NCBI GenBank assembly: GCA_017613335.1
Contig: JAGAEB010000073.1
Location: 1-37,185 of the forward strand
Direction of reading: 5' to 3'
Length of the DNA: 37,185 nucleotides
Origin: Methanosarcinaceae archaeon
Lineage (GTDB): Archaea > Halobacteriota > Methanosarcinia > Methanosarcinales > Methanosarcinaceae
The notes beneath the pieces are model-generated. The model worked only from the letters and a program-made list of their open reading frames with translations, ran no database searches and had not been told where the DNA came from. Positions 1-37,185 of this stretch are shown one piece after another (within the stretch, counting starts at the first letter, position 1; each line of letters begins with the position of its first letter). The position numbers and the translations under genes were made by a program.

Positions 1-204
1 AAAATGTGCACCTTCACAAAATGTGCACCTTCACAAAATGTGCACCTTCACAAAATGTGCACCTTCACAAAATGTGTACCTTCACAAAATGTGCACCTTC
101 ACAAACAGTGTACCTTCACAAAATGTGCACCTTCACAAACAGTGTACCTCCACAAATTATGCATCTTCACAAACGGCGCAACTGCACAAACTGTGCAGAT
201 GTCT
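1..204. repeat. Tandem array, 17-bp unit (AAAATGTGCACCTTCAC), about 11-12 copies that degenerate toward the 3' end
   Basis: Direct reading shows perfect 17-nt periodicity from base 1, with later copies carrying substitutions (AAACAGTGTACCTTCAC and others). All three + frames are open only because the unit lacks stop codons. Confidence 0.9.
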
Positions 205-240
205 GTCATATGAAAAAATCTGAAAATATGAAGTGATCAA

Positions 241-1428
241 ATGAAAGCATGTATCATGTGCGGCGGCACGGGGACCCGCCTGAGGCCGCTGACTTTCAGA
301 CGCCCGAAACCGCTGATCCCGATCCTGAACAGACCTTCTCTTGTCCATCTGATCGCGCAGCTTTCCAAGGAAGGTTTTAATGAGATCGTCATGACGCTCG
401 GCTACATGGGCGAGGAGATCGAAAAAGAGATCGGTGACGGAAGCGTCTACGGCGTCCACATCGATTATGTCTATGAAAAAGAGAAGCTCGGAACGGCGGG
501 CAGTGTCAAAAACGCGCGCGACCTTCTCGGTGACGAGCCTTTCATCGTCGTCGGCGGCGACCATGTGACGACGATCAATTTCCGTGATATGTTCCGTTTC
601 CATCTGCAGCAGAATGCGCTTGTCACGATCGGCCTGATCTCGATCGATGATCCGAGAGAATTCGGCATCGCCGATCTCGACATCAACAACCGTATCACCC
701 GTTTCAGGGAAAAACCGAAGCCCGGTGAGATCTTCAGCAATCTGGCGAGCACAGGCATCTACATCTGCAGCCCGGAGATCTTCGACATGATCCCGTCCGG
801 CGAAAAATTCGATTTTGCCAAGCAGCTTTTCCCGGCGATCCTGAAAAAAGGCGAAGAATCCGGCAACAACAGGCTTTTCGGTATGCTCGTCAAAGGCAAA
901 TGGACGGACGTCGGCAGCTCCGGCGCCCTTCGCGCCGCCCAGAAATGGATGATGGACGACTTTTCCGGAACGGTCATCGACGGCTCTTTCACGTCAAAAG
1001 GCGCCAAGATCCTGGGTCCGCTTCAGATCGGCTCTTCCGTCACGATCGGCGAAGGCTCTTCCATCGTCGGCCCGATCGTCATCGGCGAAAACACGACGAT
1101 CGGCAAAAGAGTCCTCATCGGCCCGTATTCCGTCATCGGATCCGACTGTGTCGTCGGCGACGACGCCAAGATCCTGGCCTCCTGCATTTTCAACGGCGCC
1201 CGGATCGGCAGCGAATCGACACTCTCCGGAACGATCGTCGACAGCGATTCCGTCATCGGAAAGAACTGCTCTCTCGAAAACGGCACCATCATCGGCCCGG
1301 GAAGCATCCTCAAAGATCACATCACGATCCATTCAGGCGTCCGCCTGTGGCCCGAGATCGTCGTTACGGAAGACGTCAAAGAAGACATCTTCAACGAGAA
1401 CTACGGCACCGAAACGGGCGGCTCGTAA
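241..1428 (+). CDS. Sugar-1-phosphate nucleotidyltransferase with C-terminal left-handed beta-helix (archaeal GlmU/ST0452-like bifunctional type)
   Basis: The N-terminus MCGGTGTRLRPLT..KPL matches the NTP-transferase G-x-G-T-R-L motif. The C-terminal third is rich in hexapeptide repeats (IGxxxxIG...). Stop codon is TAA. Confidence 0.9.
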   Translation: MKACIMCGGTGTRLRPLTFRRPKPLIPILNRPSLVHLIAQLSKEGFNEIVMTLGYMGEEIEKEIGDGSVYGVHIDYVYEKEKLGTAGSVKNARDLLGDEPFIVVGGDHVTTINFRDMFRFHLQQNALVTIGLISIDDPREFGIADLDINNRITRFREKPKPGEIFSNLASTGIYICSPEIFDMIPSGEKFDFAKQLFPAILKKGEESGNNRLFGMLVKGKWTDVGSSGALRAAQKWMMDDFSGTVIDGSFTSKGAKILGPLQIGSSVTIGEGSSIVGPIVIGENTTIGKRVLIGPYSVIGSDCVVGDDAKILASCIFNGARIGSESTLSGTIVDSDSVIGKNCSLENGTIIGPGSILKDHITIHSGVRLWPEIVVTEDVKEDIFNENYGTETGGS

Positions 1429-1465
1429 AAAAGTGCTGCCGGCCCTCCGCCCCGCCGGCGCAGGC

Positions 1466-1498
1466 AAAAAAATGCCTGTCAGCCTGAAAACTGACAGG
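1466..1498 (-). terminator. Hairpin plus T7 tract (read on the - strand) downstream of bcp
   Basis: A perfect 8-bp stem CCTGTCAG/CTGACAGG (1475-1498) has an 8-nt loop. An A7 run at 1466-1472 becomes a U-run on the - strand transcript. Confidence 0.4.
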
Positions 1499-1580
1499 AT
1501 CATCGATCCCGGATCCGGGCAGATCATTTCAGATCTTCTCAAACAGCCCGGATCCGGGAATTTTGTTTTCCGCGGTCTTT

Positions 1581-2060
1581 TCATGTCATTTCTTCGCATC
1601 GGAAAGTCATTTCCGACATCTTTTCCGCATCTTCCGCCGCTTTGACTTTGTCATTTGCGAAAATGATGATGCCGTTTTCATCAATGACGTATGTCGTCCG
1701 GACGACGCCCATGACTTTTTTCCCGTACATGTTCTTTTCTTTGAGGACATCGTACGCTTCAATAGCCGTCTTTTCCGGATCGGCGAGGATCGTGAATCTG
1801 AGATCGTATTTCTCTTCGAATTTCTTGTGGGAAGCGACGCTGTCCTTGCTGATGCCGACGATCTCGATGCCTTTTTCACGGAACCCGGCCGCGGATTCCG
1901 AATAGGCGGCCGCCTGTTTCGAACAGCCGGATGTGTTGTCTTTCGGATAGAAGTAGAGAAGGAGCTTTTTTCCTTTTCCGATGTATTCGCCAAGCGTGTG
2001 TTCTTTTCCGTTCTGATCGGGCAGACGGAAATCCGGTGCTTTTGTTCCGGGCTGTAACAT
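1581..2060 (-). CDS. bcp: Thiol peroxidase / peroxiredoxin, Bcp family
   Basis: MLQPGTKAPDFRLPDQNGK...LYFYPKDNTSGCSKQA carries the peroxiredoxin P-x-x-x-T-x-x-C active-site motif. I chose the ATG at 2060, which is preceded by GGAG, rather than the track start at 2162. Stop codon is TGA. Confidence 0.9.
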   Translation of the reverse strand: MLQPGTKAPDFRLPDQNGKEHTLGEYIGKGKKLLLYFYPKDNTSGCSKQAAAYSESAAGFREKGIEIVGISKDSVASHKKFEEKYDLRFTILADPEKTAIEAYDVLKEKNMYGKKVMGVVRTTYVIDENGIIIFANDKVKAAEDAEKMSEMTFRCEEMT

Positions 2061-2166
2061 GACAATTTCTCCTTTTTCGGTGACGGATAATACGGGCGTC
2101 AAACAAAATAAATCCTCACATCCGGCGAAAAGGATTGATCCGTTCCTTCGCCGGCGCCGCATCTTT

Positions 2167-3297
2167 TCATTCCGGGGGCTCTGCGATGATCAGAAAGATC
2201 AGCCCGGTCCCGGGGATGATGACATATGTCAGGACTGTGATCATCCTGTCCTGATTTCCGGAAAGGGGCGCCATGAGATAGAAGAGGATCAGGAAAAACA
2301 TCGGCGCGCCCAGAAAAACGATCGAGGCCGTTTCGGCATAAAGATCCGCGCTCTGCATTTTCCGGCGCTGACGGATTTCTGACTGTCTCATACATTCTTT
2401 TTTCCTTTCGCGGAGGAATGCGGAAAAATCGCCTCCGGAATCGATCACGTCAGCCGTTCCTGACAGGAAGTCCGACAGTTCGGGGGAGACCGTCCTTTCA
2501 GCTCTTTCCAGAACAGCCGTCCGGAAATCTTTTCCGAAAAAACGCACCTGTTTGAGGATCTCCGAAAATTCCGGGCGGATATCGTCGAAAAAACCATCCG
2601 TTTCGGATGAACAGACAGAAACGCAGATATTTTCCGGCGAAATACCGGCAGCTGCCAGAGCTGAGAAATAACTCACGCAGCCGGAAAGAGAAAGACCGAT
2701 CCGGCGTTTTCTCTCAGAGATCAGGAAATAAGGCAGGCAGAGGAAAAACACGGCTGCACAGGAGACCGGAATGACGAAAAGGATGACAGACAACAGCAGA
2801 AAGCAGATGATCAAAACTGCCGGGAATGATCCCGTGAATGATGCCGGGAATGATGCTGAAAAAGATGAAGAAAAAGATGCCTGAAGAGATGCAGGAAGAG
2901 ATGTCTGAAGAGATGCCGGAAGAGATGTCTGAAGAGATGCCGGAAGATATGCCGAAAGAGACGCCGGAAAAGAGTCCTGAAAAACGGTCAGAAAGACCGA
3001 TATGAAAGCAGCCGCGATAAATGCGCATGCGACGGACGCCGCCGAATAAAGACATCCGGCCTCTGCCAGACACGACAGATAAACCGGTGCGCTCATCCCG
3101 ATCCCGGATTCCTTCACATCCCTTCTGAAAAATGCCGGACACCGTCTTTCAGCAAAAGGACCGAATCCTGCATACGCTCTCCGGCGGAAATCCCCGAAAA
3201 TATGAAAGGCCTTCTTCTGTATCCGGGATCCTGTGATGCGGCTTTCATGCCTGCCGGCTGATCTCTCAAACGATCTCTGACTCTTTTTCTGATCCAT
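2167..3297 (-). CDS. Polytopic membrane protein with one T2SSF (TadB/TadC/FlaJ-like) platform domain
   Basis: The C-terminal half (...ISPENI...FGKDFRTAVLERAERTVSPELSDFLSGTADVIDSGGDFSAFL...SADLYAETASIVFLGAPMFF...) resembles the GspF/TadC/FlaJ domain followed by TM helices. There is an internal (SLPASLQT)x3 repeat. The ATG at 3297 is preceded by GGAGGA. An alternative GTG at 3351 would overlap the ATPase stop. Confidence 0.75.
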   Translation of the reverse strand: MDQKKSQRSFERSAGRHESRITGSRIQKKAFHIFGDFRRRAYAGFGPFAERRCPAFFRRDVKESGIGMSAPVYLSCLAEAGCLYSAASVACAFIAAAFISVFLTVFQDSFPASLSAYLPASLQTSLPASLQTSLPASLQASFSSSFSASFPASFTGSFPAVLIICFLLLSVILFVIPVSCAAVFFLCLPYFLISERKRRIGLSLSGCVSYFSALAAAGISPENICVSVCSSETDGFFDDIRPEFSEILKQVRFFGKDFRTAVLERAERTVSPELSDFLSGTADVIDSGGDFSAFLRERKKECMRQSEIRQRRKMQSADLYAETASIVFLGAPMFFLILFYLMAPLSGNQDRMITVLTYVIIPGTGLIFLIIAEPPE

Positions 3298-3347
3298 GAA
3301 AATCTCCTCCGGGATCCGGATCCGTGCCGGGATCCGGGATTCCTGTG

Positions 3348-5219
3348 TCACCCGTTTTTAAGAAACGTTTCTGCGGTCAGCGTCTTATCATCACTTTCCG
3401 CTTCCTTTTCAAACGATCTCTGATACGCTGACAGCGTTCCGTCCAGTTCTTCGGGCGTCTTTCCTGTCCTGAGACAGATCTTTTCGAGAACGACTGAGCG
3501 GCTCATCAGATCTTCGGCCGTCGGCCGGTCTTCTTTTCCTGCATCATAGACATCGTTGACAACGACTTCGCCGGTCCTCGGATCGGTCCGGACGATCTCA
3601 TGGACAAAGAGACATTTTTTGGTATCTTTGCCGCGGACACGGACCGTTCCGAGAATGACGAGGATATCGAGGACCTGGATCATGGATTTCGGGACCGACA
3701 TCGGCGTGTTTTCAAGACGGTGGATGAGCCTGTCGACGGATTCGGCGTGGATCGTTGACAGCGTCGCATGTCCCGTCGACATCGCCTGAAAAAGAACGTA
3801 GGCTTCCGAGCCGCGGACCTCCCCGACGATGATGTATTCCGGCCGCTGGCGCATGGTCGTTTTCAGAAGATCGTAGAGCGTGATCCCGCCGTAAAGGCCG
3901 GAATACGCACCGCCGGATCCGGTGCTTTCCTGTCCGGCTGCGCTTCCGGCTTCCATAACGACAGGTTGTCTCGAGACTCCCGAGATCCAGTTCCGGTGCG
4001 GGAGAGAGATCTCGCGGGTGTCTTCGATGGAAATGATCTTCCGGTGTTCCGGAATAAAATAACTGACTGCATTGACGGCAGTCGTTTTTCCGCAGGCTGT
4101 GCCGCCGGCGAACATAATGTTCATGCCCGACTCGACCGCCAGTCTGAGGTAGGCCATGACGCCCGGCGGAAACGTGCCGAGGCGGACGAGATCATCAGGT
4201 CTGAACGGTCTTTCCGTGAATTTCCGGATCGTGAATGTGCTGCCTTTTGTCGTGATCTCACTGCCGAGAGACAGCTGAGCTCTCGACCCGTCCGGCAGAG
4301 ACGCATCCGCCAAAGGACCCGCGATCGTCAGCGATTTTCCGGAAACACCCGCAAAACGACGGACAAGACGGTCGAGTTCATCCCGCCCGAAAGAAATATC
4401 CGTCACGAGCGTCCCGTAAAGACGATGACAGACATAAACGGGCAGATCATAGCCGTTGCAGGAAATATCTTCGATCAGCGGATCTCTCAGGACAGGTTCG
4501 ATCCGCCCGTAACCGATGAGATCGCGAAACAGATAATAGAAGAGAACATTTTTCCTGGCCGGCGAAAGGCGGATATCGTAATCTCTGAGGATCTTCATCA
4601 CAGCTTTCTCAAAAAGACGGCAGTCGTCAGCGCGGCTGACGCCGCTGACGCTGCCGTCACAGGATTTCCCTCTGCGTTTTCCGTTCTCATGACTTTTTTC
4701 CCCGACGTTTTTCAGAAACGATCCTTCTTTCAGAGAACCGTTCAGGATCTCCGAATAAAGCAGGTGATCCCGGATCCTCTCTTTCAGCATTTTAAGACTT
4801 TCCGGAAACGGCGGCTCACAGACAGTATATCTGTCACCCGTGCATCTGACAGAAACAGTCACATACGGAAGAGAAAGATGATACACATCCGACAGCCCGT
4901 CCGGATCATTGTCTTTTTTTTGTCTTTCTGCGTGTCCTGCTTCTCTTTTTTGTCTCACTGCGGTCCTTTTGATCCTTTTATTCTTCCCGTCGTTGCCTCC
5001 GTTCTGTTTTTCTTCGTTTTCTTCGTTTTCTTCATTTTCTGCATTCTCTGCATTCTCTTCTCTTTGTTTTCTTTCATTCTCCCCGATCTGTTTATTTTCA
5101 TTCTCTCCGATCTGTTTATTTTCATTCTCCCCGATCTGTTTATTTTCATTCTCTTTCCGGACACTTGCCGGCTCTTCCTGTCTTTTTCTGAATATGATCA
5201 GTTCTCTCATTCCGGACAC
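3348..5219 (-). CDS. Type II/IV secretion system ATPase (FlaI/TadA/VirB11-GspE superfamily)
   Basis: Walker A is FAGGTACGKTT. It is followed by IEDTREI and YIIVGEVRGSEAYVLFQAMSTGH, which match the Asp-box, Walker B and His-box layout of secretion ATPases. The N-terminus carries (ENENKQIG)x3 and NAE/NEE repeats. Stop codon is TGA. Confidence 0.9.
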   Translation of the reverse strand: MSGMRELIIFRKRQEEPASVRKENENKQIGENENKQIGENENKQIGENERKQREENAENAENEENEENEEKQNGGNDGKNKRIKRTAVRQKREAGHAERQKKDNDPDGLSDVYHLSLPYVTVSVRCTGDRYTVCEPPFPESLKMLKERIRDHLLYSEILNGSLKEGSFLKNVGEKSHENGKRRGKSCDGSVSGVSRADDCRLFEKAVMKILRDYDIRLSPARKNVLFYYLFRDLIGYGRIEPVLRDPLIEDISCNGYDLPVYVCHRLYGTLVTDISFGRDELDRLVRRFAGVSGKSLTIAGPLADASLPDGSRAQLSLGSEITTKGSTFTIRKFTERPFRPDDLVRLGTFPPGVMAYLRLAVESGMNIMFAGGTACGKTTAVNAVSYFIPEHRKIISIEDTREISLPHRNWISGVSRQPVVMEAGSAAGQESTGSGGAYSGLYGGITLYDLLKTTMRQRPEYIIVGEVRGSEAYVLFQAMSTGHATLSTIHAESVDRLIHRLENTPMSVPKSMIQVLDILVILGTVRVRGKDTKKCLFVHEIVRTDPRTGEVVVNDVYDAGKEDRPTAEDLMSRSVVLEKICLRTGKTPEELDGTLSAYQRSFEKEAESDDKTLTAETFLKNG

Positions 5220-5318
5220 GTCGTTTTTATCCGGAGCTGAGAACGTCTCTGTATTTAAATCAACAATATTTTATTAAAATGCAAAACTTTATCTGACTGT
5301 TTTCGTCACCGCTTATCC

Positions 5319-6650
5319 ATGGATCGCAGAACAGAATCCGGGCATGATGATCCTGGGATCTTACCCGGGAAAAAGACATCGAACAAAAACAGTCGCTCCG
5401 GCCGGCCGGTCAGGCATGATCATAAAAAAGCCGCCAGGAACGTCAGGAAAACGATCAGCAGAAACGATACGGAAGCCGGCAGGATCCTCCGTCAGATCCG
5501 GAAAAAAGACCGCAGGGCTTTCGCAGAACATTTTCTCAGACATCCGGCTGATTTTTTTGAAAAAGACATTTCCGGCGTTTTCTGTCTTTCGGCCGGCCTT
5601 CTTTCAGGTGCTGTCGCCGTCATTTTTCTGTCGGCCGCCGGGAAATATGTCTCAGCCGGACGCCTCTCCCCGGCGGAGGCTGTCTCATCCGTCACGGATC
5701 CTGCAGATCCTCTTTCCGTTTTTGTTTTCATCCCGTTCCTGTGCGTCTTTATGATCCCGTACCTTTACGGCAGTTTCAGAAAACGCCGCCGGATCGAAAA
5801 AGCCGAAGAAAAAGTCCCGGCGCTCCTCCGCGCCGTATCCGACAGGATCAAAGGCGGCCGGGTCTCCGATCTTTCGGAAGAAATGCTTTTCCGGCGTGAA
5901 TTCACGGCGTCCTCCCCGATCATCCGGAAAGCCTTTTTCATTGCCGGGACGTCCGAAAAAGCCGGCGGCCGCATCCCCGATGCCCTGAAAACGGCCGCAG
6001 CCGATGCCGAAGAAGAAATATCGGCCCGCCGGGAAAAAAGATCGAAAATGAAACCGTACGCCTATGTGATGATCGCCTCATACCTGATCTTCCTCGGGAT
6101 CATCACGTTTCTCGTCTTTTCCGTTTTCGGGAGCATCGGAACGGGCACAGGCCCGTCCGGGATCCTTTCGTCAGACTTCTCATCCGGTTTCTCATCAGAT
6201 CTCTCATCCGGTTTCTCATCAGATCTCACATCCGATTTCACATCAGATCTCACATCAGGATTTTCAGAAACCGGCTTTCAGGAAGAAGAAAGCCGCTCTG
6301 CCGGGAATATCCTTTTTGCCGGAAATTCTCTCTTTTCCGGAAAATCTCTCTTTTCCGGAAATCTTTTCTCCGGCAGCGTTTCCGGATCCTCTCTGACATC
6401 TCTGCGCATTTTCCATGCGCTCGTGATCCAGGGATTCTTCTGCGGTCTCATCTGCGGGCGGATGACGGAGGGACTGATCCCGGCAGGTCTTCTGTATTCG
6501 GTCTTCTGCGTGATGTGCGCCTGGGGCCTCTGGATGGCTGCGGTGCTGATCCGACCGGAGAGACCGGAACGGATAAAAAAAAGGCATCCCCGACGAAAAA
6601 CCGGAGATGCCTCAGACACTTTTTTCGTTTTCCTTACAGCATATCCTTGA
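5319..6650 (+). CDS. Membrane protein with a TadB/C-FlaJ-like (T2SSF) domain, divergent from the ATPase
   Basis: The segment VPALLRAVSDRIKGGRVSDL...IPDALKTAAADAEEEISARREKRSKMKPYAYVMIASYLIFLG fits the T2SSF domain-then-TM pattern. There are several TM helices and internal S/D/F/G repeats. The start is uncertain. The 3' end overlaps the convergent fni by 17 nt. Confidence 0.6.
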   Translation: MDRRTESGHDDPGILPGKKTSNKNSRSGRPVRHDHKKAARNVRKTISRNDTEAGRILRQIRKKDRRAFAEHFLRHPADFFEKDISGVFCLSAGLLSGAVAVIFLSAAGKYVSAGRLSPAEAVSSVTDPADPLSVFVFIPFLCVFMIPYLYGSFRKRRRIEKAEEKVPALLRAVSDRIKGGRVSDLSEEMLFRREFTASSPIIRKAFFIAGTSEKAGGRIPDALKTAAADAEEEISARREKRSKMKPYAYVMIASYLIFLGIITFLVFSVFGSIGTGTGPSGILSSDFSSGFSSDLSSGFSSDLTSDFTSDLTSGFSETGFQEEESRSAGNILFAGNSLFSGKSLFSGNLFSGSVSGSSLTSLRIFHALVIQGFFCGLICGRMTEGLIPAGLLYSVFCVMCAWGLWMAAVLIRPERPERIKKRHPRRKTGDASDTFFVFLTAYP

Positions 6651-7728
6651 CGGAATAATCTTTGATATTGAAACCGCGCTGGGTCAGATATTCCAGCGTC
6701 CGGCCGCCGATCGTGATCGGCGCTCTTGAAAGTTCGCCGACGGAGCCGCATCCGGTCAGGAACATGGCGGTGCGGAGTTCCTGCATCATCGTCCCGATCA
6801 CGGAAACGACAGCGTCTTTTCCGTTGAAGGCCGGTCTGACGAACGGCAGAGCCGCGCTTGCAGCCGAGGCACCGAGTGCGATCGATTTTGCGATATCGAG
6901 ACCGTTTCTGATGCCGCCTGTCGCGATGACCGGAACGGAAACTTTACACTCGACGATGCTTGCCGCCGTCGGAATGCCGAAATCCCAGAAAAGTTCGCCG
7001 AGATGTTCGCAGAGGCTGTTGCCGCTGTCTCTGGCGCGGTAGACTTCAACACCGGCCCAGCTCGTTCCGCCGAGTCCGCCGACATCAATGCCGGCGATGC
7101 CTGCTTTCTTGAGCAGGAGCGCATCTTCGCGTGAGATGCCGGCGCCGGTCTCTTTGACGAAAACGGGAACATTCAGGCTTTTCGCGATCTCCGAGATGAT
7201 CTCAAGACAATTCCGGGCATCCCTGTCACCTTCCGGCTGGATGGCTTCCTGCAGGAAATTCAGATGGATGGCCAGCGCATCCGCATCGATCATCTCGACG
7301 AGTTCCTCGACTTTGCCGATGCCGTATTCCTTGATCTGCGCCGCGCCGATGTTGGCATAAACGAGCGTTGTCGGCGCTTTCTGTCTGACGATCTCAAATG
7401 AATCTCTCTGATTCCTGTCGTCGATGGCCGCCCGCTGGCTTCCGACACCGATCCCGATGTTGAGTTCTTCGGCAGCCTCTGCCAGCGCTGCATTGACGGG
7501 CGTCGTTTCCGGGTGACCGCCCGTGATGGACGCGATCAGGAACGGATAAGACAGTTTTTTTCCGAAAAGGACTGTCGACATGTCGATATCATCCATATTG
7601 ATCTCCGGAAGAGCACGATGGACAAGCGTGATATCTTCAAAACCGGGTCCGGCCGTCCTGGCCTCAACGTGACTTCCGGCGCAAAGTTCAAGGTGTTCGA
7701 TCTTTCTTCTGGATGTGATGTTTTCCAT
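6634..7728 (-). CDS. fni: Type 2 isopentenyl-diphosphate delta-isomerase (FMN-dependent)
   Basis: MENITSRRKIEHLELC...ITGG...GIGVGSQR...VKETGAGIS...GGLGGTSWA is typical IDI-2. The ATG at 7728 is preceded by GGAGG. Stop codon is TAA. Confidence 0.93.
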   Translation of the reverse strand: MENITSRRKIEHLELCAGSHVEARTAGPGFEDITLVHRALPEINMDDIDMSTVLFGKKLSYPFLIASITGGHPETTPVNAALAEAAEELNIGIGVGSQRAAIDDRNQRDSFEIVRQKAPTTLVYANIGAAQIKEYGIGKVEELVEMIDADALAIHLNFLQEAIQPEGDRDARNCLEIISEIAKSLNVPVFVKETGAGISREDALLLKKAGIAGIDVGGLGGTSWAGVEVYRARDSGNSLCEHLGELFWDFGIPTAASIVECKVSVPVIATGGIRNGLDIAKSIALGASAASAALPFVRPAFNGKDAVVSVIGTMMQELRTAMFLTGCGSVGELSRAPITIGGRTLEYLTQRGFNIKDYSVKDML

Positions 7729-7855
7729 TCTGCGTCCTCCTGGATGATGATCAGCAAATCTGTTGTGATGCACGCGATACCTGACTGATGATAATGATAC
7801 AGGGCAATGAAACTATTTAATAAATATCTCAAATCAGAATGATTTCCGTTCAGTC

Positions 7856-8012
7856 TTTCTTTCCGGTCCTTTTTTCCGTCCGGTCATTCTTTCCGGTCCT
7901 GTTTTTCCGTTCCGTCATCCCTTCCGGTCCTGTTTTTCCGTTCCGTCATCCTTTCCTGTCCTGTTTTTCCGGCCTTCATTTCTCCTGTCCTGTCTTTTTC
8001 CGGCCGTCTTTT
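7856..8012. repeat. Degenerate tandem array, about 31-bp unit x5 (CTTTCCGGTCCTGTTTTTCCGTTCCGTCATC), between ipk and fni
   Basis: Direct reading. The array is pyrimidine-rich on + and therefore purine-rich on the sense strand of the flanking - strand genes. It abuts the ipk stop codon. Confidence 0.75.
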
Positions 8013-8779
8013 CAGCAGCGGCTGATGATCGTTCCGATGTCTTCGCCTTCAAGGTAGCGGCGGTAGTTTCCGGGTTCATTGGCATTGAAAATGCAGGCAT
8101 CGATCCCCGTCGAGTCCGCCAGATCGAGGATCTCTTTGACTTTTCCGAGCATGCCGCCCGTCACGTCCGTTCCCGCGCTGCTTCCGATGTACCGGGCAAA
8201 CCGGCCGAACGTTTCCGGCGTGATCCTGGGAATGACTTTTCCGTCACCGTCAAGAACGCCGTCGGCGGCGGATCCGAGTCCTGCTCTTTTTGCTCTGAGC
8301 GCTTTTGCAAGATACGGAAGGGACTGATCGCCCGAGATGATGCAGGCGCCTCTTTCGGAATCCATGGCCACGTCTCCGTGAAGGACGGGGACAAGGCCGT
8401 TCTCAAGCATGAGCGTGATCTGATCCGTCAGGAAAGATGAGATGCGTCCGTTCTCGCAGACAGCAAAGGCGAACGGGTTCAGAGGCATCGCTCTGATCCC
8501 GTGTTTCCGGAGCGCGCTGACGACAAGATCGTTGAGCTGCCGGACTGAGTCGTGGGTGACCATGACGCCTTCGGCGTCGAATCCTTTGTCAAGGCCGTAT
8601 TTTTTGGCATAGGTATGCCCGTAGGAGCCTGCGCCGTGAACGATGATCAGCGGCCTGTCGTATCCGGAAATTTCTTCCGCGATCCTTTCGAGTTCCTCCG
8701 GTCTGGCTTTTCCTTCCGGTGACGTTTTATCCGTGACGGCGCTTCCGCCGATCTTGATGATTGTGAGATCTGAGATCAT
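8012..8779 (-). CDS. ipk: Isopentenyl phosphate kinase
   Basis: IIKIGGSAVTDK...IIVHGAGSYGH... is the amino-acid-kinase fold signature of archaeal IPK. The gene lies between mvk and fni. Stop codon is TGA. Confidence 0.9.
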   Translation of the reverse strand: MISDLTIIKIGGSAVTDKTSPEGKARPEELERIAEEISGYDRPLIIVHGAGSYGHTYAKKYGLDKGFDAEGVMVTHDSVRQLNDLVVSALRKHGIRAMPLNPFAFAVCENGRISSFLTDQITLMLENGLVPVLHGDVAMDSERGACIISGDQSLPYLAKALRAKRAGLGSAADGVLDGDGKVIPRITPETFGRFARYIGSSAGTDVTGGMLGKVKEILDLADSTGIDACIFNANEPGNYRRYLEGEDIGTIISRC

Positions 8780-8794
8780 GATCTATCAGCTTTT

Positions 8795-10249
8795 TCAGAT
8801 TTTATTTTCCCTTTCAGGAGTACCTGTTTTCTGTTCCGCTCTTCCGGCATTTCTGTTTTTGCTTTTTCCGTTTCCGGTCTTCAGGTATGCTTTTTTCGCC
8901 CCGGCCGCCATGCTTTTCACGGAAACGATCTTCGGTTTTCCCGCGCCGTTTTTCCCGCCGGCTTTTCCGGATTCTGATGTCCTGCCTTTTGCGGGAACGG
9001 TTTTTGCTTTTTCCGCTCCGTTCTTCACGGACACCGTTTTTGTTTTTTCCGCACCGTCTTTCACAGATGCTGTCTTTGCGCTTTCCGCGCCGTCTTTCAC
9101 AGATGCTGTCTTTGCGCTTTCCGCGCCGTCTTTCGCAGACGGTGTTTTTGATTTTGTCTTTCCGGGCTCTGTTTTTGCGTGCCCTGTCTTTATTTCTCTC
9201 GTGCTGTTTTTCGCATGTCCTGCTTTTGCTCCGCCTGTTCCGGCTTTCGGATATCCCGGTCTTGTCCCCGCTTTTTCGTCTTTTGCTTTTCCGGATCCGT
9301 TTTCTCCCGGTCTCTTTTCCTCTTTCGTGCGGCCGGTGTTTTTTTCGATGCGGACGCCTTCATTCGTCGTTCTGCAGACGAACGCGTCGCCGCCGGCTCT
9401 TTTGATCGCATGGGACACGCGCGGGATGTTCTTGTATTCGCAGAACGCGATCATGCAGCCGCCGCCGCCGGCGCCTGTGATCTTTGAACCGAAGGCGCCT
9501 GCTTTTCTGGATGCGTAAACAAGCGCAGACAGTTCCGCAGAACCGACGCCGATCGAATCGAGGAGTCCCTGATTGATGTTCATCAGTTCGCCGACGGCTT
9601 TGAAATTCCCTTCCGAGACGTATTTTTCGCCTGTCTTTGAAATGCTGCTGATCGTTTCCATGATCGGATCGATGATGACCGGATATGTGTCTTTCAGTTC
9701 CGCCACATTCGAAACGAGACGGCGTGTCGATGAAAATCTGCGCGTGTTGCCGATCACGACGGACGTTTCGGGAAAATCGGATCTCGTTCTGTCCGGGATC
9801 TTGACGATGCCGCCGAACGTCGAGACGAAAGTATCTGTCGGACTCGCTCTGCCCTGAACGGCCGTTTCTGCCGCATGACCTGTTGCGGCAATCTCCTCAT
9901 CCGTCATCCCGCAGTTGAAATAAGTGTCGAGCGCCTTGATCAGAGCGATCACGAGCGCCGCGGAAGAACCGAGACCGGATCCGACCGGGATGTCTGAATC
10001 GATATCGATGCAGAGGTTCTCCATTTCCGTTCTTTTGCGCATCAGTTCAAGAACGGCGGCGATATACGGGTGTTTTTTAGGATTGATGCCTGATGCATCA
10101 TCACCATCGGATCTGACGTGCATGTGTTCGGCAGGTTCCAGAGAAACTCTGGCGCGAAGATCGATCGCACAGGCCATTGCCGTTTTTCCGTAAACGACCG
10201 CATGTTCTCCGAAGAGAAATATTTTTCCGGGGGCCGAGCAGGTAATCAT
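8795..10249 (-). CDS. mvk: Mevalonate kinase (about 304-aa GHMP core) with a 180-aa Lys/Ala/Gly/Thr-rich repeat tail
   Basis: MITCSAPGKIFLFGEHAVVYG and PVGSGLGSSAA are GHMP motifs. The start is placed at ATG 10249, the conserved MVK N-terminus, not at track start 10426. The first in-frame stop after the core is TGA at 8795. Confidence 0.85.
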   Translation of the reverse strand: MITCSAPGKIFLFGEHAVVYGKTAMACAIDLRARVSLEPAEHMHVRSDGDDASGINPKKHPYIAAVLELMRKRTEMENLCIDIDSDIPVGSGLGSSAALVIALIKALDTYFNCGMTDEEIAATGHAAETAVQGRASPTDTFVSTFGGIVKIPDRTRSDFPETSVVIGNTRRFSSTRRLVSNVAELKDTYPVIIDPIMETISSISKTGEKYVSEGNFKAVGELMNINQGLLDSIGVGSAELSALVYASRKAGAFGSKITGAGGGGCMIAFCEYKNIPRVSHAIKRAGGDAFVCRTTNEGVRIEKNTGRTKEEKRPGENGSGKAKDEKAGTRPGYPKAGTGGAKAGHAKNSTREIKTGHAKTEPGKTKSKTPSAKDGAESAKTASVKDGAESAKTASVKDGAEKTKTVSVKNGAEKAKTVPAKGRTSESGKAGGKNGAGKPKIVSVKSMAAGAKKAYLKTGNGKSKNRNAGRAEQKTGTPERENKI

Positions 10250-10697
10250 TTGAAAAACTCTCCGAAAACGCCTGGTACGGCGTCTGAGATTAATTTTAAC
10301 GAAAAACGACCCCCTCCTATTTAAAAAATGACCTGATATTTTCCGATCTTCCCGGTGTCTGCCGACATTGCTGACATCCGTCGATGTTTTTCTGTGTCTT
10401 CCGAGATCGCCGGCATCTCGTGACATAACTATCCCACCCTGCTTTTTTCTTCTTCCTTTTCCGGCGGTTCTCTCCGTCTGAAGGTTTTCTCATCCGCATT
10501 CTTTTTTAGTGATCGGCTCTTTTCTGTATCAGCTGATCTCCTGCCGGGCGATCATCAGGCCGGAAGGCCGGGATCTCTTGGTCAGGAAAACGGATATCCG
10601 GAATAAATATCGGAATATATGTCCGGAACAGACGTCCGGAACAGACATCCGGAATATATGTCCGGAAAACAGCCGCAGGAAAAGGGTGATCTGAAAT

Positions 10698-11393
10698 ATG
10701 ATGATGGTCGGGATTGATGAAGCCGGAAAAGGACCTGTGATCGGTCCGATGTGCATCGCAGGTGTCTGCGCGGATGAGGAACTTTTAAAGAAATTCCGTC
10801 TGATGGGCGTCGATGATTCCAAAAAACTGACGCCGAAAAAAAGAGAACAGCTTGCCGCAGAGATCAGAAAATATGCGGAAGGCCGCTGGTTCATCCTGGA
10901 GGTTGCGGCATCCCAGATCGACGACCTCCGGAAGATCATGACGATGAATGAAGTGATGGTCGTCTGTTTTTCAAAAGTCCTGGAAGGCCTTTCAGATCTG
11001 CCGTTCGACAGCGTTATCCTCGATGCGGCAGACGTTTCCGAGGAACGCTTCGCCCGCCGCGTCAAAGAGACTTTTTCTGAAAAGTTCCCGGAAAAAGCTG
11101 AAAAGATAACATACATCTCCCACCACAAAGCCGATGCGATGTGCCCCGCCGTCTCTGCCGCCTCCATCCTGGCCAAAGTCAGAAGAGACGAACTCATCTC
11201 AGCGATCTCAAAGAAAGAAAATGCCGATTTCGGAAGCGGCTACCCGTCCGATCCCAAAACGAAAAAATTCCTGGCCGACTGGCTCCTGACACATGACGAT
11301 TTTCCGTACTATGTGAGAAAATCCTGGAAAACGGCCTCGTCCCTTCTCCCGGAAAACAAAAGATGGGGATACATCGCCGACAAAGATGAATGA
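10698..11393 (+). CDS. rnhB: Ribonuclease HII
   Basis: MMMVGIDEAGKGPVIGPM...DSKKL...HKAD...ASILAK shows the RNase HII catalytic motifs. An SD-like GGGTGA lies upstream. Stop codon is TGA. Confidence 0.93.
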   Translation: MMMVGIDEAGKGPVIGPMCIAGVCADEELLKKFRLMGVDDSKKLTPKKREQLAAEIRKYAEGRWFILEVAASQIDDLRKIMTMNEVMVVCFSKVLEGLSDLPFDSVILDAADVSEERFARRVKETFSEKFPEKAEKITYISHHKADAMCPAVSAASILAKVRRDELISAISKKENADFGSGYPSDPKTKKFLADWLLTHDDFPYYVRKSWKTASSLLPENKRWGYIADKDE

Positions 11394-11411
11394 ATCTGTC
11401 AGAGATATACG

Positions 11412-12566
11412 GTGAGCAGCATGAGCCCGAAAACCCCGAACCGCAAAGACACATCCGGATCAGAAAAAACAGAACCCGAAGCCGGCAAAACAAAAAACGG
11501 TACCGCAAAGAACGCCGCAAAGAACGCCGCAAAGAACGCCGCAGAGAACGCCGCAAAGAACGCCGCAGAGAAAACCGCTGCGGAGAAAACCGCTGCGGAG
11601 AAAACCACTGCGGAGAAAACCGCTGCGGAGAAAACCACTGCGAAGAAAACCACTGCGAAGAAGACAAATGAAGCAGTGAAAAAAGATGCCGGATCCGGCG
11701 CACCGGCGCATCCGCATGACGGAAACATTCCTGAAATGACGACCGAAGAAGCCGTCGAGATCATCGGCGAACTTGATCATCTTTATCCGCACACGCCGGC
11801 AGAAAAGAATTTCCTTAAATTCGACAATCCTTTCCAGATCCTCATCATGACGATCCTTTCCGCGCAGACGACGGATGCGACCGTCAACAGCATCCGCGGT
11901 GAACTTTTCAGAACTTATCCGACGCCTGCAGATCTGGCGGGCGCAGACGTTTCCGATGTTGAACGGATCATCCATCCGGCCGGTTTTTTCCACGCAAAAG
12001 CCGGACACATCATGAAAACGTCGGAAAGACTCTGTACCGCTTACGGCGGCGAAGTCCCGGCCGACATGAACGAACTGACGACGCTTTCAGGCGTCGGCCG
12101 GAAGACTGCCAACATCGTCCTCGAACACGCCTTCGGGATCACAGTCGGGATCGCCGTCGACACGCACGTCGGCAGGCTTTCAAAAAAACTCGGCTTTACG
12201 GAAAACACGGATCCCGTCAAAGCCGAAAAAGATCTCATGGCGCTTTTCCCTGAAGAATGGTGGGGCGAGATCAATTATCTCCTGATAAGACACGGCCGGG
12301 AAGTCTGTCAGGCCAAAAAACCCGACTGCGCGCACTGCGCCGTCCGGGAACACTGTCGGGATTTCATGAACCGTGAAAACTATAATCGACGGAAAATGTT
12401 TTATACGCGGGCAACATTACCGTTGATCGAATATTACAAGCAGTCAATTCACGGAGAAAAAAAATCAATGAATATACTATCAGGTATAATCTTCGGCGCC
12501 GTTTTCGGTGCGATATTCGGAATTGTATCATATTATATCAACAAGAAAAACAAGTCCCGCCTGTAA
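11412..12566 (+). CDS. nth: Endonuclease III (HhH-GPD DNA glycosylase with 4Fe-4S loop) with repeat N-tail and C-terminal hydrophobic extension
   Basis: The core shows ILSAQTTD, an HhH LSGVGRKTANIV, VDTHV and the cluster CQAKKPDCAHCAVREHC (C-x6-C-x2-C-x5-C). ATG 11412 has GGTGA upstream. An alternative ATG at 11736 would skip the repeat tail. There is no stop until TAA at 12564-12566. Confidence 0.85.
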   Translation: MSSMSPKTPNRKDTSGSEKTEPEAGKTKNGTAKNAAKNAAKNAAENAAKNAAEKTAAEKTAAEKTTAEKTAAEKTTAKKTTAKKTNEAVKKDAGSGAPAHPHDGNIPEMTTEEAVEIIGELDHLYPHTPAEKNFLKFDNPFQILIMTILSAQTTDATVNSIRGELFRTYPTPADLAGADVSDVERIIHPAGFFHAKAGHIMKTSERLCTAYGGEVPADMNELTTLSGVGRKTANIVLEHAFGITVGIAVDTHVGRLSKKLGFTENTDPVKAEKDLMALFPEEWWGEINYLLIRHGREVCQAKKPDCAHCAVREHCRDFMNRENYNRRKMFYTRATLPLIEYYKQSIHGEKKSMNILSGIIFGAVFGAIFGIVSYYINKKNKSRL

Positions 12567-12710
12567 GTAAACGAACCGGAAATTTCCGGGTTATCCCGGC
12601 ATTGTTGATTCCCGGGTCAGAACGGGATCATCGGAAAAATCCGGGAAATCCTGAAAATCCGGATATTCTGTTTCCCGTAAAAAAAGAAAAAGATCAAAAA
12701 ATAAAGCCGT

Positions 12711-12750
12711 CCGGAATGCCTTTCAGGCATTTCCGGATCTCTTTTTCCGC
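12711..12750 (+). terminator. Hairpin plus T-tract in the convergent nth / orphan-gene spacer
   Basis: CCGGAATGCCT-TTC-AGGCATTTCCGG is a near-perfect stem with one bulged base. It is followed by ATCTCTTTTTCC. Confidence 0.3.
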
Positions 12751-12914
12751 CGGCCGGATCCGCCGTCCGTTTTTTCCGGTGTCCGTTTTTTCTGTCTGTG
12801 ACAGGCCGGTGTCCGTTCCGGCCCGGCGGGATCATCGTTTTTGTTTTCAGTTTTTGCTTATCATTTTTTTAAGTTTTGTTTTTCAGTCTTTTCTGTTTTT
12901 CAGTCCCTTGATTT

Positions 12915-13316
12915 TCATTCGCTTTTGTCTTTTGTTTTTTCAGACATCTTCGCTTTGATGAATTCCGTCAGGAGCATGTCGTTATATTTTTCGGCGCGGC
13001 TTCCGCCGATGGGGTAGCCGTACATTTTTCCGTCTTTGAAAATGCCGATCGACGTTCCTTCTTCCGGAATGATCGTCATTTCTTCCTTCGTTTTTTCCGC
13101 GGATCCGGCTGCGTCTTCTGACCCGGATCCTTCTTCGTCATCGTCATCATTCAGGTAATCATAGATGAATTCCCTGACGGTGATCTTTTCTCTGAGCAGG
13201 AGGATGTCCGAGAGATGTTCACCATAGAATTTTGAATTCTGAATGATCCCGACGATATATTCTTCCTGAAATTCCATCTTGTCGCTCCGGGCTGTTCTGT
13301 ATCCGTTTTGTTTCAT
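12915..13316 (-). CDS. Hypothetical protein with an acidic linker (no family recognised)
   Basis: This 133-codon ORF has its ATG overlapping the nitroreductase stop (ATGA), which suggests translational coupling. Composition is non-repetitive outside the DDDDEEGSGSED linker. An alternative start is M14. Confidence 0.55.
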   Translation of the reverse strand: MKQNGYRTARSDKMEFQEEYIVGIIQNSKFYGEHLSDILLLREKITVREFIYDYLNDDDDEEGSGSEDAAGSAEKTKEEMTIIPEEGTSIGIFKDGKMYGYPIGGSRAEKYNDMLLTEFIKAKMSEKTKDKSE

Positions 13317-13876
13317 TTCATGTAATTGACGACGCCTTCGCGGCGCGGAGCCGGTTCAGGCGCATCGCCGGCTGCATAGCCGAGCGCCAGTGCGTAATAC
13401 GTTTCGTAGTTCTCCGGGATGCCCATTTCTTTTTTGAAGGCGGCGCCGCGGCGTCCCATCATGGCCAGCTTAAATGAAGCGATGTAGCAGGAGCCGATCC
13501 CGAGAGAATGTGCGGCGAGAGCCATGTTCTCCGTCGCATTGGCGCAGTCCGTTGCAGCATAATCCGCTTTTTTGTCGCCGGAAACGATGATGACGACCGG
13601 CGCATTGTAAAATGTGTGAAAACCGGGCATCTTCGCTCTTTCTTCCATCATCGGGATTTTGGAGGCTGCCATCAGCGTCCGGACTTCCTCAGAAATCCTG
13701 TTCAGGAAATCCTTGTTCGTGATGACGGTGAAATGCCAGGGCTGAATGCCCAATCCCGTTGCGGCGTACTGTCCTGCCTTCAGGATCTCTTCGATCGCAT
13801 CCTGCGGAACTTCGTCCGGCAGATAGGAACGGATGCTGCGGCGGGTCAGGATTGTTTTCATTGTTTCGTTTGTCAT
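13313..13876 (-). CDS. Nitroreductase-family flavoprotein
   Basis: ILTRRSIRSY...ILKAGQYAATGLGIQPWHF is the nitroreductase N-terminal signature. The ATG at 13876 lies 5 nt after AGGTGA. The track's GTG at 13885 sits inside that SD. Confidence 0.88.
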   Translation of the reverse strand: MTNETMKTILTRRSIRSYLPDEVPQDAIEEILKAGQYAATGLGIQPWHFTVITNKDFLNRISEEVRTLMAASKIPMMEERAKMPGFHTFYNAPVVIIVSGDKKADYAATDCANATENMALAAHSLGIGSCYIASFKLAMMGRRGAAFKKEMGIPENYETYYALALGYAAGDAPEPAPRREGVVNYMK

Positions 13877-14034
13877 GATGATCACCTGATGGTTGTTATG
13901 ATTGTAAGATGATGGGTTATGAGATGATTGTGAATATGAGATGATCGTGAATGATGAGATGATTCCGGGTTATGAAATGACTCTCATATTTTGATGATCC
14001 GGCCGGCGGAATGCAGACCGGTATGATGCGTTTC

Positions 14035-15225
14035 TCATTCTTTTCTCTCTTTGACCGGGACTTTCCTTTCTTCGATCATGTCGATCAGTTCGTCGCGGCC
14101 CCCGATCTTTTCGAGTTCTTTCCGGGGGATCAGGACCGTTGAGTCGACCGACTTGACTTTGGCCGGCCCGTCGATCAGGAAGATGGATTCCGTTCCGGCG
14201 ACTTCGGAAATGCTGCTCATCAGTTTCGCTCTTCTGACGGTCGTCGGATTGTATTGACTGACGCCCGTCAGGATGACGGAGCGGCTGTCTTTTGAAATGG
14301 CTTTGAAAGGCGCCTGTCCGGTTTCTCTGACATCGTAGCCGAGTGTCGAGATATAGCCCAGCATGATGTCGTCATCGGCCTTTCCGGAAATGTCTGTCAC
14401 TGCCGGGACGAGCGGTGCAGGCACCGGATATTTTTCAGCCGGCAAAGATACGGACGGTCCGGAAAGATCCGCCTGCACGGTGTTTTTCCGGATGCCTGAA
14501 GGCAGCGTGCCGGAAGACAGAGCGCCCGGCGGCAGCGCGCCTGATGACAGAACACCCGATGACAGAGAGGCTCCGGCCGCCGGTTCCGGCAGTTTGCTTT
14601 CCCGTTTTTTGTTTTTCGGACCGGATGACATGAGCAGATCGATCGGGATCGGCTGCAGGATATCGATCGGTTTTGCCAGTTCGACGTTGAAGATCTCCTC
14701 AAGCGAGAGAACGATATCGATCGACGCATCCATGCCGTCTTCTTCGTATTTGCTGATCGTCCGGCGTGAGACGCCGACGACACTTGCCAGCGCGCCCAGG
14801 GACATGTCGTGCGACAGACGCGCTTCGCGGAGCGCTCCGCCGTCGATCGACACATAAAGACCGCCCGGCGCCGCCGAGATCAGCGTCGGGATGTCCTCCA
14901 CAAAATAATCGTAAAGCGTCCGCAGACTGATCGCGACGACATTGTAACGCATGTAAACGACGTTGTCTTCCAGCAGCTGGTCTCTCGTTTTGGCGCCGAT
15001 GACGATCGGCACGCCGTTCAGATAAGCAGCCAGGACACGCATTTCCTTCGCGGTCTCTTCGTTGATGCCGTCGATGTTGAACAGGACTTTGCACAAAAGA
15101 AGCGTATCATCCCTTCTGGCGGCGATATCGAAGCTCCGCGGCCGGATGTTACAGCGATCCGATACGGAAAAACCTGCCATCCGCAGAATTTCAATAATCT
15201 GATCAATAAGGACTTCTTTTGTCAT
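14035..15225 (-). CDS. Archaeal HTH (XRE-type) transcriptional regulator, COG1395-like
   Basis: The central HTH LREARLSHDMSLGALASVVGVSRRTISKYEEDG is flanked by conserved N- and C-domains, as in the 'putative HTH-type transcriptional regulatory protein' family of euryarchaea. It carries an inserted (S-S-G-x-L) repeat. Confidence 0.85.
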   Translation of the reverse strand: MTKEVLIDQIIEILRMAGFSVSDRCNIRPRSFDIAARRDDTLLLCKVLFNIDGINEETAKEMRVLAAYLNGVPIVIGAKTRDQLLEDNVVYMRYNVVAISLRTLYDYFVEDIPTLISAAPGGLYVSIDGGALREARLSHDMSLGALASVVGVSRRTISKYEEDGMDASIDIVLSLEEIFNVELAKPIDILQPIPIDLLMSSGPKNKKRESKLPEPAAGASLSSGVLSSGALPPGALSSGTLPSGIRKNTVQADLSGPSVSLPAEKYPVPAPLVPAVTDISGKADDDIMLGYISTLGYDVRETGQAPFKAISKDSRSVILTGVSQYNPTTVRRAKLMSSISEVAGTESIFLIDGPAKVKSVDSTVLIPRKELEKIGGRDELIDMIEERKVPVKERKE

Positions 15226-15355
15226 TGTGGATAATAGTATGAATGCACTTCTATATAAGGACTTCTTTTCCCGCCGCTCTTTTTTCTGATACCGGGCGGC
15301 TCAAAAGATCCCCCGGCATCTGCCGGATCTCAGCGTCCTCATCTGTCCTTTCCTT

Positions 15356-15495
15356 TCACTGCCCTTCCCTTTCACTCCTTTCCTTTCACTGTCAGCTGTC
15401 TGCGCTGCCCGTCATCTTCACTGCCCTTCCCTTTCACTCCCTTTCCTTTCACTGTCAGCCGTCTGCACTGTCCGTCATCTTCACCTGTCTGCCCT
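15356..15495. repeat. Tandem repeat, 62-63-bp unit x2.2, in the divergent regulator/RaSEA spacer
   Basis: TCACTGCCCTTCCCTTTCACTCCTTTCCTTTCACTGTCAGCTGTCTGCGCTGCCCGTCATCT is repeated with a few substitutions. Confidence 0.8.
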
Positions 15496-15585
15496 CTGTG
15501 TTTTCTCTGTCTGTTTTCACATTTCTTCCGGCTGCCTGAACTGATACCCTTTATATCCTGTGAAACAGTTTATCGCTCAGATATC

Positions 15586-16629
15586 ATGACACTGAATGAC
15601 GATGTTCTTTCGATCCGGTTAAAACAGCGCATAAAGCCGGAGCCTTTTGACAGGCCGGCGGCCTGCTGGCTCGGCAAAGACAACATCCGCGGCGAGATCA
15701 TGGATGTTCTGACGGTCATTTTCAGGACGTCCGGATGTTTCTGGGGAAAACAGGGCGGCTGTACGATGTGCGGCTATGTCTACGACAGCGCGGCCGGCGA
15801 GCCGACGGTCGACGATCTCATGAGTCAGCTGGAAAATGCTCTTCTCCGGGCTGAAAAGAAGGAGAGGTTCATGGTCAAGATCTTTACTTCCGGAAGCTTC
15901 CTGGATGAAAAGGAGATCTCCCGGGAAGCCCGCGAAAAGATCCTCGGAAGACTTGCTGCCGACGAACGTGTCGCCTGCATCCTTGCCGAAACGCGCCCGG
16001 AATTCGTCACAGATGAAAACGCCGCCGACTGCGCCCGTCTGGCTGCCGGAAAACCCATGGAATTCGCCTACGGTCTTGAAACGACGTCCGACAGGATCCG
16101 GCTGGCCTCGATCAACAAAGGATTCTCATTCGCCCAATTCAGAAAAGCCTGCGGGACGGCCCGCAGCCATGGTCTTTTCAACAAAGGCTATCTCATGCTC
16201 AAACCGCCGTTCCTCTCGGAAAAAGAAGCCATGGACGACATCCTCAGAAGCATCGATGAAGCAGAACCTTATGTTGAGACGATCTCCGTCAACCTCTGCA
16301 ACGTTCAGAGCGGCACTTATGTCGAACGTCTCTGGGAAAGAGGCGAATTCCGTCCGCCGTGGCTCTGGACGATCGTTGAGATCCTCAAAAAAGCCAAAAC
16401 GAAACACCCCGGCCTGTATCTGATGTCAGACCCCGTCGGCGCCGGCGCCAAACGCGGCCCCCGCAACTGCCGTCTCTGCAGCCACGACGTCGCCGATATG
16501 CTCAGGGACTTTTCCGTCACGCAGGACATCACCGTCCTCGACAGAATCGACTGCGACTGCAGGAAACTCTGGGAAAAAGAACTCCTGCTCGACGACATGA
16601 CATTCGGATCGCCGATCCTCGACCGATGA
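15586..16629 (+). CDS. Archaeosine-biosynthesis radical SAM protein (RaSEA / TIGR01210-like)
   Basis: The FRTSGCFWGKQGGCTMCGY cysteine motif and overall length match my recollection of the TIGR01210 family. Stop codon is TGA. Confidence 0.78.
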   Translation: MTLNDDVLSIRLKQRIKPEPFDRPAACWLGKDNIRGEIMDVLTVIFRTSGCFWGKQGGCTMCGYVYDSAAGEPTVDDLMSQLENALLRAEKKERFMVKIFTSGSFLDEKEISREAREKILGRLAADERVACILAETRPEFVTDENAADCARLAAGKPMEFAYGLETTSDRIRLASINKGFSFAQFRKACGTARSHGLFNKGYLMLKPPFLSEKEAMDDILRSIDEAEPYVETISVNLCNVQSGTYVERLWERGEFRPPWLWTIVEILKKAKTKHPGLYLMSDPVGAGAKRGPRNCRLCSHDVADMLRDFSVTQDITVLDRIDCDCRKLWEKELLLDDMTFGSPILDR

Positions 16630-16744
16630 CCGGGAAACGATCAGCCGTTCCGTCAGCATATTTTATGAAAAACAGATCATCCGGGGAAACAGGATATCCT
16701 GAAAATCCTGAAAAACGGATTTTCCCGGGTAACGTTTTTACGAA

Positions 16745-16782
16745 AGAACAGGCCGGTCTCCGACCTGTTCTTCCTGTTTTTT
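16745..16782 (+). terminator. Hairpin plus T-run downstream of the RaSEA gene
   Basis: AGAACAGG (16745-52) pairs with CCTGTTCT (16764-71) across an 11-nt loop. It is followed by TCCTGTTTTTT. Confidence 0.45.
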
Positions 16783-16787
16783 ACAGA

Positions 16788-17008
16788 AAGGATTTCAGTG
16801 TTTTTCACACAAGGCCTCAGTGTTTTTTCACACAAGGCCTCAGTGTTTTTTCATACAAGGCCTCAGTGTTTTTTCACACAAGGCCTCAGTGTTTTTTCAC
16901 ACAAGGCCTCAGTGTTTTTTCACACAAAGGATTTCAGCGTTTTTCACACGAAGGGTTTCAGTATTCGGGTTTCAGTGTTTTTTTCACACGAAAGATCTCC
17001 GTGTTTTT
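16788..17008. repeat. Tandem array, 23-bp unit (CACACAAGGCCTCAGTGTTTTTT), about 5 good plus 4 degenerate copies
   Basis: CACAC motifs recur at 23-nt spacing (16806, 16829, and so on). Each unit carries a T6 run on +. The array lies between the convergent RaSEA and ecfT genes and abuts the ecfT stop. Confidence 0.9.
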
Positions 17009-17009
17009 C

Positions 17010-17798
17010 TCACATGACAAATCTCAGAACGGCCAGCGCCGCGACGAGGATCACGGAGAACAGGATCAGGGCGATATCGGCGCCGCCGTAGATGATCTGA
17101 CGTCCGGAATTTCCTGTCTTCCTGTAGCCGCGCATATCGATCGTCAGGCCGAGCGTATCGGCTTTGGCGACAGCGTTGAGCATCATCGGCAGAACGACCG
17201 GGCCGAGCTGTTCGATCTTTCCGATCAGACCGCCGTGCGGGGCATAGCCGCGGGAAAGCTGCGCTTCATTGATGCGGGTGCCTTCGCGCTGGAGCGTCGG
17301 GATGAAACGCATGGCGATCAGGAACATGAGCGTGTAATCGCCCGGGACATGGAGTCTGTAAAGCGCATTGACCATGTCGCGCGGTTGCGTTGACATGACG
17401 AAGATCTGGAATGAAAAGACCAGAACGGCGAACCGGAGGGACATCGTGACCGCAAAGGCGACGGCGCCCGTCGTGACCGGCAGATGCGCCTGTCCGGAAG
17501 ACACGAGAGAGCCCGGAATCAGATAGAACAGGACATCACCGCTCGGCATCGTCAGGACCGTGAGGACGACAAGCAGGAGACCCAGGACGATCAGCAGCGG
17601 GATCTGCCGGAGAAGTTCTTTCAGAAGACCGCTGAACGCGGCTGCCGCCAGTACAAGAACGACGAGACCTGCCAGAATGAATATATCATTTATGAGAAAG
17701 GCCGCAAAGAGCATCGCGACCGTAAAGACGATCTTGGCCATGGCATTCGTCCTGTGGAAAAGACCCGTGCCCGGCGTATACTGCATCATATCTGCCAT
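17010..17798 (-). CDS. ecfT: ECF transporter transmembrane (T) component
   Basis: This is a 262-aa polytopic protein with the CbiQ/EcfT-like layout. Its ATG overlaps the stop of the upstream ATPase gene (ATGA). Confidence 0.85.
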   Translation of the reverse strand: MADMMQYTPGTGLFHRTNAMAKIVFTVAMLFAAFLINDIFILAGLVVLVLAAAAFSGLLKELLRQIPLLIVLGLLLVVLTVLTMPSGDVLFYLIPGSLVSSGQAHLPVTTGAVAFAVTMSLRFAVLVFSFQIFVMSTQPRDMVNALYRLHVPGDYTLMFLIAMRFIPTLQREGTRINEAQLSRGYAPHGGLIGKIEQLGPVVLPMMLNAVAKADTLGLTIDMRGYRKTGNSGRQIIYGGADIALILFSVILVAALAVLRFVM

Positions 17799-19837
17799 CA
17801 GTTATCACCTTCTTTTTTAAGGCCGGACACATCTCCGATGATGTGTCCGTCGGCCATTGAAATGATCCTGTCCGAAACGGCTTCGGCCATTTCCGGATCG
17901 TGCGTGACCATCAGAATGGTCTTGCCTTCGTTTCTCATATCAATCAGGATCGACATGATCCTGTAAGCTTCTTTCATGTCAAGGCCTGTCGTCGGCTCGT
18001 CAAGAATGACGATCGGCTGATCCATCGCCAGAATGCAGGCCAGCGCAAGGCACTGTCTTTCACCGCGGCTGAGACTGCGGGGGTTCGTGTCCTTTTTCCC
18101 GGACAGGCCGACGATGTCGAGCGCTTTGATGATCCGCGCCTGATCGTCAGATTCTCCGGCCTCTTTTCCGGATCCGCGACGGATGTTCTTCAGACCGAAG
18201 GCGATCTCTTTTTCGCAGGTGCTTTCGAAAAGCATCGTGTCAGGATTCTGGAAGACGAGTCCGACATCTTTTGAGATCTCGTTGACTTTCATACCGGAAA
18301 TGTCTTTTCCGAGGATCTCAACGTATCCGGACTCCGGTTTCAGAAGACCGTTAAGATGCTTGACGAATGTCGTTTTTCCCGATCCGTTCTCACCCAGGAT
18401 CGCAACGATGCATCCGGCCGGGATCTCAACGGAAACGCCGCAAAGCGCCGCTTTGTCAGAGGATTCGTATGTGTGGACGAGATTTTCCGTCCGGACGGCC
18501 GGCGGCAGACCGGAAACGGCCGCTGTCATATCTTTCTTTTCCGGCAGGACGGCACTGTCAGGCAGGCGCAGCTGCGACGCATCAGGCACGCCGTCGTACG
18601 TCATCTTTCCTTTGTCGAGGCAGACGAGACGCGTCGCAAAAGGCAGAACATCGACTGCCATGTGGTCGACCAGAACGACCGTGCGGCCCGAATCGGCCAT
18701 TTCACGGAACAGGCGGTAGAATTTCAGACGTGAATTCCTGTCAAGCTCGGACGTTGCTTCATCAGAGATGAGGATCGGCGTGTTCCTTGAAAGCGCTGCG
18801 GCAATAGCGACGCGCTGCTTCTGTCCGCCGGAAAGCTCATGCGGCGGGCGGTCTTTGATCTCTTTCGTGTCGGTGAGCGCATAGATCTCTTCAAGTTTCT
18901 GATCGATCTCCTCATCGGACAGATCTTCTGCGCCGGATTCAAGGCCGGTCCGTATCTCTTCTTCAACGGTCGTGAAGATCAGCTGGGCATCTGCATCATC
19001 GAATATCATGCAGGCTTCGCGGCTGAGCTCACTGACGCCGCCGTATTCGTCCGCAAAACGACCCGCAACGGCGATCTCGCCTTCGGCCGTTCCGCCGTAG
19101 GCATGGAGAAGGATGCCCGAAAGCGCCCGGCAGAACGTCGTCTTTCCGGAACCGGAAGAACCGGAGACCAGAACGAACTCGCCCTGTCTGATGTTCAGGG
19201 AAATGCCGGACATCGCAGGCACTGAAGTGCCGGCATAAGTGAATCCGGCGTTCTGAAGGGAAATGACTGCTTCTTCAGTTGCCGGCGGCGCATTTTTATG
19301 ATCGATCCTGTTCAGCATGCCTGCTTTCTGCATGAGATTGGCTGCCGGCAGTGCAATGATCATCGAAATGACTGTGTTGGCAATGAGTGCGCCCAGAACG
19401 ATCGGCGTCATGGAAACTGCAAACGCTGCGCCGGCCGCTGCTGTCCAGCCGGCGGAGAAGTGGTTGAAGACACAGATGACCGCAATGAACGTGTAGCCGC
19501 TGAATGCGGTCGCGATCGCCGTCGTGATGCCCGGCGCAAGGCGGGTCCTGTCTTTCAGGAGTCTGTAGACACACAGACAGACGACCGCGCCGACCGGCTC
19601 GGACACGAGATTTCCGAGCGGGAAGACGGAGTGCGAAAACACAGCGCAGATGACACCGGCAATAAAACCGATGCCGAGGGCCTCCCGGAACTTCGGGACG
19701 ACCAGAATGACGGCCAGGCAGTAGAAAGCGATCGTCAGATTCGCGACGATCGCGCCCGGCACGAATAATGAAATATAACGGGCAATGGCCCCGGCGGCAA
19801 GCATGATACCGACGAGGGCGATATCTCTTGATCTCAT
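17798..19837 (-). CDS. Fusion protein: N-terminal about 185-aa six-TM S-component-like domain plus duplicated ECF/ABC ATPase (EcfA-EcfA')
   Basis: There are two complete ABC cassettes, with Walker A GSSGSGKTT and GENGSGKTT and signatures LSGGQKQRV and LSRGERQCL. They are preceded by a hydrophobic domain (MRSRDIALVGIMLAAGAIARYISLF...). Confidence 0.88.
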   Translation of the reverse strand: MRSRDIALVGIMLAAGAIARYISLFVPGAIVANLTIAFYCLAVILVVPKFREALGIGFIAGVICAVFSHSVFPLGNLVSEPVGAVVCLCVYRLLKDRTRLAPGITTAIATAFSGYTFIAVICVFNHFSAGWTAAAGAAFAVSMTPIVLGALIANTVISMIIALPAANLMQKAGMLNRIDHKNAPPATEEAVISLQNAGFTYAGTSVPAMSGISLNIRQGEFVLVSGSSGSGKTTFCRALSGILLHAYGGTAEGEIAVAGRFADEYGGVSELSREACMIFDDADAQLIFTTVEEEIRTGLESGAEDLSDEEIDQKLEEIYALTDTKEIKDRPPHELSGGQKQRVAIAAALSRNTPILISDEATSELDRNSRLKFYRLFREMADSGRTVVLVDHMAVDVLPFATRLVCLDKGKMTYDGVPDASQLRLPDSAVLPEKKDMTAAVSGLPPAVRTENLVHTYESSDKAALCGVSVEIPAGCIVAILGENGSGKTTFVKHLNGLLKPESGYVEILGKDISGMKVNEISKDVGLVFQNPDTMLFESTCEKEIAFGLKNIRRGSGKEAGESDDQARIIKALDIVGLSGKKDTNPRSLSRGERQCLALACILAMDQPIVILDEPTTGLDMKEAYRIMSILIDMRNEGKTILMVTHDPEMAEAVSDRIISMADGHIIGDVSGLKKEGDN

Positions 19838-20044
19838 ATCATATCAATCCGTTCGAGTGGTGTTATTTTTGAACCATAAATGTTTGTATGTAAGCACGAT
19901 TGTACTTTTCTGTGCATCACACAGCAAAACATTGTATTTATACGTTTCGACACCTCCCTGAACCTGAAAGTCCGGAACGATTTTCCGGACGCGAAAATAT
20001 GAATAAAAACAGATCGGAAGACAGACGACAGGAAAAACAGGTGA

Positions 20045-20200
20045 GGCCGGAAAACAGACGACCGGAAAACAAACGGTATCGGAAAACAGACGACTGAAAA
20101 ACAAACGGTATCGGAAAACAGACGACTGAAAAACAAACGGTATCGGAAAACAGACGGCTGAAAAACAAACGGTATCGGAAAACAGACGGCTGAAAAACGA
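20045..20200. repeat. Tandem array, 32-bp unit (AAACAAACGGTATCGGAAAACAGACGACTGAA) x about 4.5
   Basis: AAACGG recurs at 20071, 20103, 20135 and 20167. The array is purine-rich on + and sits in the divergent ECF/pycB spacer. Confidence 0.88.
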
Positions 20201-20260
20201 GACAGAACGGGACTGAATATAACAGAATGAGGCTGAATACGGCTGAATGAGACGGATTTA

Positions 20261-20294
20261 TGTTAACTCACTCACAACGTATTTATAGTTTACA
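20261..20294 (+). promoter_or_regulatory. Candidate BirA operator (TGTTAAC-N20-GTTTACA) overlapping the pycB TATA-like element
   Basis: The imperfect inverted repeat has half-sites at 20261-20267 and 20288-20294. The TATA-like ATTTATAG is at 20281-20288. GGAG is at 20322-20325 and the ATG at 20333. Confidence 0.4.
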
Positions 20295-20332
20295 AACAAA
20301 TAAGGGCCAATTTCAATTATCGGAGACAATTT

Positions 20333-22084
20333 ATGTCGATCAAGATCACAGAAACCATCCTGAGAGATGCTCATCAATCGCTTATCGCTACGCGTATGCG
20401 CACAAGAGACATGCTTGACATTGTTGAAGAACTCGATGACGTCGGTTATTTCTCTCTCGAAATGTGGGGCGGAGCAACTTTTGACTCCTGCATCCGCTAT
20501 CTGAATGAAGATCCGTGGCAGAGACTGCGCGACATCAAGAGCCGCATGAAAAAGACGCCCGCCCAGATGCTCCTGCGCGGCCAGAACCTTGTCGGATACA
20601 GGCATTATTCCGACGATGTCGTCGAGAAATTCGTGACGAAATCCTTTGAAAACGGTATCGACATCTTCCGTATCTTCGATGCCGTCAACGATATCCGCAA
20701 CATGGAGAAATCGATCGTCACCGCCAAAAAGCTCGGCGCCCACGTCCAGGGAACGATCTCCTATACGATCAGCCCGGTCCACACGACCGAAACGTACATC
20801 GATCTTGCGAAAAAGCTTGCGGAAATGGACTGTGACTCCATCTGCATCAAAGACATGGCAGGCCTGCTCTCTCCGGCGGCCGCATCCGAGATCATCCGCG
20901 GCATCAAAAAGGAAGTCGCCATTCCGGTCGATCTTCACACGCACTGCACATCCGGCATGGCGCCGGTCACTTATTACGCCGCCGCCGAGGCCGGCGTCGA
21001 CATCCTCGACACAGCCGTTTCCCCGTTCGCCTGGGGAAGCTCCCAGCCGCCGACGGAATCCATCATCGCCTCCCTCGCGGGAACGCCGTACGACACCGGC
21101 ATCGATCTCTCCGCTTTCAGAAACATCACGCCTTACTTCAAGAACCTCAAAGCCAAATACAACAGCATCTGCAACCCGCTCTCTGAGACGATCGACACGA
21201 ACGTTCTGATCTACCAGATTCCGGGCGGCATGCTCTCCAACCTTGTCTCCCAGTTAAAAGAACAGAACGCCCTTGACAAATACGACGAAGTCCTCAAAGA
21301 AATGCCGCGCGTCAGAGAAGATCTCGGCTACCCGCCGCTCGTCACCCCGACGAGCCAGATCGTCGGCACGCAGGCGGTTCTGAACGTCATGATGGGCGAG
21401 CGCTACAAGGTCATTCCGAAAGAAGTCAAAGACTATGTCGGCGGCTACTACGGAAAAACACCCGCCCCGATCAGAGAAGAGATCATCGCCAAGATCATCA
21501 ACGGCGCCAAGCCGATCACCTGCCGCCCGGCAGATCTCCTGAAGCCGGAATATGAGCGCATGAAGAAAGAAGCCGAAGACCAGGGTCTCATCAAATGCGA
21601 AGAAGACGTCCTGACCTATATCCTCTACCCGGCCATCGCCCCGAAATTCCTGAAAGGCGAAAGCGTTGAAGAGCAGCTGCCGGCCTGCGCCTGCGGCAAC
21701 GACGCCAAACCGGACCTTTCCGCCATCCCGACCGAATTCCATGTCGAAGTCAACGGCGAAGCCTATGATGTCAAAGTCGAACCGAAAGGCTACACCGTCA
21801 GCGCCGCCGCACCGTCAGCGCCCGCCGCCAAAGCCGCGCCGGCAGGCGACCTGAAGAGCAAAGCATCTCTCCCGGGCGCCGTCACGACTTCCATGCAGGG
21901 AATGATCATTTCGATCAAAGCGGCCGTCGGCGAGAAAGTCAATGAAGGCGACCCCATCTGCGTCATCGAAGCCATGAAGATGGAAAACGCCATCGGAGCC
22001 CCGAGATCAGGCATCGTCAAAGAGATCTTCATCTCGGAAGGAGATGCCGTCACGGCCGGCGACGCCCTGATGATCATCGAATAA
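20333..22084 (+). CDS. pycB: Pyruvate carboxylase subunit B (carboxyltransferase plus biotinyl carrier domain)
   Basis: The N-terminus [13 protein letters not shown] is the HMGL-like carboxyltransferase signature. The C-terminus has the EAMKMEN biotinylation motif. Stop codon is TAA. Confidence 0.92.
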
Positions 22085-22113
22085 ACGCATCATCCGGAAA
22101 ACAGGTGAATTTT

Positions 22114-23613
22114 ATGTTTACGAAGATCCTCATCGCCAACAGAGGCGAGATCGCCATCCGTATCATGCGCGCCTGCCGCGAAATGGACATCCGGACCGTT
22201 GCGATCTACTCTGAGGCGGATAAAAACGCCCTTTTCGCACTCTATGCGGATGAAGCTTATCCGGTCGGTCCTTCTCAGGCCTCCAAAAGCTACCTCAACA
22301 TGGACCGCATCCTCGAGATCGCCAAAAATACGGGATGCCAGGCGATCCACCCGGGTTACGGTTTCCTTTCCGAGAACCCGAATTTCGCCCGGCGCTGCGC
22401 CGAAGAAGGCATCGTCTTCATCGGCCCGTCAGCGGACATCATCCACGATCTCGGCAGCAAGATCGAATCCCGCAAGATCGCCAAGCGCGCGGGCATCCCG
22501 ACCGTTCCCGGAACGGAAGAAGCCATCACAGATGTCGATGAAGCGATCCGCATCGCCGAAGAGATCGGCTACCCGGTCCTTCTCAAAGCTTCTGCCGGCG
22601 GCGGCGGCATCGGTATGCGTGTCGTCCGCGACCCTTCCGAATTCAGGGCCGCCCTTGAATCGACCCAGCGCATGGCTGAATCCGCTTTCGGCGATTCTGC
22701 CGTTTTCGTTGAAAAGTATGTTCTCCACCCGCGCCACATCGAGATCCAGATCCTGGCCGACAAGATGGGCAACACTTACTACATTTCCGACAGAGAATGT
22801 TCCATCCAGCGCCGTCACCAGAAACTCATCGAAGAAGCGCCGTCTCCGATCATGACGCCGGAGCTCCGCAAAGAAATGGGCGAAGCCGCCGTCCGGATCG
22901 CTAAAGAGATCGGCTACGAGAACGCCGGAACGGTCGAATTCATCTATTCGAAGGGTCACTATTATTTCCTGGAAGTCAATACGCGTCTGCAGGTCGAACA
23001 CGGTATTTCAGAACTCGTGACCGGCATCGATATCGTCAAAGAACAGATCCGCATTGCAGCGGGTCTTCCGATCAGTTTCACTCAGGAAGATATCCATATC
23101 ACCGGTCATGCGATCGAGTGCCGTATCAATGCAGAAAATCCGCTCAACGATTTCGCGCCGTCTCCGGGAAGGCTCATCCGCTACCGTTCATCAGGCGGCC
23201 CCGGCATCCGTGTCGACAGCGGTGTCCACACCGGCTACACGATCTCTCCTTACTATGATTCCATGATCTCGAAACTCTGCGCCTACGGCAGAACGAGGGA
23301 AGAGGCGATCGCCCGCATGAAAAGGGCGCTTTATGAGTATGTGGTCCTCGGCGTGACGACGAACATTCCTTTCCACAAAGCTGTGATGGAGTGCGAAGCG
23401 TTCCACAGAGGCGAGCTTTCGACGGGCTTCATCGATGACAACAACATCATCGAAAAAGTCAAAGAGATCTCTGTCCGCGATTCAGCCAAAGGCTCAACGC
23501 TGGCGTCCGCGCTTGAAGCCAATGAGCCGGTCATCGCTGCGATCACAGCCGCTGTCGGTTCTTATGTGGCGATGGCTCATAATATGGATCTCACGGAAAA
23601 ACCGGGAAACTGA
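22114..23613 (+). CDS. pycA: Pyruvate carboxylase subunit A (biotin carboxylase)
   Basis: [17 protein letters not shown]..., the ATP-grasp [14 protein letters not shown] and [10 protein letters not shown] are biotin carboxylase motifs. The ATG at 22114 follows AGGTGA. The track's GTG at 22105 lies inside that SD. Confidence 0.92.
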
Positions 23614-23826
23614 TCGGGAAAATCAAAAACAGAAATCCGCAGCAGCCGATCCGGGCCGGAAGGAAGACCGGTCCGGCCGGCAGATACGGAATAAAAAATC
23701 TGAAGAAGAAACAGAACTCAGAGGCTGGAATCTGCCTTCTGAAAAGTAATCAGCAATTCTGATGATGAAATAATAATTCTGACGCGGAAATCAATATTCG
23801 GAATATCTGTATCCGGAGGATTCTTT

Positions 23827-24801
23827 ATGAACAGTATCAGAACACAGATTGTCAATGAACTGAAAGAGGCTGACGGGAAAAACGTTTCCGGTGAATATCT
23901 CGGCGAGAAGCTGGGAATTTCAAGGACCATGATCTGCAAATACATCAAAAAGCTTCGCGAAGACGGCTATGAGATTTCTTCTTCGCCGAAAAAGGGCTAC
24001 TGCCTGAAATCTGTCCCGAAGCTGATGTATCCGGAAGAGATCTCATCGGGTCTTGAAACGACTCTTTTCGGCCGGAATATCATTTATTATGAAGAAGCAG
24101 GCTCTTCCAACGATATCGCCAAAAGCATCGCCGCCGATTCCGAAGAAGGGACGATCGTCGTCGTTGAGCAGCAGACCGGCGGCCGCGGCCGTCTGGGCCG
24201 TTCCTGGTCATCACCCAAAGGCGGCATTACTTTTTCGATCATCCTCAAGCCCAAGATCGCGCTCGGCGCGGCATCCCGGCTGACGCTGATGACGGGTCTC
24301 TGCGTCGCAAACGTCATGAGAGCCTACGGTCTCAACGCCAGGATCAAATGGCCCAACGATGTCCTTATCGACGGTGACAAGATCTGCGGCATCCTGACAG
24401 AAGTCGAAGCCGAGATCGATACGGTCAAGTTTGTCGTCATCGGCATCGGTATCAATGCCAACATCAGTCTCAGGGACATGCCCGAAGAAATGCGCGAAAA
24501 CACGACGACCATACGCGACCATCTCGGCTGCAGCATCGACCGCGTCGACTTCCTGAAAAAGCTTCTTTATGAAATGGAACAGCAGTATATCCGTTTCAGC
24601 ACCGTGCCTTTTACGGAGATCCTGAGCGACATCGTCGCTCTTTCAGACACCATCGGCCGCAGCCTGAAAGTCGTGACACCCAACCGCATCATCGAAGGAA
24701 AAGCCGTCGGCATCTCTCAGTCCGGCGCTCTTCTGATCAGAAAAGAAGACGGAGAGATTGAAGAGATCATTGCCGGCAGATGCACTTACTCACGTTCCTG
24801 A
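23827..24801 (+). CDS. birA: Bifunctional biotin-protein ligase / transcriptional repressor BirA
   Basis: It has an N-terminal winged-HTH (GEYLGEKLGISRTMICKYIKKLREDGYEI), the ligase motif GRGRLGRSW and KWPND. GGAGGA lies upstream. Confidence 0.92.
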   Translation: MNSIRTQIVNELKEADGKNVSGEYLGEKLGISRTMICKYIKKLREDGYEISSSPKKGYCLKSVPKLMYPEEISSGLETTLFGRNIIYYEEAGSSNDIAKSIAADSEEGTIVVVEQQTGGRGRLGRSWSSPKGGITFSIILKPKIALGAASRLTLMTGLCVANVMRAYGLNARIKWPNDVLIDGDKICGILTEVEAEIDTVKFVVIGIGINANISLRDMPEEMRENTTTIRDHLGCSIDRVDFLKKLLYEMEQQYIRFSTVPFTEILSDIVALSDTIGRSLKVVTPNRIIEGKAVGISQSGALLIRKEDGEIEEIIAGRCTYSRS

Positions 24802-24871
24802 AAAATACGTCCGGCAGAAAGCCGGACAGGGATCCCGGATCCGGAGATTTCCGATCGGGAAATGTTGTGTT

Positions 24872-24948
24872 TCCCTGATGACCGGTTGTCTTTAAATCCC
24901 TGATGACCCGGTTGTCTTTAAATCCCTGATGACCTTTTTGTCTTTAAA
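24872..24948 (+). repeat. Three tandem 25-26-bp copies of TCCCTGATGACC(N)GTTGTCTTTAAA, each ending in a TATA-like TTTAAA
   Basis: Direct reading places the copies at 24872-24896, 24897-24922 and 24923-24948, immediately upstream of the surface-protein gene. Confidence 0.8.
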
Positions 24949-24968
24949 TGAGAGACCATATCCCGGAG

Positions 24969-26021
24969 ATGAAAAATACGATACCTTCAAAGAGAAAAAA
25001 CAATCTCGGATTTTTCATTTCCGTTCTTTTTTCGGGTTTATTGGTCTTCAGTCTCCTTTTCAGCAGTCCTTTTCTGATTTCCGGCGCATCTGCCGCCCGG
25101 ATTGTCCCGCTCCCGTCTCCTGATCCGTCCCCTGATCCTTTTTCCGACATGTCGGCTGTGATCTCTGAACTGAATGATCACTCGGGCATCCCGTTATCGG
25201 ATGAGACGATATATGCCCGTGAAGGCGTTCTTTACGATATCGGCCAGAATTATTCTTTCCTGATCAAAGGAAGCGTTCAGGACAGGGTCACAAAAATATG
25301 GATCGAGCTGTATTATATGCCTCAGACCGGCAGAAGAGTCACGATCGACAGTTTCGTCCTCAAAGAAAACGAATCTTTCGTCTGCAGCAGGCTCGTCACG
25401 ATCGGCAGCGGAAAGGATGATCCGGAAAACGGGGATCCTTCCGGGCCGCATGAAGCAGATGGTGCAGACACCGCGACCGCTCCTGCAGATGCGCAGACCG
25501 GTCATGAGGCAGCCGTCTTCTCTTTTCCGGTCATCACCGCTTCATATTCAAGGACTTACCTGCACGACGAATCTTCTCTGATCGAATTCAGTCCGTTTAC
25601 CGTCTTCAGAGATCCCGTCAGAGAATGCGGTCTCGACGATTCTGACATGAACATGAACTGGTCTGTCGAACACAGGCACGAAAACGACAGCACCGGAAAT
25701 CTTCCCGATCCGGGAACCGACGACGGAAATGTCCCGTCTGCCACCGGCAACGAAAACGATCCGCCCGGCACAGACGACGCGGACAGTCCCTCCGCCTCAG
25801 ACGACGGTCACAATCCTTCCGCCTCAGACGACGGCAGCAGTCCGTCTGTCACAGACGATCCGGAAAACAGGCCTTCCCGCAGTCCCGGTCCGGCCGGGAC
25901 GGGCATATCCGATCCGTTCGGCGATCCTGAAAACATCATTCCGGGAATCCCGGCCGCCCTGATCCTTTCAGGCATCTTTGCCGCGGCAGGTATCATTTAT
26001 TTCAGAAACCGGCGTGCCTGA
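24969..26021 (+). CDS. Secreted or surface-anchored protein: N-terminal signal/TM, acidic Pro/Ser/Asp repeats, C-terminal TM plus basic tail
   Basis: MKNTIPSKRKNNLGFFISVLFSGLLVFSLLF...SGASAA looks like a signal peptide. The repeats are D-D-x-x-x-P-S-A-S/T. The C-terminus is PGIPAALILSGIFAAAGIIYFRNRRA. An alternative start is ATG 24948. Confidence 0.65.
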   Translation: MKNTIPSKRKNNLGFFISVLFSGLLVFSLLFSSPFLISGASAARIVPLPSPDPSPDPFSDMSAVISELNDHSGIPLSDETIYAREGVLYDIGQNYSFLIKGSVQDRVTKIWIELYYMPQTGRRVTIDSFVLKENESFVCSRLVTIGSGKDDPENGDPSGPHEADGADTATAPADAQTGHEAAVFSFPVITASYSRTYLHDESSLIEFSPFTVFRDPVRECGLDDSDMNMNWSVEHRHENDSTGNLPDPGTDDGNVPSATGNENDPPGTDDADSPSASDDGHNPSASDDGSSPSVTDDPENRPSRSPGPAGTGISDPFGDPENIIPGIPAALILSGIFAAAGIIYFRNRRA

Positions 26022-26026
26022 TATTG

Positions 26027-26128
26027 TTTATGATGCCGTCTGTGATGCCGGTTATGACACCGTCTATGATGCCGTCTATGATGCCATCTATATGATGCCG
26101 TTTATGACACCGTTTATGATGCCGTCTG
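26027..26128. repeat. Tandem array, 12-bp unit (TATGATGCCGTC) x about 8
   Basis: Direct reading, with variants TGTGATGCCGGT and TATGACACCGTC. Confidence 0.8.
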
Positions 26129-26325
26129 CCGGATCATGCCTGTCGGAATATTTCCCGGGATGCAGTGATTTTTTATCCCGGGCGGGATCATCGTTTTCCG
26201 AAATCCAAATGTATATATACGATGTATCAATATGTTTACCAAAAATCTCTGATACGTTTACATTTGGACCGGAAAAGATCTTTTCTTTTCCCGTCCGGAT
26301 TTCCGGCGGTCAGTTTCAGAACGGG

Positions 26326-27279
26326 GTGATCAGCATAAAAGACAATATTGATACCGAAAAACAAAATCCCGGACAGCAGACATCATCCTCCGGTCCGGGA
26401 GACACTGTCGGAAAGATACCCGGAAGACCGGTCGTCGAAGTCATCGACGTCTGCAAATCTTATCAGATGGGCACGGAATCGGTCTCTGTTCTGAACCACA
26501 TCAATTTCACAGTACAGGAAGGCGAATTCGTTTCCATCGTCGGCCCGTCGGGTTCCGGCAAAAGTACGATCATGAATCTGCTCGGCTGTCTGGACAGACC
26601 GACATCCGGAACGATCCTGATCAACGGTCAGGATGTCAGCCTCATGAACGACAGACAGCTGGCAAATCTGCGCGGTCTTGAGATCGGCTTCATTTTCCAG
26701 AAATACAATCTCGTCTCAAGACTGAATGTCCTCGACAATGTCCTCCTGCCGACATTTGCCAACAAAAAGCCGGACACAGACACAAAACAAAGAGCCCTTG
26801 ATCTTCTTGAAATGGTCGGTCTGTCGGATCATATTTACCACAGACCCTCCGAACTTTCAGGCGGACAGTCCCAAAGAGTGGCCATCGCGCGCGCCCTGAT
26901 CAATGATCCGACGATCGTCCTCGCCGACGAACCGACAGGCGCCCTCGATTCCAAATCAGGCGACGACGTCATGAACATTTTTTCGGAAATGAATCAGAGA
27001 GGCGCAACGATCATCATGATCACGCACAACAGAGAACTCGCCGAAAGAACGGACAGGATCATTTCCGTCAAAGACGGATACATCATCCGATCGTTCTGTC
27101 TGCCCGCCTGCACAGTGTTGTTCAGTGTTCGTCTGTTCAGTGTTCGTCTGTTCAGTGTTCGTCTGTTCAGTGTTCATCTGTTCAGTGTTCATCTGTTCAG
27201 TGTTCATCTGTTCAGTCTGTGCATCCGTTCTGATTTGCTCAGCTTATTCATCTTTCAGTTTATTCATCTTTCAGTTTAA
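26326..27279 (+). CDS. ABC transporter ATP-binding protein, MacB/LolD-type
   Basis: [14 protein letters not shown]...GPSGSGKST...[15 protein letters not shown]...[10 protein letters not shown]. The start is uncertain: GTG 26326 is the last in-frame start before the core, and ATG 26209 is the alternative. The C-terminal about 55 aa is encoded by a 15-bp tandem array. Stop codon is TAA. Confidence 0.8.
27113..27218. repeat. Tandem array, 15-bp unit (TTCAGTGTTCGTCTG / ...CATCTG) x6-7, inside the 3' end of the ABC ATPase ORF
   Basis: Direct reading. It translates as (LFSVR)x3(LFSVH)x3. Confidence 0.9.
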
Positions 27280-27366
27280 TTCCGGCTGATCACGATCCGG
27301 TCTGTCTGTTTCTGTCATCGGACCGGGCTCCGGTCATCCGGAAAGATCAAAAATCGGAGAATTGTT

Positions 27367-28767
27367 ATGTTCACACAGAAAAACACAGGCAGTCTCAGAG
27401 TTGCCAAAGCAGGCCTTTCTGCGCTTTTGGTCCTCATGATACTGTTTTCCGCTCTTCCGGGAACAGCTTCCGCTCTTTCCGGACCTGTCATCAAAATGAC
27501 GATCGTCGACGAAGATCCGTATCCGGCGCAGGCCGGAGACCGCATCCGCATCCTTCTTCAGATTGAAAACACCGGCACAAAAGCCGACAACGTGACGATC
27601 AACGTCAAGTCGGAATATCCGTTTTCGATAAGCGCCGCCGATGCAACAAGAGTGATCGGAACGATGACGTCAGGCCGGAAAGTCTATGAAGAATTCTACA
27701 TCACCGTCGACAAAGACGCTCTCAACGGCGTCCGCGATCTCAAGATCCGCTACAAGACCGACGATGAAAACAATAAACAGTGGATCGAAAAAGTCTTCCC
27801 GATCGCCGTCGGCAATCAGGCTTTCGACAGCATGGGAACCGTTGCCGTCAGCGACGTCAGTTCATCCCCGGCTTCTTTCATGCCCGGCGATTCAGGTCTC
27901 GTCAACATCACGCTCAAAAACACGGCAACCGCCGGATCCATCAGCATGAAAAATGCGACATATGACACCAATGCCCACATCCAGGGCATCGAACTCATTT
28001 CCAGATCCGACATCGTCGTGACGACGGATTCCAGAACAGACGTCGGAATCCTCGGCCCCGGCGACTCTCTGACGGTCCCGTTCCAGATCACCGTTCCCGA
28101 AGGAACGCCCGACGGCCGGTATCTCCTGACACTTGCCATCAAAGGAAATTCCTATGAATACAACATCCAGCGCGATGTCGTCATTGATGTCAACTCCGAT
28201 TCCGTCGGCATCATCCAGTCCGCCGTGCCGTCTGCCGGCGTCCTCGAACTCGATGTCGTCAACTATCACTCAGGCTCCCTGAAATCCGTTGCCGTCGAAC
28301 CGGTCATGGACGGTGTGACGTTCTTCCCGTCTGTCTATTTCATCGGCGAGATGAAAGAAGACGACCTTTACACGATCAAATTCAACATGAGCGATGCCGA
28401 CGGAAACTTCAGCATGCAGCCTTCTTCGTCCCGCAGGACAGGCGGCATGATGCCGGGAAGAGCCGGCGCCGCCGAAGTGACTGATGGTTCCGGAGCAGCG
28501 CCTGCCGGTCAGACGTCCGGCAACCTGACATTCAGAGTCACCTATGTCAACGGCAACAACGCTCATGAAGAAACAGTCTCCGGAGACAATATCCTCGTCA
28601 TCCGGTCATCCGGAACATCCGACTCTTCCGATAGCCCCGTCAGGACGATCGCTGTCATCGCTGTCATCCTGATCATTCTCCTCGTGATCGCTCATTTCGT
28701 CCTTAAATCAAAAAGAGGATACGGTCTGATCGGCAAAAACAAGAGAGACAAAGGAAGATCCGAATGA
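27367..28767 (+). CDS. Secreted CARDB/S-layer-domain-like protein (COG1361-like) with C-terminal TM anchor
   Basis: It has a signal peptide (...LPGTASALSG), beta-rich DEDPYPAQAGDRIRILLQIENTGTKADNVTINV modules present twice, and a C-terminal IAVIAVILIILLVIAHFVLK plus basic tail. GGAG lies upstream. Confidence 0.8.
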   Translation: MFTQKNTGSLRVAKAGLSALLVLMILFSALPGTASALSGPVIKMTIVDEDPYPAQAGDRIRILLQIENTGTKADNVTINVKSEYPFSISAADATRVIGTMTSGRKVYEEFYITVDKDALNGVRDLKIRYKTDDENNKQWIEKVFPIAVGNQAFDSMGTVAVSDVSSSPASFMPGDSGLVNITLKNTATAGSISMKNATYDTNAHIQGIELISRSDIVVTTDSRTDVGILGPGDSLTVPFQITVPEGTPDGRYLLTLAIKGNSYEYNIQRDVVIDVNSDSVGIIQSAVPSAGVLELDVVNYHSGSLKSVAVEPVMDGVTFFPSVYFIGEMKEDDLYTIKFNMSDADGNFSMQPSSSRRTGGMMPGRAGAAEVTDGSGAAPAGQTSGNLTFRVTYVNGNNAHEETVSGDNILVIRSSGTSDSSDSPVRTIAVIAVILIILLVIAHFVLKSKRGYGLIGKNKRDKGRSE

Positions 28768-28816
28768 ACGGGATCGGTCATCCGGATTTCCGGATAACAT
28801 TTCAGGAGGTATTTGA

Positions 28817-30049
28817 ATGATCAGCATGGTCCATTCCGTCGGCATGGCGATCCGGACTCTCAGGAGTTCCCGGATGCGCTCCTTCCTGACAGCTCTCGGT
28901 ATCATCATCGGCATCTCCGCCGTCATTGCGACAACGACGATCGGCACCAGTTTCGGTGACTACATGACCGGTCAGCTGAGCGGCGACAGTTCCAATTATC
29001 TGACAGTCATGTCGTATGAAAGGAACATTCTCCATGACCAGCAGGCAGACCGGATAAGATCCGTCTCAGGTGTCAAAGATGTGACAGCCTACGCAAGCGT
29101 CAACGCGAACATGACATATATGGGCGAGACCCAATCCGTCACGATCATCGGCGTCAAAGAAAATGCAGCGGATGTCACAGGGGTCCGGATGATGTCCGGC
29201 AATTTCATTTCCGACAAAGATACGAGTGTCATCGTCATCGGCCGCAACGTTTCGGAAGATTCGTTCCAGAATGAGATCGGAATACGCAATTCTGTCATCA
29301 TCGAAATCAAAGATCAGGTCACGGACGAACCCGTGACATCCGTCTTCAAGGTCAAAGGCATTTCCGGCCTCGAAGAAGGCGGCGGCTCTTTCGTCATGGG
29401 CGGCATGGATTCGAACACGAGCATCTTCATGCCGCTCTCAACGCTCCAGTCAATGCACGGCATCGATTACTACACCTCGATCTACGTCCTTCTGGAAGAC
29501 GGCACGAACACGACGGCCGCCGCAGACGCCGTTGAAGAAGAAATGGCCAGAAGCCTCGGCATTCCGCTGCGTGATCTTGACGATGACAGCAAAAGCTATT
29601 CCATCCCGTTCACCGTCTTCAACAGAGCGGACGTCATGGACATGATCTCCGAAACGATGAGCACGATGCAGACATTCCTCCTCGGGATCGTGGCGATCAC
29701 GCTCGTCGTCGGGTCGATCGGCATCATGAACATCATGCTCGTCACGGTCACGGAAAGGACAAAAGAGATCGGAACGCTCAAAGCGCTGGGTTACTCCTCC
29801 GCCGATGTCATGAACCTCTTCCTGACAGAAGCTGTCATCATCAGTTTCCTGGGCGGCATCATCGGCGTCATCCTCGGTCTGATCGTCTCCGTTATCGTCA
29901 CGGATTATCTCGAGATCAGCCTGACAGTGCCGGTGTCAAACGTCATTTACGGCATCCTCTTCGCCGTCCTCATCGGTATCATCGCCGGCGTCTATCCCGC
30001 AGGGAAAGCCGCAAAAATGGATCCGGTCGATGCACTGAGACAGGAATGA
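28817..30049 (+). CDS. ABC transporter permease, MacB/FtsX family
   Basis: The N-terminus IRTLRSSRMRSFLTALGIIIGISAV is followed by a large extracytoplasmic domain. The C-terminal FtsX 3-TM bundle contains ERTKEIGTLKALG. GGAGGT lies upstream. Confidence 0.9.
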   Translation: MISMVHSVGMAIRTLRSSRMRSFLTALGIIIGISAVIATTTIGTSFGDYMTGQLSGDSSNYLTVMSYERNILHDQQADRIRSVSGVKDVTAYASVNANMTYMGETQSVTIIGVKENAADVTGVRMMSGNFISDKDTSVIVIGRNVSEDSFQNEIGIRNSVIIEIKDQVTDEPVTSVFKVKGISGLEEGGGSFVMGGMDSNTSIFMPLSTLQSMHGIDYYTSIYVLLEDGTNTTAAADAVEEEMARSLGIPLRDLDDDSKSYSIPFTVFNRADVMDMISETMSTMQTFLLGIVAITLVVGSIGIMNIMLVTVTERTKEIGTLKALGYSSADVMNLFLTEAVIISFLGGIIGVILGLIVSVIVTDYLEISLTVPVSNVIYGILFAVLIGIIAGVYPAGKAAKMDPVDALRQE

Positions 30050-30120
30050 CGATCCCTGCCGGAAGGCACGGATCATCATGACTGAAAAACGGGTCGCTGA
30101 AACAGGATGTCAGAAGTGCG

Positions 30121-30196
30121 TGACAGACAGAGTGACAGAATAAAGTTCTGAAACTGAGTGACAGACAGAGTGACAGAATAAAATTCTGAAACTGAC
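30121..30196. repeat. Tandem repeat, 38-bp unit x2 (TGACAGACAGAGTGACAGAATAAAGTTCTGAAACTGAG)
   Basis: Direct reading. The two copies differ at one position. Confidence 0.8.
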
Positions 30197-30245
30197 CTGC
30201 AAAAACAGAATGACAGAACAGACTGAAAAGACAGTCTGAAAATAC

Positions 30246-30293
30246 AAAAAAAAGCCCCTCCGGATAAGATCCGAAGGGGCTTTTTTATTTTTT
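30246..30293. terminator. Bidirectional terminator-like hairpin flanked by A8 and T6AT7
   Basis: AAAAAAAA-GCCCCTCCGGA-TAAGA-TCCGAAGGGGC-TTTTTTATTTTTT lies between the convergent ABC permease gene and tRNA-Leu. Confidence 0.55.
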
Positions 30294-30332
30294 GATCCCG
30301 ATTTTTCGCTCATCGGTGATCTGTACAGAGAG

Positions 30333-30415
30333 TGCGGGAAAGGGGAGTCGAACCCCTGAACGTCTTCACGAACAGATCTTGAGTCTGTCGCCGTTGACCA
30401 CTTGGCTATTCCCGC
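30333..30415 (-). tRNA. tRNA-Leu (anticodon CAA), no encoded CCA
   Basis: The reverse complement GCGGGAATAGCCAAGTGGTCAACGGCGACAGACTCAAGATCTGTTCGTGAAGACGTTCAGGGGTTCGACTCCCCTTTCCCGCA folds as expected. The acceptor stem is GCGGGAA/TTCCCGC. The anticodon stem is ACAGA/TCTGT with loop CTCAAGA. There is a long variable arm and a GGTTCGA T-loop. Confidence 0.93.
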
Positions 30416-30439
30416 GAAAGAGGTTGTTCAATATTGATT

Positions 30440-30458
30440 TATGTTATAAATATCTTTT
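30440..30458 (-). promoter_or_regulatory. TATA box (TTTATAA on the - strand) about 29 nt upstream of the tRNA-Leu 5' end
   Basis: The reverse complement of 30441-30456 is AAGATATTTATAACAT. The spacing to 30415 fits an archaeal TATA-to-start distance. Confidence 0.45.
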
Positions 30459-30476
30459 TCAGGAGTCTGTGTGATG

Positions 30477-31358
30477 TCATCCGGACTGCTTTTTCTGTTC
30501 ATTTTCAAGAAATTCCCGAATGAAGCGTTTCCTTTTTTCATCATGTTTTTTTCCGGCGCGTCCGGCGACGGAATATGCCATGATCGCTCTTTTAAAATCA
30601 AGAAGTCCGAATTCCGGCCACATTTTTTCTGAAACGTAAAAGACAGCGCGGTTCCCGTTTGCCTGCCAGGACAGGAAATTGGATGTCCTGAGCTCGCCGC
30701 CCGTCCGGATGACCAGATCAACGTCCGGGACGGGATTTCTGCATTCCGGCGACGGCCAGAGATTTTTACGGATCTCTTCTCTCAGATCTTTTCCGGGATC
30801 GTTCATTTCTGCGGATGCCTCTGACATTTTCCGGAAGGCTGATACAAGATCCTGACGGCCCCCGTAGGCAAGCGCGATATTGACGAACATGCGATCGTTG
30901 TCTTTCGTTTTTTCTTCAATCTCACGGATCGTTCCGACGATCCCTTCCGGCAGAAGGGACAGATCTCCGATAACGCGGACACAGAGTCCTCTCTTCATGA
31001 TCTTTTCATCGCGGATGAGCTGATCCAGTTTTTCTGTCAGAAGAGAAAAGATCGTCCGGATCTCTTCATCTTTCCTGTTGAAATTCTCTGTCGAAAAAGC
31101 ATAGACCGTCAGACAGGAAACGCCCGCCCGGTAAGCCCATTCGATGATACGGCTCGTCGTCTTGGTCCCCATCCGGTGGCCGGCGCCCGCAGCGATACCG
31201 TGTTTTCCGGCATAACGGCGGTTTCCGTCCATGATGACGGCAATATGGCGGGGGATGTATACATCACGGAAACGGTCCGAACGGCTTTCTTTTATTTTCT
31301 TTTCAGGAAACGGAGAGCGTCCGTCCGAAAAATATGAGTGGGGAAGAGTCGTCGTCAT
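30477..31358 (-). CDS. uppS: Undecaprenyl (cis-prenyl) diphosphate synthase
   Basis: HIAVIMDGNRRYA, TVYAFSTENFNR and the C-terminal RTGGELRTSNFLSWQ are cis-IPPS motifs. The only in-frame start is ATG 31358. Stop codon is TGA. Confidence 0.9.
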   Translation of the reverse strand: MTTTLPHSYFSDGRSPFPEKKIKESRSDRFRDVYIPRHIAVIMDGNRRYAGKHGIAAGAGHRMGTKTTSRIIEWAYRAGVSCLTVYAFSTENFNRKDEEIRTIFSLLTEKLDQLIRDEKIMKRGLCVRVIGDLSLLPEGIVGTIREIEEKTKDNDRMFVNIALAYGGRQDLVSAFRKMSEASAEMNDPGKDLREEIRKNLWPSPECRNPVPDVDLVIRTGGELRTSNFLSWQANGNRAVFYVSEKMWPEFGLLDFKRAIMAYSVAGRAGKKHDEKRKRFIREFLENEQKKQSG

Positions 31359-32604
31359 GATTGATCCCTGTATTGACTTTGTTTTTTATGATCTTTCCTG
31401 TTTCCGGAATCGTCTTTTTCCGGCAGATTCGGAGGAGCTGTTCACTTTCGGCCACAAAGCCTTTTCTGAAAGGATATTTTTCGACAAGAACGATCCGGAT
31501 ATTTTCCCGGATGTTTCTGAGATATGCGTTTTCTTCTGAATCTTCTGCGTTTCCGCCTGCTTCTGAGAACACAGCTGCCAGTTCTTCCGCGATCTCAGGC
31601 GCCGTTTCAATGATGACGGCATCACTCACGCCGTCGTCAATGATCTCGTAAGCTTCCGCCGGGAGTTCATTTTCCAGGATCTCTTTCATGTCGCTGAAGA
31701 CCGACAGATCGCAGACGATCTTTCCGAAACTGAGCGTTCCGTCTTCCGTGATGCTGTCGAAAGGTCTTGCCGCTTTTGAGGCAATGCGCAGGAGACGCAG
31801 TCTCAGCTGGACTCTGTCTTTATACCTGGATGAACAGAAATTCATGCCGGAGCGTCCTTCCGACTTCATGCAGCCGGCGCACGGTGCATAAACGGAAAAA
31901 GTTTCTTCCGCAATGCGGCGCGATCCTTTGACGGAATTGTTCTCATCCGTCGCCAGGACATATCCGCGCTGACGAAGCTGCTCAGCATTGTTTTCAGAAA
32001 ATTCCAGCTCATTGAGGTTGAGGAAACAGCCGATCGATGATGAAAAAGCGGCAACGTCAGAAACGCCCTCGATCGAAGGGATCTCAATGCCGGCGCAGAT
32101 GCCGCAGGCCTATGCTTTTCTGATCGCTCTTTCATAATCCGATCCTTCAAGAGACGGCCACAGATCCGCCGGCGGATGGAATCTGATCTCGTCAAGTCCC
32201 GCAGAAGCCAGCTTTTCAAGCGTTTCATCATCCGCGGCCAGCGACGTGTAAAGATGGATATGATGCGCCTGCCCGAATCTTTTTTTCAGAAGAGTCATGT
32301 AACGGATGACATCATCAAGTCTGAGAAGCGGCTCGCCGCCGGTGATCCCTGTCCCGAGCGCATCCATTTCAAGCGCTTCTTCAATGACGTCATCATCAGA
32401 AAGGATCTGTCTTTCATTGACGAAAGAGACGTCTCTCTCTTTGCGGTCATCCGAAAGCGGGCAGTAGAAACAGTCCCTGCCGCACAGGCCGGTCACAAAA
32501 AGGACCAGCTTGCCGCCTTTCTGACAGAGAAGACAGCCTTCGGGAAGAAAATCCGAAAATGATTCAGACTCCTCCATCAGTTTCTTTACCGGATCATCCG
32601 TCAT
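31303..32604 (-). CDS. Radical SAM protein (PflA-activase-related, COG2108-like), one 433-codon frame with a single in-frame TAG at 32110-32112
   Basis: The N-part (track ORF 32110..32604) has the CGRDCFYC CxxxCxxC motif. After the TAG, 80 open protein-like codons (ACGICAGIEIPSIEG...YAPCAGC) continue in the same frame into track ORF 31303..31869 (735 nt = 245 codons apart). If TAG is a true stop, the model splits into 32110..32604 and 31303..31869. Confidence 0.6.
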
Positions 32605-32608
32605 TTTA

Positions 32609-32775
32609 TCACACTTTTCAGATTCTGCTTTCTGTCACTTTTTCAGATTCTGCTTTTGTCACTTTTTCAGATTCTGCTTTCAGTCACTTTTTCAGATTCT
32701 GCTTTTGTCACTTTTTCAGATTCTGCTTTTGTCACTTTTTCAGATTCTGCTTTTGTCACTTTTTCAGATCGTGTT
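32609..32775. repeat. Tandem array, 24-25-bp unit (GTCACTTTTTCAGATTCTGCTTTT) x7
   Basis: CAGATTC recurs at 32619, 32644, 32668, 32693, 32717, 32741 and 32765. The array fills the whole spacer between the aCPSF1 stop and the radical SAM start. Confidence 0.9.
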
Positions 32776-32784
32776 TTTATCCTT

Positions 32785-34683
32785 TTACATGATCCTTGAT
32801 GTTTCCAGATTGACGAGCGGCTTTGAATCGACTTTGGCCTTTTTGCGGAGGGCTTCCGAGAATTCACGGCATGATTTTTCATCGCCGTGCATCGTATAGA
32901 CCATCTCAGGCTTCGGCTGCATGCGGCGGATATATTCCATCAGCTGCCTGACATCCGAGTGACCGGAGAAACCGTCGACTGTCCAGATCTCCATATTGAC
33001 TTTGACGATATCGTTTCCGAAGGGAACTTCTTTCCAGCCTTTCTGGAGTCTGCGGCCGGTCGTTCCGTCTGCCTGATAACCGACAAAGATGAGGGAATTG
33101 CGGTCATCGGCTGCCAGATGCGTGAAATAATTCATGACAGGGCCGCCGTTCATCATACCGGATGTGGCAATGATCACGCAGGGATCGCGCTCTTTGAGGA
33201 TCTTTTCACGGATCTCCTTTGAGTCGACAGGGCGGAAACATTCCGCCAGGAACGGATTCTGGCCTTTCTGGAAGATCTGCTTTTTGAGGTCGCTGTTGAG
33301 ATATTCCGGATGCGTGGCATGGATGGCCGTTGCTTCCCAGATCATACCGTCCAGATAGACCGGCACTTTCGGGATGATCCCTTTGTGGATCGCTTCTTCA
33401 ATGACGATCATGACTTCCTGACTTCTGCCGACGGCAAACGCCGGGATCAGGGCAATGCCGTTTCTCTCAAGCGTTTTCCTGACGATCGACTGCAGATTCT
33501 TTTCAGCTTCCTTGAGCGGCGGCTGATAGCCGTTCACGTTGCCGTATGTGGATTCTGAGATGACCGTCTCGACGCGCGGGAACTTGTTGACGGCCGGATC
33601 GAAAAGTCTCGTCCTTTCATATTTGTAGTCGCCGGTGAAGACAATATTGTGAAGACCGTCTCCGATATGGAAATGAGAAACGGCGGATCCGATGATGTGT
33701 CCGGCATTGTGGAACGTGAGTTTGATATCCGGTGAGATGTCCGTTACTTCTTCGTATTCCAGCGGGATGATGTGGAGCAGTTCCTTTTCGATCATTTCTC
33801 TGGTATACGGCGGCTTTTTGCCTTCTTTCTCCGCCACATCGATGTAGTCGAGCTGCAGGAGAACAGTCATATCGCGCGTCGGCGGCGTGCAGTAGACGGG
33901 GCCGTTGTAGCCGTATTTGAAGAGCATCGGGACGAGTCCCTGGTGGTCCATGTGGGCGTGCGTGAGGATGACGGCATCGAGAGAATTGAAATCGTTGACT
34001 TCAGGCACATAGAGATACGGGCTCATGTTCTCGTCCGATCCGACATTGACGCCGCAGTCGATCATGACTTTTGATTCCGGCGTCGATAAAATGTAACAAC
34101 TGCGGCCGACTTCAAGGGCGCCGCCGAGCGCCGTCACGCGGATCCACTGATCATGATAATGAGGTTCCCTGTGGATCTTGCGTCCGATCGTTTTGAGGAT
34201 CTCTTTTCTTTCATTGAGATTGATGCGCATGAAGTCACGGATATTCTTGACCGTCTTCGATTTGATCGGCGGGGTCCTGGAAACTTTCGGCGTCCATCCG
34301 ATCTCTTTTGTGATATCGCGGAGCGTATCTCCGTGTTTTCCGATGACAAGTCCCGTCTTTTCAGCTTCGATGATCACTTCACCGGCATCGGGGTCAAAAT
34401 AGTGATTCGTGATCCCGGCGTCTTTCGGAACGATCCTGTCAATGATCTCTATGGATTTTTCCGGCGCGACAAGAACTTTCGGATCAGGTCTGACGGCAAT
34501 GCGCATCCGGATCTTCTTTGCCAGTTCCCGGATAATATTGCCGTCATCGGCAAATTTCTTCGGATCTTCCGTATAGAGGACCAGCTGCGGCCCTTCGAAT
34601 TCGAGGTCTGAAAAAGTCACGCCCTTGGGCAGATTTTTTTCAATATCCTTCCGAAGATCCTTTAAAACATCATCTATCGGCAT
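32785..34683 (-). CDS. fttA: aCPSF1 / FttA: KH-KH plus metallo-beta-lactamase plus beta-CASP ribonuclease (archaeal transcription termination factor)
   Basis: It is 632 aa. The N-terminal KH region reads [18 protein letters not shown]...[10 protein letters not shown]. The MBL motif is THAHMDHQG, and beta-CASP motifs follow in the C-terminal region. Stop codon is TAA. Confidence 0.95.
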
Positions 34684-34924
34684 GATTTACTTCCTTTGAA
34701 TCAATGAAAACAATTCCGGGATTCTGAGAATGTTCCGGCGGTCTCCGGAACCTGCGGGACGGATGAGGACTGTCCGGCTCTTTCCGGAAAGCCTCTCCGT
34801 TTCTCAGGATCCTGAGACTTCTGATTTTCATTTTCTGAAGACCGGTCCTGCCTGTCACGTTAAAAAATTCTGTCTGTTCCGTACTTTTCGGAACTGTCTG
34901 CAAAAAGAAGAACTGACAGGACGA

Positions 34925-35240
34925 CCGGAAATTGATTGGAGATGAATATGAATGGGGATGTGATGTGGATGAGAATGTGAGTGATGTGGATGGTGATGTG
35001 ATATGGATGAGAATGTGATGTGGATGGTGATTGTGATATGGATGAGAATGTGATGTGGATGGTGACGTGATATGGATGAGAATGTGATGTGGATGGTGAT
35101 TGTGATATGGATGGGAATGTGATATGAATGAAGATATGATGTGGATGTGAATGAAGATATGATGTGGATGTGAATGAAGATATGATGTGGATGTGAATGG
35201 TGATGTGATGTGGATAAGAATGTGATGAGGATCACTGTCA
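34925..35240. repeat. Compound G/T/A-rich tandem array: about 35-bp unit x4, then 23-bp unit (GAATGAAGATATGATGTGGATGT) x3
   Basis: ATATGGATGAG recurs at 35001, 35036, 35070 and 35105, followed by a 23-nt periodicity. The His-rich - strand ORFs here are composition artefacts. Confidence 0.85.
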
Positions 35241-35388
35241 AATGAATGAAAATGAATGATATGTGCCGGCACAAATCTGACGGGTCTGTCCGGATCGCCG
35301 GCTCTTCATATGAACGACCGGCGATGAACGACAGACACGGATCCGGCAGACTGCCGGATCGGACTGTTCCGGGATCACATCGTTTTCA

Positions 35389-36018
35389 TCAGCTGAATTC
35401 CGCTCTGATCTTCTGCACGTCTTCAGGATCCATGCGGACAAGTCCGTCTTTTGTGATCCTGACAACGCTGATAGAGTCTCCGGATGCGGAATCTCTTTTC
35501 ATGGCATTGTGAAGGGCGCGGATAGCCAGTCTTGTTCCTTCTTCAACCGTCATGTTTTCTTTGAAATGGTCTTCAAGAACGCCGTAGGCGATCGTTGATC
35601 CGGAACCGGTCGAGACGGCTTTCGTTTCTTCAATGGCGCCGCCGAGCGCATCCAGGGAATAAAGGCCGAATCCGTTTTTGTCAGCGCCGCCGAGGAGGAG
35701 CTGGACGGAATAAGGATACATGCGGTTGGCATTGAGGATGTTGGAAATAAGCGTCGAGAGAGCTTTGATCGTCATGGGCTCTTTCCGGCACATCTCGTAA
35801 AGTTTTGCTTCCACGGAGATCGTTCTGACAAGTTTCTGCGCATCACCGACGGAGCCTGCGATCGTCATTCCGACGCAGTCGCTGATCCGGTAGACTTTTT
35901 TGGCTTCACGGCTGGCGATGAGGTGTCCCATCGTCGCTCTCTGCTCACTGGCAAGAATGATGCCGTCAGCGCAGTTGATGCCGACAGTGGTCGTTCCTTT
36001 GTATGCATTTTCTTCCAT
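35389..36018 (-). CDS. psmB: Proteasome subunit beta
   Basis: MEENAYKG|[21 protein letters not shown] has a short propeptide before the catalytic Thr. The ATG at 36018 is preceded by GAGGGG. The track's GTG at 36033 is less likely. Confidence 0.92.
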
Positions 36019-36559
36019 AATGGTTCCCCTCACGGACCGGTCATCCGGATCGGATCCTTTCTCATCAGCAGGCAGAAGGATGATCTGCCTGCCGGACTGC
36101 CGTTGTTTTTATCCCGCTTTCCTGAAACATGCTTCTCCGTATCCGTTTTGCCTTGTTCTCTGATCCGGTTCTGAAAACTGAGCTTTTCAGGAAACTCAGA
36201 TTCCCCCTGATCTTCAGACGAAGAGAAAAACCGCATCCGTCCGCTGCCGACAGAAAAGAGCCGGACATATCCGACAAAATCGATGATAATGGCAACGGAG
36301 ATCAGATTGAAAATACGGAAAAAGGGAAAACGTCAAAGCATAACAGCAAAAGACCGGCAAAAGCCGGTATGCAGTCAGTCAGCAGAAAAACGACAGACGC
36401 AGAATCCGAAATACACAGGACACCCGGTCCCAAGTACTTATAAATCGGCTAAATCAACTCTCTTGTGTTATATATACTTTTTCAGTAAACCGTTCCGGTT
36501 CATCCGTCCGTTTCCGGCCGTAAAGATAAATATCGTTTCTGCATTACTGTCACATCAAT

Positions 36560-37012
36560 ATGTCAGATACCAATGCGCCCTCATACAGAATCTATCTTGC
36601 CGGTCCTCTTTTTTCCGATGCTGAAAGATCCTTCAATCTGTTTCTTAAAAAAGAACTTGAAAACGCCGGATTTTCCGTTTTCCTTCCTCAGGAAGATGCA
36701 GAAGACACGACAGACGAAAGAAACGAAGGCGGCCTCTCATCAATTTTTTCACGCTGCAGCGAGGGCGTTGCATCATCTGATCTGATCGTTGCCGTTCTTG
36801 ACGGCGCCGATGTCGATTCCGGGACTGCCTGGGAGATCGGATACGCCTACGCGCTTCAAAAGCCGGTCATCGGTCTCCGGACGGATTTCAGGATCTGCGG
36901 CGCAAAAGAAGACGTCAACCTGATGATCCTGAAATCTCTTTCCGGATACGCCGGATCCGTCAGCGGCCTGATCGAAGAAGTCTGCCGGGTGAGAGATTCC
37001 CTCAGGGAATGA
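36560..37012 (+). CDS. Nucleoside 2-deoxyribosyltransferase-family protein
   Basis: YLAGPLFSDAERSFN...DSGTAWEIGYAYALQKPVIGLRTD matches the NDT fold motifs. A TATA-like AAGATAAATAT lies about 30 nt upstream, which suggests a short leader or none. Confidence 0.8.
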   Translation: MSDTNAPSYRIYLAGPLFSDAERSFNLFLKKELENAGFSVFLPQEDAEDTTDERNEGGLSSIFSRCSEGVASSDLIVAVLDGADVDSGTAWEIGYAYALQKPVIGLRTDFRICGAKEDVNLMILKSLSGYAGSVSGLIEEVCRVRDSLRE

Positions 37013-37019
37013 TGCCTGC

Positions 37020-37185
37020 CGGACCGGATACCGGCTGTTTCAGCTGCCCGGCCGGCTTTGTCCGTTCAGCTGTTCCGGCCGGCTTTGTCCTTTCAGCGCT
37101 GTTCCGGCCGGCTTTGTCCTTTCAGCTGTTCCGGCCGGCTTTGTCCTTTCAGCGCTGTTCCGGCCGGCTTTGTCCTTTCAGCGCT
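37020..37185. repeat. Tandem array with alternating 27/29-bp units (CAGC(GC)TGTTCCGGCCGGCTTTGTCCTTT), running off the window end
   Basis: CCGGCCGG recurs at 37047, 37074, 37103, 37130 and 37159. Confidence 0.85.

What the first reader, a model, noticed from the sequence alone, without database searches (positions are those of the whole stretch)
31303..32604. One in-frame amber codon splits a radical SAM gene: candidate pyrrolysine or programmed read-through site
- Track ORF 32110..32604 (-) encodes the N-terminal part of a PflA-activase-like radical SAM protein with a CGRDCFYC cluster motif. It ends at TAG (32110-32112).
- I translated the 240 nt downstream by hand. They form 80 stop-free codons in the same frame that look like real protein: ACGICAGIEIPSIEGVSDVAAFSSSIGCFLNLNELEFSENNAEQLRQRGYVLATDENNSVKGSRRIAEETFSVYAPCAGC. 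This stretch includes further Cys pairs.
- Those codons run directly into track ORF 31303..31869, whose ATG at 31869 has no SD-like sequence upstream.
- The locus is therefore one 433-codon frame with a single TAG. The 164-aa N-fragment alone would be a truncated barrel.
- Together with the absence of TAG stops in this window, translation of UAG (pyrrolysine in Pyl-decoding methanogens, or suppression) is a serious possibility. A recent pseudogene or a genuine split gene are the alternatives.
- I do not claim a PYLIS-like element.
Basis: partly seen in the sequence, partly recalled or inferred. Interest (0 to 1): 0.85.

Follow-up and report, generated by a model that had tools for sequence, protein, structure and literature searches.

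The report
Amber codon inside radical SAM gene
A rumen methane-producing archaeon carries one TAG "stop" codon in the middle of an otherwise intact enzyme gene, and because the same genome holds the full pyrrolysine machinery, the codon is most likely read as the 22nd amino acid, which is a known habit of this group and not a new phenomenon.

Summary
Window 31303..32604 (-) is one 433-codon frame with a single in-frame TAG at codon 165 (32110-32112).

- **Homologues:** they are single polypeptides of 350-400 aa (radical SAM + DUF8061) across Methanosarcinaceae. The TAG column is Lys in 31 of 44.
- **Sister lineage:** the closest one (92% nt identity) has CAG, so the TAG is one C>T change away.
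- **Not a sequencing error:** all 13 sequences compared carry TAG, and the 164-aa product is called on at least 24 independently assembled rumen or buffalo contigs.
- **Same genomes hold the pyrrolysine machinery:** two of those contigs belong to MAGs that also carry pylT(CUA)-pylS-pylB-pylC-pylD, and all four proteins score above NCBIfam cut-offs.
- **No other TAG stops:** none of 44 other long ORFs in 51 kb of this organism ends in TAG.
- **No decay downstream:** dN/dS after the TAG (0.126) equals that before it (0.11), and all 34 family-invariant residues after the TAG are kept.
- **Split gene unlikely:** there is no start codon in the 80 codons after the TAG.
- **No PYLIS-like fold** follows the TAG.

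Best reading: a neutral, lineage-specific pyrrolysine site, a "Category 1" internal TAG in the sense of Kivenson et al. (2024). A very recent pseudogene cannot be excluded without proteomics. This is a new member of a known kind, of moderate interest.

The parts
31303..32604 (-). Full read-through ORF: 433 sense codons plus one in-frame TAG. It encodes an uncharacterised radical SAM protein with a C-terminal DUF8061 domain.
   Evidence: translation; PF04055, 45.5 bits against a cut-off of 29.5; single-polypeptide homologues aligned over 86-92% of the joined query; PF26257 plus PF04055.
32110..32112 (-). The in-frame TAG, codon 165. The sister lineage has CAG (Gln) here and 31 of 44 homologues have Lys. 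In the model of the sister protein the residue lies near the end of helix 156-166.
32113..32604 (-). Codons 1-164. This part would form the first four beta/alpha units of the radical SAM barrel and is the only product if TAG terminates.
   Evidence: strands 32-36, 84-88, 115-120 and 139-142 lie before the TAG; strands 170-176 and 194-198 lie after it.
32461..32484 (-). CX3CX2C [4Fe-4S] cluster motif (CGRDCFYC, codons 41-48).
   Evidence: C41, C45 and C48 are invariant in 44 homologues.
31870..32109 (-). The 80 codons between the TAG and the next possible start codon. They hold no ATG, GTG or TTG and carry family-invariant residues (G172, E174, P176, F194, N196, N198, E199, L200, E201, N206, S228). 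dN/dS against the sister lineage is 0.105.
31303..31869 (-). The stretch that gene callers report as a separate 188-aa ORF. It is the C-terminal DUF8061 part of the protein.
   Evidence: PF26257, weak.
31303..31410 (-). C-terminal tail changed by a +1 nt insertion relative to the sister lineage. The ORF runs 28 codons further and overlaps uppS by 56 nt. The change lies outside the conserved domain.
32615..32769 (.). Tandem repeat with a 24/49-nt unit (6.4 copies of the 24-nt unit) in the fttA-rSAM spacer, just upstream of the start codon. The spacer length differs between contigs.

Best explanation
The locus is one gene for a roughly 400-430 aa radical SAM enzyme of unknown substrate. The host is an uncultured ruminant-gut member of the Methanosarcinaceae intestinal clade (Methanimicrococcus, Methanolapillus, 'Methanofrustulum').

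**Inferred mechanism.** A C>T transition turned a surface Gln/Lys-type codon (CAG in the sister lineage) into TAG. The organism makes pyrrolysine and Pyl-tRNA(CUA), and it has almost stopped using TAG as a terminator. Ribosomes therefore insert Pyl at codon 165 and continue to the TGA at 31303, giving a full-length protein. No special mRNA element is needed. Pyl-tRNA competes with release factor aRF1, so some 164-aa truncated product is probably made as well.

**What Pyl does here.** It is most likely a tolerated, neutral replacement and not a catalytic residue.

**Shown:** the gene anatomy, fixation of the TAG in the population, a complete pyl gene set in the same MAGs, and purifying selection across the TAG.

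**Inferred:** actual Pyl insertion and its efficiency.
For: - **One frame, one TAG**.
- **Homologues are single polypeptides:** the listed hits are 330-421 aa and align over most of the joined query. The closest named ones are Methanolapillus and Methanimicrococcus at 54-55% identity.
- **The TAG column tolerates many residues:** K31, Q3, M3, I2, and one each of A, E, R, N, L. It sits in a confidently modelled helix (mean pLDDT 87.9).
- **Sister lineage has CAG** (P0001, 93% aa identity).
- **The TAG is fixed in the population:** it is in all 13 sequences compared, which are 99.7-100% identical. The 164-aa product is called on at least 24 contigs from several studies.
- **The pyrrolysine machinery is in the same genomes:** tRNA-Pyl(CUA)-pylS-pylB-pylC-pylD lie on CAXZGS010000074.1 and CAXZKY010000036.1, contigs of the two MAGs that carry the TAG allele, and in three of the same metagenomes.
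- **All four Pyl proteins pass NCBIfam equivalog cut-offs:** 592.8/550, 462.1/348.2, 379.6/248.3 and 257.9/150.05 bits.
- **TAG is not otherwise used as a stop:** 0 of 44 other ORFs of at least 100 aa in 51 kb of this organism end in TAG.
- **Selection continues across the TAG:** dN/dS is 0.11 upstream, 0.126 downstream and 0.105 in the start-less 80 codons. All 34 invariant columns after the TAG are kept.
- **The window keeps the consensus** at the two highly conserved sites where it differs from its sister, S258 and A279.
- **Literature on the clade:** Methanimicrococcus is one of eight genera with numerous internal-TAG genes, and Pyl was confirmed by proteomics at such sites in M. burtonii and M. 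alvi (10.1101/2024.09.30.615893).
- **Literature on decoding:** UAG in M. acetivorans yields both a long and a short product (PMC12626013).
Against: - There is no protein-level evidence for this gene or this organism.
- The TAG is lineage-specific, since the sister has CAG. The TAG lineage is nearly clonal, so the TAG could be young.
- With dS = 0.38 to the sister, only about 2% of that path could have been neutral, but the known population depth (0.3-0.5%) is smaller than that. A recent nonsense mutation would therefore leave the same dN/dS.
- Polymorphisms within the lineage are too few to decide: downstream 3 synonymous and 3 nonsynonymous, upstream 0 and 2.
- The same lineage has a second change, a +1 frameshift in the extreme 3' tail.
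- In M. acetivorans UAG is ambiguous, so read-through may be partial (PMC12626013).
- Only 51 kb of the genome was inspected for TAG use.
Confidence: 0.72

Rival explanations
1. Recent pseudogene. A CAG>TAG nonsense mutation inactivated the gene shortly before the present population expanded. Too little time has passed for the downstream frame to decay.
For: - The TAG is absent from the sister lineage.
- The TAG lineage is nearly clonal, 99.7-100% identical.
- There is a second lesion-like change, a +1 frameshift in the 3' tail.
- One minor allele changes the nearly invariant F16 to L.
- The intestinal clade is undergoing genome reduction (PMC11362671).
Against: - The organism has a complete pylTSBCD set, and no other ORF examined ends in TAG. 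A TAG there is therefore not a reliable terminator.
- dN/dS downstream equals that upstream.
- All invariant residues are retained.
- There are no indels or extra stops in any of 13 sequences.
- The frameshift only affects a non-conserved tail beyond the end of most homologues.
- The allele is found in many animals and studies.
Confidence: 0.2
2. Genuine split gene. Two separately translated polypeptides of 164 aa and 188 aa assemble into the enzyme.
For: Gene callers report two ORFs. Split radical SAM proteins are conceivable.
Against: - The first possible start codon after the TAG is 80 codons downstream.
- Those 80 codons include two predicted barrel strands and eleven invariant residues, among them the FLNLNELEF block, and they are under purifying selection (dN/dS 0.105).
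- None of the 120 listed homologues is split.
Confidence: 0.03
3. Assembly or sequencing error, or read-through by something other than Pyl, such as a near-cognate tRNA.
For: None specific.
Against: - The same TAG appears in independent assemblies made with different assemblers, samples and studies.
- A dedicated tRNA(CUA) with its synthetase is present.
- In Code 34 archaea no other amino acid was found at TAG positions (10.1101/2024.09.30.615893).
Confidence: 0.03

Closest known systems
Category 1 internal-TAG genes of Pyl-decoding archaea, 'Genetic Code 34' (Kivenson et al., bioRxiv 10.1101/2024.09.30.615893)
   Same: - A TAG inside a gene whose two sides both match one known protein.
- Read-through adds far more than 15 aa, and the overlap with the next gene is under 60 nt.
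- The host has the Pyl machinery and hardly uses TAG as a stop.
- The site is a singleton confined to one lineage, as that paper reports for nearly all non-methyltransferase Pyl proteins.
- Methanimicrococcus, a related genus, is listed there.
   Different: - This organism is an uncultured ruminant lineage with 52% GC.
- No text held here mentions this radical SAM/DUF8061 family as a Pyl protein. The paper's supplementary tables were not available.
- Genome-wide reassignment was not tested here, since only 51 kb were seen.
Pyl in tRNA-His guanylyltransferase (Thg1) of Methanosarcina acetivorans, acquired by neutral evolution (cited in 10.1101/2024.09.30.615893 and PMC12626013)
   Same: A housekeeping-type enzyme with one in-frame TAG at a non-conserved position. 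Relatives have ordinary residues there, and no PYLIS element is needed.
   Different: For Thg1, Pyl incorporation was shown experimentally. Here it is inferred.
RdmS sensor kinase of M. acetivorans, with ambiguous UAG decoding (PMC12626013)
   Same: An internal TAG in a non-methyltransferase gene in the family Methanosarcinaceae. It is the mechanistic model for competition between Pyl-tRNA and the release factor.
   Different: RdmS was shown to give both long and short forms, depending on pylBCD. The ratio for the present gene is unknown.
Methylamine methyltransferases MtmB, MtbB and MttB
   Same: They use the same decoding machinery.
   Different: In those enzymes Pyl is catalytic and its position is conserved across all lineages, and mtmB has a PYLIS-like stem-loop. 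Here the position is variable (Lys, Gln and others) and no stable structure follows the TAG.

Membership tests
Pyl-decoded internal TAG gene (Category 1 of Kivenson et al.) | The genome encodes pylT, pylS, pylB, pylC and pylD | tested here: met
   The cluster lies on contigs of both MAGs that carry the TAG allele. ARAGORN finds tRNA-Pyl (cta). NCBIfam equivalogs are all above cut-off.
Pyl-decoded internal TAG gene (Category 1 of Kivenson et al.) | [quoted passage not shown] | tested here: met
   47-58% identity to the aligned single-polypeptide homologues, with alignments that run across the TAG.
Pyl-decoded internal TAG gene (Category 1 of Kivenson et al.) | Read-through extends the protein by more than 15 aa without a large (over 60 nt) out-of-frame overlap | tested here: met
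   The extension is 268 codons. The overlap with uppS (30477..31358) is 56 nt.
Pyl-decoded internal TAG gene (Category 1 of Kivenson et al.) | A Pyl-containing peptide is observed | not testable with these tools
   This needs (meta)proteomics.
Genetic Code 34 organism (all TAG = Pyl) | Most TAG-containing genes are Category 1, and few or none are Category 4, genome-wide | tested here: inconclusive
   Only 51 kb were seen. One of one TAG-ending ORFs is Category 1, and 0 of 44 other ORFs of at least 100 aa end in TAG.
Radical SAM superfamily | CX3CX2C cluster motif and a Pfam PF04055 match above the gathering score | tested here: met
   CGRDCFYC at residues 41-48. PF04055 scores 45.5 bits against 29.5. 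The model matches radical SAM partial barrels such as BioB, HydE, NifB and viperin.
Pyruvate formate-lyase activating enzyme (PflA) | NCBIfam TIGR02493 above its cut-off | tested here: not met
   23.3 bits against a cut-off of 231.75. No NCBIfam equivalog is reached. 'PflA-like' is only a general superfamily resemblance.
PYLIS-dependent Pyl site (mtmB type) | An unusually stable stem-loop directly 3' of the UAG | tested here: not met
   Over 113 nt from the TAG, the MFE is -28.6 against a shuffle mean of -32.9, z = +1.24. The element is known not to be required (10.1101/2024.09.30.615893).
Decaying pseudogene | Relaxed selection and further disabling lesions downstream of the stop | tested here: not met
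   dN/dS is 0.126 downstream against 0.11 upstream. There are no further stops or indels in 13 sequences. A very recent inactivation would escape this test.

The most novel reading that the evidence does not exclude
The ruminant-gut Methanosarcinaceae lineage that owns this window has fully given up TAG as a terminator (Genetic Code 34). The radical SAM enzyme depends on Pyl supply for full-length synthesis, so its level is tied to methylamine-driven expression of the pyl genes. This would be a conditional, diet-linked switch in a rumen methanogen.
Probability: 0.12. Interest if true: 0.55.

Novelty: new member of a known kind. Interest (0 to 1): 0.38.

Why it matters
**Annotation.** Standard gene calling splits this gene into a 164-aa and a 188-aa fragment in every public assembly and misses 80 conserved codons. 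Genomes of this rumen methanogen lineage should be annotated with TAG as a sense (Pyl) codon.

**Biology.**
- It adds an uncultured, ruminant-associated Methanosarcinaceae lineage to the archaea in which amber codons have begun to appear inside ordinary genes.
- It adds a widely conserved but uncharacterised radical SAM/DUF8061 family to the list of candidate Pyl proteins.
- The CAG sister allele gives a natural control pair for measuring UAG read-through.

Tried and rejected
- **Genome-contig scan with the joined protein.** The window's species is not in that collection.
- **First PylS search with M. mazei PylRS.** The 120 listed hits were all closely Methanosarcina-like (at least 60% identical; those with names are Methanosarcina).
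- **Look-up of P0237.** It led to an unrelated contig.
- **Route that worked.** The representative search gave the GC-rich catalytic-domain representative P0262. A third homologue search, the cluster members and a contig look-up of P0467 then led to the pyl locus.
- **P0412.** This turned out to be 'Methanofrustulum fimipullorum' (33% GC), not the window's organism.
- **Searches that returned nothing.** The PDB sequence search found no hit. A literature search for COG2108 gave nothing useful. The supplementary tables of the Code 34 preprint are not held.
- **Polarising amino-acid changes with outgroups.** There were too few informative sites to decide.
- **Within-lineage polymorphism.** Eight sites are too few.
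- **Promoter and terminator scan.** Nothing exceeded chance, and the scan is a bacterial model anyway.

Full report
**1.
- The minus strand of window 31303..32604 translates as 164 sense codons, one TAG (32110-32112), 268 further sense codons and a TGA.
- The CGRDCFYC motif is at codons 41-48.
- By the definition used in the ORF listing, the first ATG/GTG/TTG after the TAG is the ATG at 31869. The 80 codons in between therefore hold no possible start.
- Among 33 non-overlapping ORFs of at least 100 aa in the window, 25 end in TGA, 7 in TAA, and only this one in TAG.
- TAG is also the rarest stop trinucleotide in all frames: 58 and 71 occurrences on the two strands, against 837 and 899 for TGA.

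**2. What the gene is.**
- The joined protein matches Pfam Radical_SAM above the gathering score (45.5 against 29.5 bits). It reaches no NCBIfam equivalog, and PflA scores 23.3 against a cut-off of 231.75. 'PflA-like' is therefore only a superfamily resemblance.
- The 120 best database hits carry PF04055 plus PF26257 (DUF8061). They are 330-421 aa long and align across most of the joined query. The named ones are nearly all Methanosarcinaceae.
- The closest named hits are Methanolapillus and Methanimicrococcus at 54-55% identity.
- No homologue has a solved structure by sequence search.
- An AlphaFold model of the 93%-identical protein P0001 is confident (pLDDT 87.9, pTM 0.83). It resembles the partial barrels of BioB, HydE, NifB, viperin and MoaA.
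- Residue 165 lies near the end of helix 156-166. Two predicted barrel strands (170-176, 194-198) and the whole C-terminal domain follow it.
- The substrate is unknown.

**3. The TAG position in relatives.**
- In 44 homologues the column is K (31), Q (3), M (3), I (2), and A, E, R, N, L once each. Its neighbours are variable too.
- The closest relative is P0001 on loci L001-L003. It is 93% identical in protein and 91.7% in DNA, sits in the same fttA-rSAM-uppS gene order, and has CAG at this codon.
- The TAG is therefore one C>T transition away from a Gln codon, at a site that tolerates long side chains.

**4. The TAG is real and fixed in a population.**
- The exact 164-aa product is called on at least 24 contigs, from ENA assemblies of several studies, Logan assemblies and two NCBI MAGs.
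- Twelve such loci plus the window were compared over the whole 1302 nt. They are 99.7-100% identical, have no indels, and all have TAG at codon 165.
- Sequencing or assembly error is excluded.

**5. The organism.**
- The neighbours are fttA, uppS, ycaO-tfuA, a proteasome subunit gene and pyruvate carboxylase genes, which point to a methanogenic archaeon.
- GC content is 52%.
- The sample names point to ruminant and buffalo gut metagenomes.
- Protasov et al. (PMC11362671) describe an intestinal clade of Methanosarcinaceae comprising Methanimicrococcus, Methanolapillus and 'Methanofrustulum'. It includes goat and water-buffalo MAGs with 51% GC. The window most likely belongs to that ruminant lineage.
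- The species is not in the genome-contig collection.

**6. The pyrrolysine machinery is in the same genome.**
- A first PylS search returned only Methanosarcina-like proteins.
- A search of cluster representatives gave a GC-rich catalytic-domain sequence, P0262. Its 90% cluster holds P0467 and two NCBI proteins named pyrrolysine--tRNA(Pyl) ligase [Methanosarcinaceae archaeon].
- P0467 is encoded on CAXZGS010000074.1 (GCA_964295265.1) and CAXZKY010000036.1 (GCA_964296365.1). These are contigs of the two MAGs whose other contigs, CAXZGS010000140.1 and CAXZKY010000012.1, carry the TAG allele.
- It is also found in three of the same metagenomes: ERZ28653428, ERZ28633782 and ERZ27298463.
- These loci have 54% GC in L016.
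- They carry a tRNA-Pyl gene with anticodon CUA. Read by eye, it is nearly identical to the M. mazei pylT that I recall from memory.
- The tRNA gene is followed by pylS, pylB, pylC and pylD. All four score above NCBIfam equivalog cut-offs: 592.8/550, 462.1/348.2, 379.6/248.3 and 257.9/150.05 bits.
- In the 13.8-kb pyl locus, none of 12 long ORFs ends in TAG. Together with the window, that is 0 of 44 apart from the site in question.

**7. Read-through or decay?**
- Against the CAG sister, dN/dS is 0.11 for codons 1-164, 0.126 for codons 166-393, and 0.105 for the 80 start-less codons. Neighbouring genes range from 0.02 to 0.22.
- All 34 columns after the TAG that are invariant in the 16-sequence alignment are kept in the window.
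- At the two strongly conserved sites where the window and its sister differ (258 and 279), the window has the consensus residue.
- If ω = 0.11 is the constrained value, only about 2% of the total path to the sister (dS 0.38) can have been neutral. This is my calculation.
- The known depth of the TAG population is only 0.3-0.5%, so a very recent nonsense mutation would leave the same picture.
- Polymorphisms inside the lineage number eight: upstream 0 synonymous and 2 nonsynonymous, downstream 3 and 3. That is too few to decide, but it shows no extra relaxation downstream.
- A genuine two-piece enzyme is unlikely. The 80 codons without a start codon carry eleven invariant residues, including the FLNLNELEF block, and two predicted barrel strands.

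**8. No special signal.**
- The 113 nt from the TAG onward fold no better than shuffles (z = +1.24).
- Rfam finds nothing there.
- This is expected. [quoted passage not shown]

**9. Mechanism proposed.**
- Pyl-tRNA(CUA) is charged by PylS with Pyl made by PylBCD. It decodes UAG-165 through the ordinary elongation pathway, in competition with aRF1.
- The main functional product is a full-length enzyme with Pyl on a helix surface. Some 164-aa product is likely, as was shown for RdmS in M. acetivorans, where both long and short forms appear and the long form needs pylBCD (PMC12626013).
- The anatomy, the machinery and the selection pattern are shown. Insertion itself is inferred.

**10. Comparison with what is known.**
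- Kivenson et al. (10.1101/2024.09.30.615893) classify TAG genes by the effect of read-through. Their Category 1 is an internal TAG with homology on both sides.
- Eight genera, including Methanimicrococcus, have many Category 1 genes. [quoted passage not shown] Nearly all such sites are singletons restricted to one genome or genus, probably neutral, as for Thg1.
- The present site meets every sequence-based criterion of Category 1.
- It is therefore a new member of a known kind. It adds a new protein family and a new uncultured ruminant lineage, not a new mechanism.
- Whether the organism has fully reassigned TAG (Code 34) or still reads it ambiguously cannot be told from 51 kb.

**11. Verdict.**
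A split gene and an error are both unlikely.
- Interest is moderate (0.38). The case is clean and has practical value for annotation and as a natural CAG/TAG allele pair, but the phenomenon is already described.

Noticed in passing
window 32615-32769: A tandem repeat (24-nt unit, 6.4 copies; also read as a 49-nt unit) fills the spacer between the fttA stop and the radical SAM start codon. The spacer length differs between contigs of the same near-clonal population (84, 133, 157 and 181 nt), so this is a copy-number polymorphism directly upstream of the gene.
   Followed up: partly
whole window, e.g. 1-197, 2840-2981, 5051-5155, 7843-7998, 16775-16954, 20048-20198, 34949-35232, 37048-37185: The window is unusually rich in short tandem repeats (periods of 12-73 nt). 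There are more than 20 separate arrays in 37 kb, in both coding and intergenic DNA.
   Followed up: no
window 34670-35272 (-): A 200-aa ORF with no Pfam match contains a 17/23/69-nt repeat array. Its called length is 180, 200 or 240 aa on different contigs, so the protein is length-polymorphic.
   Followed up: no
window about 31303-31410 (-): Relative to the CAG sister lineage, the TAG lineage has a +1 nt insertion about 110 nt before the end of the ORF. The tail ...KKTSRKQERS* is replaced by 35 other residues, and the ORF now overlaps uppS by 56 nt.
   Followed up: partly
window 31463-32062 compared with its flanks: Synonymous divergence from the sister lineage is about twice as high in the part of the gene after the TAG (dS 0.38) as before it (0.17) or in the neighbouring genes (0.13-0.19). 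dN/dS is unchanged. This is unexplained; recombination or local rate variation are possibilities.
   Followed up: partly
L029 2231-3892 (also L016, L026-L035): PylS of this organism has a long Ala/Ser/Pro-rich repetitive linker between its N- and C-terminal domains, within a 553-codon ORF. Most gene callers report only the 277-aa catalytic part.
   Followed up: partly
window 25978-27279 (+): An ABC ATPase gene has different called lengths on different contigs (421, 411, 317 and 270 aa). It contains 12-nt and 15-nt repeat arrays.
   Followed up: no
window 8795-10426 (-) and 11412-12566 (+): A GHMP-kinase ORF is unusually long (543 aa) and carries an internal 36/72-nt repeat. An HhH-GPD glycosylase has a Lys-rich, HC2-like repetitive N-terminus built from 12-nt and 15-nt repeats.
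   Followed up: no
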